From contig JABJOE010000007.1 in the NCBI GenBank assembly GCA_018664485.1, positions 132,353 through 196,352 on the forward strand: a stretch of 64,000 nt of DNA. Direction: 5' to 3'. Source of the DNA: Candidatus Uhrbacteria bacterium (lineage in GTDB: Bacteria; Patescibacteriota; Patescibacteriia; UBA9934). The position numbers and the translations under genes were made by a program. Positions 1 to 64,000 of this stretch are shown one piece after another (position 1 is the first letter of the stretch; every line of letters begins with the position of its first letter). Below the pieces are notes generated by a model that saw only the letters and a program-made list of their open reading frames with translations, had not been told where the DNA came from and did no database searches.

Positions 1-147
1 GAAAAGCGCTACCAAGCCTATTACAATATTAGCGCCTACAATCTTGAAAATTTTGACGTTACCATAGACACCACCCCACTCACACTTGATGAGGTATTTG
101 AGCAAACCGTAATAGCAATCGCTACACATTTACACAGCGAATCTTAA
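1..147 (+). CDS. 3' end of a probable cytidylate kinase (archaeal-type Cmk), partial
   Basis: Frame 1 reads EKRYQAYYNISAYNLENFDVTIDTTPLTLDEVF...*, resembling the RY..YY.I....DL.IDT C-terminus of Cmk-like kinases; truncated by the window start. Confidence 0.55.
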   Translation, partial: EKRYQAYYNISAYNLENFDVTIDTTPLTLDEVFEQTVIAIATHLHSES

Positions 148-162
148 GAAGCCAGTATCTTT

Positions 163-585
163 ATGGATTTCCTTGTTCTGCTCTGCATAATACTGTCGCC
201 GATTGTATTGTTCGCGATAAGCACACTTATAGTTAATAGGTATAACTTTCAGCTCGGTTGGACGCTGCCCTTTCCAGTAATTTTAGGCTTTTTCTTCATG
301 TACTTTTTGGATCATTCTGCAGGAGTATCTGGAGGGCCGGCCGCAATTGCAGCATTTATATCCCTCCTTTTACTTATTCAGATAGCTGGAATGTTTGTTT
401 TGTCCTTTGTTTTATTTATCGAGCAGAGCAACAAGGCTTTTCAATTAACTCTCATCGCCATCCTGGCGGGTGCATCCCTTGGGATGATATACGACAGAAT
501 CTTTATTGAGCCTCACGAGATAGGAGAAAAAGGCAATTCCTCGATCCAAGCGCAATATCCAGATTGGAGGATTTTAGATAACTAG
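163..585 (+). CDS. hypothetical membrane protein (about 4 TM)
   Basis: 140-aa ORF with four hydrophobic segments. Confidence 0.7.
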   Translation: MDFLVLLCIILSPIVLFAISTLIVNRYNFQLGWTLPFPVILGFFFMYFLDHSAGVSGGPAAIAAFISLLLLIQIAGMFVLSFVLFIEQSNKAFQLTLIAILAGASLGMIYDRIFIEPHEIGEKGNSSIQAQYPDWRILDN

Positions 586-638
586 CTACTATATAGTTTA
601 AGTCTCATTTTCAAAGTCCAACATTGAGTAGCGAGACC

Positions 639-667
639 TTGACAAAAAGAGCGTTTTTTCCTACAAT
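639..667 (+). promoter_or_regulatory. sigma70 promoter of rplS
   Basis: TTGACA-17 nt-TACAAT. Confidence 0.75.
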
Positions 668-735
668 TCTGCCGTCTTAAGAAATACGTGAAAGAAAGGC
701 TTAATCCTTTCCTCTGGCGGCAAAATCACATTTTT

Positions 736-1302
736 ATGTCTGATGAAGAGAAGAAAGCCGACGAAGAGGTAAAAGAAGTTGTTGCTCCAAAGCCTGAAGC
801 GGCTGTTGAGGAAAAAGCGGCTGAAAAGGCTCCTGAAGCTCCTGCCGAGGCAAAAGCTGACGAAGCTACCGCTGAGGTTTCTCAGGAAGAAATCACTGGA
901 CGTGCTGAATCAACTGAGGTTGAGGAAGAAGTTACTCCAGACCAGGTTGAAGAGCTCCCATATACAGACATTCGGCCAGGAATGGAAGTACGAGTCCACG
1001 AGCGTATTCTCGACGTATCACCAAAAGGTGAAAAGCGTGAGCGCGTTCAGATCTTCCAAGGAATGGTTATTGGAATGAAGAGCGGTGGAGTTTCTCGAAC
1101 AATGACTGTACGAAAGGATTCGAAAGGTTGGATGGTTGAAAAGATCTTCCCTCTCTCATCTCCTAACGTTACAAAGGTAGAAGTTGTGAAGAAATTCCGA
1201 GTACGACGTGCAAAGTTGAACTTCCTACGTAAGAGCACAAGACGTAAGGGAGGTAAGAAGCGATTCAAGCGAAAGATGCACGAGATCAAAGAGTCAAAAT
1301 AG
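736..1302 (+). CDS. rplS: 50S ribosomal protein L19 with acidic N-terminal extension
   Basis: DIRPGMEVRVHERI...KRERVQIFQGMVI...TVRK...VEKIFPLSSP...VRRAKL motifs; start taken at ATG 736. Confidence 0.93.
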   Translation: MSDEEKKADEEVKEVVAPKPEAAVEEKAAEKAPEAPAEAKADEATAEVSQEEITGRAESTEVEEEVTPDQVEELPYTDIRPGMEVRVHERILDVSPKGEKRERVQIFQGMVIGMKSGGVSRTMTVRKDSKGWMVEKIFPLSSPNVTKVEVVKKFRVRRAKLNFLRKSTRRKGGKKRFKRKMHEIKESK

Positions 1303-1310
1303 AATAGAAT

Positions 1311-1342
1311 AAAAAGTAGGCCCCAACGGGTCTACTTTTTTT
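1311..1342 (+). terminator. intrinsic terminator after rplS
   Basis: AAAAAGTAGGCCC-loop-GGGTCTACTTTTTTT hairpin followed by a T run. Confidence 0.8.
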
Positions 1343-1356
1343 CACGAAGCAAGATC

Positions 1357-1491
1357 GATGTATTACCTATCACTACAGAACCTGTTCGCTGCTCCAGCGG
1401 CAGCTCACCTAGCGCTTCGGCCTGTTTCCCCGTCTACGCCGGGGACCAATCAAACAGACCTTAGAGCTTTCTGAAGTGATAACTAATAATC
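1357..1491. repeat. long imperfect intergenic palindrome with branched inner hairpins
   Basis: TATCACTACAGAA...TTCTGAAGTGATA arms; inner GCTGC/GCAGC and TCCCCG/CGGGGA stems. Confidence 0.6.
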
Positions 1492-1776
1492 TCCAGAGCA
1501 ATAAAGCAACTAATCGAATGCCCAACCTTTATTTGTCATATCTTTAATTTTAAAAGAAGAGAGGTGGAAAACAAATTGTCCTTCGAGATACCTGTAAGTA
1601 GACTGTTTCTTTTTCCAAAAAATATAAAACAAATTTTTATAGCGCCCAACCTACGATCTTCTTTTTATTTCAAAGAAAAAGAGAGGGGGGATAAAGAGAA
1701 AACAAGCGCGCACCCGGATCCAGGAGGACCGGGTGCGCAACGAAGTTGCTGAGGTTGTGCGAGCTGACTGTGACCT

Positions 1777-2298
1777 TCAGGCCCGTCGAGCCTGTTCCGC
1801 AGCCATCTGTGCAGCGGTCTCTGCGTGTCGGGCGTCAGTCCTGGCGCACTTCCACGTGAAGTACTCATCCTTCAAAGTGGTGTCACTCAGGAACGGCAGC
1901 AGGCCCCACTGAGCTGGAGCCGTCTTACGAATCTCATCTGCCAACGAATCTTCCGTCAGACTGCAGAACGGCATCTGGAAGTCTTGATGCGCAACCCTGA
2001 AGCCGAGCCTCTTGAGCTTTTTGAGAAGCGCTTTGAAATCATCTTCATTACCATGGATGCGGCCACGAATGTCTTCACCGGTGATAGCCAGCAAAGCATG
2101 TGAACGAGAGGTAATTCCTTGGCGGAGATTTCCATATGCCCAAATACTACTACTCAGCCAGACCGGAATTCCGCGCGTATCCTCTTGGCGACGCCCCTTT
2201 GGATCTCCAATCGGATTCGGCTTGATCGCCCATACTCCAGCATTGGCGTGCCAGATGAAGTGGGCAGTCTCGGGGTCCACGTATTTTCCTCGTCCCAT
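1777..2298 (-). CDS. orphan hypothetical protein
   Basis: 173-aa ORF with its own promoter (2407-2435) and a downstream GC hairpin (about 1706-1738). Confidence 0.7.
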   Translation of the reverse strand: MGRGKYVDPETAHFIWHANAGVWAIKPNPIGDPKGRRQEDTRGIPVWLSSSIWAYGNLRQGITSRSHALLAITGEDIRGRIHGNEDDFKALLKKLKRLGFRVAHQDFQMPFCSLTEDSLADEIRKTAPAQWGLLPFLSDTTLKDEYFTWKCARTDARHAETAAQMAAEQARRA

Positions 2299-2406
2299 GT
2301 TAGTTCCGATGACGGCAAGCCGTCATTTTGTTCAAGTCACCTCTCACACACAACGCGTGCGCAAGTCAGCTCTCGAACGCTACAGATGTTGCCACCTGAT
2401 TGGGCG

Positions 2407-2435
2407 ATCATAGCACTTTTTTGCCCTTTTGTCAA
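2407..2435 (-). promoter_or_regulatory. sigma70 promoter of the orphan at 1777-2298
   Basis: Minus strand TTGACA-17 nt-TATGAT with a TG extension. Confidence 0.7.
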
Positions 2436-2569
2436 GGGTACGTGGCTAATATTAGCTAAATTATTTCGCTCAAAACTGATCAAAAAACTAAATATATATA
2501 AAGTAAACATATGGCCCGTACTGACCTTATGTTTGTAAAAAACAGGCCTTGCGGCCCGTTCTTTATATC

Positions 2570-5476
2570 CTATTTCTTTTTCGTCTTTGCTTTCGTTTTC
2601 TTGACTGGTGCCTTCCGAGCCGCAAATGCAAGCTTAAGCGCTTTCCCAGTATGCGTCTTATGCTTTGCGATATCTTTTGGCACACCGTTACCGACAACCA
2701 AGCCACCCTTCACACCACCTTCAGGCCCCATATCTATAATCCAATCAGATGACTGCATCACATCGGTATTATGCTCGATCACCAGAACCGTATTCCCCTT
2801 CTCAACTAAAGCATGCAACACTCCCAACAACTTACCAACATCATCAAAGTGAAGCCCCGTAGTTGGCTCATCTAAAATATACAATGTCTTTCCAGTTGCT
2901 CGACGAGAAAGTTCTGTTGAAAGCTTCACACGCTGCGCCTCACCACCCGAAAGAGTAGTTGCAGACTGTCCAAGTTTCAGATAACCAAGTCCAACTTCAT
3001 GAAGTACATTGAGCTTGTCATAAATGTTCGACCGATTAGCAAAGAACCGGCGAGCTTCATCAACCGTCATGTCCAGAACATCCGCAATATTCTTCTGACG
3101 ATAATGAATCTCCAACACCTCCTGCACATACCTACGACCTGAACACTCAGGACAATCCGAATACACATCAGGCATGAATTGCATCTCGATCCGAATTTGT
3201 CCGTCACCTGAACAGTTCTCACAACGTCCCCCACCCTTTACGTTGAAACTGAACTTTCCAGCGTCGTATCCACGAAGCTTAGCCTCGGGAACCTCTGTAA
3301 ACAAATCTCGAATAGCCGTGAACACACCAGTATATGTCGCCGGGTTCGATCGTGGAGTACGCCCAATTGGAGACTGGTCAACTGTTACAACTTTATCGAT
3401 GTTCTTAAGCCCCTTAATATCTTTATGCTGTCCGGGATATGCCTTGGCACGATAAAAGTGCTTTGAAAGCGCACGCCCCAAGATATCTAAAATCAATGTA
3501 GACTTTCCAGAACCTGATACACCGGCCACACAAACAAGCATTCCAAGTGGAATATCAACCGTAACGTTCTGGAGGTTATGCTCTTTAGCTCCAACGATTG
3601 TAATCTTCTTCTTATTTCCAGGGCGAGGCTTCTTCGGCGCAATTAGCACCTTCTGCCCTGTTAGATACTGCCCAGTCAGTGAATCTTTATTCTTCTTAAG
3701 CTGTGCTGGCGTTCCGTGAGCCACGATCTGTCCACCATATTCTCCAGCACCCGGACCGATATCAAATACATAGTCGGCAGCTTCGATCATCTCCTCATCA
3801 TGCTCTACAACCAAAACTGAGTTTCCAAGATCACGCAGACGTTTTACCGTTGCGATCAAGTGACCGTTGTCGCGTGGATGCAAACCGATAGAAGGTTCAT
3901 CTAAAACATAAATCACACCAGACAACGCCGCACCAAGCTGAGTTGAGAGCCGTACACGTTGAGACTCACCACCTGACAACGACATAGCGGCCCGATCCAA
4001 TGTGAGATATCCAAGTCCAACTTCCACAAGGTGCTTAACGCGGTCGTGAACCTCTCGAGCAACACGCTCAACAACTTTCTGCTCACCATCTGAAAGCATC
4101 TTTTGCCCCTTATTCCCTTTACTTCCCTTTTTTGCAGTCTCTAAAATCTCGTCAAAGAACGAAACAACGTCCTCAATAGGGCGCGACACAACGTCAGCAA
4201 TCGATGTACCACCGATCGTGAACATGAGTACCTCTTTACGCAGTCGTTTACCATTACAATCCGGACAAATCATCGAACGCATATAGCTCTCAAGCTCTTT
4301 GCGAACATATTCACTACTTGTCTCCTTATACTTAGTCTCAAGCATCCCAAGCACGCCAGGGAATGTCACTTCCTTCCCGGAAACGACGTAAACAGTGTCC
4401 CCTGTTCCATTGAGCAGAGTATCCATCTTCTCCGCACTAAAGGTATCCAACTCTTTATTCAAACTAAATTTCTTTTTCTTCGCAACCGCCTTTAACATCT
4501 CGATATAACTGTTCTGATTCCCAGCAATACGACTCCATGGCTTCACAGCACCCTGCTCGAGAGTAAGACGTTTGTTTGGAATAACCAGATCTGCTTCCAA
4601 AACCAATTTCATTCCAAGGCCAGTACAATCAGGACATGCACCATGTGGGGAGTTGAAAGAAAAAAGACGAGGTTCCGGCGTTGGGATCCGCATTCCACCC
4701 GGAAGATTGTATCCACGAACCAACTCAACCTCGTCACCAGTATCATCTCGATACATTAAAAGCTCATCGTTCCCCATATCAAGTGCCTGCTCGAGGATAA
4801 CGCGCATGCGCTCGATTGGAATATCTTGTCCGCCATCAAAACGCTTTGAAAGTACTTCAATTGTATGTTTCTTACTCTTCTGTTTTTTCATCGCAATAGC
4901 CTCATCCAAATCCATTGTAAGACCATCGTATCGAACTTCCTTAAACCCAGCGTTCTGTGCTGCAACCAAAACCTGATTATGCTCACCCTTCTGATCTTTG
5001 ACCATTGGCACAAACAGCATCACCTCACCTAACTTCACAGCAGCAATAATTTCCTCGGCCAAGTCATCGATAGAATTTTTCCGAATCAAGTCACCAGTCT
5101 CTGGGTTGTGAGGCTGTGCAACGCGAGAAAAAAGAACACGCAGATAATCATAAATCTCCGTCACAGTTCCCACGGTAGATCGCGGATTATGTGAAGAAGA
5201 CTTCTGGTCAATTGCAATTGTCGGTGAAAGTCCGACTATCTCGTCGACGTCAGGCTTATCTTGTAACTCAAGGAACTGTTTTGCGTAAGACGAAAGCGAC
5301 TCCATGTAGCGACGCTGTCCTTCGGCATAAATGGTGTCAAAGGCGAGAGACGACTTCCCTGACCCAGACAACCCCGTGAAGACTACGAGCTTATTTTTTG
5401 GAATGTCGCAGTTAATATTTTTCAAATTGTGAACCCGCGCACCGCGGATCGAAAGGGACTCATGTTGCACAAGCAA
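2570..5476 (-). CDS. uvrA: excinuclease ABC subunit A
   Basis: GARVHNLKN, GLSGSGKSSLAFDTIYAEGQRRY, LSGGESQR, a second NBD GVSGSGKST and LSGGEAQR; exact start uncertain. Confidence 0.97.
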   Translation of the reverse strand: MLVQHESLSIRGARVHNLKNINCDIPKNKLVVFTGLSGSGKSSLAFDTIYAEGQRRYMESLSSYAKQFLELQDKPDVDEIVGLSPTIAIDQKSSSHNPRSTVGTVTEIYDYLRVLFSRVAQPHNPETGDLIRKNSIDDLAEEIIAAVKLGEVMLFVPMVKDQKGEHNQVLVAAQNAGFKEVRYDGLTMDLDEAIAMKKQKSKKHTIEVLSKRFDGGQDIPIERMRVILEQALDMGNDELLMYRDDTGDEVELVRGYNLPGGMRIPTPEPRLFSFNSPHGACPDCTGLGMKLVLEADLVIPNKRLTLEQGAVKPWSRIAGNQNSYIEMLKAVAKKKKFSLNKELDTFSAEKMDTLLNGTGDTVYVVSGKEVTFPGVLGMLETKYKETSSEYVRKELESYMRSMICPDCNGKRLRKEVLMFTIGGTSIADVVSRPIEDVVSFFDEILETAKKGSKGNKGQKMLSDGEQKVVERVAREVHDRVKHLVEVGLGYLTLDRAAMSLSGGESQRVRLSTQLGAALSGVIYVLDEPSIGLHPRDNGHLIATVKRLRDLGNSVLVVEHDEEMIEAADYVFDIGPGAGEYGGQIVAHGTPAQLKKNKDSLTGQYLTGQKVLIAPKKPRPGNKKKITIVGAKEHNLQNVTVDIPLGMLVCVAGVSGSGKSTLILDILGRALSKHFYRAKAYPGQHKDIKGLKNIDKVVTVDQSPIGRTPRSNPATYTGVFTAIRDLFTEVPEAKLRGYDAGKFSFNVKGGGRCENCSGDGQIRIEMQFMPDVYSDCPECSGRRYVQEVLEIHYRQKNIADVLDMTVDEARRFFANRSNIYDKLNVLHEVGLGYLKLGQSATTLSGGEAQRVKLSTELSRRATGKTLYILDEPTTGLHFDDVGKLLGVLHALVEKGNTVLVIEHNTDVMQSSDWIIDMGPEGGVKGGLVVGNGVPKDIAKHKTHTGKALKLAFAARKAPVKKTKAKTKKK

Positions 5477-5719
5477 ATTCCGTTATTGAGTGAATCTTGC
5501 GTCTGATGTGAAATTGTATCGAGATACATGATCTCAAAAGCGTGTCGGAGCATATCACTTAAAACGCCACCTGGCAAGAGTGCTAGGTGGCTTTTGAAAA
5601 CTTTTGGCGAAGGTCGGGCACATTCGTACACCACAAACTATCTTTGCAGCATGCACCTATACAAATTTATAAAATTTTGAATTCCGCGACAGTACAACAA
5701 TATTCAAACAGAAAACTTA

Positions 5720-7330
5720 CTACCAAGTCGGATTACAATCTACTTCATTCCCTTCTACATCCTTACAGTAAAACCAACCAAATGCTGACGTAGAGTTTGC
5801 ACAGTTAGCAAAGCTGTCAGCCTGCAAAGCACCCAGCCAATCCAACACAACGTCGCCGGCAAGAGCTACTTCCATCTCTGCTATCTCGAGCGCACTCATA
5901 TTATCCAATGCCTCCTGCGAGATATCATCAACAGATGTAGCGTTTGTGAACACTTTACATCCTTCCCCACCGGCAGGTGCGAGTCCACATGGATCGCTAT
6001 CACATAAAGCGCTCAAGAGCGGAAAATCATCATCGGCGCCTGTACGATCATCAACTTCATTATCATATTGATATTCATACTCATACTCAAAGACTGTGTC
6101 ACCTGCCTCATATACAGATTCAACAAGATCATACGCTCGACACCCCATACTCTCGTCAGCAAGAGCATCTTGTCTCAACGTGTCGCAATCAAGCGTATCG
6201 CCATCAGCCGGGTATACAAGCTCGCTGCAAGCATCAAAGCTTGTGTCTAAAACCGGAGCATCATAATAAAGACAGTATAGTTTCTCTCCAGTAATAGACG
6301 ATGCAGCAGCAGCATCTAACACATCCTGCTCATCCTTATCTACAAGGTATCCGCACATCGAGCTCGATGGCGTGGCACCGCTCACACTGGCTAACCCTGA
6401 AAATACCTCTTTACAACGCAAACATGCAAAACCATTTTCACTCTCGGCAGATGCAGCACACACTTCATACGCAGTATCACATCCACTATAGAAACACTCG
6501 TCTCCAACTTGGATAGTGGCTTCGGTATCTCCAACGTCATCAACAGTTCCTTTATTTCCACAATCTTCCTGTCCTGAAATCTCAGGGGTAATAGTAAGCC
6601 CCGCAACTTCCATCGCTTCACAGGTAGATTCAGGATCAATGAACACAACCGTACGAATGGCTGGCGGTGTTAGGCGGTTCAAGTTCGTAAGATTCGGATC
6701 TACCATCTGCCCCATAGCAACTGCTGACAGCAAAAGCACAAGACCCGTTACTGCATTTTTAACTCTCTCCTTAGCTCTTCCGATACGTCCACTATCCCCT
6801 CGAGCCAACATCCACTGTAATCCCCCTACCATTATGACAAGCACAACAAGTAATGAAGCTGTGGGAAGTAAAAAGTTGTATACGACGTTAATATAATCCG
6901 GAATACTATCCACCTCCTCGGCAGATCCAATTACAATACTTAAGTCCACTGCCTCTGGTGGTCGGTAACAATAATGCTCACCTGGAATACAATCAGCTGG
7001 CTGGCCCTGATCCCACTCATAGGGAACTTCCTCCCCATCAATCTCTGTTAAGTTATTTTCACATTCATATTGAGACCAACATTTATCATTATCTGCCGGC
7101 GTTGAACCCGTCGTATAGCAAGCCATGTAATTTGAGCCTGCATCACTACACGCGGTACGACAAGATGCAGTATCTTCTAGATTCGACTCCGATAGCTGAG
7201 TAGCTCCGGCAGAAGTCTTGCACCAACAATCACAACTAGCCTCCGAATCCTCAGCAAAAACAAAACCAACCGAGCCAAAAAGCATTGAAACGGTTAGGAG
7301 CGAAATAAAAATGGCTGTTATCCTCCGCAT
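5720..7330 (-). CDS. CPR-type VirB2/TrbC-like (T4SS_pilin) domain protein with Cys-rich extracellular regions
   Basis: Signal peptide; IPDYINVVYNFLL...IMVGGLQWMLARGDSGRIGRAKERVKNAVTGLVLLL pilin signature; many Cys. Confidence 0.75.
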   Translation of the reverse strand: MRRITAIFISLLTVSMLFGSVGFVFAEDSEASCDCWCKTSAGATQLSESNLEDTASCRTACSDAGSNYMACYTTGSTPADNDKCWSQYECENNLTEIDGEEVPYEWDQGQPADCIPGEHYCYRPPEAVDLSIVIGSAEEVDSIPDYINVVYNFLLPTASLLVVLVIMVGGLQWMLARGDSGRIGRAKERVKNAVTGLVLLLSAVAMGQMVDPNLTNLNRLTPPAIRTVVFIDPESTCEAMEVAGLTITPEISGQEDCGNKGTVDDVGDTEATIQVGDECFYSGCDTAYEVCAASAESENGFACLRCKEVFSGLASVSGATPSSSMCGYLVDKDEQDVLDAAAASSITGEKLYCLYYDAPVLDTSFDACSELVYPADGDTLDCDTLRQDALADESMGCRAYDLVESVYEAGDTVFEYEYEYQYDNEVDDRTGADDDFPLLSALCDSDPCGLAPAGGEGCKVFTNATSVDDISQEALDNMSALEIAEMEVALAGDVVLDWLGALQADSFANCANSTSAFGWFYCKDVEGNEVDCNPTW

Positions 7331-7355
7331 ACACAAATATGAACTCATTCTAAAA

Positions 7356-7485
7356 ACAACTTTAGAGAATTTCTTAGAATATGTTTAGCGAAAACGTTGA
7401 AACGTGATGGAGGCATAGCCGTAGCTACGTCGACGAACGTTGAAGCGTTTGCAGCAAAGATAGACAATAAATTCTCAAAGTTTGT
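7356..7485 (+). repeat. long intergenic hairpin, AGGA/GACGA family
   Basis: ACTTTAGAGAATTT...AAATTCTCAAAGT arms; apical GGAGGCATAGC-CGTA-GCTACGTCGACGA. Confidence 0.65.
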
Positions 7486-7512
7486 CTTTATTATGAGTTC
7501 ATCATATCATGG

Positions 7513-7541
7513 TTGACAGAAACATCCCTCACTGTTAGAGT
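7513..7541 (+). promoter_or_regulatory. sigma70 promoter of secG (near-leaderless mRNA)
   Basis: TTGACA-17 nt-TAGAGT, 10 nt upstream of ATG 7552. Confidence 0.6.
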
Positions 7542-7551
7542 TTCTCGCGTT

Positions 7552-7761
7552 ATGATATTTGACATTATCCAACTTATTTTAGCCCTACTACTAACAGGGG
7601 CAATCCTCATGCAATCAAGCAGTGCTGGTCTTGGTGCTGTATTTGGAGGAGACGCCGGTGTACAGCGCACCAAACGTGGAGTAGAGAAGAAACTACATCA
7701 CACAACTATTATACTTGCTATTCTTTTCCTGGGTGTAGCCCTTGTAAACGTTTTGAACTAG
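7552..7761 (+). CDS. secG: preprotein translocase subunit SecG
   Basis: ILMQSSSAGLGAVFGG...RTKRGVEKKL motif, two TM segments. Confidence 0.9.
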   Translation: MIFDIIQLILALLLTGAILMQSSSAGLGAVFGGDAGVQRTKRGVEKKLHHTTIILAILFLGVALVNVLN

Positions 7762-7904
7762 GGTCCGCCCCCTATAACTAGTCGTCACATACTCTTCTGA
7801 GTTTACGGCAAAAAATTGAACATCTTTCCAAACGCCTAACTAGTAGATGGCGTAAATTTTCTAATCGTTCTTCTCGCGCTAAACGTGCGAATACGAATTT
7901 AGCG

Positions 7905-9818
7905 ATGGCACAAGTAATAGGTGCACGCGAGACTAAAAAACTCCCAAGCAAAGAACAAATCAAATACCTCCCTCTTCTACTTTCAAAGCGTGAACGAATC
8001 ATCGCGAGTGTAGCGATCATTATAATAATCGTCGCGAGCGTTTTCCTTGTTCGTCACCTTATAAATGCACAACGCGTAACTATCCCTGCAGTGGGTGGTG
8101 AATATACCGAAGGAGTCGTTGGATCTCCTCAATTGATCAACCCTCTCTATACAGGTATCAGTGATGTCGACGCAGATTTGGCTCGCCTCGTGTACAGTGG
8201 ACTGATGACCTTTGACGCTAACGAAGGACTCACAACAGACCTAGCAGAATCCTACGAAATTTCAGAGGATGGCACACAATACACTTTCACACTACGAAAT
8301 GACGCTCGTTGGCACGATGGTCAACGTGTTCAGGCTGACGATATTATCTTTACTATAAGTGCGATGCAGAACATGGACTACCGCAGTCCACTTGAAGCAC
8401 ATTTTCAAGACGTAATCGTAGAACAGATTGACGATCGATCTGTACGCTTCACAATTGACGAACCTTTCGCCCCATTTATCTCTTACCTCACAGTAGGTAT
8501 TCTTCCGTCACATATTTGGCAGGAGATTCCGGCGGTAAACGCTACTTTAACCGAGCTCAATACAAAACCGATTGGTTCTGGACCTTATCAGTTTGAAAAA
8601 TTAGTAAAAGACTCTAAGGGATCCGTCATTAGCTACTCCCTGACACGGCATGATGGATATCACGGCGAGTCACCTTATCTTGAAACGATAACTTTCAAGT
8701 TCTACCCAAGTAATGAAGCTGCTTTGGACGCTTTGCGAAACCACAACATCCAAGGTGTCGGTTTTGTACCTGCGCCTCTCGTTGATGAGCTACAAGAAGA
8801 TGTAAACGGAACACTCGTAACTCCAGGGATGACTCAGTACACTGCCGCGTTTTTCAATCTAGACGAAGATATACTCTCAGATGAAGACGTTCGAGAGGCT
8901 CTAGTTCATGCAACGGATACACAAACTATCATTGATGAAGCGTTATTTGGATATGGCGCACAAATCAATTCATTCCTAGTTTCCGGAATGCTTGGTGAAC
9001 ATCCTGACCTTGAATCTGTATCCTACGATGTATCTGCAGCTCAAGAATTACTGGTAAGTGCCGGATGGACCCTACCTTCTGAGGAAGCTGTTGAGGAAGT
9101 CGTAGAAGAAGCAGTCGAAGAAACTGCGGATGAATCGTCAGACGAAGCTGATATTTTAGATAGCGCAGAGACTACTGACGATATTTCCGACGAAGAGGTA
9201 CTCGCAGAAGATATCGTAGAAGAAGACGTAGTGGTGGAAGAAGAAACTCCAGCAGAACCTGTTGAAGTGTCTACAATTCGAGAAAAGAACGGTACAGCCC
9301 TATCACTTGAGCTCGTTACTTTAAACACCCCAGAGCTTGTTGCAGTATCTGAGTTACTGAAAGCCCAGTGGCTTGAAATTGGTGTGCAAGTCGATGTTAA
9401 AACAGTCGACAGCAGTACACTTCATTCAGATATTCTGAAAAATCGATCTTACGACATCTTACTTTCAGGTGAGCTCTATAGAATCGATCCAGATCTCTAT
9501 GCTTTCTGGCACTCTTCACAAACTAGTTACCCTGGGCTGAACTTGTCAGGCTACGAGAATTCGAGCGTCGATGAATTGATATTGCAGGCCCGCACCAGCA
9601 CAGATGAAGTAGAGCGTGCCGACCTTTACCGTGAGATTCAGGAAAACGTTCTTGCCGATACACCTGCTGTATTCCTATACCAACCTCTGTATACATACTT
9701 CGTATCTGATGAGCTTCAGGGCGTTGAGCTCTCGACTGTAGTCAGTCCATCAGACCGTTTCTCACAAGTAAATGAGTGGTATATAAAGACCCGAAAGGTT
9801 CTTCGAGTGAACGAATAA
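7905..9818 (+). CDS. ABC transporter peptide-binding protein (SBP family 5, OppA/AppA-like) with an acidic insertion
   Basis: GGEYTEGVVG, DLAESYEISEDGTQYTFTLR, WHDG..V.ADD, PIGSGPY; N-terminal TM anchor. Confidence 0.88.
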   Translation: MAQVIGARETKKLPSKEQIKYLPLLLSKRERIIASVAIIIIIVASVFLVRHLINAQRVTIPAVGGEYTEGVVGSPQLINPLYTGISDVDADLARLVYSGLMTFDANEGLTTDLAESYEISEDGTQYTFTLRNDARWHDGQRVQADDIIFTISAMQNMDYRSPLEAHFQDVIVEQIDDRSVRFTIDEPFAPFISYLTVGILPSHIWQEIPAVNATLTELNTKPIGSGPYQFEKLVKDSKGSVISYSLTRHDGYHGESPYLETITFKFYPSNEAALDALRNHNIQGVGFVPAPLVDELQEDVNGTLVTPGMTQYTAAFFNLDEDILSDEDVREALVHATDTQTIIDEALFGYGAQINSFLVSGMLGEHPDLESVSYDVSAAQELLVSAGWTLPSEEAVEEVVEEAVEETADESSDEADILDSAETTDDISDEEVLAEDIVEEDVVVEEETPAEPVEVSTIREKNGTALSLELVTLNTPELVAVSELLKAQWLEIGVQVDVKTVDSSTLHSDILKNRSYDILLSGELYRIDPDLYAFWHSSQTSYPGLNLSGYENSSVDELILQARTSTDEVERADLYREIQENVLADTPAVFLYQPLYTYFVSDELQGVELSTVVSPSDRFSQVNEWYIKTRKVLRVNE

Positions 9819-9865
9819 TTAACCTATAAATAAAGGCTAAACGCATCAAAAGTAGCCCAGAGAGG

Positions 9866-9894
9866 TTGACAGCAAAGGCTATATATGGTAGAGT
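9866..9894 (+). promoter_or_regulatory. sigma70 promoter far upstream of rnj
   Basis: TTGACA-17 nt-TAGAGT with a TG extension. Confidence 0.6.
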
Positions 9895-10567
9895 GAGTTC
9901 TTCTACAAACGTTACCGATATCGTTTTTACAGAAAGAAGTAGCTTTACAGATACGACCCTTCACAATATTAAAAAGAATATACATTCACCACCACGTTTT
10001 TATATTCATGGAAATATTTCTGTGATGACCGACGATTGAAGCCTAAGCTAAAGCACAAAGTAACACTTAGACCACAACCGGCGATCACCACCTCTTACCT
10101 CTCAAGTTCTTGTATGATACGGTTCGCAGAGAGTACAGAGAAACGACGAAAGTTTACAACAGACATGAGAATTCGACTTATTAGATTTTGGAATTACTGC
10201 ATGAATACACTGTAAATACCAGTCGTGATGGATTTCATCACTGGAATCCATTCGACTGATTATAGACGTCAAAGCGACAACACATCTTCCGAAGTTTCAT
10301 TACCAATTAGGCGTATAGATGACCGAGAGAAAGCACATTATGGTGCCCTACGCTCTTTATCATCGACAGCGCCCAAATAGTTTCTAAAACTTTTTGAAAA
10401 TTGAAACGTCGTACTGATTTCTAAATATTTAGTTCATAAGTCAATAGATAACGAAGGTCGAGCAACGCTTGACCGGCACTCGCATAGCGGCCGTGACAGG
10501 GCCCTATCTGAGGCGAATGAATAATATTCGAGCCGGATCCAAGTACTTGCAATGGCCCCCAACACAT

Positions 10568-12475
10568 ATGGTGCAAAAAAGACGTACCACGACGCATAGC
10601 AATTCACGCAATCGTCGTCATATTAAAAAAAGTTCAGGTAGCCCAGCAAAACCTCGAACAAGCAGCGTAGCTAAAGCTGGAACAACTAGTAAGGCGAAAG
10701 CTGCAACGAAGCGTCCAACTACCGCTCGCTCAACTTCTGCGCGTTCAAGCGGACGACCGCATACCAAGTCGAAAACAACAACGTACAAAACTCCATCAGG
10801 AGATTCTGTTCGAGTGATTGTACTTGGAGGCCTCGAAGAGGTCGGTCGTAACTGTACCCTCATTGAGTACAAGAACGACATTATTATAATCGACATGGGA
10901 CTCGAGTTCCCAGAAGAAAACATGCCTGGAGTTGATTACATCATCCCAGACATGACATACCTCAAGGGCAAAGAAAAGAATGTCCGAGGAGTTATTATCA
11001 CCCATGGTCACTACGACCATATCGGGGCAATCCCCCACACTATTCCAAACATCGGGAACCCACCAGTATATGCGCTTCCGATTGCAGCTGGAATTATCAA
11101 AAAACGTCAGACAGACTTTAAAACTCCTGCAATCAATCTTAAGCAAATTACAATTGCTGACGAGTTGCAGCTTGGTGTATTTAAAGTTCATTTCTTCCAC
11201 ATCAACCACAACATTCCAGACTCAGCCGGAATCGTGATCGAAACTCCTATGGGAACGATCTGTCACACCGGTGACTGGAAGTTTGATTACCACCCTGTTG
11301 GAACTGAACCGTCTGATTTCCACAAGATCGCGCGCGTTGGTGAAGCTGGAGTTGCCCTACTTATGGGAGACTCTACAAATGCCTGCATGCCAGGACACCA
11401 AACATCAGAGCGTGTTATTGGTGAGGAAATTAAGGGTATTCTGGAGCGTGCAAAGGGACGAGTAATCGTCGGAACCTTCGCGTCTCTACTTTCACGAGTG
11501 AAGCAGATTATTGAAATCTCAGAAACTCTAGGGCGTAAAGTTGCGCTAGACGGATACTCGATGAAAGCCAACGTTGAAATCGCTCGAGAACTTGGATTCA
11601 TCCACGTGAGCGACAAAACAATGATCACAACAGATCAAATTAAAAACTATTCTGACGACAAAGTTACAGTTATCTGTACTGGAGCTCAGGGAGAAAAACG
11701 TGCAGCACTTTCACGAATTGCAACCGATGAACATCGTTCAATCCGCATGAAGCCGACTGACACTGTAATCTTCTCAAGTTCTGTTATTCCAGGTAACGAA
11801 GCTTCTGTTCAGCGACTGAAAGATACTTTCTACCGCAAACGAGCAACTGTGATCCATAAAGACATCATGGACGTTCACGCAGGTGGACATGCAAAGCAAG
11901 AGGATATTAAGCTCATGCTTTCGCTCTTCAAACCTACGTACTACATGCCAATTGAGGGGAACCACTTCCTACTACGTGAAAACGCAGAGGTCGCCTACTC
12001 AATGGGGTGGAAAGAAAAGAACGTTCTCGTTGCCGACAATGGTCAGGTGATCACTCTGTCAAAAGACAAGCGATCCGGAGAGCCTATCGTCAACATGACA
12101 AAAGAAAAGGTACCTACAAATTACGTCTTCGTTGACGGACTAGGTGTAGGAGATGTGTCTGAAGTTGTGTTGCGAGATCGTCGAGCGATGTCAGAGGACG
12201 GAATGATCGTAGCGATTTTCCAGATCGAGAAAAAGACTGGAAAGCTAGTCGGTAATCCAGACCTTGTGAGTCGAGGATTCATTTACATGAAAGAAAACCG
12301 AAAGCTTATCGGTGCTGCAATGACTGTAGTCCGAAAAGCTGTGGCTGATAGCGATCCTAAATCCGCAGCAGATCCACATTACATCAAGGGAAATGTGCGA
12401 GATGCTCTTGGAAAATTCCTATACAAACAAACTGAGCGTCGACCTATGATCCTCCCTGTGATGATTGAGGTGTAG
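10568..12475 (+). CDS. rnj: ribonuclease J with basic N-terminal extension
   Basis: LGGLEEVGRN, THGHYDHIGA, HTGDWKFD, HAGGH, RRPMILPV; start taken at ATG 10568. Confidence 0.95.
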   Translation: MVQKRRTTTHSNSRNRRHIKKSSGSPAKPRTSSVAKAGTTSKAKAATKRPTTARSTSARSSGRPHTKSKTTTYKTPSGDSVRVIVLGGLEEVGRNCTLIEYKNDIIIIDMGLEFPEENMPGVDYIIPDMTYLKGKEKNVRGVIITHGHYDHIGAIPHTIPNIGNPPVYALPIAAGIIKKRQTDFKTPAINLKQITIADELQLGVFKVHFFHINHNIPDSAGIVIETPMGTICHTGDWKFDYHPVGTEPSDFHKIARVGEAGVALLMGDSTNACMPGHQTSERVIGEEIKGILERAKGRVIVGTFASLLSRVKQIIEISETLGRKVALDGYSMKANVEIARELGFIHVSDKTMITTDQIKNYSDDKVTVICTGAQGEKRAALSRIATDEHRSIRMKPTDTVIFSSSVIPGNEASVQRLKDTFYRKRATVIHKDIMDVHAGGHAKQEDIKLMLSLFKPTYYMPIEGNHFLLRENAEVAYSMGWKEKNVLVADNGQVITLSKDKRSGEPIVNMTKEKVPTNYVFVDGLGVGDVSEVVLRDRRAMSEDGMIVAIFQIEKKTGKLVGNPDLVSRGFIYMKENRKLIGAAMTVVRKAVADSDPKSAADPHYIKGNVRDALGKFLYKQTERRPMILPVMIEV

Positions 12476-12477
12476 GG

Positions 12478-12640
12478 AGATCTCTTCAGCCAACCGTTGT
12501 CCCTACTTCATTTAACCCCTGTCTGGCTACAGCTCGCCCATGACTCGTTGCCTTAGATCCACTAAGACTCCTCGTCCTGAACGCGCTTCGCCAACGACAG
12601 TCGTTAAATGACTACGAAACATGGACGATCGGAGAGATCT
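12478..12640 (-). repeat. long intergenic hairpin, AGGA/AACGA family (core on the minus strand)
   Basis: AGATCTCTT...GAGAGATCT arms; minus-strand core GACGAGGAGTCTTAG-TGGAT-CTAAGGCAACGAGTC at 12542-12576. Confidence 0.6.
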
Positions 12641-12683
12641 GGACGAAAAGATCGAAATAACTAGGTATATCGCCTGCCAAACT

Positions 12684-12704
12684 ACCGCCGAAAGGCGGTT
12701 TTTT
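12684..12704 (+). terminator. intrinsic terminator downstream of rnj
   Basis: ACCGCC-GAAA-GGCGGT followed by a T run. Confidence 0.75.
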
Positions 12705-12735
12705 GGTATACTCTCTCCACGGAAAGAAATAGTCC

Positions 12736-12861
12736 CTAGGGCTGATCTCATTTGAGGCTAGTTCTAGGCGCGGGGGAAACGACAAGGAGCCGTACTCAAG
12801 TGTACGGTGACGAGTCGTGGGGCCCCGCAACACAGAAATAGCCCAAATGAATAAGTCCTAG
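12736..12861 (+). repeat. rod-like hairpin in the trpS 5' region, AGGA/GACGA family
   Basis: CTAGGGCT/AGTCCTAG, CATTTGAGGCTA/TAGCCCAAATG, GCGGGG/CCCCGC, ACGAC/GTCGT and CCGTAC/GTACGG nested pairings. Confidence 0.7.
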
Positions 12862-12869
12862 AAAGATAT

Positions 12870-13850
12870 ATGCGAGTACTTACTGGAATACAGCCAACAA
12901 ACTTTCTTCACATTGGAAACCTCTTTGGTGCGCTTCGGCCAGCCATCGATCTTCAACGTGAAAATGATCTCTTCATGATGATCGCCGACTATCATGCGAT
13001 TACAGCAGAGCATGATCCAGTCAAACTTCATGACAACATCCTCTTCACTGCAGCGTCCTACATTGCAGCTGGAATTGACCCTACAAAGACAGTTCTCTTT
13101 CAGCAATCTCAAATCCCAGCACATACTGAATTGGGATGGGTTCTTCAAACCGTTGCGCGAATGGGTGAGGCGAAACGCATGACTCAGTTTAAAGATAAAT
13201 CTGGATCCAACGAAGATAAGGTGTCTGTCGGGCTCTTCACCTACCCTACCCTCATGGCTGCCGACATTCTTCTCTATGATGCAGAGAGCGTTCCAGTTGG
13301 AGATGACCAGAAACAACATATTGAATTTACACGAGACTTAGCACAACGTTTTAACCGTGATTTTGGTGACACTTTCGTCGTTCCAGAACCTATGATTCGA
13401 AAACATGGTGCTCGACTGAAGTCACTTACAGAGCCTGAAAAGAAAATGAGCAAGAGTGCACCAAGTGCTAAGAGCTACATATCTCTTACTGACGATCCAG
13501 ATATCATCGCAAAAAAAGTACGGAGTGCTACAACGGATTCAGAACCCGGCATGACCTTCTCAAAAGATCGACCAGGTCTTCACAACCTCCTTACAATTTT
13601 AAGCTTAATCGAAGACGCACCTGGCGACGAACTCGCTAGCCGTTACGATGGCATGGGCACAAAAGCACTAAAAGATGACCTTACAGAACGTCTCGTAGAG
13701 CATCTTCGACCAATTTCCAAAGAGGCCCAAAATCTCGTAGACAATAAAGACGAGCTAATCCGAGTGATTGCGAACGGAACTGCAGCGGCCGCGAAAGTAG
13801 CAAATGCCAAGATCGCAGAGGTCAGAGAGCGAATTGGAGTCGCCTTGTAG
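12870..13850 (+). CDS. trpS: tryptophan--tRNA ligase
   Basis: TGIQPT..LHIGN, YPTLMAADILLY, VPVGDDQKQH, KMSKS. Confidence 0.97.
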   Translation: MRVLTGIQPTNFLHIGNLFGALRPAIDLQRENDLFMMIADYHAITAEHDPVKLHDNILFTAASYIAAGIDPTKTVLFQQSQIPAHTELGWVLQTVARMGEAKRMTQFKDKSGSNEDKVSVGLFTYPTLMAADILLYDAESVPVGDDQKQHIEFTRDLAQRFNRDFGDTFVVPEPMIRKHGARLKSLTEPEKKMSKSAPSAKSYISLTDDPDIIAKKVRSATTDSEPGMTFSKDRPGLHNLLTILSLIEDAPGDELASRYDGMGTKALKDDLTERLVEHLRPISKEAQNLVDNKDELIRVIANGTAAAAKVANAKIAEVRERIGVAL

Positions 13851-13974
13851 GACTCAAAACCGTTAACCTTCGATTGACAAACAGCGCCAGACATGATAGT
13901 CTCGCGCTGTCTTGCTATCCGCTCGACATCACTGTTCGCTGAGAGAAAAACCCTGAGACTGAGGCTCTTTACTG

Positions 13975-14772
13975 ATGACTACCGCCCCCTGGAAAACAAC
14001 GCTGCTCGCGCGCCACATTGACGCCGAAACAGCTCACCGCACTGCCATTGAAGACATGTTGACTGCCGCTCCCGACCAGATGACGAGCGATCGCATCCAT
14101 ATCGTGGATCGCTTGATCTCCTGGATCAAGGCAGACGCCAAGACCCTCCCAATCGCGGGCGCGGTCACCAGACTGCTGGCATTCAGCACCCACCGCTACA
14201 CCGAACTTCGCTGGCAAGTGATCGATCAGATTCCCCAGGGTGACATCCCAACCCTGCGTGACATGATCACCACCCTGCCCGGCCCCCTGCGCGCAGGGGT
14301 GTTCACCACGAAAGACATCGAGGCCGCCCGCATCAGCGTGCTCGCCGAACATGTCCTCACTTCGGCCAATGGCGACTGGGACCTCTTCTGCCGACTGACC
14401 CAGACGAACGGCTTCGACAGCCCAGAACAGGCCTGGAAAATGGTTCCTGTGGACCAACGCGTGGATTTCGTCAACGGCGGGAAGCGGCGCATGCTCGAGG
14501 CTGCCAGAAAGGGCGCTCAGTTCTTCAGCGGCGGACCATCTGCCAACGCGGAGTTCTGGAATCGTCTGCTCGCGCAGGTCCAAAACCTCGACTTCCCAAC
14601 CTGGGAGCACTTCTGCAATGCTGTGCCTTCGCACACGCACACTACGCTCGGTATCTCTGCGACTACTGCAGCACCAAACAAGCGTCGCGAACCCATCACG
14701 ATTGATTCCGACGACGTCTTCGTCGAGGCTTCTACCGTGTCTGGTGACAGCTCCATTGCCGACTGGCGATGA
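13975..14772 (+). CDS. orphan hypothetical protein (GC-rich)
   Basis: 265-aa ORF with C-ending codon bias; upstream TTGACA at 13874; downstream hairpins. Confidence 0.7.
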   Translation: MTTAPWKTTLLARHIDAETAHRTAIEDMLTAAPDQMTSDRIHIVDRLISWIKADAKTLPIAGAVTRLLAFSTHRYTELRWQVIDQIPQGDIPTLRDMITTLPGPLRAGVFTTKDIEAARISVLAEHVLTSANGDWDLFCRLTQTNGFDSPEQAWKMVPVDQRVDFVNGGKRRMLEAARKGAQFFSGGPSANAEFWNRLLAQVQNLDFPTWEHFCNAVPSHTHTTLGISATTAAPNKRREPITIDSDDVFVEASTVSGDSSIADWR

Positions 14773-14981
14773 TCTGCACTAGCAAAACTCGGACTACATA
14801 ACTTAAACCTAAGTCATGCAGTCGACCCTATCCCTGCCCCGGTACGCCGGCGGTGGGGATATTGTGCATCTAGATGGCATTCATTCAATCCCCAACGTGT
14901 GTTCATAAGAAATTACAACCGAGAACATCTAGGGCTAATATCCGGCAAATAATATAATCATCCACCCTAGCCGCAATCGTA

Positions 14982-15158
14982 GGGTTTCTTCAATAAAAAG
15001 CTTCCGATGTTTGTTGAAGAATATTTGGCAGAAATATCGATTAACGAAACCGCCTCCGTTGCATCCGCCGTAATATAACAACGGACGATCGGTTTTGTCG
15101 TTATTTCTGACGAATACATTCCTTCGACAAACGAGGCGCTTTTTACTTGAAGGAACCC
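14982..15158. repeat. about 177-nt imperfect palindrome upstream of the rnpB promoter
   Basis: GGGTTTCTTCAATAAAAAGC...GCTTTTTACTTGAAGGAACCC with nested TTTGTTGAAG/CTTCGACAAA, CAGAAATA/TATTTCTG and TCCGTTG/CAACGGA. Confidence 0.7.
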
Positions 15159-15166
15159 GTAGATCA

Positions 15167-15195
15167 TTGACAAAGGCTTAATTACGTGATAGCAT
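15167..15195 (+). promoter_or_regulatory. promoter of rnpB
   Basis: TTGACA-17 nt-TAGCAT just before the RNA. Confidence 0.65.
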
Positions 15196-15201
15196 TCGGA
15201 C

Positions 15202-15657
15202 GTTCGGGATACGAGACAGTCGCCCTGCGCCCAGCGCTCAGGGAGGAAAGTCCGAACACCGCGTAGGCAGCAATGTTTACGGATACAGAACGTCGCTAAC
15301 GGCGACCGGGATATAGCATTATCAAACGAGGAATGAATTCGTTCTTTCCTCGAGCCATGAATTTAGGTTCACGGCCACACCAATGTAAACCTAGGGAAAG
15401 TGCCACAGAGACAATACTAGTTTGGCTCCGGTCAAACAAAAGGTGAAAAGTGATTTGAGGTTTGAGATCAGATGATCTAGGTAACTGTTACCAACAAGCC
15501 ACATTTCTCGCCCCACGGTGACGTGGTGGCGTGGTAAACCCGTTCTGGTGCAAGAGCAAGTTTGGTAGCTCGCTCGACCGGCATAGCAATATGTCGGCTA
15601 GATAGATGACTGTCGCCTCGCAAGAGGATACAGAATTCGGCTTACAAGTCTCCCGAC
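15202..15657 (+). ncRNA. rnpB: RNase P RNA (type A-like)
   Basis: GAGGAAAGTCCG, GAAAGTGCCACAGA, GGTAAACCC...GTGCAAG, AGATAGATGACTG, ACAGAATTCGGCTTAC; terminal P1 pairing. Confidence 0.95.
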
Positions 15658-15667
15658 GAACATCAAG

Positions 15668-15697
15668 AACGATTCGCTAACGCGAGTCGTTTTTGTT
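15668..15697 (+). terminator. terminator after rnpB
   Basis: GAACGATTCGC-TAAC-GCGAGTCGTTTTT. Confidence 0.75.
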
Positions 15698-15723
15698 TGA
15701 ATAATGCGCTATAATCCCCTCAT

Positions 15724-17124
15724 ATGAATAGAGCAAATCTCTTTTTCACAGCCGTTCTTGTACCGCTAGATTTTATTACCCTCATAGCGGCAGCAACGGC
15801 AGCTTATAGCCTTCGTTTCTCAGAATCGATCCAGGGCATTCGGCCGATTATATTCGAGCTTTCTTTTCAGCAATATTTCGATGCTGCAATATCGTTTTCT
15901 CTAGTATGGCTTTTGATCTTTGCACTTGCAGGCCTTTACGCTGTCCGCCCACATCGACTCGCGGTTGAAGCGACTCGTGTACTACTTGCCTGCTCCGCCG
16001 GAATCGCGGTTGTGCTCGCCATCGCCTTTTTCTCACGCGAATTATTCGACTCACGTTTCATCGTAATTGCCGTATGGGTCCTTGCAGTTATATTTATTGT
16101 TATTGAAAGGCTTCTGGTGCGTGCAATCCAGCGATCACTTCGACGATACGGAATCGGCATGCAGCGCGTTTTGATAATTGGTAAAACAAAATCCGGTCAG
16201 GCCCTTCGAAAATATTTTGAAGCGTATCCTCGTCTTGGCTATGAAGTCATCGGACATGCTGCACTATTCAACGAATCAACAAAAGACAAAATCCTTGCTC
16301 TAAAAAAGCGTGAAATGGTCGACATGGTCCTTCTTGCAAACGGGGACGCTGATCGAAAAGAGGTACAAGAGATTAAAACTTTTACAGATATTGAACATCT
16401 CGGATTCTTATATTCTGCGGAGCTCGTTCCAGGATCTGGAGCGCGGCCAATCGTCCATACACTTGCAGGGCAACCCGTAATTGAAATCCCAAAAACACCA
16501 CTAGATGGTTGGGGCGCTATCTACAAGCGTGCTTTCGATATTATCGTCTCACTTATTTTGATAATTTTGACACTGCCAATCCAACTTATCGCAGCAATTG
16601 CGATTATCATTGAAAATCCAGGCCCTATTTTGTTTGTACATAAACGAGTTGGCCAAGGTGGCCGGATCTACAACCATGCTAAGTTCCGGTCAATGATTAA
16701 AGATGCCCACAAATATCGCTTCGATCCTGATTTTATAAAGAAATACGGAAATGAACGTGAGGGCACTCCCCTTTTTAAACTTGAGCATGATCCACGAATA
16801 ACACGCGTCGGTGCGATAATGCGAAAACTCTCCATCGATGAAATCCCTGAATTCTACATGGTACTTTTTGGAAAGATGAGCTTGATCGGACCACGACCTC
16901 ATCTCCCTGGAGAGGTAGAACAATACAAGGATCAACATAAACGAGTCCTTACAATCAAACCCGGCATTACAGGTATGGCACAGGTCGGAGGGCGTGCTGA
17001 CTTAAACTTCGACGAAGAAGTTCGGCTCGATATGCACTACATTGAAAACTGGAGCCCTTGGCTCGATCTCGTTATCCTTATAAAAACACCACTAGTCGTA
17101 TTTTTTGGAAGAGGCGCGTACTGA
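15724..17124 (+). CDS. undecaprenyl-phosphate sugar phosphotransferase (WcaJ/CpsE family)
   Basis: N-terminal TMs; KRAFDI, KFRSM, DPRITRVG, SIDEIP, GKMSLIGPRP, KPGITGMAQV. Confidence 0.92.
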   Translation: MNRANLFFTAVLVPLDFITLIAAATAAYSLRFSESIQGIRPIIFELSFQQYFDAAISFSLVWLLIFALAGLYAVRPHRLAVEATRVLLACSAGIAVVLAIAFFSRELFDSRFIVIAVWVLAVIFIVIERLLVRAIQRSLRRYGIGMQRVLIIGKTKSGQALRKYFEAYPRLGYEVIGHAALFNESTKDKILALKKREMVDMVLLANGDADRKEVQEIKTFTDIEHLGFLYSAELVPGSGARPIVHTLAGQPVIEIPKTPLDGWGAIYKRAFDIIVSLILIILTLPIQLIAAIAIIIENPGPILFVHKRVGQGGRIYNHAKFRSMIKDAHKYRFDPDFIKKYGNEREGTPLFKLEHDPRITRVGAIMRKLSIDEIPEFYMVLFGKMSLIGPRPHLPGEVEQYKDQHKRVLTIKPGITGMAQVGGRADLNFDEEVRLDMHYIENWSPWLDLVILIKTPLVVFFGRGAY

Positions 17125-17201
17125 CAAAAACCAATAAGATGCAACGACACCCGTCGGATCGAGGTCCAACGGGTGTTTAAGTTCTAGGAAGATCAGCAAG
17201 C

Positions 17202-17786
17202 TCAAGGAGCGAGCTGGCCCCATGGGAAGTGGGTGACATCGAGGTCTAGGTCTATGCCAAGACTATCTCGGAGAAACACTCGAAGTGCATCGAATGTCCT
17301 TGGTCCGAATCCCACCATCTTCGTACCCGAATCGGTGATAGTCCGTATGGTTGGCATTTCTCGGCGCGTACCCGTACGATGCCGTACCCAGAATCCACCT
17401 TTCCCCTTGTAGATCAAGAGAAGATCTGCGACATGAGTAATTCCATGATCTTGAGAGCGATTGAATATCGCTGTCGGAACGTCATCGAGTTTATCAATCA
17501 GCTTGAACAAGTTCGGATTCCATCTTGGCTCAGGGTCACGCAGAAGCGCCTCGGTAAGCTCGCTCGCTGGACACACGATGGTCAATTCTGCCCCCTCTCG
17601 TTCCCAGTCGTGGGCAACCGAGGTGAATCCCTCGAACAAAAACGCAGTATTCTCGCCTGCTCCGCCGGTATAAATGAATGACTCAGCTGAACGATTGCGC
17701 GCAAGGACCATGAGCTCAGAGGCTGTGGGCTCGCGTCTGATCGGACTGGGACCATTACCATCTTGTAGGTCGATGAAAATCTTCAT
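17202..17786 (-). CDS. orphan hypothetical protein
   Basis: 194-aa ORF with a GGGGAG SD; hairpin at 17147-17176 downstream. Confidence 0.7.
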   Translation of the reverse strand: MKIFIDLQDGNGPSPIRREPTASELMVLARNRSAESFIYTGGAGENTAFLFEGFTSVAHDWEREGAELTIVCPASELTEALLRDPEPRWNPNLFKLIDKLDDVPTAIFNRSQDHGITHVADLLLIYKGKGGFWVRHRTGTRREMPTIRTITDSGTKMVGFGPRTFDALRVFLRDSLGIDLDLDVTHFPWGQLAP

Positions 17787-18003
17787 GAAAGCTCCCCTGT
17801 GTGGATCTGCACGTTATCAAGATCTTCCGTTTTTTTCAATAAATACAGGTTATACATCTGCTGAAGATTTGAGCCTTAAGTTATCCTACTTTTTATAATC
17901 TCAATATATATCAGGCGCTCAATCCTTCTGATAAATTTTTTCCACACTCAAACCCCGCGCCATAGCCCGGCGCGGGGTAAGTTTGATCGTAGCCAGTTTT
18001 CAG

Positions 18004-18441
18004 CTAGATCAGAAAGTTGATTGCAAGTCTTGATACCACTGGCACCGTCCACCCAACGCACAACACGCAAGTGACAAGAAGAGCGTCACGCTCAACGAAG
18101 TCCCAATCAGCCACGCTCTTTCCGTAGTTTTTCTTTCGTGCCGTGTATCCGACAAAAAAGAAAAAACAAACGAGGCAGATGGCAATTGCAGTTAGCTCGG
18201 CCAGGGAATCATCAGCGTACAGTGAGACTGTTGCAAACGACAAGTCCAAATACAGGCAGGCGAATATGCCGATCGGAATCAAGGTCCAATACTTCGCAAT
18301 AATGGACCACCTGTTTGAGATCGCGAGCTCAACAGCCGAAACCAATCTAAATATGGCTATAGCGACCATCAGCTTGATCCGATACCTTAGAGTTCCTCTC
18401 GCCAAAATGCACCTCCAAACGTTGTAATTTTCGCTGACCAA
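18004..18441 (-). CDS. hypothetical membrane protein
   Basis: 145-aa ORF with about 4 TM; downstream ACCCCGCGCC/GGCGCGGGGT hairpin; start uncertain. Confidence 0.6.
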   Translation of the reverse strand: MVSENYNVWRCILARGTLRYRIKLMVAIAIFRLVSAVELAISNRWSIIAKYWTLIPIGIFACLYLDLSFATVSLYADDSLAELTAIAICLVCFFFFVGYTARKKNYGKSVADWDFVERDALLVTCVLCVGWTVPVVSRLAINFLI

Positions 18442-18566
18442 AGATCAACGAGCCAGTTAAACAGATTTACAGCAATAAGTCAATAGTCATAGCCTAAAAT
18501 AGATGTTGCACAAACGCCCACCCAGGAGTTCCCGGGCGGGCATCGGACGTCGTCAGTCAGTAGCGA

Positions 18567-20024
18567 CTAGCAGATCTTGCGAAAAGATATGGTGCCATCA
18601 CCAACGTGACGGACTGTACACACCCCGTTACCTACAGAGACGAGGTCTTTCACCGTTGTATTCCCTGCGCGCACTCGAGTACGAATCAAACCATCCCAGA
18701 CTGAATCTATGCTAGTTGATCTGGTAAGAACCGAGAACACGGGGATTGCACGCCCGCTATCCTCCCTCACCTCTCTGTCATCTTGCCAGTACAGAATCAA
18801 ACGGTCACCAACGCGACGCATACTGCTACCGCGAGTCCGCAGTACGATTTCGTCCAGACCATCAATCAACTCACCGCTCGCACTGTCGATGAACACAAGT
18901 CGGTCAGTTTTCTCGAACGTAATCAACGCGGCGAGAGTCCTGTCGTTGAGCACTTCGATTTGCCTGAATGTATAGCCCTGAGGAAGAAGAAAGGACTTCA
19001 TTCCACCTTGGAATCTGAATTCAACGATTCTCTCCCGTGATTCAGCCCCTTCGGAGACCACGAAAAAAACACGATCACCCCCTCTACACTGCCTACCTGC
19101 ACGAATGTCCACTTTACCATCGATAGTGATCTGTCCGATGGTGCCATCAATGGTCATCAGAAACACTATCGAGCCACCTCCACGGGCCGGGAAGGTTTCC
19201 AGCCACTGTCGGTTTCCCTCTACCTCTCGTAAAGTACCAAACAGCGCCTGCCCACCATTGCCCGACTGACGCATACCGCCCCAAATGACAGAGTTGAGTC
19301 GACGAATGCCGATGACCGGGAATGCACCCATAGCGCCAAGTACATACGCACCTTCAGCACTACAAAGCTCACGGTGAGTTTTATCCGATCCTTTTGCACG
19401 CCACAAATGAAGTACGCGGCAGACGCGATCTTGCGAGATTTGAACCGCCATATGCCGTGCACCCTCACTATCCTCCCAAAGCCAAGGGAGAAACTTCCGA
19501 TTGAAGAGCGCCTCTTCTCCCTTATTGTAGCCCTGACGATGCGTGACGAGATACTCTGGCGCAAGCTCTACACTCCAATCACCCCACACGAGATGATACA
19601 AGCCCCTATCGTCACGGTAGGAGAATGAAATTTCCCCACGCTCCCATTGAAGATGACTCACGTTGAAATGCCCTCTATCCGATGGCGCATTCTTGCTCCA
19701 GTCACCGTAAGGAGCGGACCTGTCTAGAATCTCAACACGACCATGACCATCAGCCCCCCGAGCACTCACGGCAATCGTACCGTCAGCGGCAACTGCAATA
19801 TCATGCACCTGCAGTATCCGACATTTGATCTGACCACTCTCACCCGATGCGAGGGTTGTAGGGTTGCCACGGAGACCCTCATGGGCACGCTCAAGGCGTG
19901 GGTTGTCGAAATCACCAGTACTAATGGCTGTAGCTATTTCCACAAGCATACCGGCGAACACACTTCTCAGACTTTCTGACATCATGTACTCCATTCCTAA
20001 AATGATGCAACGCGGATCAACCAA
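18567..20024 (-). CDS. orphan hypothetical protein, beta-rich
   Basis: 485-aa ORF; true start probably 19985/19982 after GGAG. Confidence 0.7.
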   Translation of the reverse strand: MVDPRCIILGMEYMMSESLRSVFAGMLVEIATAISTGDFDNPRLERAHEGLRGNPTTLASGESGQIKCRILQVHDIAVAADGTIAVSARGADGHGRVEILDRSAPYGDWSKNAPSDRGHFNVSHLQWERGEISFSYRDDRGLYHLVWGDWSVELAPEYLVTHRQGYNKGEEALFNRKFLPWLWEDSEGARHMAVQISQDRVCRVLHLWRAKGSDKTHRELCSAEGAYVLGAMGAFPVIGIRRLNSVIWGGMRQSGNGGQALFGTLREVEGNRQWLETFPARGGGSIVFLMTIDGTIGQITIDGKVDIRAGRQCRGGDRVFFVVSEGAESRERIVEFRFQGGMKSFLLPQGYTFRQIEVLNDRTLAALITFEKTDRLVFIDSASGELIDGLDEIVLRTRGSSMRRVGDRLILYWQDDREVREDSGRAIPVFSVLTRSTSIDSVWDGLIRTRVRAGNTTVKDLVSVGNGVCTVRHVGDGTISFRKIC

Positions 20025-20198
20025 ACCTTTTTGGCTAAGAAGATTGCTAACATCAAATCGGGAATTATGGATTGACAGGCATATGCCCGGCCGTCGAGTG
20101 ACGGCATCTCAAACTATCACTTTAAAGTACTATTCGTCAATCATTTCAACATAAAAGTACGTATTGCGCAGCCTCGCCTTTCCTGGTAAGTTCCTCTT

Positions 20199-21314
20199 AT
20201 GAAAGTCGCACTTATTCACGACCATCTCATCCAAAGCGGTGGAGCCGAACGGGTTCTTGAGGCTATGCAGGATATTTGGCCGGATGCTCCAACGTTTACG
20301 CTGCTATACGATCCTAATCGTATGGACGGCACTTTTGGACATCGCGACATTCGAACATCGTTTTTACAAAAACTCCCGGGCGCTACATCTGCACCCCGAT
20401 GGCTCCTACCTCTCATGCCAATGGCGACTGAGAGTTATGACCTTTCTGGATTTGATGTCATCGTGTCGTCAACCAGCGCATTTTCAAAGGGCATTATTCC
20501 ACCACAAGATGCAATCCATATTTGCTACTGTCACACGCCAACGCGATACCTTTGGTCTGACACCCACAGTTACGTCGAGAGCTTAAAAGTTCCCACCCCG
20601 ATCAAGTACGCACTTCGACCACTACTTACAAAACTTCGAACATGGGATCGCCTGGCTGCAGATCGCGTAGACCATTTCATTGCAAACAGCCAAACTGTCT
20701 CAAGCAGAATCGATCGCTACTACGATAAAGACAGCGACATCATTTTTCCACCGGTAGATATCGATCAATTTTCTATCTCAGATCGTCCAAAAGAGTACTA
20801 CCTAATCGGTGGACGGCTAGTGGACTACAAACGATACGACTTAGTCGTGGATGCTTTCACAAAACTTGGCTTACCTCTTAAAATATTTGGATCTGGTCCA
20901 ATTGAGGAAGACCTTCGTGCACGTGCTGGAAAAAATATTCAATTCCTAGGACGAGTTTCAAACGAAGAACGTGCTCACTTATTCTCAAACGCAATCGCTT
21001 TCCTGCACCCACAGGAAGAGGACTTTGGAATCACGCCAGTTGAATCCATGGCTGCAGGCCGACCTGTAATCGCATATCGAAAAGGTGGAGCCCTTGAAAC
21101 TGTAATCGAAGGCAAGACAGGTACATTCTTTGATTACCAAGAATGGGAAGAGATAGCCGACACGGTTATGCGTTTTAAACACGAAGAATTTGACCCGCAA
21201 GCAATCCGAGAACACGCCAAACAATTCTCAGTAGAGAAATTTCACAATAATCTTCGATCTTTCGTTGATAACACCTGGAAAGACCATCGTCAAAAGCATT
21301 TAGGACTTTTATGA
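20199..21314 (+). CDS. glycosyltransferase family 4 (WbaZ-like)
   Basis: MKVALIHDHL..GGAERVL, CYCHTPTRYLW, EEDFGITPVESMAAGRPV. Confidence 0.92.
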   Translation: MKVALIHDHLIQSGGAERVLEAMQDIWPDAPTFTLLYDPNRMDGTFGHRDIRTSFLQKLPGATSAPRWLLPLMPMATESYDLSGFDVIVSSTSAFSKGIIPPQDAIHICYCHTPTRYLWSDTHSYVESLKVPTPIKYALRPLLTKLRTWDRLAADRVDHFIANSQTVSSRIDRYYDKDSDIIFPPVDIDQFSISDRPKEYYLIGGRLVDYKRYDLVVDAFTKLGLPLKIFGSGPIEEDLRARAGKNIQFLGRVSNEERAHLFSNAIAFLHPQEEDFGITPVESMAAGRPVIAYRKGGALETVIEGKTGTFFDYQEWEEIADTVMRFKHEEFDPQAIREHAKQFSVEKFHNNLRSFVDNTWKDHRQKHLGLL

Positions 21315-22399
21315 AGATCGCGATAGACATACGACATCTCGGCGCACCGCATCAAGCTGGGGTCGGAAAATATACGCTCAAACTAATTTCTGAGTTAGCT
21401 CAATTGGCACCCGATGACCAATTTTTTCTATTTGCATCTGGTAGACCGCAAACACTAGCCTATCTACCAAAGTTCACAGCACCAAATATTACTGTGATCG
21501 AAAAAAATATTCCAAATCGATTACTGTTTCTACTATTTCTTTTAAAAATCAAAACAATCGAGTCTCTTCTTCCTGAGCAACCAGATATCTGGCTATTTCC
21601 AAATCATAATATTATACACACCAAAATTCCCTACGCACTCACTGTGCACGACATTAGCTTTGATATTTTTCCTGCTTTTTTCACGCTTAAAGACCGGCTG
21701 AGGTACAAACTTGGAAGAGCAAAAGAATTCACACAAAAAGCAAAACATATCTTTGCAGTATCGGAGTCAACAAGGCGTGACCTGATTGACCGTTGGAATA
21801 TCGATCCTTCCAAAGTAACCGCAACCCCTCTTGGCGTTGATTCCAAATACAATGGGAAAGAATTGCCTTCGGACAGCTCTTATCTCTCACTGCATAAGAT
21901 TCGAGGCGAATATCTACTATGCCTTTGTACCCGAGAGCCTCGCAAGAATCTCGAAGCGGTTATCGAGGCTTATGCCAGTTGTGACAACCTTCCAAATCTA
22001 GTAATTGCCGGAGGTCGTGGCTGGAAATCTAAAACCTTGGACGAAGTTATCAAGAAATCTGGGGTGAAACATCGAATTCAAGTAATCGGATACGTACCCG
22101 AAAAACATAAACCAGCGCTATACCGTCATGCAAAAGCTTTTCTCTTCCCATCGTTTTATGAAGGCTTCGGACTTCCCGCCGCCGAGGCAATTGCGTGTGG
22201 CACGCCAGTTATTGCGAGCTCAACAGGTTCACTGCCTGAGATAGTCTCCAAAAATGCCATACTAGTAGATCCGTTTAATGTGACCGACCTGGTACAGGCG
22301 CTGAAGATGGTGAATGAAAAAAAGACTCAAGATAAACCCGAGCATTCCTGGAGCGACACCGCAAAACGCACATACGAAATTTTGAAAAATCTTTCATAG
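21311..22399 (+). CDS. glycosyltransferase family 4
   Basis: EPRKNL, FPSFYEGFGLPAAEAIACGTPV. Confidence 0.92.
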   Translation: MKIAIDIRHLGAPHQAGVGKYTLKLISELAQLAPDDQFFLFASGRPQTLAYLPKFTAPNITVIEKNIPNRLLFLLFLLKIKTIESLLPEQPDIWLFPNHNIIHTKIPYALTVHDISFDIFPAFFTLKDRLRYKLGRAKEFTQKAKHIFAVSESTRRDLIDRWNIDPSKVTATPLGVDSKYNGKELPSDSSYLSLHKIRGEYLLCLCTREPRKNLEAVIEAYASCDNLPNLVIAGGRGWKSKTLDEVIKKSGVKHRIQVIGYVPEKHKPALYRHAKAFLFPSFYEGFGLPAAEAIACGTPVIASSTGSLPEIVSKNAILVDPFNVTDLVQALKMVNEKKTQDKPEHSWSDTAKRTYEILKNLS

Positions 22400-22521
22400 G
22401 CCATCGGATCAAGACATAGACTCTAGAAGAGTGAATACGCAACCCGGTTGCGTATTTTGCTATATGGGCACAAAGCACATTGGACCGGCTCCCAAAAAGG
22501 GGCCGGTCCACGACGCTGCTC

Positions 22522-22893
22522 TCACGAGTTCTCCAATTTTACACTCTTGATGTCCATACGGTGTCTAGAAGCCCACTCAGTGACTACGACTACACCTACT
22601 CCCTTGATAGAGATCCGCCCATTGCAGAGCTTCACAAGCCACGCGTTTACAGTGTAGCGCTTGCCATCAAATTCAAATGACGTCATGTATACAGCGATGT
22701 TAGCCACACACTGAGGCTCGCCACCATATGTAGTAAGACATGCAATCACAGAGCCGACGCTGTGACCAATATTCTTCACCTGCACCACCTTGCCCGACGG
22801 CAACCCTACAAGGAATACCGGGACTGTCGTTCTGTCTGGTACAAAGTTGTACCGGATTCCTTCGAATGAAAGTTTATACACTCCTACTTCCAT
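22522..22893 (-). CDS. orphan hypothetical protein
   Basis: About 123-aa ORF with a strong GGAGGTGA SD; GGACCGGC/GCCGGTCC hairpin downstream. Confidence 0.65.
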   Translation of the reverse strand: MEVGVYKLSFEGIRYNFVPDRTTVPVFLVGLPSGKVVQVKNIGHSVGSVIACLTTYGGEPQCVANIAVYMTSFEFDGKRYTVNAWLVKLCNGRISIKGVGVVVVTEWASRHRMDIKSVKLENS

Positions 22894-23114
22894 CAATCAC
22901 CTCCCGAGATGTTTTAGCATACATAAATTAAACAAGGAAGCCCGCTCTTAGCACATCTCAAATCCCGCAAAACTTTTTTAAGAATCACACCCTCCATGCA
23001 TTATCGTGTAACTAAATTGTTCACCTGATTTTTCACTGTACACAAAAGATAACGTTATCCACTTTTCGCATATTTTAGCTAAAAAACAACTACCCTGCGT
23101 GGTATAATGTGTGC

Positions 23115-24248
23115 ATGAGGATTGGTATCGATGCACGATTTTACGGTCCACGTTTTGGAGGTGGCGGCCTTGGTCGTTACGTCTCCGAATTAGTGACTCA
23201 TCTTCAGCTCATCGATACAGACAATGAATACGTTTTGTTCTTGCGAAAAGAAAACTTTCACGAGTGTGAAATTGTAAATCCTCGCTTCTCAAAACGACTG
23301 GTAGATATACCCTGGTACACAGTTCAAGAGCAACGACAAATGCCTGGCCACGTACGCCGAGCACGAGTCGATGTCATGCACTATCCTCACTGGAACATCC
23401 CGGTGTTTAGCAAAACTCCGTTCATTGTAACGATCCACGATCTCATTCTCCTACAAGATAAGGCGAGCGCAAGGAGCTCAACGCGACATCCGCTGATACA
23501 CGGTTTCAAATATGCAGGCTTTAGAACGGTTCTGGAAAATGCGATCCACCGATCAAAACACATCATCTCAGTTTCACAATATACAAAAGACACAATCCTA
23601 GACCACTTCGGACTTCACTCAGACAAAATCACAGTCGTTCCAAATGGAGTGATCCCGCAACGTGAATCTCGAGGGGTGAACCTAACAGCACTTGGTGTTT
23701 ATCAGCCATACTTCCTGTACGTCGGTAATGCATACCCGCACAAGAACCTCGAGATGATGATGCATGCATTTGCGCAGTTCCACCCACATCACCCACATGT
23801 ACAACTCGTAATTGCAGGCCGTCGTGACCTTTTCTCGCATAATCTTGAAAAAGAAGCTTCTGAGTTAGGTCTTGCACCCGGAGCCGTACGATTCGTTGAT
23901 CTACCAACCGATGAAGAGGTCGCCGCATTATACAAAAACGCTGCCCTATTCATCTTCCCATCGCGCATTGAAGGATTTGGAATCCCTCCGCTGGAAGCTC
24001 TCTCATACGGAACACCAGTAGCTGCGGCACATAGCGCATCTCTACCTGAAGTATTACGCGACGGTGCTCGATACTTCGATCCAGATGATATCGAAAAGTT
24101 AACGCTCCTAATGCGTGATGCCACAGAAGCACCTCATCGATTTGATGACTCGATCCATGCCGGAAAAAGCCAGGTAGATCGCTTTACATGGATGAAAAGT
24201 GCCAAACAAACTCTAAAAGTTTACAACGAGCTAAGTTTGCTCGATTAG
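23115..24248 (+). CDS. glycosyltransferase family 4
   Basis: MRIGIDAR, YVGNAYPHKNL, FPSRIEGFGIPPLEA. Confidence 0.92.
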   Translation: MRIGIDARFYGPRFGGGGLGRYVSELVTHLQLIDTDNEYVLFLRKENFHECEIVNPRFSKRLVDIPWYTVQEQRQMPGHVRRARVDVMHYPHWNIPVFSKTPFIVTIHDLILLQDKASARSSTRHPLIHGFKYAGFRTVLENAIHRSKHIISVSQYTKDTILDHFGLHSDKITVVPNGVIPQRESRGVNLTALGVYQPYFLYVGNAYPHKNLEMMMHAFAQFHPHHPHVQLVIAGRRDLFSHNLEKEASELGLAPGAVRFVDLPTDEEVAALYKNAALFIFPSRIEGFGIPPLEALSYGTPVAAAHSASLPEVLRDGARYFDPDDIEKLTLLMRDATEAPHRFDDSIHAGKSQVDRFTWMKSAKQTLKVYNELSLLD

Positions 24249-24277
24249 TAATCACCCCGTAATCACCCGGAAGTCCC

Positions 24278-26917
24278 ATGCCTTCTTCCTCAAAAAAACG
24301 TAACACCTCCCGCTTGTCATCACGAGCTTCAAAGGGAAAGAAAAAAACTGATACACAAAAAGTATCAATGCTTTATGATGCGTCATTGCCAATTAGCCTC
24401 AAAAAGAAAGGCGTTGAGACGTCAAAAGGCTTTTCAATAAAACCTCGCACGCATCAAGCGAGCCCATCACCTTACATCGTGCATCTGTCGCACGAGAAAG
24501 AAGTTGCCAAGCCGGTTTCTGCAGCGCAACGCATCGATCAGCTAGCTAAAGAACTAGTTATTGACCACGCATACGAAGAAACAGTGTCTGAGGATGAGGT
24601 AAACGAGTCTTTAACAATAACCCTAGACGATTTATCAGCACAGCTGCGTGAACCGGAAGTGAACATCAGTTCAAGCTCACTTAAGATCGAGCGAGCTGTA
24701 ATTGAGCATGCTGTTATCGAGCCATCACGCGCGCCAGTGCAAGCAGTACAGCCAATTATCTTATTTGAGCAGGAAAATGTTATAGCACCTGTTGATGAGG
24801 TCATAATTATCCAAGAGGTCGAAGAAGAGCGAACGAAGGAACCGATTCGTCTTCGTCTTCCAACCATTTCATTACCAAGTTTTCAAAACATAGCAGCACG
24901 CCTTCCAGGATTACTACCAACGCAGGTTCGTCACAGAGCGATCGCATCATTCGTTGTACTTTCGATGGTTGCAGTCCTCCCTCTTCACGCCATGCAGTCA
25001 ATCGTGAACGTAACGGACACAAAAGACGACATCACTTCAATCGGAACACAAGCAATCGATGAGCTGAGCCGTGGAGCACATGCAGTTGAAGCGCAACGAT
25101 ACGATGTAGCACAGTCAGACTTTACGCGTGCCGGAGAACGATTCGCTGAAGCTCAGGATTCTCTACAAGACATGCATCTCGCTGTATCTGCACTAGTTAA
25201 CCTCATCCCACAGACCGACAGAACGTACGAAACAGTGCGTGGACTTGTGGTTGCAGGAAAAGAACTATCGACTGCAGCTTCCCTCTTCGCACAAGCGGCG
25301 GATGACCTAGCAAACAAAGATAGCATCACACTCACAAGTAAAATCAATCTACTTTCAGCGTACATCGCATCAGTACAACCGCATGTTCAGCTAGCACGAG
25401 AAGCGCTTGAAAATGTTGATCCAACTCTAGTGCCAGATGATCAACAAGAGCGAGTAACGGAGCTACTCCTCACCGTCCCGCAGCTCGAAGAGTCTGTTAA
25501 AGAATTTCTTACATTCTCAGAAACTTTGGTTCTCATCCTCGGTGATGAACAAAAAATGCGATACCTTGTAAGTTTCCAAAATAACACCGAGCTTCGTGCT
25601 ACTGGAGGATTTACTGGTAGTTTTGCAGAAATGGACCTCCTAAACGGAGAAGTAGAGAGCGTTTACATCCCAGAGGGTGGAACATACGATCTTCAAGGTC
25701 AGCTATCAAGTTTCGTTGAACCACCACAGCCACTCAGCTTACTTAACAGTCGCTGGGAATTTCACGACGCAAACTGGTTCCCTGACTTTGGAGCTTCTGC
25801 TTCTAAAATGATCGACCTCTATACTGATGCCGGAGGACCAACGGTTGATGGAATGGTCGCAGTAAATGCAACTCTACTACCTAAACTCCTTGAAATCACC
25901 GGGCCGATCGAGATGCCGGAGTATGGGCGCACAATCGATGCGGAGAACTTCCTATTTGAAACTCAAAAGATCGTCGAATACGAATACGAGCAGTATCAAG
26001 GCGTTGATGGACGTGAGGAAGATGCTCCAAAACAGTTTATTGGAGACCTTGCTCCAAAAGTTCTCGAGCTACTAGCGCAAGGTGACATGGAGACGCTACT
26101 TTCTGTCGCAGACGTGCTTGGGTCAGCACTCAACGAAAAAGATATCCAAGTCTATTTCCAAGACAACGACATCCAACGTGAAATCGAAGCATTGGGTTGG
26201 TCTGGATCAATGAAGCAAACTTCCGGCGACTATCTCATGGTAGTAAATACAAATTTGGGAGGTGGAAAGACAGACTCTGTCATCGGTCAAGACATCATCG
26301 TAGATATCGATATCACAGAAGCTGGTGAAATCATCAATACAGTTACTATTACAAAAGAACATCACGGTCTGCGCGATGCAATCTTCGAGGGAGCAAACAA
26401 CGTAGACTATCTCCGGCTCTATGTTCCAAACGGTAGCGAGCTTATTGAAGCTAGCGGATTCGAAGTACCTCCGTCCGACCTATTTGAAACTTCAGAATTT
26501 CTCCTAAACCAAGACGAGGACCTTGAACTTATGACGGCGGGCTTCTGGCATGATCCAGAATACGACGTTGATGTTTGGCAAGAGTCTGGAAAGACTGTAT
26601 TTGGATCTTGGATGCAAACAGCACCTGGCGAGATCGAAACCGTAACGTTCCGATACAAACTTCCATGGACAGTAGATCTATCTTCGCCAAACGACCTTCT
26701 ATCAGCCGCAAAAGAACGACTTGGTCTACGTGACCTTGAGAGCTACAGCCTACTGCTACAAAAACAATCCGGAGTAGAAACTCGCAATACATCAGTATTC
26801 CTACACCTTCCAGAATCAATGAACCTTCTGTGGAGCTCACACGAAGGACTGCGTACCGATGGCGTTGATCTTACAAACAAACAGGACGTATTCGTGCATT
26901 TCCTGATGGAACGATAA
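24278..26917 (+). CDS. DUF4012 domain protein
   Basis: YLVSFQNNTELRATGGFTGSF, DANWFPDF, NTNLGGGKTD. Confidence 0.85.
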   Translation: MPSSSKKRNTSRLSSRASKGKKKTDTQKVSMLYDASLPISLKKKGVETSKGFSIKPRTHQASPSPYIVHLSHEKEVAKPVSAAQRIDQLAKELVIDHAYEETVSEDEVNESLTITLDDLSAQLREPEVNISSSSLKIERAVIEHAVIEPSRAPVQAVQPIILFEQENVIAPVDEVIIIQEVEEERTKEPIRLRLPTISLPSFQNIAARLPGLLPTQVRHRAIASFVVLSMVAVLPLHAMQSIVNVTDTKDDITSIGTQAIDELSRGAHAVEAQRYDVAQSDFTRAGERFAEAQDSLQDMHLAVSALVNLIPQTDRTYETVRGLVVAGKELSTAASLFAQAADDLANKDSITLTSKINLLSAYIASVQPHVQLAREALENVDPTLVPDDQQERVTELLLTVPQLEESVKEFLTFSETLVLILGDEQKMRYLVSFQNNTELRATGGFTGSFAEMDLLNGEVESVYIPEGGTYDLQGQLSSFVEPPQPLSLLNSRWEFHDANWFPDFGASASKMIDLYTDAGGPTVDGMVAVNATLLPKLLEITGPIEMPEYGRTIDAENFLFETQKIVEYEYEQYQGVDGREEDAPKQFIGDLAPKVLELLAQGDMETLLSVADVLGSALNEKDIQVYFQDNDIQREIEALGWSGSMKQTSGDYLMVVNTNLGGGKTDSVIGQDIIVDIDITEAGEIINTVTITKEHHGLRDAIFEGANNVDYLRLYVPNGSELIEASGFEVPPSDLFETSEFLLNQDEDLELMTAGFWHDPEYDVDVWQESGKTVFGSWMQTAPGEIETVTFRYKLPWTVDLSSPNDLLSAAKERLGLRDLESYSLLLQKQSGVETRNTSVFLHLPESMNLLWSSHEGLRTDGVDLTNKQDVFVHFLMER

Positions 26918-27015
26918 GGAAACGGGCGTAGATGCAACAGATACTTATCATCCGATGAATGCGCAACACCAATCAAACCGAAAGCAGCTTCAAATGTGCA
27001 ACTTTCCAAAAAAAT

Positions 27016-28857
27016 ATGACACATAAAAAAACGTCCCACCGTAAACGTGCACACAAGAAAAAGCCTTCACGAGAAGAAGAGCAAGAGCTCCTCATGGAAG
27101 AAGGTCTTGAAGCTATTTATGGAAAGAAGGAGGACATCGACTTTTCAAAACTCGACCACGATCAGGATCGTTTAACTAAACTCCTGATTCGTTTAGTTGT
27201 CGGTCTGGGTCTAGTAGCTACTATGGCTTGGAGCGGCTTTTTTGTCTTCATGAACTATGTAAACCCGCCACGAGATGAAACATTCACTCTGGAAATCTTG
27301 ATGGATGAAACTTTGGTTAGCGGAGAGGCTACAACGATTGAAATACTTTACACAAATCCAACCACCGTCCCTATCGCTGCCCTCTCGATCGACGTGAACC
27401 TTCCATCTTCCTTTGTAATAAGCCAAACCAATCAGCCACCGACAGATACGGATCAACTCATTTGGGATCTTGGAGAACTGACTGGCTTAAGTGACAATCA
27501 TATCGTAATTGAAGGAACTTGGTTTGCAGACACGCCGTCTGAAACACCCATACAGGCCTACGCGACCTACCGACCAGGTAATTTCAACTCTGAGTTTGAA
27601 GAGATTGCTGTAGCATATGTGACCAGCCTTTCAAGTGTCTTGGAGCTAAGTGTAGACGGTCCTGAGGAGCTTGCTCCTGGTGAAACTGGTGCCTACGCAA
27701 TTACATTGATAAACAATGGTGAATTGGCATACGAAGAAGTGGATATTTCGTTAGATTTGCCCGATGGTTTTTATCTTGAAAGTAGTGAACCTGAGCTTGA
27801 AGCCGGCTCACCTGCAAACTGGACAATTGAAACAATTGACCCCGAACTCGAAACGACTATTCTCTTTGAAGGTTCCTTTGCGGCCGACATCGAAGGTTTC
27901 CAATACTTTGATACCTTGGCCTACATGCAAATTGATGGACGTGAGCTTTTGCAAACGCAAGTACAGAACTATACAGACGTATTACGGAGTGATGTTTCCG
28001 TATCCCTCGCAGCCAATGGTGCGACAGACACCGTAGCACTCGATCAAGACGGCACATTACGCGTCAGTTTAGGTCTTGAGCAGTCAGGAAGCGAGGATCT
28101 AGAAGACTATTCCGTCCTATTGAGTTTTGAAAGTGAAGACAGCTTCCCAATTAACTGGAGCAGCTCACAGCTAGACGGAGGTACGCTTACACAAGACGGA
28201 ATCGCGTGGAGCGCTGAGGACATTGGAGCGATGGCGTCGGGTGTAAAAGAACTTCTCAACCTCTCATTCCCTATTGAAGCTATCGGATCTGGAGATGCTG
28301 ATCAATTTGAAATAACCGCACTCTTTACAACGGCTGACGGTACAGTTCGTTCGTCACCAATCACCGTATCGATAAACTCAGAGGCAGAACTCGCGACATC
28401 TGTTCGTTACTTCAACGAAGAGGGGCAAGCACTTGGATCTGGACCAATCCCTCCAGTCATCGATGAGGAAACAAGTTACCGGGTGTACTGGGTTTTGGAA
28501 AACGACCTACACACCCTCAAAGATATTCGCGTGAGCGCTACCCTACCACCACATGTAACGTGGTCTGATAAAGTAAATACTGATCTGGGTGATATAACCT
28601 TCGACAGCGGAAGTAGTACAGTGAGCTGGACTGTCGCAGAGCTCTCAACTGCAATCAGTCATCTGGAAGGCTACTTCACCATCTCTATCACACCGGACGT
28701 GGACGATATCGGATCTTTTGTAAAATTAACCTCGAGCACGGATTTGCTTGCGACAGACACAGTAACTGGTACACAGCTTCACCGGGCACAGGACAATCTC
28801 ACTACCGAGGCGCCTGATGATGAGTTTGCAAGCGGGCAAGGAATTGTTGTAGAGTAG
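27016..28857 (+). CDS. membrane-anchored Ig-like (DUF11-like) surface protein
   Basis: Single TM followed by acidic beta-sandwich-like repeats; GSGPIPP....TSYRVYW motif of a conserved CPR family. Confidence 0.7.
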   Translation: MTHKKTSHRKRAHKKKPSREEEQELLMEEGLEAIYGKKEDIDFSKLDHDQDRLTKLLIRLVVGLGLVATMAWSGFFVFMNYVNPPRDETFTLEILMDETLVSGEATTIEILYTNPTTVPIAALSIDVNLPSSFVISQTNQPPTDTDQLIWDLGELTGLSDNHIVIEGTWFADTPSETPIQAYATYRPGNFNSEFEEIAVAYVTSLSSVLELSVDGPEELAPGETGAYAITLINNGELAYEEVDISLDLPDGFYLESSEPELEAGSPANWTIETIDPELETTILFEGSFAADIEGFQYFDTLAYMQIDGRELLQTQVQNYTDVLRSDVSVSLAANGATDTVALDQDGTLRVSLGLEQSGSEDLEDYSVLLSFESEDSFPINWSSSQLDGGTLTQDGIAWSAEDIGAMASGVKELLNLSFPIEAIGSGDADQFEITALFTTADGTVRSSPITVSINSEAELATSVRYFNEEGQALGSGPIPPVIDEETSYRVYWVLENDLHTLKDIRVSATLPPHVTWSDKVNTDLGDITFDSGSSTVSWTVAELSTAISHLEGYFTISITPDVDDIGSFVKLTSSTDLLATDTVTGTQLHRAQDNLTTEAPDDEFASGQGIVVE

Positions 28858-28858
28858 T

Positions 28859-29019
28859 AGACTCCTGTAACAGCCATTGTCCTGACTTCATTCGCTGTCT
28901 GTTGGGCTACAACAAGCTCCAACCTCGTTAGCGTAGCCCTGCTATGCTTCCTTGATTGTCATTTGTTTCGCCACAACATCCACTCGAATGAATCTAGAAC
29001 ATGACCGTCACAGGAGTCT
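28859..29019 (-). repeat. long intergenic hairpin, AGGA/AACGA family (core on the minus strand)
   Basis: AGACTCCTGT...ACAGGAGTCT arms; minus-strand core AAGGAAGCATAGC-AGG-GCTACGCTAACGA at 28921-28957. Confidence 0.65.
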
Positions 29020-29192
29020 TTCGCTTTCAATTTTCAGATACAAACCAATACACAGTTTTATAATAATCAATAGACACTCGCAACCTCACACTCTTTTTAA
29101 TCGATAAGCTGCGGAGCGTTTTCTTTTACAGGGAGAGTAGATCTGGTATGCTATTTACGCCATTTGGCATCAACCTGATACCCGGAAACATC

Positions 29193-29324
29193 GTGAACAA
29201 CATCATTGCAGGCGGCGGATACGGCTATGTCGTCACAGACGGAGGCAGCCTCGGCGTCAAGAACGGAAGTACCCTCGTGACCATTGGCGGCCACGGTCAG
29301 TCACCCCAGCTCATGGAGAAGTGA
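29193..29324 (+). CDS. 43-aa microprotein (Gly-rich)
   Basis: GTG...TGA, MNNIIAGGGYGYVVTDGGSLGVKNGSTLVTIGGHGQSPQLMEK; promoter TTTACA-16-TATGCT at 29125-29152; hairpin at 29365-29389. Confidence 0.55.
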   Translation: MNNIIAGGGYGYVVTDGGSLGVKNGSTLVTIGGHGQSPQLMEK

Positions 29325-29480
29325 CCGTCACCTCCACCGCGTAGCGTCAACTCTCGGCGCCTTGGACCGGTCAGCTCTGCTGGCCGGTTCCTTCGTTTTC
29401 ACGCCACAATACCCTTTACATAATAGACCTTTCTGCTATGCTAATCAGGCTCATCTCCGAGCTCCAGCAAGAAGGTACCC

Positions 29481-29615
29481 ATGAACTACGAACTCATCTC
29501 CGGCGAACTCCAAGGAGCACCACCCGACGGCGTGCGTGTCCCTGTCGGTGGTGGCCGAAAACGCTCACTCTCCATCGTGCATCGCGGCGAAAACGGCATC
29601 GTCTCGACCGTCTGA
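29481..29615 (+). CDS. 44-aa microprotein
   Basis: MNYELISGELQGAPPDGVRVPVGGGRKRSLSIVHRGENGIVSTV; GAAGG SD; promoter TTTACA-16-TATGCT at 29415-29442; hairpin at about 29678-29701. Confidence 0.6.
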   Translation: MNYELISGELQGAPPDGVRVPVGGGRKRSLSIVHRGENGIVSTV

Positions 29616-29812
29616 TGGATACCTCCATCGACGAGAGCGCGTGCGTCTAGGTGGCCTGAAGTCACCAATACGCTTCTGATCCGGCCCCTTGTGGCCGGAT
29701 CTTTGCATTGTGGATATTTATTGTATTCACCTCTCAATCATGCTATCGTATATTAGAACTTTGACTTGTCATCCAGACACTTCGGGTTCGTGCTCCACGC
29801 TTTGGACACATC

Positions 29813-29944
29813 ATGGAACAGCCGCTGACCGCCATCCCACCCGCCGCCGCTTTCGACCACACCGCCGACCATGCCGACTGCGACGCCGCGGACACCGTGC
29901 ACACCGCCTACACCGACGTCAACAACGAAGCCGCCGCTGGCTGA
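29813..29944 (+). CDS. 43-aa microprotein (Ala/Asp/His-rich)
   Basis: MEQPLTAIPPAAAFDHTADHADCDAADTVHTAYTDVNNEAAAG; strong C-ending codon bias; perfect hairpin at 29981-30008. Confidence 0.55.
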   Translation: MEQPLTAIPPAAAFDHTADHADCDAADTVHTAYTDVNNEAAAG

Positions 29945-30068
29945 GACCGCGCAAGACGCGCAGTCTGAGTCAGTGAGTCTGGGCGCGATCGGAACTCCGA
30001 TCGCGCCCGCTTGCTTTATACAAAAACACCTGGATAAACCAGGCGTCTTTTTTATTACAAATTTATTA

Positions 30069-31019
30069 CTACAGCCGAATCCTCAACCGTCTTAAAACAC
30101 GGACTGTGCGGTATGCTCCGTACCACAAATGCTTCACTGGTAAATCAAACGTACCAGGATGCTCTACAACCTCACCTGAAAATCCATATTTATATCGAGA
30201 TATTCCAGACCACGCATGTTTCTTTGAAGCACCAACTGGAGCCACTCCCCAAAAATCAAACCACTTCATATCTTTTTCTATAGCATCAGCTATCAAATGC
30301 CAATGCAGCGCGTAGGGCGCCATAACGTTACGATGCAAATTACTAGATGCGCCGTGCAAATATGTTCTCACTCCAGCAAAATCGATCATTATGTTTGCGG
30401 CCAGTGGTCTCCCTTCATAAAACCCCATAGCAAGGTATGCCTTCGCCTCCCCATTCAACGTATCGAGCATCTTCTGATAATACGCATTTGGGTGTCCTGA
30501 AAACTGATCACGATTAGTTGTCTGGTCAAGCAGCCTCACAAAATCTGGGAACCTCTTTCGTGGAACTATTTTAGACTCAACCCCCTTTTTCAAACCTAAA
30601 CGAATATTATAACGGGTTTTCGATTTACACTCCTTAAGTAAAGTCTCCTCGCCCTTAGACAAATCCAGCATAACCGTCGTTGCAGGTTGCATATGCGGAA
30701 CTTTCAACATACGCCCACCCTCACCGGGTTCAATACGCAAAAACATGGCTTCTGGCAGCTGTTCGCGGAGCACCTCAACCTGCCGTTCGATAGACGCATT
30801 TCCAAACGGCCCCTTTGGCACGTACCAGTAAAACTGACCAGCGGGCAAAGGGATCTTAACCGCTTGAGCCATAACTACCCCCTGCATATCAGACACATAG
30901 ACGCGCTCAACCTCACGCCCTAGCGCACGCTGAAACTCACCCCACTCCCATGAGTGTAAAAACGCACCGAATCGAGGAGCGTACCGTTTAACCGCATTGT
31001 TCCATTCTGTGTGATTCAT
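30069..31019 (-). CDS. FemABX-family peptidoglycan bridge peptidyltransferase
   Basis: FLHSWEWGEFQ, YVPKGP, KTRYNIRL, YLHGASS, FDFWGV, YKYGF. Confidence 0.9.
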   Translation of the reverse strand: MNHTEWNNAVKRYAPRFGAFLHSWEWGEFQRALGREVERVYVSDMQGVVMAQAVKIPLPAGQFYWYVPKGPFGNASIERQVEVLREQLPEAMFLRIEPGEGGRMLKVPHMQPATTVMLDLSKGEETLLKECKSKTRYNIRLGLKKGVESKIVPRKRFPDFVRLLDQTTNRDQFSGHPNAYYQKMLDTLNGEAKAYLAMGFYEGRPLAANIMIDFAGVRTYLHGASSNLHRNVMAPYALHWHLIADAIEKDMKWFDFWGVAPVGASKKHAWSGISRYKYGFSGEVVEHPGTFDLPVKHLWYGAYRTVRVLRRLRIRL

Positions 31020-31046
31020 GAAATATAACTAATTGCCTTCTAGTTT

Positions 31047-31589
31047 TTATGACCCCAATAACTTAAGAGCCTCCCGAATTCTGTCGTCTGTTGTTTCGGC
31101 CGTAAGCTCCGCAACGACCAACTGAGCATCCTGACGACCATACCCCAAGCTCATCAAAGCATCGACAGTCTCGTAATCACTTGATGTTTCCTCCTGCGTA
31201 GTTACAAGCACACCCTGTAACTCAAGGATAATTTTTTGAGCAGTCTTCTTCCCAACACCCGGAACCTGCGTTAGGAATGCTACATCACCCTTTTCAATAT
31301 GTGTGTGTAATTGGGCTCTTGGAGCAGCTCTCAAAATCTTCTGAGCCATTTTTGGACCAATCCCAGATATATCAATCATCTTTTCAAAAAGAGTGCGCAT
31401 ACCCTCGTCTACAAATCCAAACAATTCATGTCGATCCTCGCGAATATAGTCGTAAATATGTAGACTTAATACCTCTCCAGCTACTGGGTTGGCGTCGGTA
31501 TAATAAACACTATAACCAATACCACCTACTCGTAACACAATAGAGTCTACGCCTACGTTTTGAACATTCCCTTCAAGAAAAGCAATCAT
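31047..31589 (-). CDS. ruvA: Holliday junction branch migration protein RuvA
   Basis: MIAFLEG, GGIGYSV, ISGIGPKMA, VPGVGKKTAQKIILEL, ALMSLGY. Confidence 0.95.
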   Translation of the reverse strand: MIAFLEGNVQNVGVDSIVLRVGGIGYSVYYTDANPVAGEVLSLHIYDYIREDRHELFGFVDEGMRTLFEKMIDISGIGPKMAQKILRAAPRAQLHTHIEKGDVAFLTQVPGVGKKTAQKIILELQGVLVTTQEETSSDYETVDALMSLGYGRQDAQLVVAELTAETTDDRIREALKLLGS

Positions 31590-31610
31590 ATAGTATTTAT
31601 TGTCTACAAA

Positions 31611-32810
31611 TTACCCTCTTTTGCTTGATTGGTAAAGCGCCCGTGCACGGGTAATCCCATTTAAAATCTCGGTTGGATATTCATCAATTGATACCTCGGC
31701 ATGACTATGCATTACCAGTCTTCGTATATCCTCTAAAACCTCTGCCCGCACATGACCAACTGGAAGCTTCAATAACTCAATTACGCTAATCGCATCAATC
31801 CCGGCACGTTCCGTAGCACTTTTCAGCTCACGAGCCTCGCGCAATCGAAGCCTTTCGTGCCTTCGGTCCAAACGATCTGGCGCCCCCTGTTGCTCGCTCT
31901 GCAGGAACCCGACAAAAGGGCCTATATCCACCGATGTCTTTCCATCTTTATAATGTAATGAACCTATCGCTGTGTCCAAAAGCAGTACGGCAAGCTGTAA
32001 ATCTAAAATATTGTTCCCGTCCAAACCTACTTTCTGTGACCGCTTTAATAAAACATCGATCTTTGCAGGATCCGCTCCATCTTTGAAGAATTTTATTACA
32101 TCGATGTGAGAGCGAACGAGTAAAGCCAACACTTCCCGATCCCGATCTCCCAAACGAAACAGATCCGACAATGAATCGCGCGCGTGTTCAAATCGATCCT
32201 CCATAGCACCTTGTGCATGTCCATAATAATGAACACGAGCACTGGTCTGATCATAAAACTTCTTCAGAGATTCCGAGATATCCAGTGAATCATCAGACGC
32301 TTCAACTGAACGAACAAGTTTAGAATACCGTTGGCTCAATGTATCTACATCCAGCCTAGACCCCTCAATAAAGCCTTCTGATGCACCAACGGAACCTTCT
32401 GTAGATGTAAATGAAACCGTGCTGGACTTTGCTAAATCGTGAATAAAAACAAAAGCCTCAAGTGTAGCCGCATATTCCCGCATGGTCTCCTCCAGCTCTC
32501 GAAGCTGCGGATGCCAGGACTGTTCTCTAGCAAATTCTTCAATATCCAAAAGTGATGCGCCCTCAATAATGGCAAAAAGCCCGGTCAACATTCGTTCAAG
32601 ATGATCCATTACCATCAAGCCCTCGCTGTGATATGGCGGAGACTGAACGACTGTTCGAAGCGCTGTGACTTCCGGAGCAACAGCCTCTGCTTCAAATATC
32701 ACGTCCCTCACACTTCTCATTACAGATTCAGATTTTTGAGCATTTGAAATCCAATCTTCAAAAAAGACCGTTTCCGACTGACTTCTTTTTGTTTCAAACG
32801 AATCCCACAT
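31611..32810 (-). CDS. HD-domain protein (resembling the HD domain of CCA-adding enzymes)
   Basis: QSPPYHSEG..V.DH, FIHDLAK and HYYGHA motifs. Confidence 0.6.
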   Translation of the reverse strand: MWDSFETKRSQSETVFFEDWISNAQKSESVMRSVRDVIFEAEAVAPEVTALRTVVQSPPYHSEGLMVMDHLERMLTGLFAIIEGASLLDIEEFAREQSWHPQLRELEETMREYAATLEAFVFIHDLAKSSTVSFTSTEGSVGASEGFIEGSRLDVDTLSQRYSKLVRSVEASDDSLDISESLKKFYDQTSARVHYYGHAQGAMEDRFEHARDSLSDLFRLGDRDREVLALLVRSHIDVIKFFKDGADPAKIDVLLKRSQKVGLDGNNILDLQLAVLLLDTAIGSLHYKDGKTSVDIGPFVGFLQSEQQGAPDRLDRRHERLRLREARELKSATERAGIDAISVIELLKLPVGHVRAEVLEDIRRLVMHSHAEVSIDEYPTEILNGITRARALYQSSKRG

Positions 32811-32959
32811 ACCCCTTTATCTTTGATTTTACAGATCAATTTTATCACATCTGTGTAAATCAAGGCCCCATTCTCTGCATGGCGGTATAGACATACAACA
32901 ATACTTCTGTTTCAAACAAAATAACCGCCCAGATACTCCAGACGGTCATTCTATAGAAT

Positions 32960-33706
32960 TTACTTTTTGTACGGTGTCGCTGTGCTCCAAGCCGTGTTGA
33001 ATAACACACGCATAGTATCGGAGAAAATCTGCTGCTCAATGATTACCGTCTCCATGTCCCCTATCAAATTAATCATCGCAACACGATCAGCATATATCCA
33101 GATAATTCCAACAAAATCACCAAAAGCTTTATCAATTACTCTAGCCTCTACGCCGGCACTCATATTTCGTGGCTCCCCCTGTATAAGAACACGAATTGGT
33201 ACATGCTTGAAATGTTCTGTTTTTCGAAGATCTAGCAAAACAGACTCGTCTAGCTGATCATAAACCGTATCGATGTTAGCCACCTCCAAAAGCTCGTCAC
33301 TCTTAACCGAAACAACATCTCGGAACAACGCACGCAGTCCCTGTTCACCCGTATAAAAGCGAACTCGTGGACGGCCTCCTCCAACGCTCATTACGCGAAG
33401 TTCCGGCATGAGACGCTTCAACACATCAAGCTGACCCTTCATCTCAGTCATCCGACCTTTGAAATAGTCATCTAGCTTGTCAGGATCTTCTGCACTAAAA
33501 AATTTCTTCTTTCCACGCTGGAACGAACTGGCCAATCCCTTGTGCTGAAGAGCTCCGATGAGATCATACGCAGCAGTTCGTGATACTCCAGCTTTACGCG
33601 AAATATTCTGAACGCTCTCCGGACCAAGCGTAAGCATGGCCAAATACATGCGGGTCTCGGTATCAGTCAGGCCAAGTTTTGTTAGTACTTCCTTAAGATC
33701 TTTCAT
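32960..33706 (-). CDS. TrmB-family transcriptional regulator
   Basis: LGLTDTETRMYLAML...ISRKAGVSRTAAYDLI..L..KGL wHTH; RVRFYTGEQG. Confidence 0.88.
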   Translation of the reverse strand: MKDLKEVLTKLGLTDTETRMYLAMLTLGPESVQNISRKAGVSRTAAYDLIGALQHKGLASSFQRGKKKFFSAEDPDKLDDYFKGRMTEMKGQLDVLKRLMPELRVMSVGGGRPRVRFYTGEQGLRALFRDVVSVKSDELLEVANIDTVYDQLDESVLLDLRKTEHFKHVPIRVLIQGEPRNMSAGVEARVIDKAFGDFVGIIWIYADRVAMINLIGDMETVIIEQQIFSDTMRVLFNTAWSTATPYKK

Positions 33707-33757
33707 ATAACTAAATCTAAACTAATGGTTTCATCTCGATTAATAACCTCCATAACC

Positions 33758-33876
33758 TAGGACGTTTATATTTGAGATCAATTTCGGTGCCTGCCTGCCG
33801 GTAGGCGGGCACGGGAAGTCCAGCTTAGCTGGATCGGGACCCGTAAGCCGAAAGTGGACCAAATACAAATGTCCTA
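33758..33876. repeat. intergenic palindrome containing a REP-like hairpin
   Basis: TAGGAC...GTCCTA arms; inner GTGCCTGCCTGCCGGTAGGCGGGCAC at 33787-33812. Confidence 0.6.
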
Positions 33877-34716
33877 CTAAGATTCTAACACTGTCTTTAT
33901 CACTTCGTCGACCACTGGAAGCACTTGGCCACCCTCAACCAATACACCCCAGCACTTTTCCTGACCGAATAGGAATCCTCCGAAGCGTTCATGTAGGCGT
34001 CCGGCAGCATCGGTATCTTGTACATATATTCTACGATTTCCCTGACGAATCAGCACAGGTCGTGGCTCATCGAATGATTTTGCGACAAGATAAGAAAGTG
34101 CGTCGCGGAATCCAACATCTCCCACTTCACTCTCAACGATGAGAAGCCCATCTTGCTCGCGTCGACCCTCCCACGCCTCGCGTGCGACCGCCTCTTCACG
34201 GGCACGACGCTCAGGTCCGAGCTCCATTGTAAATTCACGGTAATAATCCATCACCTGCTCCTGCTGCTCCTTCGTGATAGGTTCTCGCTTGAGCTCCCAT
34301 AAAAATCCGCGATCAATAGCAGCTACTCCGCGTACCATCACTGGATCAAATCCAAATTCAATCAATTTAGCGTCGTCGAGGCTAAATGTAACAAGAAATT
34401 GCTCAAGCGAACTTGTGTCGTGAGTCCGATCAAGGTCATCGTAACGGTGATGATCGATAATAATAACTTCATAGCCATCGGACTTAAGCGTATCCTCTAC
34501 TTCAGGCCCTGGAATCTCTACAATCACAATTTTCGTTGCATCTGGATTTGTACTCTTTAGACGCTCTAAGAGTTTTTCTTCTCGCTCAAGCTTAGCGCCA
34601 TGTGGCTGATCAGAAATCAAAGTCGATATACCAAAAGCCGCTGAGATTTTTAAAATCTGCAGCGACTCTTCATCGTTCTTCGGACACACTAAAATCGTTT
34701 TATCAAAATTTTCCAT
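33877..34716 (-). CDS. hypothetical protein with a DHH-like motif
   Basis: 279-aa ORF 2 nt downstream of ileS; IIIDHH...SSLEQ. Confidence 0.7.
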   Translation of the reverse strand: MENFDKTILVCPKNDEESLQILKISAAFGISTLISDQPHGAKLEREEKLLERLKSTNPDATKIVIVEIPGPEVEDTLKSDGYEVIIIDHHRYDDLDRTHDTSSLEQFLVTFSLDDAKLIEFGFDPVMVRGVAAIDRGFLWELKREPITKEQQEQVMDYYREFTMELGPERRAREEAVAREAWEGRREQDGLLIVESEVGDVGFRDALSYLVAKSFDEPRPVLIRQGNRRIYVQDTDAAGRLHERFGGFLFGQEKCWGVLVEGGQVLPVVDEVIKTVLES

Positions 34717-34718
34717 AA

Positions 34719-37595
34719 TTAGAATCCAATTTCGATATCAAACTCAGATGCGCGGAAAGATGACGACTGTTTGGTGTCAGGCTTTTCAAACGCAACAGAT
34801 GATGAAAGTGTGCCGTCCCCAATCGCAGTATTGTGCTCATCAAACATCTTCTTCACCTCTGCATTGTCTGAGTAAACGAATAGATCAATCTTGTCCTCTA
34901 TCGTGAGGCCTGCCTCTTTGCGTAGCTGGTTAACTTTTCGTACAACCTCACGAACCAAACCTTCTCGAATAAGGGCAGGTGTAAGCTCAGTATCTAACTC
35001 TACTTTTAAATCTCCTTCAGCTACAACTACTTCTTTCACGTTTACCTCTTGTGCTATCACTTCTGAGTAACCCTCACCCATACTTCCTGACGGTACGCTC
35101 ACCTTCATAGATGCGAGCGGCTGCTTAATTGCACGTCCAGCTTCTTCTCGAGCGTCAAGTGCGCGACTCACAAGTGCACGAGCCTCTCCCATTTTCTCAA
35201 TAACACCCTCATCAACCGCATCGGCAACTGGCCAGTCTGTAAGATGCACACTCACTCGCCCTTCTTGCGCTCCATATCCACCATCAACTGACTGATAAAT
35301 ACTCTCAGCTAACATCGGCATGAATGGCGCGATCATCTGCGCAAATGTATCTAGAACATGTCGCAAAGTAGCAAGTGCCTCGGTCTGGTCAGCACCCTCC
35401 TGCTTAAATCGGTCACGTGAGCGACGGATATACCAGGTTGAAAGATCGGTTACGAACGGTTGTAATACGCGAGCGGCCGTTTGAAGATCATAACCTTCCA
35501 TAGCCTCTGTCTGCTCCGTAAGCACAGTATTAAGACGAGCCAGAATCCATCTATCCAACACATGCTCACCTGATGGTGATCTTCCATCTCCACTATCCTT
35601 ATAAAGATTGTAGAAAGAAACAACGTTGCTCAAAATATTTATGAACTGCTTTGAAACATCCTCAACACCCTTTTCGTTGAAGCGAAGATTCTCAGCGTGC
35701 ACGACTGGTGACGACATCAGATAATATCGAATTGCATCTGACCCAAAACGTTCCATCACTTCCATCGGATCTGGATAGTTCCGTAACCGTTTAGACATCT
35801 TCTTACCGTCTTCCGCAAGAACAATTCCGTTTACAATTACATTTTCGTACGCCGGCTTATCAAAGAGGATTGTAGCGATCACGTGAAGCTTATGGAACCA
35901 CAAACTTGTCTGATCAGCGCCCTCAGCAATGAATTTAGCCGGGAAACCTTTTTCAAACAGCTCTTTATTTTCAAACGGATAATGGTGCTGAGCATACGGC
36001 ATAGAACCTGACTCAAACCAACAGTCTAACACTTCAGGAACACGCTTATATTCTTTTCCATCCTTATTAAGAGTGAGTCCATCCACATACTGCTTATGAA
36101 GGTTGTCGATCTTCTCACCGGAAAGCGTCTCCAACTCCTCAATTGATCCAACACATAGGATGTCTCCATCTTCTGCACGCCATAATGGAAGAGGCGTTCC
36201 CCAATAACGTGATCGAGAAACCGACCAATCAGGTGAGGATGCCAATCCCTTTCCAAACCGTCCTTCTTTAATGTGTTCAGGCATCCAGCTGACCCCAGCG
36301 GCATTTTTTGTAAGTCGATCAACTATTGAACTCACTGACACAAACCAAGAAGTTGTGGAGTAGTTAATAAGAGGAGTGTCACAGCGCCAACAGTGAGGAT
36401 AACTGTGTTCGATTTTCTGCTTTGAGAAAAGCTTTCCTGCGTGTGCTAAAGCCTTGATGATCTCAATATCAACCTTTGTATTGTCGTCCTTGGTCTTTAC
36501 CGGCACGCCCTCAACTTTATAGCCAGCTTCCGAAAGTGGCTTTGCAACCTCATCAACAAATATTCCATTCATCTCAACGTGCATGATAGGTGCCACCCCT
36601 TCCTTCTCACCGAGAGCCTTATCATCATCTCCAAACCCAGGAGCAATATGCACTACACCGGTTCCATCCTCAACAGTTACAAAGTCGGCAGACACGACGC
36701 GGAATGCATTTTTATGATCAGCGAAATATGGAAATAGAGGTTCATACGTAGACCCTAGAAGGTCCTCAGTCTTTACCGGCCCCTCAACGGTATACTGCGA
36801 ATCAGCAAATACATTTTCAACCAACTCCTTTGCCATTATAAACCTTCCTTCTTCTGTCTTAACTAAAACGTAATCAATATCCTCACCTATAGCGAGCAAT
36901 ACATTTCCAGGCAAAGTCCAAGGTGTTGTAGTCCATGCCAGAACATTAACTCCTTCATACTCACCGCTGGTCAACTTAAATTCTGCAATAACTGAAAGAT
37001 CCTTAACATCCTTATACCCTTCGTTAACTTCAAACTTTGATAAAACAGTTTCACAACGTGGGCATACATGCAAAGACTTATTCCCCTCGTAGATAACTCC
37101 CTTATCCCACATCTGTTTGAAAACCCACCACACAGATTCCATGAAATTCAAATCCATCGTCTTGTAATCATTCTCCATGTCTACCCAGCGGCCAAGTCGG
37201 CGGACAACTTTCTTCCACTCCTTCGCATACACCATCACCTCTGAGTGACAGCTATCGTTAAACTTCGCGACTCCCATCTCTTCAATCTCTTTCTTGGAGT
37301 TCAACTCAAACTTTTTCTCGACAATGTTCTCAATCGGAAGACCGTGACAATCCCACCCCCATTTTCGATCAACTTTATACCCTTTCATTGTCCAAAAACG
37401 AGGAACTACATCCTTCATAACACCGGCGACGATATGACCATAGTGAGGAAGTCCGGTTGCAAATGGAGGTCCATCGTAAAAAGTAAACAATTCAGCATCG
37501 CTTCTTTGCGCGATTGAACGCTCGAAACAGCCATGTTCATCCCAATATTCTAGGACTTTATTTTCAACATCTGAGTGAGTTTCTCGTTTCGACAT
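34719..37595 (-). CDS. ileS: isoleucine--tRNA ligase, type 2 (archaeal/eukaryote-like)
   Basis: DGPPFATGLPHYGH, WDCHGLP, WTTTPWTLP, HSYPHCWRC, KMSKRLRNYPDP; no C-terminal Zn finger. Confidence 0.97.
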   Translation of the reverse strand: MSKRETHSDVENKVLEYWDEHGCFERSIAQRSDAELFTFYDGPPFATGLPHYGHIVAGVMKDVVPRFWTMKGYKVDRKWGWDCHGLPIENIVEKKFELNSKKEIEEMGVAKFNDSCHSEVMVYAKEWKKVVRRLGRWVDMENDYKTMDLNFMESVWWVFKQMWDKGVIYEGNKSLHVCPRCETVLSKFEVNEGYKDVKDLSVIAEFKLTSGEYEGVNVLAWTTTPWTLPGNVLLAIGEDIDYVLVKTEEGRFIMAKELVENVFADSQYTVEGPVKTEDLLGSTYEPLFPYFADHKNAFRVVSADFVTVEDGTGVVHIAPGFGDDDKALGEKEGVAPIMHVEMNGIFVDEVAKPLSEAGYKVEGVPVKTKDDNTKVDIEIIKALAHAGKLFSKQKIEHSYPHCWRCDTPLINYSTTSWFVSVSSIVDRLTKNAAGVSWMPEHIKEGRFGKGLASSPDWSVSRSRYWGTPLPLWRAEDGDILCVGSIEELETLSGEKIDNLHKQYVDGLTLNKDGKEYKRVPEVLDCWFESGSMPYAQHHYPFENKELFEKGFPAKFIAEGADQTSLWFHKLHVIATILFDKPAYENVIVNGIVLAEDGKKMSKRLRNYPDPMEVMERFGSDAIRYYLMSSPVVHAENLRFNEKGVEDVSKQFINILSNVVSFYNLYKDSGDGRSPSGEHVLDRWILARLNTVLTEQTEAMEGYDLQTAARVLQPFVTDLSTWYIRRSRDRFKQEGADQTEALATLRHVLDTFAQMIAPFMPMLAESIYQSVDGGYGAQEGRVSVHLTDWPVADAVDEGVIEKMGEARALVSRALDAREEAGRAIKQPLASMKVSVPSGSMGEGYSEVIAQEVNVKEVVVAEGDLKVELDTELTPALIREGLVREVVRKVNQLRKEAGLTIEDKIDLFVYSDNAEVKKMFDEHNTAIGDGTLSSSVAFEKPDTKQSSSFRASEFDIEIGF

Positions 37596-37616
37596 ATAAT
37601 TATTCAAATTTTCTAT

Positions 37617-37640
37617 AAAAAAGGCCCGCTCTCGGCAGGT
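37617..37640 (-). terminator. attenuator terminator in the ileS leader
   Basis: Minus strand CCTGC-CGAGA-GCGGG followed by CCTTTTTT. Confidence 0.7.
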
Positions 37641-37677
37641 TTTTCGTGCAAACAGATCATCGAAAAAACCCCGCCAT

Positions 37678-37722
37678 TTAAAGGCGAATGATTGTTTCTA
37701 TAATAATCTGAGAACTTTTCAT
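37678..37722 (-). CDS. ileS leader peptide MKSSQIIIETIIRL (5 Ile of 14)
   Basis: ATG AAA AGT TCT CAG ATT ATT ATA GAA ACA ATC ATT CGC CTT TAA, followed by alternative hairpins. Confidence 0.8.
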   Translation of the reverse strand: MKSSQIIIETIIRL

Positions 37723-37731
37723 AACAGTGAT

Positions 37732-37760
37732 AGCTTAGCGAAATTAGGCACAGGAGTCAA
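37732..37760 (-). promoter_or_regulatory. promoter of the ileS leader
   Basis: Minus strand TTGACT-17 nt-TAAGCT, about 10 nt upstream of the leader ATG. Confidence 0.7.
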
Positions 37761-37789
37761 TCTCCTCTATTGCTGTATAATGCCATCAT

Positions 37790-38893
37790 ATGAACCAGAC
37801 TATTTACATCGGTGCAGACCATGCAGGCTTTGATCTGAAAGAAATTCTCAAAGAGCATCTCGAATCAAACGGCTATCATGTTGAAGACCTCGGAGCATAC
37901 TACCTAGACCCGGCGGATGACTACCCACGTTATGCAAAAGAAGTCGCATCAGCCGTAGCCGAGCATCCTGGATCCCTCGGTATTCTTTCATGCGGAAACG
38001 CTGAGGGGATCTGTATTGCCGCAAACAAATTTGACGGTATTCGTGCTGGAATCGGTTACTCCACAAAATCAGCAGAGACAATGCGGGCTGACGACAACGC
38101 AAATATCATCTGCATTCCGGGCAGACTCAAAACGCCAGACGATCCGCTTGTAATTGCAGAAGCGTTCTTGGGAACCCCATTCTCCAAAGCCCCCCGACAT
38201 GTACGCCGACTAGGATCACTCCACGCCATCGAGCATGAAGACGGTCCACTCACAACCGTAGTACCGGCATTACTCGTGCAACACGAAAATGAATTTCGAA
38301 AAAAAATAAACCATGCAGGACTACGTCAAATTGCCCCGCTATGGCAAATCGATATAATGGACGGTACACTCGTTGATCCTGTTTCCTGGGCAGACCCGCG
38401 AGTTATCAAAACAATGGGACAACTTCCAAACTTTGAACTGCATCTAATGATAGAAGATCCATTGCCGACAATCGTAGCTTTCAAAGAACAAATCCCTACC
38501 CTTACTCGCGCAATCATTCACGCCGAAATTCAAGAACCACTCAAACCTCTGATAACAGCCATAAAAGATCTGGACATTGAAGTCGGTATCGCGCTAAATC
38601 CTGAAACAAAAATCAGAAAACATCTCACTGATATCGAGCGATGCGATCTACTCCTTATTATGGGCATACATCCTGGGGCATCAGCACAACCATTTCTAGG
38701 ACGTAAAATCCTGCGGAAGATAAAACGAGCTCGCAAACTCGCCCACCACATTCCAGTTGCAATCGATGGTGGCGTAAATATGAAAACAGCTCCTAAAATA
38801 GTAAGTGCGGGCGCACGACAGCTATGTACAGCGTCAGCTATATGGAAAGCAGAGGATCCAGTTGAGGCCTACCGCAATTTCCAGCACTTATAA
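37790..38893 (+). CDS. fused ribose-5-phosphate isomerase B / ribulose-phosphate 3-epimerase
   Basis: N-terminal GADHAG, DDYP, CGNAEG, ANKFDGIRA, RHVRRL (RpiB); C-terminal DIMDG, ELHLM, IIHAE, ALNPET, IDGGVN (Rpe). Confidence 0.9.
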   Translation: MNQTIYIGADHAGFDLKEILKEHLESNGYHVEDLGAYYLDPADDYPRYAKEVASAVAEHPGSLGILSCGNAEGICIAANKFDGIRAGIGYSTKSAETMRADDNANIICIPGRLKTPDDPLVIAEAFLGTPFSKAPRHVRRLGSLHAIEHEDGPLTTVVPALLVQHENEFRKKINHAGLRQIAPLWQIDIMDGTLVDPVSWADPRVIKTMGQLPNFELHLMIEDPLPTIVAFKEQIPTLTRAIIHAEIQEPLKPLITAIKDLDIEVGIALNPETKIRKHLTDIERCDLLLIMGIHPGASAQPFLGRKILRKIKRARKLAHHIPVAIDGGVNMKTAPKIVSAGARQLCTASAIWKAEDPVEAYRNFQHL

Positions 38894-39000
38894 GCTAAAC
38901 ACATTCCCCAACCCCCCTTTAAATCAAAAAACACCCGTGTTATACTCGTTTTGTACATAAGGAACTCTACAAGAAGTAGAATCCATAATATTTTTCACCT

Positions 39001-39810
39001 ATGCGAATAGCTCTACACTTTAAGCAGTTAATTATTGCTTTCTTGGCACTTTCCATCGCTTTTGTCGGCGTTATGGTCGCACACGAAGCACAGGCACTTA
39101 CAGATATCGACGATGTCGGTTCTGACTCACTGATCCGAGGTGAGACTTTTTCTGCCGTTTACTACATGGGTGCTGACGGATTCCGATACGTTTTCCCGAA
39201 CTCAAACACATACTTCACTTGGTATGACGATTTCGATGCAGTTAAGATGATCTCTGACTCTGATCTCGCTACTATCCAGATTGGCGGAAACGTAACTTAC
39301 CGACCAGGGTCAAGCATGATCAAGATCCAGTCTGATCCAAAGACTTACGCTGTAGCTCAAGGAGGAACGCTCCGACACATCGACTCAGAAGAAGTTGCTG
39401 TAGCTCTATACGGATCAGCTTGGAACACTCACATTGATGACGTTTCAGACGGATTCTTCACAAACTACAACATTGGAGACGTAGTCGAAGATGCAGATGA
39501 CTACTCTATTTCTGACGAACAGGATGCATCAGACAGTATCAATGATGACAAAGGACTTGAGGAACCAGAGTTGATCGAGCTCACATCTGATGGATTTGAT
39601 CCAATTGATGTCACAATCGACGCTGGGCAGGTAGTACAGTTCATCAACACTGATACTGAGAAGCACTCCGTTACTGCTGACGACCTATCATGGGGTTCTG
39701 GAACTATGCAGTCAGACGGTGAGTACGTTCACCGCTTCGAAGAAGAAGGAACTTACACATTCTTCGATAGTTATGACTCTTCAAACACAGGAGCGATCTA
39801 CGTAGAGTAG
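39001..39810 (+). CDS. secreted protein with a C-terminal cupredoxin-like domain
   Basis: Signal peptide; SAVYY..DG.RYVFPN CPR domain; FDPIDVTIDAGQVVQFIN...HSVTAD...GTYTF. Confidence 0.75.
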   Translation: MRIALHFKQLIIAFLALSIAFVGVMVAHEAQALTDIDDVGSDSLIRGETFSAVYYMGADGFRYVFPNSNTYFTWYDDFDAVKMISDSDLATIQIGGNVTYRPGSSMIKIQSDPKTYAVAQGGTLRHIDSEEVAVALYGSAWNTHIDDVSDGFFTNYNIGDVVEDADDYSISDEQDASDSINDDKGLEEPELIELTSDGFDPIDVTIDAGQVVQFINTDTEKHSVTADDLSWGSGTMQSDGEYVHRFEEEGTYTFFDSYDSSNTGAIYVE

Positions 39811-39925
39811 AGCACCACAGAGCAGCGTCCTTCGAACTTCTCGTCATAATCCTTCGTCACCGTACAGTTAGTACGACTCCTCGGATTACTCCTCGAGCGT
39901 CCGAATGACATCTACTCTGAGGAGT
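39811..39925 (-). repeat. long intergenic hairpin, AGGA/GACGA family (core on the minus strand)
   Basis: Minus-strand core TAATCC-GAGGAGTCGTAC-TAACT-GTACGGTGACGAA-GGATTA at 39847-39888. Confidence 0.65.
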
Positions 39926-40091
39926 TTACAAAAATTCAAGCAACAAAAGATGCGGCTAAGTGCCGTGTCTTTTGTTATACTGAGACTACAATCATTAGAC
40001 AGCAATCAATCGAAATTGCTTTAGATACCGGTACGTCACGAGGCGGTCACGACAAGCCGATATATGAAGTAATTTTAAAAGATGAAACACT

Positions 40092-40469
40092 ATGAAAACA
40101 ATTCACTGGATCCTCTTTACTATCTCCTTCTGGATTATCCTTGCGCCATTCATTGGTGACGATATCCTCGTTCTATTTTTCGGAGAATTATTTGATCAAG
40201 ACCAGATAGTGAGTCTGCTTCGTTGGGACGACCTCTTCCTCGGACTCGGTATTACAGTCCTAGCGCTCGTTGCAGTCACGATGGAACAAGGCTCAAAAAA
40301 ATACCCTGGCCTCAAAGCAATGCACTGGATGCAGGTAATGCTTGGTACCTGGATTGCCGTTGCGCCATTCGCACTTAACTTCACCTACGAGCAATTCACC
40401 TGGTCACACCTTGTAACCGGTATGCTCGTGACGACATTCGCGCTGATGCACATAACCTACGAACCATAA
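40092..40469 (+). CDS. SPW-repeat membrane protein
   Basis: Two W...G.W...APF repeats, 4 TM. Confidence 0.7.
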   Translation: MKTIHWILFTISFWIILAPFIGDDILVLFFGELFDQDQIVSLLRWDDLFLGLGITVLALVAVTMEQGSKKYPGLKAMHWMQVMLGTWIAVAPFALNFTYEQFTWSHLVTGMLVTTFALMHITYEP

Positions 40470-40497
40470 AAACCGTCTCCTAAACTTGATCATATAT

Positions 40498-41376
40498 ATG
40501 CCATCTGTACGAGACATACCCTCTATTACTGACAAAAAGCTTCATTCACTGGAGAAAAAAGCGAACTTGATTCGCCAAGATGTTTTAAAAATGCTCCGCG
40601 AAGCCGGCTCTGGTCATAGTGCCGGACCACTCGGACTTGCCGATATTTTTACATCTTTATATTTTCACGTACTCAAACATGACCCTAAGAAACCAGGCTG
40701 GAGCGATCGTGACCGTCTATTGCTTTCATGTGGCCATGTAGTTCCTATTCGTTACGCTGCAATGGCGCATGCCGGATACTTCCCAAAGAAAGATCTGATG
40801 ACATTGCGAAAGCTTGGATCCAAACTTCAGGGACATCCGGAAGTGACACAGATGAAATCGCTCGAAAATACGTCTGGACCACTCGGCGACGGTGGACCTC
40901 AGTCCTGTGGAATGGCTTACGTTGCAAAAGCAGACAAACTTCCTTGGCACACATACTGTGTACTTTCTGAGGGAGACTTGGAAGCAGGAATTACCTGGGA
41001 GGCTGCGATGTTCGCCGGTAAAAATAATCTCCACAATCTCACATGGATAATTGATCGTAACAATATTCAAATCGACGGCTACACAGAGGACATCATGCCC
41101 CTTGAGCCATTGGCAGATAAGTTTGCAGCATTTAATTGGACCGTCATTGAAATAGATGGTCACAACATAATGCAATTCGTTGACGCATGTCGTTACGCAC
41201 AGACAATCTGGGAGAACCCGGTCGTAATTATCGCCCACACAGTCCCAGGAAAAGGAGTAGACTTCATGGAGTTTGAACCAGGGTGGCACGGAAAGCCTCC
41301 GGGAAGCGATGAGCTACGTGATGCATTACGTGAATTACGAACACTCGGAGGAACTATTGAAAGTGAATCAGAATAA
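40498..41376 (+). CDS. transketolase, N-terminal (TPP-binding) subunit
   Basis: AGSGHSAG, DRDRLLLSCGH, LQGHP, SGPLG, IDRNNIQIDG, PGKGV. Confidence 0.93.
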   Translation: MPSVRDIPSITDKKLHSLEKKANLIRQDVLKMLREAGSGHSAGPLGLADIFTSLYFHVLKHDPKKPGWSDRDRLLLSCGHVVPIRYAAMAHAGYFPKKDLMTLRKLGSKLQGHPEVTQMKSLENTSGPLGDGGPQSCGMAYVAKADKLPWHTYCVLSEGDLEAGITWEAAMFAGKNNLHNLTWIIDRNNIQIDGYTEDIMPLEPLADKFAAFNWTVIEIDGHNIMQFVDACRYAQTIWENPVVIIAHTVPGKGVDFMEFEPGWHGKPPGSDELRDALRELRTLGGTIESESE

Positions 41377-41377
41377 T

Positions 41378-42280
41378 ATGAAAAATGTAAAAACAATTTG
41401 GATCTGGGTTAGCTCCATAATCATCATCCTATTAGCTGCAATCATACTTGTCTCTCTACGCGGAGCGAGTACATCATCAATGGATCCCGTATATATAGAT
41501 TACGGCTACGATGAGGTATTCATGGAATCAGAATTCGCAGAGTCTGCTGCATCATCGCTGTACCTTGCCGATGGTAGCCTTGATAGGAGTTACGATGACG
41601 ATGTTTCTGAACAAAATTATATTATTAAAACTGGAAGTATTGAGATGCGAGTGGATTCCGTTGCAGATGCCATGGAACAGCTCGAGACTACAGCGGCAAC
41701 ATACGCTGGCTACATCCAATACAGTTATATTGATCGATCCGATGAATTCGTTGACGGGTTCGCAACCGTTCGTGTGGACGCTTCAGTATTCGCTGCTGCC
41801 ATGGACGATATTCAGGGACTTGCAACCGCAATTCACTACTCACAAGTTTCAAGCGACGATGTTACGGAACAGGTTTTCGACATCCAAGCACGACTCTCAA
41901 ACGCTCAAGCAGAAGAAGAGAGCTATCTAGAAGTCCTTAACATCGCAACAAGTGTAGAAGATATCCTAGACGTCAGACGCTACCTCTCACAGGTGCGTGA
42001 AACGATAGAACGTTACGAGGCACAACTTGAATACTACGAAACAGCTACGTCTCTTGCCACGATCAGCGTTGAGATGACTGAAGAGACCTCTATCTTGTTA
42101 GACTCAGATACTTTTAGACCTAGTCAGTCCGTAGTAGAAGCAGCACAGACAGTTGTGTCACTAGCACAATCTCTAGTGATCGCAGTGATATGGATCATCA
42201 TCGTTGGAGGAGGAATCCTCATCCCTATCGCTATCTTCTACTGGCTTGCAGGTAAGGTATATAGACGACTGAAAAAATAG
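41378..42280 (+). CDS. DUF4349 domain protein
   Basis: IIKTGSIEMRV, DVTEQVFDIQARL, C-terminal TM. Confidence 0.85.
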   Translation: MKNVKTIWIWVSSIIIILLAAIILVSLRGASTSSMDPVYIDYGYDEVFMESEFAESAASSLYLADGSLDRSYDDDVSEQNYIIKTGSIEMRVDSVADAMEQLETTAATYAGYIQYSYIDRSDEFVDGFATVRVDASVFAAAMDDIQGLATAIHYSQVSSDDVTEQVFDIQARLSNAQAEEESYLEVLNIATSVEDILDVRRYLSQVRETIERYEAQLEYYETATSLATISVEMTEETSILLDSDTFRPSQSVVEAAQTVVSLAQSLVIAVIWIIIVGGGILIPIAIFYWLAGKVYRRLKK

Positions 42281-42282
42281 AT

Positions 42283-43272
42283 ATGAAAAAGGAGCAACCA
42301 AAACTAGCAAGAAGCTGGAAAAATCCAAGTCGTCTTAAGCTAATCCCTACCCGTAATGGTTTCGGTGAGGGATTAGTCGAAGCTGGAAAGGCTGACAAGA
42401 ACGTAATGGTGATCTCTGCTGACCTTACAGACTCAACAAGGGCAAGCTACTTCAAAGATGCCTTCCCTGATCGGTTTGTTCAGTTCGGAGTTGCAGAGCA
42501 AGCGATGGCAGCAACAGCGGCGGGTATGGCTCTCGCCGGAAAGACGGTTTTCATCGCAAGCTACGCCGCATTTTCACCTGGACGAAACTGGGAACAGATT
42601 CGAACAACTGCTTGTCTACAAAAAGCTAACGTAAAAATAGCTGGAGCGCATGCTGGGATCTCCGTCGGTCCAGATGGTGCAACTCACCAGATGGTTGAAG
42701 ACATTGCAATTACGCGTGTACTCCCTGAAATGAAAGTACTAGTACCATGTGACTCAATCGAGACTCGTAAAGCGACGATTGCTGCAGCAAAAATGAAAGG
42801 ACCGGTATATGTCCGCTTTGCAAGATCATCAAGCCCTGTCTTTACAACAAACGCAACTCCGTTTGCCGTTGGTAAAGCGCAGGTCTTCCGTGACGGATCC
42901 GACCTTGCCATCATCGCCTGTGGACCTCTTGTATATGAAGCCCTGATGGCGGCAGAGGAACTTTCAAAGCTCGGTATCGAAGCTCGAGTTATCAATAACG
43001 TGAGTGTAAAGCCGATGGACGAGAAGACAATCGTGCAAGCTGCAAAAGACTGTGGTGCGATCGTCACAATAGAGGAAGCTCAAGCGGCTGCCGGAATGGG
43101 TTCAGCGGTATGTGAAATAACATCGCAACACTTCCCCGTCCCAGTAGAACGTATGGGCATGCAAGACCGCTTCGGTGAATCCGGAGAGCCCAACGAGCTA
43201 CTAGAGCACTTCGGATTAACTGCTCCGTATATTGTAAAAGCAGCCAAACGAATAATGAAAAAGAAGAAATAG
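42283..43272 (+). CDS. transketolase, C-terminal subunit
   Basis: SADLTDS, GVAEQ, GPDGATHQ, GPVYVRF, DRFGESG. Confidence 0.93.
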   Translation: MKKEQPKLARSWKNPSRLKLIPTRNGFGEGLVEAGKADKNVMVISADLTDSTRASYFKDAFPDRFVQFGVAEQAMAATAAGMALAGKTVFIASYAAFSPGRNWEQIRTTACLQKANVKIAGAHAGISVGPDGATHQMVEDIAITRVLPEMKVLVPCDSIETRKATIAAAKMKGPVYVRFARSSSPVFTTNATPFAVGKAQVFRDGSDLAIIACGPLVYEALMAAEELSKLGIEARVINNVSVKPMDEKTIVQAAKDCGAIVTIEEAQAAAGMGSAVCEITSQHFPVPVERMGMQDRFGESGEPNELLEHFGLTAPYIVKAAKRIMKKKK

Positions 43273-43341
43273 TCATAGGCTCAATTTTGACAGAAAAGGG
43301 GTAAAACAAGGCTTTTTACCTCTTTTTTTGTTCATTGGCAC

Positions 43342-43370
43342 TTGACAAAAGTGCTATTTTGTGCTACTAT
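43342..43370 (+). promoter_or_regulatory. near-consensus sigma70 promoter upstream of the cassette array
   Basis: TTGACA-17 nt-TACTAT with a TG extension. Confidence 0.8.
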
Positions 43371-43552
43371 GTGAGGGTAGTTAAATTTCAAGTCTCTTTA
43401 CAATTTAGTGAATGTGAGCCCACGTTGATATTTTGGGTGATGCCTCTAGGCTCACTCTACCCCCAGCTATAGCCTATGAGTTATAGCTATTTTTATTTGG
43501 GAAAAAGATGAAAGGACAGGCCTTTTCATCTCGGTCTCAAACCGAGTGTTCA

Positions 43553-43673
43553 CACAGCTCTCGTTAGCACGAGAACACCCAATACATTCTCGGTAATCAC
43601 TGAGTGAGGGTGGCAAGCTGTACAAGATGTCCTGGCGCCTATGTCATGGACAGCTATCCCGACCATGGGATAG
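43553..43673 (+). ncRNA. structured repeat element, copy 1 (core; most divergent)
   Basis: CACAGC-TCTCG/CGAGA-CACCC...GGGTG-GCTGTA-TGTCC/GGACA-CTATCCC/GGGATAG, then AGGAG and ATG. Confidence 0.75.
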
Positions 43674-43684
43674 GAGAACATACA

Positions 43685-44047
43685 ATGGAAGAAAAGCTTG
43701 CAACCGATCAGAAGCGCCTCTCAAATGAGTTCCTGCTTGAATTCTTGAGTGCGACTAACAATGACGAGCGCTGCAAAGCGCTTATCAAGGAGTCATACCG
43801 ACTCTGGCCGAACAGGGATGGAAATCTCTACGATGGAGCCGACCACCCGTACTGTGTCTGGGAGAACAATGCCACAACTGCCGTTTCACGCGAGGAGAAT
43901 GCAAAGATCTGTCTCCAACACGCGAAATATGCAGACAGCAACTGCCCGTTCGCAGATGGCGGAGTCCTCTACGACTTTGTCACAACTAGTGTACTTCTGT
44001 GGGAGCCAGAAAAAGCCCGCATCAAAGAAGTTTACGAGTCACTGTAG
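43685..44047 (+). CDS. array cassette ORF 1, 120-aa orphan protein
   Basis: MEEKLATDQ...; AGGAG SD; starts 11 nt after repeat copy 1. Confidence 0.7.
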   Translation: MEEKLATDQKRLSNEFLLEFLSATNNDERCKALIKESYRLWPNRDGNLYDGADHPYCVWENNATTAVSREENAKICLQHAKYADSNCPFADGGVLYDFVTTSVLLWEPEKARIKEVYESL

Positions 44048-44058
44048 TTCTACTATCT

Positions 44059-44259
44059 CCCCAAGCAACTCGCTTGGGGCTCCGCAGAGCACATCACACA
44101 GTGGTGGATTCCGCAGAGCAGGAATACTTCCCGCTTCAATACAGCCCTCGACCAACGAGGACATCTAATACATTCCCGGAGACTACCGGGTGAAGATGGC
44201 AGTCTGTGTAATATATCCTGACATTTGTGTCATGGATAACTATCCCTTGGTACGGATAG
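44059..44259 (+). ncRNA. structured repeat element, copy 2
   Basis: CCCCAAGC/GCTTGGGG hairpin, GCTC...GAGC domain, core TACAGCCCTCGACCAACGAGG...CTATCC/GGATAG. Confidence 0.8.
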
Positions 44260-44269
44260 AAGTATACAT

Positions 44270-44656
44270 ATGAGCGCGATCCTCTTTCTCCTGCTTTCAA
44301 GTCTCCTAGCACACGCAGACGACATCGTCACTACAACAAGGGCCGAAACGGTTGTCGGTTATAGTGACGAGACTCTGATCTCCATAACTTCCGAAGTTGG
44401 AAGAGAGTGCTACGCCGCACGAAAGTGGCGACACTCAACTCTCGTATGCAGCGACATAGCAGTCTACACAATCCTTACGCACTCAGGTACATCATTGAAA
44501 AGTGTCAGTGTACCCATGTCGGCAACGACCTGGAATACTGCTCCGGTACCTGGTAGCCGAATCGAAATTAGGTGCGAAGTAACAGTAGATGAGTACAACA
44601 ACACAAACGGGTACCCGCTATTCATCCGGCGCCTTGATGAGTGCTGGGCGAACTAG
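44270..44656 (+). CDS. array cassette ORF 2, 128-aa secreted orphan protein
   Basis: Signal peptide MSAILFLLLSSLLAHA; 4 Cys. Confidence 0.7.
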   Translation: MSAILFLLLSSLLAHADDIVTTTRAETVVGYSDETLISITSEVGRECYAARKWRHSTLVCSDIAVYTILTHSGTSLKSVSVPMSATTWNTAPVPGSRIEIRCEVTVDEYNNTNGYPLFIRRLDECWAN

Positions 44657-44668
44657 TCAAACCCTTCT

Positions 44669-44864
44669 CCCCCTGGTACTAACCGGGGGCTCGATATAGA
44701 GCATGACAGAATCGTGCCTTGCGTCGAGCTAGATCATATCTGGCCTACATGCAGCCCTCGACCAACGAGGACTTCCAATAATCCGGATTTCCCGGTGAGG
44801 ATGACAAGCTGTACTAGATATCCTGCCCCTCGGGTCATGGATAGCTATCCCTTGGTACGGATAG
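44669..44864 (+). ncRNA. structured repeat element, copy 3
   Basis: CCCCTGGT/ACCGGGGG hairpin, GCTCGA...TCGAGC domain, core CAGCCCTCGACCAACGAGG...GGATAG. Confidence 0.8.
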
Positions 44865-44876
44865 AAGTAATAAGAG

Positions 44877-45404
44877 ATGCCAGAACATCAGAAAACTGAG
44901 GCTATGCTAAAAATGATGGCCAGCCGGACGGCAAAGGAGCTTCCGCCCCTTCCAGATGGATCCAAAATCATTCTGGAAGACGCACCTTCCGGACTCGTTC
45001 TAGCCAGAAACAGTCAGCGAGGAGGAATGTTTAGAAGGTGGAACGATGACAGAGGTCTTTTTCGCCGATTACTAGATCTGCTTCTTGGGTACAGTAGGAA
45101 AGGAGTACCCGTTCGACTGTTCGACCTGACCTGCTCAAACCAGTTCGACCTAGTTGAGTCAGAGCACGTCATAAAGGAAGCGTACATGGAGCTTCGGTGC
45201 ATCATCCAAACAAAGCCCAAACAGGTCTACCGAGAACTGTTTGGTAAAGCTGCACCTCCTCACTGGTCAAATAAGGAGGAGATGTGTATGCATAGACTAA
45301 ATGATGCATTCAAAATCAATCAACGGAACCGCACTGATCTCTCTGGGGTCTTCGCGATCCGGTATGCGTGCGAATGCGCCATAAAAGCAAGCTACCCACT
45401 CTAG
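44877..45404 (+). CDS. array cassette ORF 3, 175-aa orphan protein
   Basis: ATG 12 nt after repeat copy 3; stop 6 nt before copy 4. Confidence 0.7.
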   Translation: MPEHQKTEAMLKMMASRTAKELPPLPDGSKIILEDAPSGLVLARNSQRGGMFRRWNDDRGLFRRLLDLLLGYSRKGVPVRLFDLTCSNQFDLVESEHVIKEAYMELRCIIQTKPKQVYRELFGKAAPPHWSNKEEMCMHRLNDAFKINQRNRTDLSGVFAIRYACECAIKASYPL

Positions 45405-45410
45405 TACCTT

Positions 45411-45602
45411 CCCCAAGCTCTAAGCTTGGGGCTCCGCAGAGCACATCACATCGTGGTGGATTCCGCAGAGCAGGATAATATCCCGCTTAAATACAGCCCT
45501 CGACCAACGAGGACTTCCAATAATCCGGATTTCCCGGTGAGGATGACAAGCTGTACTAGATATCCTGCCTCTCGGGTCATGGATAGCTATCCGGAAGGAT
45601 AG
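45411..45602 (+). ncRNA. structured repeat element, copy 4
   Basis: 5' half nearly identical to copy 2; core nearly identical to copy 3. Confidence 0.8.
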
Positions 45603-45610
45603 TGGTAGTC

Positions 45611-45886
45611 ATGAAAATTCAAACAAAAACAGCTAAAGCGTTCCTTGAAGATAAAGTTGGCACAGCCACCATCCAGCTAATGTGGCTCCTGTTCACAGTC
45701 GAATGGGCATGGATGTTCTCTGGTGTAGCAGAGTACATGATCGCAGCACCAATCGGTGGAACGATCGTAACCTTTATTATCGCCGCGGCAAGTGAAAGCC
45801 GCGAGCAAGCAGAGGCCAGACAAGTGTCGCTAATGTTCCTCGCCTCTCCGCTTGCGTTCGCTATCTACGTCGTCCCTATGTTTTGA
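45611..45886 (+). CDS. array cassette ORF 4, 91-aa membrane protein (about 3 TM)
   Basis: ATG 8 nt after repeat copy 4; hydrophobic segments; CCCCGC/GCGGGG hairpin downstream. Confidence 0.65.
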   Translation: MKIQTKTAKAFLEDKVGTATIQLMWLLFTVEWAWMFSGVAEYMIAAPIGGTIVTFIIAAASESREQAEARQVSLMFLASPLAFAIYVVPMF

Positions 45887-46056
45887 TGAGCTTCACACCT
45901 CTTCAATTCCCTCCCCCGCGCCATCTGGTATAGCGGGGGTTTGAGTTTGGGCTTTATTTTTTACCAATAAACTGCGTGAGCTCAGCAAATTAAGGTTGAT
46001 TTCATTACCTATAGCTGTTTGCGTGAACTGCGTTGTTAGCGTACGATACGCCTATT

Positions 46057-46758
46057 ATGCGACTGAATAAATATATTGCTCAATCAGGATACTGTTCACG
46101 CCGAAAGGCTGATCAGCTAATTGAAGACGGTGTGGTGACCATCAATGGGAATCCATCAGAGGTAGGTCAAAAAGTGGCCCACAATGATGTTGTTGCAGTG
46201 AACGGTCAAAAAATAGAAATAAACGAAAAGGAAGTTTATTTAGCTTTTCACAAACCATTTGGCGTAATCTGTACCGCTGACGAAAAAGCCGACAATACTA
46301 TTTACGACTACCTTCCTACTGATCAACGACTTCTGTATGTTGGTAGACTCGACGTTGAATCAAGTGGACTCCTGATCATGACAAGCGACGGGAATGTTGC
46401 AAACGCGATTGCGCACGGAAGCGGAAGTCACGAAAAAGAATACATCGTAACTGTCGACAAACCGATCAATCGAGCATTCGCTAAAAAAATGCGTGACGGT
46501 GTAATCATCGAAGGAGAAAAAACAAAACCAGCTCTTATCAAAAAAATGCGAGATGACCGATTCTCTCTCATCATCACACAAGGACGCAACCGACAGGTCA
46601 GAAAAATGTGTGAAGCTTTTGGATACAAAGTAAAAACACTTCGACGCGTTCGCGTTATGAACGTAAAGCTAGGAGCGCTTGGCGAAGGAAACTACCGGCC
46701 ACTTACAAAAAATGAACGCCGAGGACTTTTGGCATCGCTAGGAATGAAACAAGCTTAA
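46057..46758 (+). CDS. rRNA pseudouridine synthase (RsuA/RluB/RluF family)
   Basis: S4 domain MRLNKYIA..G.CSRRKAD; GRLD; HEKEY; GRNRQVRKM. Confidence 0.93.
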   Translation: MRLNKYIAQSGYCSRRKADQLIEDGVVTINGNPSEVGQKVAHNDVVAVNGQKIEINEKEVYLAFHKPFGVICTADEKADNTIYDYLPTDQRLLYVGRLDVESSGLLIMTSDGNVANAIAHGSGSHEKEYIVTVDKPINRAFAKKMRDGVIIEGEKTKPALIKKMRDDRFSLIITQGRNRQVRKMCEAFGYKVKTLRRVRVMNVKLGALGEGNYRPLTKNERRGLLASLGMKQA

Positions 46759-46794
46759 GGCCGGTTAATTTCGTTTTCCACTAACTACAAGTAT

Positions 46795-47382
46795 GTGATG
46801 AATAAACGGACGGTACAAATCATTGATTTTTTGAAAACCATTGAGGCTTTTAAAACGATTGAGCGAGAAATCCCAACGTCAGCCGGGCGACCAGAGAGCG
46901 ACGCTGAGCACTCTTGGCACCTAGCCATGTTCCTTATCGCCTTTCAAGCAGAACTACCACCAACCCTCAACATGCAACGAGCACTGGAACTCGCACTCAT
47001 GCATGATCTTGTTGAAATCTACGCAGGTGATACCTTTGCTTTTGATATTGAAGGTCGTAAAACAAAAAAGGACCGAGAAGAACGAGCAGCTGTTCGTCTT
47101 TTTGATAAACTGCCAGACGACATCAAAGAACGTTTTACAAAATTATTCCGAGAATACGAAGACCAAACCTCAATCGAAGCACAAATCGTAAAGGCACTCG
47201 ACAAATTGCAGCCAAGCCTCGTAAATTCTCAACTTGAAGGTGGCACTTGGGCAAAGCATGATCTTTCATATGAGAAAATCATGAAATACAAACGCCAATA
47301 CGTAGAGCCATTTCCGTTCATCGAATCACTAATGGACGACATACTACAGGGCTCTGTAAACGAAGGACATCTTAGTCCGTAA
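46795..47382 (+). CDS. HD-domain hydrolase (HD_3 / 5'-deoxynucleotidase-like)
   Basis: ESDAEHSWHLA, MHDLVEIYAGD, ALDKLQP. Confidence 0.88.
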   Translation: MMNKRTVQIIDFLKTIEAFKTIEREIPTSAGRPESDAEHSWHLAMFLIAFQAELPPTLNMQRALELALMHDLVEIYAGDTFAFDIEGRKTKKDREERAAVRLFDKLPDDIKERFTKLFREYEDQTSIEAQIVKALDKLQPSLVNSQLEGGTWAKHDLSYEKIMKYKRQYVEPFPFIESLMDDILQGSVNEGHLSP

Positions 47383-47390
47383 ATTCTCTT

Positions 47391-47912
47391 ATGATCAAAA
47401 CTATCATTTTAGCTTTTCTCTGGGCAGTTATCGCAACAGCTGCCTGGGCTGGATGGTCCGCAGCACCTTGGGTTCCGAGCAAAACGAAATATAGAAGATT
47501 GTTTTTAGGCCGAATTCCAATAAATGAAGGAGATACCGTTTATGATCTCGGTTGTGGAACCGGAACCGTTTTAATCGATGTACTTGAGAAATATCCAAAT
47601 ACCAAAGCAATTGGCGTTGAAATATCAATCATTCCCTACCTCGTAGCGAAATTCAGGTCATTAACGCGACCCAACATGCAAGTGCGTTACGGGAACCTTT
47701 TTCGGACAAACCTAGCAGACGCCGATGTTGTTTTCATATACCTTCTGGAAAAAGCGTATCCAAAACTGCTCAAAAAACTCCGTGGTGAGCTTAAACCAAC
47801 CTCCTTACTCGTACTTGAAGCCTGGCCTTTCAAAGGAATCGAACCGTGGAAAATAATCAAAGAACAGGACACCCTTCCAATCAATCTATATCGAGGAGAA
47901 GACCTTCAATGA
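47391..47912 (+). CDS. membrane-anchored class I SAM-dependent methyltransferase
   Basis: N-terminal TM; APWVPS, YDLGCGTG, ADVVFIYL. Confidence 0.85.
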   Translation: MIKTIILAFLWAVIATAAWAGWSAAPWVPSKTKYRRLFLGRIPINEGDTVYDLGCGTGTVLIDVLEKYPNTKAIGVEISIIPYLVAKFRSLTRPNMQVRYGNLFRTNLADADVVFIYLLEKAYPKLLKKLRGELKPTSLLVLEAWPFKGIEPWKIIKEQDTLPINLYRGEDLQ

Positions 47913-47940
47913 AATAGGCTGAAGATGATACAATGTACGT

Positions 47941-48915
47941 ATGTATAATCTTCTTACCGTAGGCGACATCAAGCTCGATACCTTTATTTCTATCCCAAAG
48001 GCGAGTGTTCAATGTCAGCTGAAAATGCCGGCCTGCCAACTCTGTATTGAGTATGGTAAAAAAATTCCTGTACACAATATCGTTACCCAAGTTGCAGGCA
48101 GCGCTCCAAATGTAGCTGTTGGAATTGCTAAGATGAAGAAAACCGTCGCTGTGAGCAGCATAATGGGAAAAGACGCTACAAATGTTCTCGCTCTAGATTT
48201 TTTAAAGGAACACAAGGTCGATACAAAATATATTAAGGCTGATCCAAAGCACAAAAGTAGTTTTGCTGCAGTATTGAATTTTAAAGGAGAGTCTACTCAG
48301 CTCGTATCACACGGTGATGTTGAATACCGTCTCTCAAACCGCACACCAAAGAGCGAGTGGATCCATGTATCGGAACTCGGTGGAGGATACGAAAAACTCT
48401 ACAAAGATCTTGTAGTCCTGCAAAAGAAACGGGGTGTAAAAATAAGCATCAACCCGGGTGTGATCCAGATCGAAGAAAGAAAAAAGGAATTGCTCGCCCT
48501 TTTAAAAGTTACTGAGGTTCTATTCGTGAACCGACGTGAAGCAGGGCAACTAATCGGCAAAAGTCACAAAAACGATGTCCGTAAAATAATGACAGGACTT
48601 AAAGACCTTGGACCAAAATACGTAGTAATGACAGATGGACGCGACGGGGCCTACGCATACGACGGTGAGCAGTTAGACTTTGCCCCAATGTTCCCAGGAA
48701 GGCGTGTAGAGGCAACTGGAGCCGGTGATGCATTCACTACAGGGTTCTTGGGTGCAATGATACATGGGAAAACACACCGTGAATCACTAACCTGGGGTGC
48801 TGTAAACGCAGCATCAGTAGTATTCCATATCGGACCCACAGAAGGACTACTTACACATACACAAATCCGAAAACAATTACGAGAACGCCCAAAATACAAA
48901 ACAAAAGAACTGTAG
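47941..48915 (+). CDS. PfkB-family carbohydrate kinase
   Basis: AGSAPNVAVG, VEATGAGDAF. Confidence 0.9.
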   Translation: MYNLLTVGDIKLDTFISIPKASVQCQLKMPACQLCIEYGKKIPVHNIVTQVAGSAPNVAVGIAKMKKTVAVSSIMGKDATNVLALDFLKEHKVDTKYIKADPKHKSSFAAVLNFKGESTQLVSHGDVEYRLSNRTPKSEWIHVSELGGGYEKLYKDLVVLQKKRGVKISINPGVIQIEERKKELLALLKVTEVLFVNRREAGQLIGKSHKNDVRKIMTGLKDLGPKYVVMTDGRDGAYAYDGEQLDFAPMFPGRRVEATGAGDAFTTGFLGAMIHGKTHRESLTWGAVNAASVVFHIGPTEGLLTHTQIRKQLRERPKYKTKEL

Positions 48916-48919
48916 ACAT

Positions 48920-49846
48920 ATGCCTCTAGTCACCCTTAAAAAAGTTCTCACAAAAGCCAACAAGCGTAACTATGCGGTTGGAGCTTTCAATATCAACAAC
49001 CTTGAAATGTTGCAGGCCATAATGGAAGCTGCCGAGGCTGAACGCTCTCCGGTAATTATCTCTACAAGTGAAGGGGCGATTAACTACGCTGGTATGATGG
49101 AGCTAGGTTCTTTGGTCCACATTGCGGCAAAACGCTCAAAGCGTCCCGTTGTCTTTCACCTAGACCATGGAAAGAACTACAACCTAGTTGTAGAAGCTAT
49201 CAAAAGTGGGCTCTACACCAGTGTAATGTACGACGGCTCTTCTCTACCCTTCGAACAAAACATTAAAAAGACAAAAAAACTTGTTGCGATGGCACATAAG
49301 CGAGGAATTTCGCTCGAAGCTGAATTGGGATCTATCGCAGGAATTGAAGACTTCGTATCAGTAGAAGAAAAGGACGCTCATCTTACAAATCCAGATCAAG
49401 CGAAAGATTTTATAAGGCGGACCGGATGCGACGCATTGGCAATCGCTGTGGGAACAAGTCACGGTGCATACAAATTCTCAGGAGCATCTAAATTAGACCA
49501 GAAACGCCTCACACAAATCAAACTACTCACAAAGATGCCGCTAGTATTACATGGCGCTTCGGGAGTGCCATCAAATATCAAAAACCTCTGCATTAAATAC
49601 GGATGTAAAATCGAAAAAGCAAAGGGTGTATCTGACGCGAGTATCAAGAAAGCTATTTCAAACGGTATCAACAAAATTAACATCGACACGGATTTACGCA
49701 TCGCATTTGATGCCGGCATCCGAAAGTTTCTCAAAGATAATCCAGAGGTAATTGATCCACGAAAAATACTTACTCCAGCAAAGGAGCTAATTACAAAAGT
49801 CGTTCGACACAAGATGAAGATGTTCGGAAGTAGCAACAAGGGATAA
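48920..49846 (+). CDS. fba: class II fructose-1,6-bisphosphate aldolase
   Basis: YAVGAFN, HLDHG, SVMYDGS, GTSHGAYK, LVLHGASG, KINIDTD. Confidence 0.95.
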   Translation: MPLVTLKKVLTKANKRNYAVGAFNINNLEMLQAIMEAAEAERSPVIISTSEGAINYAGMMELGSLVHIAAKRSKRPVVFHLDHGKNYNLVVEAIKSGLYTSVMYDGSSLPFEQNIKKTKKLVAMAHKRGISLEAELGSIAGIEDFVSVEEKDAHLTNPDQAKDFIRRTGCDALAIAVGTSHGAYKFSGASKLDQKRLTQIKLLTKMPLVLHGASGVPSNIKNLCIKYGCKIEKAKGVSDASIKKAISNGINKINIDTDLRIAFDAGIRKFLKDNPEVIDPRKILTPAKELITKVVRHKMKMFGSSNKG

Positions 49847-49910
49847 GTACTGGATAAACACGGGGCAAAACCTCGTGTTTTGTTATACTGTTATTGAACC
49901 CAAATATACT

Positions 49911-50888
49911 ATGTACGATGTAATAACTATAGGATCAGCAACAAAAGACATCTTTTTAGTGTCTAAACATTTTCAAATAATTCAGTCTGAGCAATTCGCC
50001 ACTGGATATGGAGAGTGCGTTGCTTTCGGATCAAAAATTGAAATCGAAAAAGCGATAATGACGACTGGTGGTGGTGGTACAAACGCAGCTGCAACATTCG
50101 CACAGCTTGGATTTAAAACCGCCGTCATAACTCGAATTGGAGATGACTCTTCGGGACGAGATGTATTAGAGGACTTGAAGTTAGCAGGCGTAAAGACAAC
50201 GCTAGTACAAAAAATTAAAGATGGACAAACCGGTCTCGGAGTTCAGCTCACAGCAAAAGACGGTGAACGATCCGTACTTGTAAACCGAGGTGTCTCAAGT
50301 TCGTTTTCTCCAAAAGATATTCCATGGCCCAAGCTGAAATCAAAATGGATCTACATGACTTCCCTTGCCGGCAACACCGCGCTCGCAGCGCGCATTGCAA
50401 AACACGCAAAAGCAAATAACATTAAGATTGCGTTTAATCCTGGCTCAAAAGAATTAAAAAAAGGTCTACGTGGAATGAAGTCTATAATGGCCAATCTCAC
50501 ACTACTAAACCTCAATCTTGAAGAAGCTCAGCTACTTGCAGGCTCTAAAACAAAAGAGGTCGATGCACTTTGTAAAAAGATCGGACGAGAAGGGCTGACA
50601 CTTATCATTACAGACGGCCCTCGTGGCGCATATGCTCATCAAAACGGAGAAACCTGGTTTGTACGACCAAGCCCTACCAAGGGAATCTCGCGAACAGGGG
50701 CTGGAGACGCTTTCGGATCAGGGCTCGTTGCGAGTCTTGCGAAGGGTAACGATATCCCACACAGCCTTCGTGTCGGAGTCGAAAATGCAGAGTCTATCAT
50801 CCAATCATATGGTGCAAAAATCGGAATTCTCAAAAAGTGGCCAACAAAATCAAGGCTAACTCGATATAAAGTCCGTAAACTTTCTTAA
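49911..50888 (+). CDS. PfkB-family carbohydrate kinase
   Basis: GGGGTNAA, RTGAGDAFGSG. Confidence 0.9.
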   Translation: MYDVITIGSATKDIFLVSKHFQIIQSEQFATGYGECVAFGSKIEIEKAIMTTGGGGTNAAATFAQLGFKTAVITRIGDDSSGRDVLEDLKLAGVKTTLVQKIKDGQTGLGVQLTAKDGERSVLVNRGVSSSFSPKDIPWPKLKSKWIYMTSLAGNTALAARIAKHAKANNIKIAFNPGSKELKKGLRGMKSIMANLTLLNLNLEEAQLLAGSKTKEVDALCKKIGREGLTLIITDGPRGAYAHQNGETWFVRPSPTKGISRTGAGDAFGSGLVASLAKGNDIPHSLRVGVENAESIIQSYGAKIGILKKWPTKSRLTRYKVRKLS

Positions 50889-50889
50889 T

Positions 50890-51579
50890 ATGAACGCACG
50901 ACAGCCGCAGGCGCATAAACATCACAATGGAATTCTAATAGTTCTGGTCATATGCTGTCTATCTCTCTTTATTACTATATTTGGACTTATCGCAATTGAT
51001 CTTTTTGAGACAGAAACCGAAGTACCGTCAGAAACTGTGACCGAAGTTACTAGCGATGAAGATGACGTCGAAGATGATGAGTCAGTAATTGAAATAAGTA
51101 TATTCGATAGATTTGGATCATTGCCTGATTTTGAATACCCATCATCATGGCATATGGTCATAAATGATTACTTCTTCGAAGGAGACAAGACCCAAATACT
51201 AGACATGAGCCCACAACCAATGTGGTTTTGTGAAGGGTGCGACGGACCATACACGCCAATTACAATAACCTCACAAGACTCAGATGCAATTATCAGTAAT
51301 CACGAATCGTTCCTGGCGTTTGTAGAAGCTCGATATGCAGACGAGATGTTTTATACCGATGTTGTAGTAGTGGAGCTAAGCAATGAGCACGGTGATCTTT
51401 ATCAAGTTAGCGGTTCATTTGACGCTCTCGGCTCGGGAACCTTCGATGAACTTGTTTTTGATAACGGAGACCAACTTATAATAGTTAACCTGATGCTTCT
51501 AAGCGGCCTCGAAGAATCTTCCGAATCCGCTGCCTGGGACATCGTTTCATCTTCAATCGACTTTAGTAACATCAACTAA
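50890..51579 (+). CDS. membrane-anchored acidic hypothetical protein
   Basis: N-terminal TM; FEYPSSW; CEGCDGP. Confidence 0.7.
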   Translation: MNARQPQAHKHHNGILIVLVICCLSLFITIFGLIAIDLFETETEVPSETVTEVTSDEDDVEDDESVIEISIFDRFGSLPDFEYPSSWHMVINDYFFEGDKTQILDMSPQPMWFCEGCDGPYTPITITSQDSDAIISNHESFLAFVEARYADEMFYTDVVVVELSNEHGDLYQVSGSFDALGSGTFDELVFDNGDQLIIVNLMLLSGLEESSESAAWDIVSSSIDFSNIN

Positions 51580-51581
51580 AT

Positions 51582-52571
51582 ATGACTAAAATTTTCATCA
51601 CTCGAGACATTCCTGATGAAGGGATTAAAATGCTAAAAAAGCGTAAGAGTATAAAGCTCGATATCTATAATAAGGATACAAAAATTCCTCGACGGGAATT
51701 ACTTAAGCGAGTACGTGGCTGTGACATCATACTGTCTATCCTTACAGAGAAGATCGACGCAAAAGTAATGGATGCAGCAGGGCCTCAGCTTAAAATGATC
51801 GCTAACTATGCTGTAGGATTCAACAACGTAGACCTGGCAGCTGCAAAAGAACGTGGCATCGTAGTTACAAATGCTCCAGGACCTGAAATCGTAGAGTCTG
51901 TAGCTGAACATGCGATCGCCCTTATCTTTGCGCTTGCTCACAGAGTCGTTGAAACCGACAAATTTACTCGAGCCGGAAAATATCATGGATGGGGACCAAA
52001 ACTTCTCCTTGGATCCGACGTCTCGGGGAAAACTCTCGGTGTTATCGGAACTGGTCGGATTGGAAAAGGTCTCATCAAGCGGATGTACGACGGTTTCGGG
52101 GTAAAGATTATCTATAACAACATCAGTCGTGACAAAGCGTTGGAGAAAAAGTACAAAGCAAAATATCGAACGAAGATGCAACTCCTCAAAGAAGCAGACT
52201 TCGTAAGCCTCCACGTACCGCTCTTAGACTCAACTCGACATCTTATTAGCACGAAGGAGCTCAAGGCCATGAAGAAGACCGCTTTTCTCATAAACACCTC
52301 ACGCGGACCGGTTATCGACGAACTCGCGCTTACAAAAGCACTAAAAAGAGGTGAGATCGGAGGAGCCGGCCTCGATGTATATGAATGTGAGCCACTCACT
52401 GACTGCAATCCGAGAGATAGCTACCAGCTTCGAAAGTTATCCAACGTGGTCTTAACACCTCATACTGCATCTGCTACGGTGGAGACACGACAAGCAATGA
52501 GTAGAGTGGCAGCGAAAAATATCTTAGCCTTTTTGGATGGGAAACGACCGCCAAATAGGATAACCAAATAG
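51582..52571 (+). CDS. D-glycerate dehydrogenase / glyoxylate reductase (D-2-hydroxyacid dehydrogenase)
   Basis: YAVGFNNVD, GTGRIG, LHVPL, NTSRGPV, GLDVYE, TPHTAS. Confidence 0.92.
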   Translation: MTKIFITRDIPDEGIKMLKKRKSIKLDIYNKDTKIPRRELLKRVRGCDIILSILTEKIDAKVMDAAGPQLKMIANYAVGFNNVDLAAAKERGIVVTNAPGPEIVESVAEHAIALIFALAHRVVETDKFTRAGKYHGWGPKLLLGSDVSGKTLGVIGTGRIGKGLIKRMYDGFGVKIIYNNISRDKALEKKYKAKYRTKMQLLKEADFVSLHVPLLDSTRHLISTKELKAMKKTAFLINTSRGPVIDELALTKALKRGEIGGAGLDVYECEPLTDCNPRDSYQLRKLSNVVLTPHTASATVETRQAMSRVAAKNILAFLDGKRPPNRITK

Positions 52572-52574
52572 TAT

Positions 52575-53285
52575 ATGACAGACCCTATGCCAAACGGAGC
52601 GCAGTCAAAGAAAAAGACTCATAACCTCATAATCGGGATTCTGGCGATTATCGTAGTTATACTTCTATTCTCTTGGCTTAACGAAGAGTCAGAGGAGATG
52701 TCAAACGACATTTCTGATAATGAGGAAGTTGTAAACGATGATACAGCTGACGAAAAACCAGAAGTTACCGGATCAAATTTTGACGGTATTAGTCCAAGTG
52801 ACTGGGAATTGACAGAGCGTGCAGAGACTGGAATTTCCTCGCTCACATCTGGGCAGCAAATTGATTTCTATGTAATGCCAGATCCTTCAGACGAGAACGT
52901 AGTATACTTTGCTGCAAGCGCATATGACGAAGGTGATGATCAACAGATGATCGGAATCTATAAATATAATACTGACGACTATAATTTCGAACGAATTTTC
53001 CGACGATCTTATGACGCCGGAGATATCGAAGGACTTCCTGAGGAAGCTCGACCTGTTATCCGAGTTGTAGGAGTTGACGACGGACGGCTTGTTCTACTAG
53101 TACAGAGCAACGACGATTCTCCAGGACCATGTTCACAGCCACTTCTGCTCGCTGACTCAGATGGTCGGCTAATGTGGAGTATGAGTGTGTCGGATCCATA
53201 TGGTGGATTTGAAGAATACGTACTTGATGAAGAAGTTCGTGCGGATGCAGAGTTAGCACAAGCAACTTGCGAAGAAGCTTTCTAG
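52575..53285 (+). CDS. membrane-anchored acidic hypothetical protein
   Basis: N-terminal TM; DDSPGPC motif. Confidence 0.7.
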   Translation: MTDPMPNGAQSKKKTHNLIIGILAIIVVILLFSWLNEESEEMSNDISDNEEVVNDDTADEKPEVTGSNFDGISPSDWELTERAETGISSLTSGQQIDFYVMPDPSDENVVYFAASAYDEGDDQQMIGIYKYNTDDYNFERIFRRSYDAGDIEGLPEEARPVIRVVGVDDGRLVLLVQSNDDSPGPCSQPLLLADSDGRLMWSMSVSDPYGGFEEYVLDEEVRADAELAQATCEEAF

Positions 53286-53309
53286 GCGCCACAAGCCCGC
53301 AAAGCAAAG

Positions 53310-53346
53310 CGACCGCCAGCCCGACAAAATGGGCGGCGGTCGTTTT
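53310..53346 (+). terminator. intrinsic terminator (possibly bidirectional)
   Basis: CGACCGCC.GCCC...GGGCGGCGGTCG followed by TTTT. Confidence 0.7.
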
Positions 53347-53450
53347 AGTTTTCATAACTGCTCATGGAGATAATAAAGGAGTTTAATCGTACTATTAACC
53401 CATCTACAAAACAAAACATCCTGACCAGCAAAATTGATCAGAATGCTTCA

Positions 53451-53527
53451 TGGTGGACCCTAAGGGATTCGAACCCTTGACCCCCTGCTTGCAAAGCAGG
53501 TGCTCTAGCCAACTGAGCTAAGGGCCC
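53451..53527 (-). tRNA. tRNA-Ala(TGC), CCA encoded
   Basis: Minus strand GGGCCCTTAGCTCAGTTGGCTAGAGCACCTGCTTTGCAAGCAGG...GGTTCGAATCCC...TCCACCA; G3:U70 pair; promoter TTGACA-17-TATGCT at 53560-53588. Confidence 0.97.
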
Positions 53528-53631
53528 ACATTCTTGAGACAGTATCTCAAAGCGACAATAGCATACGTTTATAGCGTAAAACTGTCAATAAGGGCAGGGA
53601 TATATAGGGCTCCATGTTACAATATCGTCAT

Positions 53632-55011
53632 ATGAAAAAAGTTATATTACTGGCATTTATATTAATTTTTGCGCCAGTTTTCACGTTTGCAGCTCAAGAA
53701 GACAGCGATCAGATCCAAGCTCGCCTATTTTCCACAGATGGTGCCATTACGGGGTCTTTCACGCCTTTTGATGAAGATTATCGTGGTTCAGGCAGCATAG
53801 CTACAGCTGACCTTGGTAATGACGGGATTTCGGAACTTATCATAGGTGCCGGACCCGGCCTTACCCCTGACGTCATGATCTATCGGCAAGACGGGACAGA
53901 AATCGGATCGTTCCTAGCATACGAGGAAACATTTGATCGCGGAGTAAATGTTGCGGTATGCGATGTCGACAATGATAGTGAAATGGATATTATTACAGCT
54001 CCAATGTTTGGCGGCGGTCCGCATGTTCGCATATTTAATACTTGGGGCGAACTTAAATCCGAATTCTTTGCGTACGACGAAACATTTTTGGGTGGCGTAA
54101 ACATTAGTTGCGGAGATGTAGACGGCGATGGTTTTGACGACATAATTACTGGCCCCGGAATTACAGGCGGTCCGCATGTTCGTATTTTTTCAAATGACGG
54201 TACACAACTTTTTGAAATGTTTACCGGGAGTGCTGATGACAACACAGGAATCACCGTTGCAGCCGCTGACTTAAACGGAGACGGAGATGCAGAAATAATT
54301 TCTGGCCGAGCCGGTTACGGAAACCCGACAGTTGTAGTTCTCGATCTCATAAACGGTCAACTTCGTTTCGTTCTTTCACTAGATGCATTCGATGATTATC
54401 GAAACGGTATCCAAGTTTTTTCAGGAGATATTGATCAGGATGGAATGGATGAAATTGGTGCCACAACTCAAGGTGGATACGAAACTTCCATAGCATTATT
54501 CGAAATGACTGGAGCGAAAGCGCTCTCGCTTACGACCGACGGAGAAAGTACAGAACACGGTATCGTGGCATCATTCATTGAAGATGATGACCCTACACTT
54601 TTTACGCTAACATCAGAGCAAAAAACGCAAAATGAAACAGGTCAATATATTCTCGTTGACCTCTCTGAACAAACACTTTATGCATACGAAGACGGGGCGC
54701 TTGTACTCGCTTCCCTGGTATCAACTGGTAAGTATTACTATCCGACACCCCAAGGTAGAACTGAAGTATCTGCAAAACTTTTGTGGCATGATTACGTGTG
54801 GTCATACGGTGAAGATGACCCAAGTAATTACAGTTTACCTGATGTAAAATACAACATGCGTTTCCGTTCACACTACTATTTACATTACGCATACTGGCAC
54901 AACAACTTCGGAAATAAAATGAGTCACGGTTGTGTGAATATGCCTTACGATGAAATTGAATTTGTTTACAATTGGGCAGACGTCGGAGTTGGAGTAGAAA
55001 TTGTAGAGTAG
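53632..55011 (+). CDS. L,D-transpeptidase (YkuD) with FG-GAP repeats
   Basis: Signal peptide; GDVDGDG...GGPHVRIF repeats; VDLSEQ, VSTGK, HYAYWH...SHGCVN. Confidence 0.9.
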   Translation: MKKVILLAFILIFAPVFTFAAQEDSDQIQARLFSTDGAITGSFTPFDEDYRGSGSIATADLGNDGISELIIGAGPGLTPDVMIYRQDGTEIGSFLAYEETFDRGVNVAVCDVDNDSEMDIITAPMFGGGPHVRIFNTWGELKSEFFAYDETFLGGVNISCGDVDGDGFDDIITGPGITGGPHVRIFSNDGTQLFEMFTGSADDNTGITVAAADLNGDGDAEIISGRAGYGNPTVVVLDLINGQLRFVLSLDAFDDYRNGIQVFSGDIDQDGMDEIGATTQGGYETSIALFEMTGAKALSLTTDGESTEHGIVASFIEDDDPTLFTLTSEQKTQNETGQYILVDLSEQTLYAYEDGALVLASLVSTGKYYYPTPQGRTEVSAKLLWHDYVWSYGEDDPSNYSLPDVKYNMRFRSHYYLHYAYWHNNFGNKMSHGCVNMPYDEIEFVYNWADVGVGVEIVE

Positions 55012-55235
55012 AAAATTTTATTGTTGTGCATAACTTTCACGTTTTTGTTTTTTTTATTGCACAAACAACGATATACTTTAAACAGAAGCATTTTTGTTTC
55101 TTCGTTGTATGGTGCACGCACGTGCGCATGATGCAGTGAAAAAAATTTGCGCGACGATCAAAAAAAACTTTGCTGTCGACAAAGTGATCGACGTGACATA
55201 TGACATTTCAATTGTCACTAGAAAGGGTACAAAAT

Positions 55236-55526
55236 ATGCCTGCTAAAAAACGAAAGCCAGCTAAAAAGAAAGTAGCTAAGCGAAAGCCTGCGAAACGCAA
55301 AGTTGCGAAACGTAAGCCAGCTAAGCGAAAGGTTGCTAAGCGTAAGCCTGCAAAACGAAAGACTGCAGCAAAGCGTAAACCAGCTAAAAAGAAAGTAGCT
55401 AAGCGAAAGCCTGCGAAACGCAAAGTTGCGAAACGTAAGCCAGCTAAGCGAAAGGTTGCTAAGCGTAAGCCTGCAAAACGAAAGACTGCAGCAAAGCGTA
55501 AACCAGCTAAACGTAAAAAGCGTTAA
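55236..55526 (+). CDS. histone H1-like basic repeat protein (Hc2-like)
   Basis: 96 aa made almost entirely of KRKPAKRKVA repeats. Confidence 0.8.
   Translation: MPAKKRKPAKKKVAKRKPAKRKVAKRKPAKRKVAKRKPAKRKTAAKRKPAKKKVAKRKPAKRKVAKRKPAKRKVAKRKPAKRKTAAKRKPAKRKKR
55257..55502 (+). repeat. exact 123-bp tandem duplication inside the histone-like gene
   Basis: 55257-55379 is identical to 55380-55502. Confidence 0.9.
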
Positions 55527-55531
55527 GCTAA

Positions 55532-55693
55532 CGGTATCTCTGCGGAATCATGTCCCGAGATCAAAGTTAGATAATTTCAATCAAAGAGAAGAAAGATTGA
55601 TAAAGCGATGCATGAGCATCGGTGAAGAAATCTGACGAAGTCTTTGGAAGAAAGGATCGCTTTTATCCGGTACAAGATTCTGTAGAGGTGCCG
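55532..55693 (+). repeat. long intergenic hairpin (divergent family member)
   Basis: CGGTATCTCTGCGGAATC...GATTCTGTAGAGGTGCCG arms; apical CGATGC-ATGA-GCATCGGTGAAGA. Confidence 0.6.
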
Positions 55694-55782
55694 CAACAAC
55701 AAAATACCCGCCGTTCCAGGAGGACTCCGTAGGAGGAATCAACTTGGGACGTGCGGGAATTTTGTTTGAAAATTTTGTATAC

Positions 55783-57126
55783 CTAACTACGTCGAACAAT
55801 CGATGTAACCGAACCAATACATAGCCCCAATAAAGAACCTGCCATACCTTTTACTATTAGCGTTGGTTCAATCCCCGCACCAAGAATATCAAGAGTTGAA
55901 ATTAGCAAGAGAAACACCAATCCGACAACCAGCGTTATCTCAATAGTTAATCTTTTAATACTCGGCCGTACCCAGGTGGCAATTACTGGAACAGCAAGAG
56001 CTGCAGCGAACGCGACAAACAAATATGTAGTAACAATAACGCTTGCAAGTAGCAGTGCTACGATAGTGCAGATTACGACCATTACAGCGATAAAAATACG
56101 TGTCAATTTTACAACCTTCCGTTTTGAATAGTCGCGCGACAAATAGTCTTGAACGAAAGACGACGCTGCAGTAAATGCATACGTATCCATAGAAGACATG
56201 AATGCTCCGAAGAACACGATCACTGCTAAGCCTCCGAACCCTACAGGTAGTAGCTGCGTAAACCCTTCAATTATAGCCGTATCAGGGTCCAAACCTGGTA
56301 ACGCCGACTTAATCGCAAGACCGACGAGCGTTAAAATCGCTCCAACGACAACATATATAATGATTGAATAAAAAATGCTCTTGCTCATCGTATCGGTATC
56401 TTTCATTGCATAAACCCGCTGCCAAAGGTCTGGTGACGCAAACGGAAGCAAAAATCCCATCAACAAGAAACCTATGATCGTCTTTGCACCAGCCGAGACG
56501 ATGTTCATATCTCCAACCTCAAATCCCCCACCCATCATTAACGTTCCCGCGAATAACGCTAGGATGAATACTATTACCCCATACTGCAATACGTCCGTCT
56601 TAACTACAGCCTTGAAACCTGCAAGAAGCAAATATATCAAAACCACAGAAGACGTAAGAATTGTTGCCACCGTATAATTGATACCCGTATATAAGTTGAT
56701 TACCTTCGCAGAACCAACTAAACTTGCCACAAAAAATCCAACCATCATAATAATATTGATGCTAGATGCCAGCTTCGCCGATAATGGACTGAACTTTTTC
56801 CGAAAATAATCCCCAAGAGTATAAAATCTTCCCTCAGATATCTTACGTAACTTTTTAGCAAATGGAATAAATGCAAAATATCCCAAACCTATTCCAATGA
56901 AAACCCAAAAAGCTGAAATGCCATAAAAATACAATAACGCTGTATACGCCAGCAGAATTCCGCCGGTCTTAGTCGCATTGATCGTGGCAATTCCCGACAA
57001 AATACCTAGCTTTCTGTCAGCAATTAAAAAGCTCTCCTCTGTTTCACGCTTGGAAGCTACATAACCGATCGCAACAACGAGGATAAGATATATAGCTATG
57101 AAGAAATAATCTATTGGTACAAACAT
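55783..57126 (-). CDS. sodium:solute symporter (SSS) family transporter
   Basis: ESFLIADRKLG, AVVKTDVLQ, PDLWQRVYA, AFMSSMD; about 13 TM. Confidence 0.88.
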   Translation of the reverse strand: MFVPIDYFFIAIYLILVVAIGYVASKRETEESFLIADRKLGILSGIATINATKTGGILLAYTALLYFYGISAFWVFIGIGLGYFAFIPFAKKLRKISEGRFYTLGDYFRKKFSPLSAKLASSINIIMMVGFFVASLVGSAKVINLYTGINYTVATILTSSVVLIYLLLAGFKAVVKTDVLQYGVIVFILALFAGTLMMGGGFEVGDMNIVSAGAKTIIGFLLMGFLLPFASPDLWQRVYAMKDTDTMSKSIFYSIIIYVVVGAILTLVGLAIKSALPGLDPDTAIIEGFTQLLPVGFGGLAVIVFFGAFMSSMDTYAFTAASSFVQDYLSRDYSKRKVVKLTRIFIAVMVVICTIVALLLASVIVTTYLFVAFAAALAVPVIATWVRPSIKRLTIEITLVVGLVFLLLISTLDILGAGIEPTLIVKGMAGSLLGLCIGSVTSIVRRS

Positions 57127-57265
57127 ATAAGTAATAATTTTATAGAAAGAGAATACCAACATTGAGGATAAAATGGGCTAAGATATAGACAAAATTGGCT
57201 AACTTTGGTATAAAATCAGCACAAATCAAGATAAATATTGTCAACGGTTTTCTGACAACTTAGAT

Positions 57266-58015
57266 ATGACTGGAAAACAACTACTAAAAAGGCTGGGCCT
57301 TAACAAACGTGAAGTAGAAGTCTACTTAGCCGGATTAAGCGCCGGACCATCAACGGCACGTGCGTTATCACAAAAAGCAAAGCTCGGTCGCCAACTAACC
57401 TACAACGCCCTTACTTCCCTTCAAGATAAGGGGCTCTTAAGTACATCCGGGCCAAAGTACAAAACAGTTTTCATAATGGAGTCTGCAGATAAACTCGCAA
57501 AGTTGATTCACAGAAGGCGGATGGAGCTCGAAACAATCGAAAACAATCTTGACCAGCTAGCTGGACTGCTAGAGAAACCGAAAAAGAATGCCAACAAGTC
57601 AAATGTCCGTGTCTACACTGGTATAGAAGGACTCAAACAAATCGCTATGGAGTCAACTGAATCAAAAGAAAAAGTCGTACGCTCTTTGGTTTCGATAAAG
57701 CATGTTACAGATACTATAAGTCGATCTTTTTTATCCAGTTGGATTGGAGAAATTCGAGAGCGTAAAATCAAAAGCAAAAGTTTGTGGACAGTGGAAAATG
57801 TCGATCCGATATATCAAACCGGTTTTCGAAATCTGCGTGTTATTCCAAAAGGTATGAAGCTTCCAGCAGGTCTGCTAATTTACGACAATACAGTAATGAT
57901 CTTCACGCCTAAACCAGATGTAATGGGGATAGTTATTGATAATAAAGAAATCGCGCAAACCATGAAAACGATCCACGATAGCATTTGGAAACAGTCATCT
58001 CCTCCCAGGAGATAG
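57266..58015 (+). CDS. TrmB-family transcriptional regulator
   Basis: LGLNKREVEVYLA wHTH; VRVYTGIEG; promoter TAGACA-17-TATAAA at 57186-57214. Confidence 0.88.
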   Translation: MTGKQLLKRLGLNKREVEVYLAGLSAGPSTARALSQKAKLGRQLTYNALTSLQDKGLLSTSGPKYKTVFIMESADKLAKLIHRRRMELETIENNLDQLAGLLEKPKKNANKSNVRVYTGIEGLKQIAMESTESKEKVVRSLVSIKHVTDTISRSFLSSWIGEIRERKIKSKSLWTVENVDPIYQTGFRNLRVIPKGMKLPAGLLIYDNTVMIFTPKPDVMGIVIDNKEIAQTMKTIHDSIWKQSSPPRR

Positions 58016-58046
58016 TCGTGTACCTGTAAATTTAGTAATAAGACTT

Positions 58047-58571
58047 ATGAACTACCCAATACTCATTACAGGAATCGCTGCATCAGGAAAAACAACGGTC
58101 TGCAAAGAATTGAAACGGCTAGGATATAACGCTGTAGACATAGAACGAATAGAGGGAATGTTTACAAAAGTAGTTCGATCAACGGGAGAGCCGTATACTG
58201 GTCCCGATAAAAACAGTATTGCTGTCGTGAAGCGAACAGACTGGATTTGCGATAAGACCAAACTTACTACCTTTCTGAATGATCAAGAAGGGATTATTTT
58301 CTGTGGTGGTGTCGCCGCCAATATAGAAGAAATCATTCCACTTTTTAAAAAAGTAATTCTACTAACGGCAGGTCGTGAAACTATTGGCGAACGACTGCAA
58401 ACTCGTACCGGAACAGGTTTTGGAAAAGATCCGGAAGTTCAAGAAATGATTCTTGGACAAATCGACTCTGTAAATCAAGATATTGTAAGTAACGGCGCAG
58501 TTACAGTTGACACCGATCGACCACTTAACGAAGTTACAGAAGAAATCCTAGGAAAGACAAATTTACATTGA
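58047..58571 (+). CDS. P-loop nucleoside/shikimate-like kinase
   Basis: ITGIAASGKTT; ERLQTR lid. Confidence 0.8.
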   Translation: MNYPILITGIAASGKTTVCKELKRLGYNAVDIERIEGMFTKVVRSTGEPYTGPDKNSIAVVKRTDWICDKTKLTTFLNDQEGIIFCGGVAANIEEIIPLFKKVILLTAGRETIGERLQTRTGTGFGKDPEVQEMILGQIDSVNQDIVSNGAVTVDTDRPLNEVTEEILGKTNLH

Positions 58572-58639
58572 TTACCTATAAGTAAAATCAGTAACTCTAG
58601 TCGCTCTTTCCAATTAGATTCACATGATATAATTTACAC

Positions 58640-58918
58640 ATGAAAAATGACCCAGCATACAAAACGTTGCTTCAGGCAATCATTGATGAAGAGGCTAAGC
58701 AGACAGGTAAAATGTATGTAGGGATACTTGCATCAAAATTTGGAATCGAGGTAGATTTCGACTTTAAAATTAAGAAATACTCAGGTCACGGACAAAAAAC
58801 TGCAAAACAGTTAGTTACAAGATTTATCGATTTTGGAGGAGAGGCTACACGAATCAAATTAATAAAAGCGACACAACCTGTGCTAGATGCCAACCCAAAA
58901 ATAAAACTAAATATTTAA
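58640..58918 (+). CDS. small hypothetical protein
   Basis: 92-aa ORF in an apparent operon with the next gene. Confidence 0.65.
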   Translation: MKNDPAYKTLLQAIIDEEAKQTGKMYVGILASKFGIEVDFDFKIKKYSGHGQKTAKQLVTRFIDFGGEATRIKLIKATQPVLDANPKIKLNI

Positions 58919-58919
58919 T

Positions 58920-59213
58920 ATGATTTTGTACGAAATTTTTCCAAACGCAATTGCCGCCACACTATCTTTAGTGGCGATAATTATGCTATTTAAATTCGCT
59001 CAAAAAATGAAGGGCGGTAAACTTTCAGAGGTAATAAACTATCTGGTAGTTGGAATACTGTTCTCAGTTACTATCCATGCGGTTTTTGAACTATTGCATG
59101 CAATGGAATTGATAAGTGCCGAGGCACTATTACCTATCATGGGAGCTCTACTTTCAATAGGATCTGTCAGTTTTCTCATTGCAGGATACAAAGGACTAAA
59201 GGCACTGAAATAA
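58920..59213 (+). CDS. small membrane protein (3 TM)
   Basis: 97-aa hydrophobic ORF. Confidence 0.65.
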   Translation: MILYEIFPNAIAATLSLVAIIMLFKFAQKMKGGKLSEVINYLVVGILFSVTIHAVFELLHAMELISAEALLPIMGALLSIGSVSFLIAGYKGLKALK

Positions 59214-59223
59214 ATTACTCTTT

Positions 59224-60468
59224 TTACACCGGGAGTCCTTCATCGTCATTAAAAATCTTCACTTTTCCAAATACACCGTCATAACCTGGGCGAATGTGTA
59301 GCTGCCCTGCCCGCATACGTCGAATTGCTTCGGCGATTGCCGGCGTAGAGCCTTTTTGAATCTCATCAATCGGGACATCAAGTAAAATTGTAAACTCGTC
59401 AGCAATATCTGCAATCATTTTCTCATACATCGCCTGAACTTTCTTTCCATTTGTTAGTTTCATGCCGAGCCCCTCTGCCACGATCTCCTGCAAAGGCACA
59501 ATGGACTTAAACGGAACCTGTCCCTTAGGAATTTTTTTAATATCTCGATCGGCAAGTTCACGCACTCTCGACAACACACCAATTGTTAAACCTTTTCCGC
59601 ACATCTTACATTTACCGCTAAGCTTCGCAGTTTCACGAGGCTCACACCAAAATCCACAACCTGAACATCCATCTGCATAATACTTTCCTTCCTCGGGATG
59701 AAACTCAATCGTGTATTTAAATTTATCCGTATCACGCTCTCGCAATATTCGTACGAACTCATCAAAATTTATTTCATCCGGCTCGAGCTCAAATACATTT
59801 GCTTCACGTCCAAAGTTGCGCGGCGAATGAGCGTCGGAATTTGAAATTAACATTACGTTATCAAGAGCCGAAAGCTGGCGGTTCATCAACGGGTCAGATG
59901 ATAATCCAGTTTCAATTGCGTAAATATACTCAGACATCTCTCCAAAACATTCTTCAATCGAATCGAACCCGGACTTCGATCCAAAAATGGCAAACCAAGG
60001 GGTCCATGCATGTGCCGGAATAATAATGACTCGATCATCAATATCCTTCAGTCGTTTGTACAATTCCTCTGAATCAAGTCCCAAAATCGGTCGGCCATCG
60101 GCCTTCAAATTAAACCCCTGACCAGACAACCACTTATTAATCTTACGTACCGACTCAAGTGAGGGTGCCATCACAATATTATGAACGCGTCGTCCTTTAT
60201 CGCCACGGCGATACATCTGTGAGAGCTCTGTCGTGAACATGTAGCGCATCTTAGCGTATGCACCAGACTTCAAGCGATACATTCCTGGCTCAGCCTCCTC
60301 AAGACCTTCCTCGAGTTCCTTAAACCATGTGGGATGAGTAAAATCAGCAGTCCCTAAGACGTTCACGCCCTTCTTCTCACACCATAAAGCATTATTCTCT
60401 AACGTAAGCTTCTTTGAGCAAGCTCTTGAGAATCTAGAATGAAGATGCCAATCTGTTATTACTCGCAT
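59224..60468 (-). CDS. endonuclease Q-family (PHP domain, UvrD N-terminal-like) protein
   Basis: DWHLHSRFSRACS, GTADFTHP, PAHAWTPW, ETGLSSDP, SNSDAHS, GKY, C4 Zn finger, PGYDGVFG. Confidence 0.88.
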   Translation of the reverse strand: MRVITDWHLHSRFSRACSKKLTLENNALWCEKKGVNVLGTADFTHPTWFKELEEGLEEAEPGMYRLKSGAYAKMRYMFTTELSQMYRRGDKGRRVHNIVMAPSLESVRKINKWLSGQGFNLKADGRPILGLDSEELYKRLKDIDDRVIIIPAHAWTPWFAIFGSKSGFDSIEECFGEMSEYIYAIETGLSSDPLMNRQLSALDNVMLISNSDAHSPRNFGREANVFELEPDEINFDEFVRILRERDTDKFKYTIEFHPEEGKYYADGCSGCGFWCEPRETAKLSGKCKMCGKGLTIGVLSRVRELADRDIKKIPKGQVPFKSIVPLQEIVAEGLGMKLTNGKKVQAMYEKMIADIADEFTILLDVPIDEIQKGSTPAIAEAIRRMRAGQLHIRPGYDGVFGKVKIFNDDEGLPV

Positions 60469-60488
60469 ATCTTGTTAGAAAATTTCAG

Positions 60489-61136
60489 CTATGAAACCAC
60501 TACCACCGGCTTCTCGTTTTGCAATTTTCTCTTGCGAGTATACGGGCTCATTTTAAACAAAGACCAAAATGTCAGAAGAGCATCTGCACCCATAAATATC
60601 ATGAACGATCCGAGTGTAATATCTTGGTGAACTGTTGCGTCTAAAACATCTGGCGCGTTCATCAAAAATGCCAAAATGACAATTACAATCAGTAGAATTC
60701 TCCATCGTCCAACATAATAAATGCGAGATAATAAAGTGATGATCACTTGTAAAGGCAATCTAATCATTGCAGCGGGTAGTGCAGTAATAAACAGCAAAGT
60801 AACTCCGATCAATTCGGCAATCTGTAAACACCAACGCTTTGCCCTTCCCTGCAGTGAATGTAAAGCCAGTGCTCCGACAACAAGAATGACAACCATAATC
60901 ATTAATGTTCTTCCAGATGATATTGCATCACCTGTGACGGTACCTATTCCTCGAGCACCCACAAGAGCATCAATTAGACCACCGAACACAATTATCGTAT
61001 ATGGAACACCGACACCAACGATCACAGAGACAGCGACCAACCCCAAGAAAAACTTTACTGACGCACCCCAAAGCATCTCACCGGTACCCCTCAACCTAGT
61101 ACTATATTGCTTAATTGCCTGTAGTATTTCATGCAT
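60489..61136 (-). CDS. membrane protein resembling a truncated ABC transmembrane domain
   Basis: About 5 TM; GGLIDAL and ITLGSFMIF motifs; no NBD. Confidence 0.55.
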   Translation of the reverse strand: MHEILQAIKQYSTRLRGTGEMLWGASVKFFLGLVAVSVIVGVGVPYTIIVFGGLIDALVGARGIGTVTGDAISSGRTLMIMVVILVVGALALHSLQGRAKRWCLQIAELIGVTLLFITALPAAMIRLPLQVIITLLSRIYYVGRWRILLIVIVILAFLMNAPDVLDATVHQDITLGSFMIFMGADALLTFWSLFKMSPYTRKRKLQNEKPVVVVS

Positions 61137-61222
61137 ATCAGTGTTTATTAGATGAATCCAATATGTACCTATTTTATCAGAAAATAAAAAGAAGCGCTTA
61201 GCGCGCCCTCTTTATTTTATAT

Positions 61223-61966
61223 CTAGCCAAGAAGCTTCTCCGCTGCAGCTAAATCTTCTGGAGAATTCACGCCGACAACCTCAAATGGATCTGCGGTAGC
61301 TGTAACGATATCAGCGCCTTCTTCGATTGCCATTTCAATCAAGTCCGTCAAATAATACTCTCCGCTAGCATTTTTATTTTTGATCTCAGGCAAATGTTCC
61401 CAAAGCCACTGAGCACTAAAAGCGAATAGAGATGGATTTACTTCTTTGATATCTAATTCCTCCTCGCTTGCATCCTTAGCCTCACGAATTGCGAGGATAC
61501 GTCCTGTTGAATCCCGCACAATACGCCCCCACGTTTTAAATGTTGTGTAATCTTTTTTATAATTCGGAACCTTGGTGGTGATCATTGCAATAGCTGTCTC
61601 GTGCTCCGCATGCAGGTCATTGAGCTTATTCAGAGTCTCTCCACTAATAAATGGATGGTCACCATTGAGTACTATTATTCTCTCAGCATCGTTTGCAGCA
61701 TCTTGCGCACATGAAACTGCATTTCCAGTTCCGAGCTGCTCAGCCTGAACACTGTACTCACAACGGTCTGCACAAATCGTGTTGAAATCCTCAATCGTAT
61801 CTGGTGCGACTATTACTATCGGTCGCGAATCAATTCCGGAATCTTCAATGCCGTCGAGCAGGTGTTCAATCATCGGTCTGCTGGCGATTTCTACAAGAGG
61901 CTTGGCAACATCTGCCCCCATTCTCTTACCTTTTCCAGCTGCCATTACAATAATACGTGTACCCAT
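61223..61966 (-). CDS. GlmU-like uridyltransferase (N-terminal domain only)
   Basis: MAAGKGKRM...KPL, QLGTGNAV, NGDHP, EYYLTD, GVNS; ends before the LbH acetyltransferase domain. Confidence 0.88.
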   Translation of the reverse strand: MGTRIIVMAAGKGKRMGADVAKPLVEIASRPMIEHLLDGIEDSGIDSRPIVIVAPDTIEDFNTICADRCEYSVQAEQLGTGNAVSCAQDAANDAERIIVLNGDHPFISGETLNKLNDLHAEHETAIAMITTKVPNYKKDYTTFKTWGRIVRDSTGRILAIREAKDASEEELDIKEVNPSLFAFSAQWLWEHLPEIKNKNASGEYYLTDLIEMAIEEGADIVTATADPFEVVGVNSPEDLAAAEKLLG

Positions 61967-62108
61967 ATACTAGATCTAATATCATTACTTCGGAAAAATT
62001 GTAGCCAGATTCGACAATAAAGTCAATAAATGGTTAGATTATTAGGTTCTAGGAGATTACAAAGGGACTGGTGTCCTCCGCATCATCGAAAAGCGTGTTC
62101 TCTCGATA

Positions 62109-62303
62109 ATGAAGTTCAGGCCCGAAGATTTACGTCCATTTAATCTGTCGGGACCCGCTCTGCGTGACACCGCAGTCACGTTGGAGGACATCTCCACCCA
62201 TTCGTTTACGTGGGTGCGTCTGATGACATGCGCGACCGTAGCTGAGCTCACGCCCAGATGCGAACGCAAGTCTCGACGTACCCACGACAATCACAAGCAC
62301 TAA
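62109..62303 (+). CDS. small orphan ORF or gene fragment
   Basis: 64-aa ORF followed by a TAAACCCGC/GCGGGTTTA hairpin. Confidence 0.4.
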   Translation: MKFRPEDLRPFNLSGPALRDTAVTLEDISTHSFTWVRLMTCATVAELTPRCERKSRRTHDNHKH

Positions 62304-62357
62304 ACCCGCCGATGTCTCGCATCAGCGGGTTTATCTTTCTAAAACTCATCCTACCTT

Positions 62358-62975
62358 TTACTTATAAATACCGAGCACAGCAAGCCATGTAAGTCCTGAC
62401 TCACGAACAAATCTCTGCGTCCGTACAGAAACCTTGGTGCCCCACGAATACTGACTACGATCGATACTTCCACTTAACTCTGCCGGGAAGCCGTATCCAT
62501 CTATACCCAGCTTGTTGCACTGATAGATTGCTCTAGGAAGATGAAAATCTTGCGATACAAAAACTACTGACAGATCGATCAAATATTCATGACTATCGGT
62601 ATCGCATGAATCGGTCGTCACGACAGCCGTAGTGTCTAAGATAATAGAATCCTCTGGCACATTTCTTTCTGTTAAATATTCCATCATAACTAGAGCAGCA
62701 CTTTCAGTATTTGATACAACTAGCCTTTCAACCATCCCATTTTCATAAAGTAAAATACCCGCCTCCAAGCGTTCTTTTAAAAGGGGTGTCGGCAATCCAT
62801 CAGAATCTACATGCGCCCCTAGGATTAGGGCAATGTCAAAATTACCTTCTGACACAATCCTCTTGGAAGAAATGCCGCCGACAACCATTCTGGGCGCGAA
62901 AAAAAGCACACAAAGCAAAAGAATAGCGGCAAAAAATCGTTTTAACTTATTCAAAAACACTAATAATAACACCAT
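62358..62975 (-). CDS. SanA/YdcF (DUF218) family protein
   Basis: ILGA....PTPLLKERL, VSQDFHLPRA, RE. Confidence 0.85.
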   Translation of the reverse strand: MVLLLVFLNKLKRFFAAILLLCVLFFAPRMVVGGISSKRIVSEGNFDIALILGAHVDSDGLPTPLLKERLEAGILLYENGMVERLVVSNTESAALVMMEYLTERNVPEDSIILDTTAVVTTDSCDTDSHEYLIDLSVVFVSQDFHLPRAIYQCNKLGIDGYGFPAELSGSIDRSQYSWGTKVSVRTQRFVRESGLTWLAVLGIYK

Positions 62976-63669
62976 AATCTAAACCTTCATCAAATCTATT
63001 TATTTCCGGTGCATACGTTTGCGATATGTACCCATCAAGATAAAGCGCATCTACACACCCCGTATCTAGCAAGAATGAAGAAAAGTCATAAAAAGAGATC
63101 TCTTCATTTGAGATAGCAAACTTCAATATTTCGCCATCTAAACAAACGCCACTTCTAATAAAGACATTGTCCGAACTTTCATTGAAGGCTTGATTTATCT
63201 GACCGTCAATTATCAACATTGGCCCAGATTGTGTTGCAAAAATTGGATCAATCTCCGCTAACAAAAATTCATCAGTTGTCAGAATAGAATATCTATCACT
63301 AAAAATACTGAAAACGCCGTTTGGTTCAATGAAAAAATTTCCCTCCCCTTCACTTACGTTTAGTTCCGAAAAGGTTAAACCATTTTCAACATACAGCCCA
63401 ACCGGATCCTTAGAAACATGAAACATCCCACCATTCGTAGCAAAGACCATCCCTGCATCAGGTCTAGAAGATGCTAGGTTTGAAAAATTATTATAGAGAT
63501 CTCCGGTAGAATCCTTCCAAGACATCGTCACCTCTGTTAACTCTTCAATCACATACAGGTCGACTAGTTGAACTGCATCTTCTTCCGTTTGATTCAAGTT
63601 ACGCCCTCCTATAAAAATATAAGCCAAGATAGCGAGTGATAACACTGCAAGTTTTAGCCAAGGAAACAT
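62947..63669 (-). CDS. phosphodiester glycosidase (NAGPA/YigE-like) family protein
   Basis: FATNGGMF, PVGLYVENG, GNFFIEPNGVF, ATQSGPML, ALYLDG. Confidence 0.85.
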   Translation of the reverse strand: MFPWLKLAVLSLAILAYIFIGGRNLNQTEEDAVQLVDLYVIEELTEVTMSWKDSTGDLYNNFSNLASSRPDAGMVFATNGGMFHVSKDPVGLYVENGLTFSELNVSEGEGNFFIEPNGVFSIFSDRYSILTTDEFLLAEIDPIFATQSGPMLIIDGQINQAFNESSDNVFIRSGVCLDGEILKFAISNEEISFYDFSSFLLDTGCVDALYLDGYISQTYAPEINRFDEGLDYGVIISVFE

Positions 63670-63782
63670 AACTTAACTATATCAAATCCGGTTGTAAAAA
63701 CGAACGTATTAGTTCGGATGAGGTATCTACGACATCCGGCATCGAAGTAAGGAGTATATACAATATGTTGTCGGAGATAAGT

Positions 63783-63899
63783 AAATTTACTAAATTGTGT
63801 TAGATGTAGCGGCGTGACGAGGAGCAGAGTAAAACGTACTTACGGTACGTTGTCGAGCACCACAGTCACAACGCTACAGATGACGTGATTTAAAAATTT
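63783..63899. repeat. long intergenic hairpin downstream of the 5S rRNA
   Basis: AAATTGTGTTA/TGACGTGATTT, TGTAGCG/CGCTACA, GTGAC/GTCAC and AACGTAC/GTACGTT nested stems. Confidence 0.6.
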
Positions 63900-63921
63900 T
63901 GTATCAAAAAATCTTCATGAT

Positions 63922-64000
63922 TCTGGCGCCCACCTACTCTCGCGCGTCTGCACTACCATCGGCCCTAAAAGCTTAACTTCCGTGTTCGGGAAGGGAACGG
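63922..64000 (-). rRNA. rrf: 5S rRNA, 3' portion (5' part outside the window)
   Basis: Reverse complement of CCGTTCCCTTCCCGAACACGGAAGTTAAG...GCCGATGGTAG...GAGAGTAGGT. Confidence 0.93.

Follow-up and report, generated by a model that had tools for sequence, protein, structure and literature searches.

The 64-kb window that we analysed (the whole stretch of DNA, G000:C6:132353-196352) belongs to a source genome, G000, of 981,522 bp in 10 contigs that is 100% complete by markers. We observed in it an array of four small genes between two housekeeping genes, and all the features given below lie on the + strand. The left flank is tktC (42283..43272), for the C-terminal subunit of transketolase, supported by Pfam PF02779/PF02780 and by its synteny with rsuA. 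The right flank is rsuA (46033..46758), for an RsuA-like pseudouridine synthase, supported by PF00849/PF01479. A terminator-like hairpin (43292..43328) closes the operon upstream, and it is followed by a sigma-70-type promoter-like site (43342..43370; TTGACA-17-TACTAT with TG, 10/12). This is the sole + strand match in the array region; the region has 5 promoter-like sites in total where chance would give 3.2, an unremarkable number in itself. Near-identical copies of the site precede other orphan islets in G000. A structured leader comes next (43380..43552), containing a terminator-like hairpin at 43465-43488, and its part at 43391-43440 is 80% identical to the leader of a different locus in the sister genome, G001.

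The array itself consists of repeated cores, each with an orphan ORF. Core 1 (43553..43673), predicted to fold as a three-way junction P1-P4 followed by hairpins P5 and P6, precedes ORF1 (120 aa; 43685..44047). Post-stop hairpins A-B-C of type alpha (44057..44139) lead to core 2 (44140..44259) and ORF2 (128 aa; 44270..44656), and those of type beta (44667..44749) to core 3 (44750..44864) and ORF3 (175 aa; 44877..45404). A third block (45409..45491), again of type alpha and about 85% identical to the one after ORF1, leads to core 4 (45492..45602) and ORF4 (91 aa; 45611..45886). The array ends in a lone hairpin A with a T-rich tail (45913..45939), a likely terminator, although it was not called by the terminator scan.

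The window, or part of it, is listed in 20 marine DNA runs from 17 studies; among the datasets listed, none containing the stretch was RNA. The four runs that we compared agreed with the window, with no alternative letters listed, so this stretch is not a one-off assembly. One of these four also has a contig at about 3x depth that skips unit 3 exactly, joining 44751 to 45494 over the identical 76-nt repeat; low coverage may also explain this join, and we give it no weight as evidence.

Fold and mosaicism of the spacers

A sequence-only reading of this DNA had described four repeat cores, each ending 8-12 nt before an ATG, a CCCC..GGGG hairpin after each stop codon, and that hairpin alone after ORF4. 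All of these were confirmed: the cores lie where they had been placed and one helix pattern matches all four, the gaps from cores 1-4 to the ATG are 11, 10, 12 and 8 nt, the hairpin begins 6-26 nt downstream of each stop codon, and after ORF4 there is hairpin A alone, plus the T-rich tail. The internal spacers, of about 210-220 nt, also hold a second block 5' of the core (hairpins A-B-C) that varies separately, so that the order is stop codon, hairpins A (CCCC..GGGG), B and C, a short A/T-rich link, the core, 8-12 nt and ATG. The 5' block of unit 1 differs from that of the internal spacers.

The cores are 65-92% identical in pairwise comparison, and they form the only cluster of their kind in G000 (four copies, nhmmer E 1e-37 to 1e-40; next match E 3.5). 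When the four copies were aligned, 98% of the cells in the core helices were paired, as against 32-43% in slid controls. Compensatory changes (both sides changed) were seen in 5 of 30 pairs, a count that comes from four related rows only and omits the poorly aligned P4, and the one-sided changes yield G-U on the + strand. Shuffles scored as high in 0-2 of 500 cases on four of five measures and in 88 of 500 on the fifth. On the + strand the spacers folded with z-scores between -3.2 and -4.3; good folding was seen at the start of ORF2 as well (z -2.6). A strand bias of the fold was clear in two of the four, the leader and spacer 3, where the - strand is clearly weaker, while spacers 2 and 4 were equal on both. 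Selection on the spacer fold likely reflects a role in the mRNA.

Such a fold could also be that of a new ribozyme or riboswitch, which would cut the polycistron or gate the translation of each gene. The core has invariant unpaired letters, as well as an alternative helix of 4 bp, paired in all four copies, that would join the junction to the P5 loop; this helix, however, shows no two-sided change. The loops of P2 and P6 could form a kissing pair in copies 2 and 3 only. Rfam had no known family for the element (best E 1.8 over the array region), and the cores matched neither the hammerhead catalytic-core consensus nor an HDV-like nested double pseudoknot, with descriptors run without a positive control. 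Since the core was also not found beyond the source species, we regard this explanation as very unlikely.

When the spacers were compared with each other, we observed a mosaic. At the informative sites, spacer 2 agrees with spacer 4 in A-B-C, spacer 3 then with spacer 4 in the core, and spacer 2 with spacer 3 in P6. There are 84 such sites in only 19 runs (p about 5e-5). The partner switches lie inside the two blocks that are invariant in all three internal spacers. Cores 3 and 4 are identical over 76 nt (from 44752 and 45494), and the P6 block over 25 nt between cores 2 and 3. This pattern points to recombination or conversion between spacers and does not follow from simple tandem duplication. 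Gene conversion between neighbours also yields mosaics, a point that weighs against reading them as cassette exchange.

Cargo, machinery and known classes of element

The four ORFs had been described as mutually unrelated, and mutual blastp bore this out (E at least 5), with no detectable paralogy. The chance of each frame being open was 0.0001-0.012. None of the ORFs had a match in Pfam, and a PHROGs search of the cargo gave a best E of 0.31. ORF1, ORF3 and ORF4 found their own clusters only among 5.8 billion proteins (near-length search), and ORF2 matched itself only among 1.84 billion representatives. From hydrophobicity, ORF2 would be secreted (its hydrophobic N-terminus being a putative signal peptide) and ORF4 would be a membrane protein. 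Single-sequence AlphaFold models of ORF1 and ORF2 had pLDDT of 52 and 41, and Foldseek with the cargo gave nothing at E <= 0.001. Two ESM leads, one for ORF2 (0.83) and one for ORF3 as RuvC-like (0.89; 149/256 features), were rejected as they fell under 0.9.

These comparisons bear on whether the four units are one gene, tandemly duplicated, whose coding part has diverged past recognition. Some other G000 arrays do hold paralogues behind conserved spacers. Here, however, ORF3 and the hydrophobic ORF4 are unrelated despite the 76 identical nt in their cores, and the low-confidence models suggest an all-alpha ORF1 and an all-beta ORF2. We therefore consider a duplicated single gene highly improbable.

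The absence of an integrase, transposase or reverse transcriptase, claimed for the window, extended to the whole genome as far as IntI, reverse transcriptase (PF00078) and the resolvase, IS200 and IS110 families are concerned: none was found in G000. A RAYT/Y1 gene was also not found. For IS ends, MITE or REP elements there were no dispersed copies, and the transposase families searched, PF01797 and PF02371, were not found in G000. The one tyrosine recombinase is a PF00589 protein, with XerD/XerC as its best models, encoded on another contig. The competence and recombination genes include ComEC, DprA and RecA, and the RNases are RNase III, Y and J; Rho_N was not found in G000.

attC sites carry RYYYAAC ... 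GTTRRRY ends. The repeats had been said to lack these ends, and this held: on the + strand the attC-end motif occurs at 44433, 43380 and 45153 only, and not in the repeated spacers. Folded single-stranded spacers might still be recombined, as attC is by IntI, through a recombinase specific for a site or a structure; this would be the resident XerC/D-like protein or one that a mobile element supplies in trans. One promoter with promoterless cassettes would fit it, as would the repeat ends that often fall at hairpin ends. The missing attC ends speak against it, as does the sole tyrosine recombinase, which is encoded on another contig and, at 139.5 with TIGR02249, stays below the value of 265 required for an integron integrase. 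There are, further, two switch zones rather than one crossover point, and no k-mer was common to 12 arrays of G000 beyond shuffles. We judge such a recombinase quite improbable.

The search for relatives of the core was done at several levels. The covariance model (CM) of the core, run over 150 genomes of the order, found it in its own genome only (0 of 149 others), and the whole of G001 was also without it. BLAST of 401 genomes of the class gave three weak non-self matches, and a GTDB scan three matches, none retained by the CM. Pattern scans of viral collections gave 32 matches (true in the seed only), 0 and 8, and those of metagenomes 0 and 5, with none of the 8 or the 5 retained by the CM. 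There was no match in phages and plasmids. The best E was 0.052 over 39 of the 40 tktC-rsuA slots that we fetched from relatives, and 0.056 over locus L081 plus six further loci. The 120-nt core was thus found in the source species only, in collections that may omit records very near G000. Neither a dedicated element nor a protein family co-occurring with it gained support: the core was found in one species, the arrays of G000 have no k-mer in common, and one XerC/D-like gene is the only recombinase found.

The pattern is not confined to this array. By our own crude gene calls, and for G000 only, there are 23 clusters of locally repeated spacers. Among co-directional spacers, those preceding genes not found in G001 had a local repeat in 19 of 116 cases, and those preceding genes shared with it in 13 of 252 (p 0.001). 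In orthologous G001 arrays the ORFs were non-homologous or mostly so. One difference from G001 lies at C3:58.4-59.2 kb, where identical 43-bp repeats flank an additional ORF of 163 aa in G000; the G001 counterpart has one chimeric-looking repeat copy joined to the downstream part, without the ORF. SD-like pairing was seen for 13 of 27 hand-picked array genes and 36 of 436 core genes, the higher GC of array leaders itself raising the chance of SD matches; these leaders are also more structured and GC-richer than those of core genes. In some other G000 arrays the cargo consists of paralogues, which counts against the cassette reading that we favour below. A RAY../UGA internal loop spotted by eye in several arrays showed no genome-wide enrichment (24 outside core genes; CGA 24, TGC 22) and was rejected.

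The tktC-rsuA slot in relatives and the origin of the array

The array had been thought to interrupt a housekeeping region. The housekeeping flanks stand, and tktC and rsuA are syntenic in 51 of 68 genomes of the family (a hand count of the pair on one contig and strand); the gap between them is itself variable, ranging from 11 bp to 16.6 kb with contents that differ between genomes. The tktC-rsuA slot is hypervariable, and its content across relatives is not invariant. When the contents of the 40 fetched slots and of G001 were compared, the four ORFs were absent from all of them. The G001 slot has a GC-rich FliA-like sigma factor gene downstream of a similar promoter. In G004 the slot is occupied by a separate repeat array on the opposite strand, every spacer of which contains TTGACA and a terminator-like hairpin.

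Arrays with repeated spacers were also present in the slots of G032, G016, G138, G152 and G118, all of genus g2, and of G087. The g2 arrays have all their ORFs on one strand, up to 14 small ORFs, and common hairpin modules. The G138 array comprises 14 SD-led ORFs, together with a promoter-like site and a leader of about 1.2 kb. Hairpin modules that recur among g2 genomes make up its spacers, strung together in shuffled combinations. None of 15 array proteins tested reached a Pfam cut-off; a g2 small protein gave one 26-residue match. No g2 array reached the Rfam gathering score (best E 0.35), and viral contigs gave no match to the g2 module. The cargo is mostly different between these genomes, with 17 of 39 SD-led ORFs having a homologue in another g2 array. 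G138 and G118 have two genes in common (80% and 66%), whose order is swapped from one array to the other with no change of strand, and an 859-bp block around one of these genes has both ends inside spacer modules. Cargo was also common to different genera, at up to 84%. These observations establish gain, loss and reordering of cargo in the g2 arrays, at the same slot and for another spacer family. As no relative carries the core, cargo exchange is seen only for other spacer families. Scanning for further arrays thus returned the core from its own genome alone, together with other spacer families in the same slot.

The g2 post-stop double hairpin also covaries (8 of 25 pairs). We ran a model of it, R2, built from 12 g2 copies alone, on the 64-kb window without filters. 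The three internal A-B modules ranked first among 7 matches, on the + strand, at E 0.029, 0.16 and 0.27, values that are individually weak, as any strong double hairpin scores somewhat. Over nine chosen loci, the matches of R2 to array spacers of G001 had E values from 3.5e-4 to 1.8e-3, and a match on the opposite strand had 1.2e-3. At E <= 0.001 it was found in 10 of 150 genomes of the order, G000 and G001 not among them. The array is real, and it is a species-specific member of a family-wide pattern.

Taken with the mosaic spacers and the ORF indel between 43-bp repeats, the gain, loss and reordering in g2 favour shuffling without an integrase. An alternative is that the spacers are expression modules only (a 3' stabiliser and a 5' leader), arising by local duplication or gene conversion, with genes that come in by illegitimate recombination and are not mobile. 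The covariation, which implies selection on RNA structure, would agree with this, as would the array genes differing from core genes in SD use and leader structure, and neither a mobile-cassette circle nor a strain variant was demonstrated in the compared contigs of the four runs. This alternative, however, does not account for the same-strand reordering of shared cargo, the block ends inside modules, or the extra ORF between identical repeats, and we regard it as unlikely.

We favour, at slightly better than an even chance, an integrase-free array of cassettes similar to the PeSLs, in which the spacers would undergo RecA-type crossover and would also act as RNA signals on a single mRNA common to the genes. 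A cassette (core-ORF-ABC) would consist of an ORF together with the 3' part of the spacer before it and the 5' part of the spacer after it. Units would be inserted, deleted or reordered by crossover between homologous spacers, probably driven by RecA, and incoming DNA may be supplied by the competence machinery. As each chimeric spacer would retain the same fold, crossover would leave expression intact. Hairpins A-B would mark and protect the mRNA end of the upstream gene, and the core would shield a 5' end left by processing and prepare the following gene for translation; RNase Y or III may carry out the processing, with RNase J as the threat. We infer the transcription and processing of the array, its circles, the dependence on RecA and the mobility of the four cassettes. 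Shuffling, the part of the mechanism for which the evidence is comparative, is likely. The identical blocks between spacers are short (9-76 nt), which weighs against such crossover when set beside Saccharibacteria, for which PMC10633639 reports that DNA is taken up via ComEC and integrated with homology arms down to 221 bp.

PeSL cassettes are described from T4-type phages (PMC2839356, PMC4122927, as available). In the accessible text of the former they consist of orphan ORFs flanked by repeated regulatory elements and located in hypervariable regions, with chimeric elements, single element-ORF indels and no integrase, and homologous recombination is proposed. Our array likewise has orphan ORFs flanked by chimeric elements in a hypervariable region, and the indel at C3:58.4-59.2 kb has the topology described there. 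By the same partial texts, PeSLs lie in phage whereas our array is on a cellular chromosome, and each PeSL element, AT-rich with a stem-loop, has a sigma-70 promoter, whereas here there is one upstream promoter-like site with none in the internal spacers, which are 200-nt GC-rich hairpin chains with covariation. Circles have been demonstrated for PeSLs; here they are putative. With no promoter in its spacers and a chromosomal location, the array does not qualify as a PeSL. The G004 spacers, with their terminator-like hairpin and TTGACA, are the PeSL-like exception at the same slot. With integrons and CALINs, as far as PMC4889954 was available, the array shares one promoter, tandem promoterless single-gene units, unrelated cargo and reordering; it differs in having no attC ends and no IntI, an enzyme that a CALIN can do without, in repeat families that are lineage-specific and modular, and in crossover zones rather than one point. 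The integron-like shuffling platform first proposed thus gains indirect support from the mosaic spacers and the g2 reordering, but not its dedicated element or protein partner. That proposal and its alternative, an RNA-punctuated polycistron, are likely to hold together.

The early operon of phage T7 has intercistronic RNase III sites, and REP/BIME elements are mRNA stabilisers. They resemble our spacers as repeated hairpins between genes of one transcript; our elements, however, are much larger, tied to variable orphan cargo and not dispersed in the genome. In the literature covered (subscription papers and preprint supplements were outside it), we found no description of such arrays in Patescibacteria. 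In their available parts, PMC12455944 deals with gene exchange among Patescibacteria and does not use the word 'integron', PMC9297842 has nothing on SD use, and bioRxiv 10.64898/2026.10.21.760802 mentions neither CPR nor cassettes. As far as we have searched, the array is not in print, and it is related to the PeSL/integron kind.

Patescibacteria have many orphan genes and are naturally competent. A slot-and-spacer system would offer a testable route by which such genes could be accommodated and expressed in a compact genome without harm to it. The g2 arrays, with five genomes, shared modules and reordered cargo, allow a comparative test now. If true, the PeSL principle would move from phages to a cellular chromosome, and new structured RNAs would be supplied. 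More tentatively, and at well below an even chance, this family of Patescibacteria may keep much of its accessory genome in the form of an 'RNA integron' that needs no integrase. Orphan genes would sit in fixed chromosomal slots, each with one strong promoter, and would carry interchangeable structured-RNA modules, which would serve both as recombination handles and as an expression code, of SD-led and processed mRNAs, unlike that of the mostly SD-less core genome, and cassettes would be traded between genera.

Leader and translation signals in the window array

We observed that Shine-Dalgarno-type (SD) motifs were far commoner in the array genes of G000, the genome containing the window, than in its core genes. 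Genome-wide, GGAG was found in 13 of 319 long genes, and SD motifs were rare before core genes, despite the retention of the anti-SD in the 16S rRNA. The array leader contains a terminator-like hairpin (window 43465-43488) 5' of core 1, the first repeated spacer element, and this hairpin could attenuate the array. Tandem repeats were also seen in coding sequence at window 55210-55511 (a Lys/Ala/Pro-rich, histone-like stretch).

Content of the tktC-rsuA slot

When we examined the slot array of G004 (L067), every spacer carried TTGACA and a terminator-like hairpin, placing this array nearer to true PeSLs, the promoter and stem-loop cassettes of T4-type phages. Two of its ORF calls share their first 16 residues, since the repeat extends into both. 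The sole gene in the slot of the sister genome G001 (L053; G001:C14, about 4550-5270) is a GC-rich FliA/WhiG-like sigma factor, preceded by a promoter resembling the promoter-like site of the window array. In the G087 slot (L084:4440-7170), a MoxR AAA ATPase is paired with a VWA protein as cargo.

Direct repeats around species-specific genes

Species-specific genes of G000 lie between direct repeats (C6:109157 and 109995; C4:2142 and 4232; C7:1544 and 2942) of 53-146 bp and 95-100% identity, which look as they would after recent single-crossover insertion. A 123-aa gene (L105:2095-2466) that follows the Xer recombinase resembled, by eye, four-helix-bundle IVS proteins.

Long leader and recurrent proteins of the g2 arrays

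In the g2 genus arrays, one leader module precedes recurrent members of a 66-76-aa protein family (L081:5003, 8413, 9551 and 10687; 30-58% identity where matched), with which other cargo alternates. The leader of the G138 array (L081:3599-5003; about 1.2 kb) adjoins a divergent TrmB-like regulator and is partially conserved in G032, G016, G152, G118, G035 and G087. It had no match in Rfam, and is a candidate large structured RNA.

Follow-up and report, generated by a model that had tools for sequence, protein, structure and literature searches.

A repeated RNA element with a covarying core and a putative RNase III-type hairpin between orphan genes of a Candidatus Uhrbacteria genome

In the genome of a Candidatus Uhrbacteria bacterium, four small ORFs stand in a row, each of them preceded by a copy of the same kind of repeat, and the question raised by this locus is what such a repeat does between genes that are unrelated to one another. 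The array lies on contig JABJOE010000007.1 (contig C6 of this analysis), and all positions given here are those of the window, that is, the whole 64,000-nucleotide stretch of DNA that was analysed. A first-pass annotation, made from the letters of the DNA, had proposed that the repeat folds as a multi-stem RNA on the sense strand and had listed as possible roles a ribozyme, a processing site, a riboswitch, a translation element or an ssDNA recombination substrate.

The array and its genes

The host genome comprises 981,522 bases with a completeness rating of 100%, and in it genes for a transketolase and a pseudouridine synthase flank the array. Between these two genes lie one promoter, a leader, four ORFs and a closing hairpin:

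43342..43370, + strand: sigma-70-type promoter at the head of the array (consensus match only, 10/12 consensus positions)
43396..43429, + strand: boxA-like motif, then a small hairpin
43465..43497, + strand: terminator-like hairpin with a T-rich tail, inside the leader
43685..44047, + strand: ORF1, 120 aa, no family; large searches return its own cluster only
44270..44656, + strand: ORF2, 128 aa, N-terminus hydrophobic and signal-peptide-like, no family
44877..45404, + strand: ORF3, 175 aa, without a family or a credible relative among 1.84 billion representatives
45611..45886, + strand: ORF4, 91 aa (ATG; alternative GTG start at 45602), hydrophobic stretches, membrane-protein-like
45913..45939, + strand: closing GC-rich hairpin, then a T-rich stretch; missed by the terminator scan

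The repeats of the array are spaced at 586–742 nt. Contigs of seawater DNA from four runs of four studies contain the same locus with no letter differences. The genome has a family of strong promoters that resemble one another, and the one at the head of the array belongs to it. The motif that follows this promoter (43396..43429, + strand) is presumably akin to boxA, with a putative role, and the sequence of its small hairpin is found again in G001, a genome of the same genus, downstream of a promoter of this kind. The closing hairpin at 45913..45939 is probably the end of the transcript. None of the four ORFs had a Pfam match or a significant PHROG match. Large protein searches with ORF1 and ORF3 found only the ORFs themselves, and the Atlas matches of ORF2 and ORF3 were all under 0.9. 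A second match of ORF3 was rejected, being to a low-complexity repeat protein.

The core fold is conserved by compensatory change

Each copy of the repeat contains a core, in which a stem P1 closes a three-way junction formed with P2 and with P3/P4, the latter carrying an AAUA/UGA internal loop, followed by the hairpins P5 and P6:

43553..43673, + strand: core copy 1, with the fold just described
44140..44259, + strand: core copy 2
44750..44864, + strand: core copy 3
45492..45602, + strand: core copy 4, identical to core copy 3 at 99/102 positions

The core is 111–121 nt long (about 115 nt) and ends 8–12 nt upstream of the ATG in each copy. The stems that had been read from the sequence were found at their places in all four copies, with 137 of the 147 core stem positions occupied by Watson-Crick pairs, 6 by G.T, 1 by A.C and 3 by other combinations. 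Two of these stems need correction in detail. The closing stem with GCTGTA is as it was described except in copy 2, which lacks GCTGTA and has a C.T mismatch, and in copy 1, which has a C.A mismatch at the base, while the stem given as CTTCC/GGATG is in its place with a T.T mismatch.

The compensatory changes which the first-pass annotation had claimed were borne out by several measures. Within alignment A2, 97% of 134 cells are paired and 6 of 36 pairs are changed on both sides; its covariation score was reached by none of 500 shuffles, and slid controls pair 34–40%. The two-sided changes were also compared with a random placement of the same substitutions in the stem columns (p = 0.0015 for R1/R2, <0.0001 for R1/R3 and 0.007 for R2/R3), a placement which breaks far more core pairs than are broken in the copies observed. 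These results show that the core fold is real and is conserved by compensatory change. All four copies carry the fold, although as evidence they amount to three independent versions of the core rather than the four originally counted, due to the near identity of cores 3 and 4.

Folded alone, core copy 1 adopts the proposed structure, and the minimum-energy folds of cores 3 and 4 are other folds without the junction. The folding z-scores of copies 1–4 were −3.1, −2.0, −1.6 and −1.9. With regard to strand, the proposed fold is more stable on the plus strand than its mirror on the minus strand in three of the four copies, and the free energy minimum is lower on the minus strand, again in three of four. 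The earlier remark that many G-T pairs work on the plus strand only was overstated, as the cores have 6 G.T and 1 A.C, and the three hairpins designated H2 below have 8 G.T and 9 A.C. The strand asymmetry at this locus is modest. The broader proposal of a functional RNA on the sense strand is supported.

The 5' domain and its likeness to RNase III sites

Copies 2–4 carry three extra hairpins (H1, H2 and H3) ahead of the core, beginning 6–13 nt past the upstream stop codon:

43496..43541, + strand: hairpin of copy 1 at the H2 position, 17 bp with a 3x3 loop and a different sequence; not matched by the family model
44059..44079, + strand: H1 of copy 2, GC-rich, no U tract, 11 nt past the stop codon
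44079..44119, + strand: H2 of copy 2, RNase III-like hairpin, with predicted cuts between 44085 and 44086 and between 44114 and 44115
44118..44134, + strand: H3 of copy 2, putative 5'-terminal hairpin of the downstream product
44670..44744, + strand: 5' domain of copy 3 (H1 44670–44689, H2 44689–44729, H3 44728–44744), with predicted cuts between 44695 and 44696 and between 44724 and 44725
45411..45486, + strand: 5' domain of copy 4 (H1 45411–45431, H2 45431–45471, H3 45470–45486), with predicted cuts between 45437 and 45438 and between 45466 and 45467

H2 is 41 nt long and has 19 helix positions, 15–16 of which are paired, in all three copies; copy 1 has no family-type H2. The 5' domain of copy 3 is about 60% identical to those of copies 2 and 4 and has the same shape. 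That it keeps this shape with a different sequence had been noticed from the letters, and the counts agree: 14 of the 38 stem letters of the 5' hairpin of copy 3 are changed with 1–2 pairs broken, the null being 6–7 (p about 0.001).

To place these hairpins in a wider setting, a second orphan-gene array on contig C1 of the same genome was considered, together with a syntenic array in G001 in which spacers of the C1 type are kept and the gene set is different. In the C1 spacers and in three G001 spacers, a hairpin is followed directly by a long hairpin that aligns to H2 without gaps except in one loop. A profile built from seven C1/G001 repeats alone ranked the H2 hairpins of copies 4, 2 and 3 as 1, 2 and 10 among the 15 other paired hairpins scoring >8 bits genome-wide. 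Across ten aligned hairpins, the paired share of cells is 92%, and two-sided changes occur in 3 of 10 pairs. A joint model matched 15 of 149 other genomes of the order at E ≤ 0.05 (about half of these expected by chance) and 5 of 149 at E ≤ 0.001, and in a sample of the class it matched 1 of 150 other genomes at E ≤ 0.005. The matches of this family lie mostly just 3' of another hairpin and between short ORFs (18 loci shown). H1 and H2 together are thus shown to be a member of a wider family of spacers.

The long hairpin of this family resembles a site for RNase III. According to PMC1540722, such a site is an 11-bp helix in which proximal box 2 is A-U or U-A, position 4 is anything but G-C and the distal box contains U.G; the E. 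coli enzyme prefers proximal box 1 to be G-C and distal box 1 to be U-A. In the ten aligned hairpins, which had been picked before the idea of RNase III arose, proximal box 2 is A-U and proximal box 1 is G-C or G.U without exception, the pair six steps above proximal box 2 (distal box 2) is U.G in nine, and proximal box 4 is never G-C or C-G, being A.C in all three H2. All three H2 also have a helix of at least 11 bp above the cut and of about two turns overall. A further 22 matches came from a model that already favoured these letters, with about seven chance matches expected (E ≤ 0.05, 150 genomes); in these, position 2 is A-U or U-A in 22 of 22, position 4 is G-C or C-G in none, distal box 2 is U.G in 19 and C-G in the rest, and the two middle pairs vary freely. 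It should also be noted that one row of this tally is anchored two pairs off. The orientation of short ORFs does not separate the strands of the 22 matches, a stop codon lying nearby on the same strand in 16 and on the opposite strand in 14. H2 falls short of the optimum of the E. coli enzyme, its proximal box 1 being G.U and its distal box 1 C-G or G-C. This preference is orthologue-specific, given that the RNase III of Aquifex relies on the proximal box alone and ignores the distal box (PMC3074117).

The host encodes, on contig C7, a full-length RNase III (TIGR02191, 220.6 bits against a cut-off of 166) with the signature motif and the dsRBD glutamine present, and also RNase J and RNase Y. 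Six T7 spacer hairpins (record V01146) are in the same register as H2. A descriptor of the RNase III boxes, written with H2 known, matched three times in the array, each time at an H2 and on the plus strand, its genome-wide density being 0.079 per kb. The spacer family model did not match the T7 sites. The cut positions listed above were predicted from the numbering of PMC1540722 (pair 9:30, with a 34-nt substrate cut after nucleotide 6); there are six such positions, and a single enzyme and short transcripts would be enough to put the idea to the test. On these letters H2 is probably an RNase III processing site belonging to a spacer type that recurs in Patescibacteria. Of the roles on the first-pass list, a processing site is the best fit, but for H2 of the 5' domain and not for the core which that annotation had described.

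It is suspected, at slightly better than an even chance, that the four unrelated small genes of the array form a single operon and that the repeat is an intercistronic module for the processing and stabilisation of mRNA on the sense transcript, with cleavage predicted from the hairpin. The single promoter would give one long transcript across the array, and host RNase III would cut this transcript at H2. H1, with the upper part of H2 if one strand only were cut, would then shield the 3' end of the upstream message; single-strand cuts by RNase III that leave stabilising 3' hairpins are described in PMC3867540. After the predicted 3' cut, H3 folds 1–3 nt from the new 5' end and could act as the 5'-terminal hairpin of the downstream product, against RNase J. 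The junction core, with P5 and P6, would serve as a structured 5' leader that sets the stability and translation of the downstream gene, and the long message would be turned into separately protected single-gene messages. If this is true, these small-genome bacteria punctuate arrays of fast-changing orphan genes with a T7-like RNase III signal and a portable structured leader, which would let them take up foreign genes and express them with no need of an integrase.

The rival which survives best takes the hairpins as uncut stabilisers or partial terminators that grade the expression of the operon, their likeness to RNase III sites being incidental. It is consistent with the position of H1, which adjoins each stop codon and resembles the closing hairpin, and with a profile of T7 alone, which does not single out H2 (the three H2 hairpins rank 61, 430 and 431 of 555 passing hairpins); moreover, no Rho was found in the host genome, and the hairpins may insulate. 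However, plain stabilisers do not need a fixed A-U and U.G at RNase III spacing in several genomes, and H1 and H2 are without U tracts, which speaks against terminators, so that a role of this kind is considered unlikely.

The core, the turnover of units and known systems

Even if H2 is cut by RNase III, this enzyme leaves the core unexplained, as P4 at 4–6 bp is below the 11-bp minimum. The AAUA/UGA loop is invariant, and RNase III offers no explanation for this loop. No family of Rfam 15, which includes ribozymes and riboswitch aptamers, matched the core, with none fitting at E ≤ 10, and the words of the hammerhead core are absent from the repeats; the suggestion of a known ribozyme or riboswitch thus found no backing. 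Model R1 detected no copies in the host genome beyond the four of the array and no core in 67 other genomes of the family, and the R1 core was not found at 26 loci where it was sought beside H2-type matches. A weak R1 match in 1 of 150 other genomes of the class (G291, E 1.7e-4) is without UGA, P5 and P6, has by eye a better alternative long stem and was not counted. Scans with core patterns gave 0 and 5 matches in genome contigs, none of the 5 being credible, then 0, 32, 0, 0 and 0 in viral contigs, where none of the 32 passed the model, and at least 118 in metagenome contigs, with none credible among the matches listed. BLAST matches in G009 and G015 were short chance matches. Models R1 and R2 miss each other's repeats, with the exception of one weak match on H2 of copy 4.

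An internal loop related to that of the core, R-A-N-U / Y-R-A, recurs in the C1-type spacers. A descriptor of the AAU/UGA loop, written after both arrays were known, gave seven matches in the genome, six of them in the arrays, with two in the control, and counts as no more than a lead. The AAUA/UGA loop resembles the loop below the C1-type hairpins and, as a post hoc lead, P2 with P3/P4 may represent the two-hairpin module a second time, in shortened form. A K-turn was rejected for this loop, with the tandem G.A pattern of the consensus being missing by eye. A UAA/GAN-type loop is a possible lead, for which no paper with the term appeared among the matches listed. It is rather unlikely, but conceivable, that the core represents an undescribed class of functional RNA, whether catalytic, ligand- or protein-binding or ribosome-loading, which is coupled to the RNase III site and with it would release each captured gene as a self-contained mRNA. 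As a covarying RNA fold without a family, the core is a candidate for inclusion in screens for ribozymes and riboswitches, regardless of what H2 does.

A riboswitch or protein-binding element for translational control ahead of each gene would suit the place of P6, which ends 8–12 nt before each ATG, and the related internal loop of the C1-type spacers. The first-pass annotation had the final hairpin abutting or overlapping the ribosome binding site; an SD match is overlapped at ORF1 (−7.3 kcal/mol) and ORF4 (−10.6 kcal/mol), but not at ORF2 or ORF3 (−3.3 kcal/mol). Nevertheless, an SD is absent in two of the four copies, no alternative pairing is supported, with the co-variation of copy 1 favouring P5 itself and not an exchange between P5 and P6, and the genes have no relation to one another and none of the Rfam switches fits, all of which makes control of this kind distinctly unlikely. 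Enrichment of SD was absent host-wide (52 of 423 genes, 57 in the control). An undescribed self-cleaving ribozyme which cuts the polycistronic message would have a precedent in the hammerheads that flank single genes in prophage arrays and cut in vitro (PMC3088659), and the core, a compact junction, has loop letters that are invariant. The results with Rfam and the hammerhead core speak against it, however, and the sole loop-loop complement, between the loops of P2 and P6, occurs in copies 2 and 3 only; a second cutter beside an RNase III-like site would also be redundant, and a ribozyme is held to be improbable.

Copy 4 is a mosaic, its 5' domain being of the copy-2 type (70/82 identical) and its core of the copy-3 type (99/102). 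This mosaic and the differing gene content of the sister arrays (C1 and G001) indicate a turnover of units at the level of the DNA. A gap in G001 that is syntenic to the array also holds a different gene. Copies 3 and 4 share 76 nt of identity, which suffices for ordinary recombination, so no dedicated recombinase is needed. The repeats would in this way supply the homology by which units are shuffled. An apparent excision, seen in a contig of run X3 that passes from 44751 to 45494 by way of the 76-nt identity, was indistinguishable from a low-coverage assembly path and was not counted. An ssDNA recombination site that captures or moves cassettes in the manner of an integron attC or REP hairpin, which the first-pass annotation had also allowed, is very unlikely in spite of the cassette-like layout, the mosaic copy 4, the differing gene content of sister arrays and the different gene in the syntenic gap of G001, as attC boxes (RYYYAAC / GTTRRRY) had no matches on either strand of the four units, no integron integrase, Y1 transposase or reverse transcriptase was found in the host genome, and the only tyrosine recombinase found, on another contig, is best matched as Xer-type and is far under the integron-integrase cut-off (a 174-aa piece scores 119 bits, the cut-off of TIGR02249 being 265). 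A conserved wobble pair likewise points to a sense RNA rather than to an attC-type site.

What is new in the processing and stabilising module proposed here is the extension of an RNase III-type spacer by an undescribed junction core. No description of the motif, or of such spacers in Patescibacteria, was found in the literature consulted; the cluster database of 10.64898/2026.10.21.760802 may include the motif. The closest known system is that of the early RNase III signals of phage T7, followed by prophage arrays punctuated with hammerheads, PeSL cassettes, integron attC arrays and TIGR arrays. The most distant of these, the TIGR arrays (PMC12045711), are likewise made of repeats, occur in parasitic bacteria and carry short conserved words of the C/D-like type. 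They differ from the present array in that here there is no 36-nt period (the spacing being much longer), ORFs lie between the units and Pfam domains, such as Nop, are absent from the four ORFs. Integron attC arrays and CALINs, like the array, have one promoter and a row of unrelated ORFs with one repeat per ORF, whereas the array has no R boxes and no integron integrase was found in the host genome.

The PeSL cassettes of T4-type phages (PMC2839356) are also repeated intergenic elements among orphan genes, where they drive shuffling by recombination. The repeats of the array, in contrast, have no plus-strand promoter or terminator call and no U-tailed terminator, and their fold is far more complex. 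Tandem hammerheads of prophages (PMC3088659, PMC6765202) place structured RNA between variable small genes and have been proposed to give single-gene mRNAs, whereas the array repeats hold no hammerhead or other Rfam ribozyme. The early mRNA of T7 has five RNase III signals (PMC3867540), and the site R1.1 is named in PMC1540722. These signals share with H2 a long intercistronic hairpin, A-U at proximal box 2, Y.G six steps above it, a loop or mismatches at the cut and a place between genes of one transcript. Unlike the cuts in T7, those in H2 are predicted only and the T7-only profile scores H2 weakly. The hairpin is found here in a chromosomal array of a small-genome bacterium, where H1 stands ahead of it and H3 and a 115-nt junction core come after it.

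H1+H2-type spacers elsewhere in the host and in other genomes

Spacers or hairpins resembling those of the 5' domain of the repeat, in which H2 is an RNase III-like hairpin, were located at the following sites in the host genome (G000) and in one other genome (G039).

G000, contig C1, 71300-73300, minus strand: second orphan array (L194) with four H1+H2-type spacers
G000, contig C7, 134862-135291, plus strand: more H2-type hairpins, 3' of short ORFs
G000, contig C3, 134251, plus strand: another H2-type hairpin, 3' of a short ORF
G039, contig C1, 173525-174852, minus strand (L229): three H2-type hairpins, identical to each other, in a small-gene array of another family

The syntenic array (L201) of the same-genus genome G001 has three spacers and a gene set unlike that of the C1 array. 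In both C7 copies proximal box 2 is U-A, not A-U.

Composition, surroundings and core of the array

Relative to host gene chunks, all four ORFs (window 43685-45886) are atypical in codon use, at the 5th-13th percentile, and rank high in GC3, at the 90th-94th. The gap between the transketolase and pseudouridine synthase genes accepts differing inserts, since in G001 (L183:2570-3370) it holds a 243-aa gene of very high GC, preceded by its own strong promoter, with a product which by eye looks like a FliA/WhiG sigma factor.

The join of P5 and P6, the last two hairpins of the core, is a palindrome: perfect over 12 bp in copies 3 and 4 (window 44848-44859 and 45581-45592), imperfect in copies 1 and 2. 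In G291, the genome with a weak, rejected match to the core model, L193:751-2499 contains a gene resembling, on inspection by eye, a REP-associated tyrosine transposase; 3' of it lie a long structured leader and then a peptidase-like lipoprotein gene, also judged by eye.

BoxA-like motif of the leader and host rRNA processing

A boxA-like word with a small hairpin of conserved sequence was found in the leader and in G001.

Window 43396-43429: boxA-like word and small hairpin, immediately 3' of the promoter
G001, L025:533-570: counterpart word and small hairpin, behind a promoter

Copies of the small-hairpin motif occur in two of 161 genomes of the order, the host's and G001, at non-syntenic sites. 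At L025 two orphan ORFs have a strongly folded 300-nt leader (590-850) and a hairpin-rich trailer (1340-1470), with folding z-scores of -3.4 to -7.7.

Only two of 24 boxA-like sites in the host genome are preceded by a consensus promoter, namely window 43396-43429 and the 16S leader. The host encodes NusB; a search of its genome for Rho found none. Lying upstream of the leader's terminator-like hairpin (window 43465-43497), the boxA-like site and hairpin represent a possible antitermination site.

No SD enrichment was detected in host genes, and the anti-SD is retained in the 16S rRNA. The 16S leader and trailer (end of C8, and C9) are predicted to pair as a typical pre-rRNA processing stem, a long duplex of -50.8 kcal/mol whose centre opens into a small loop.
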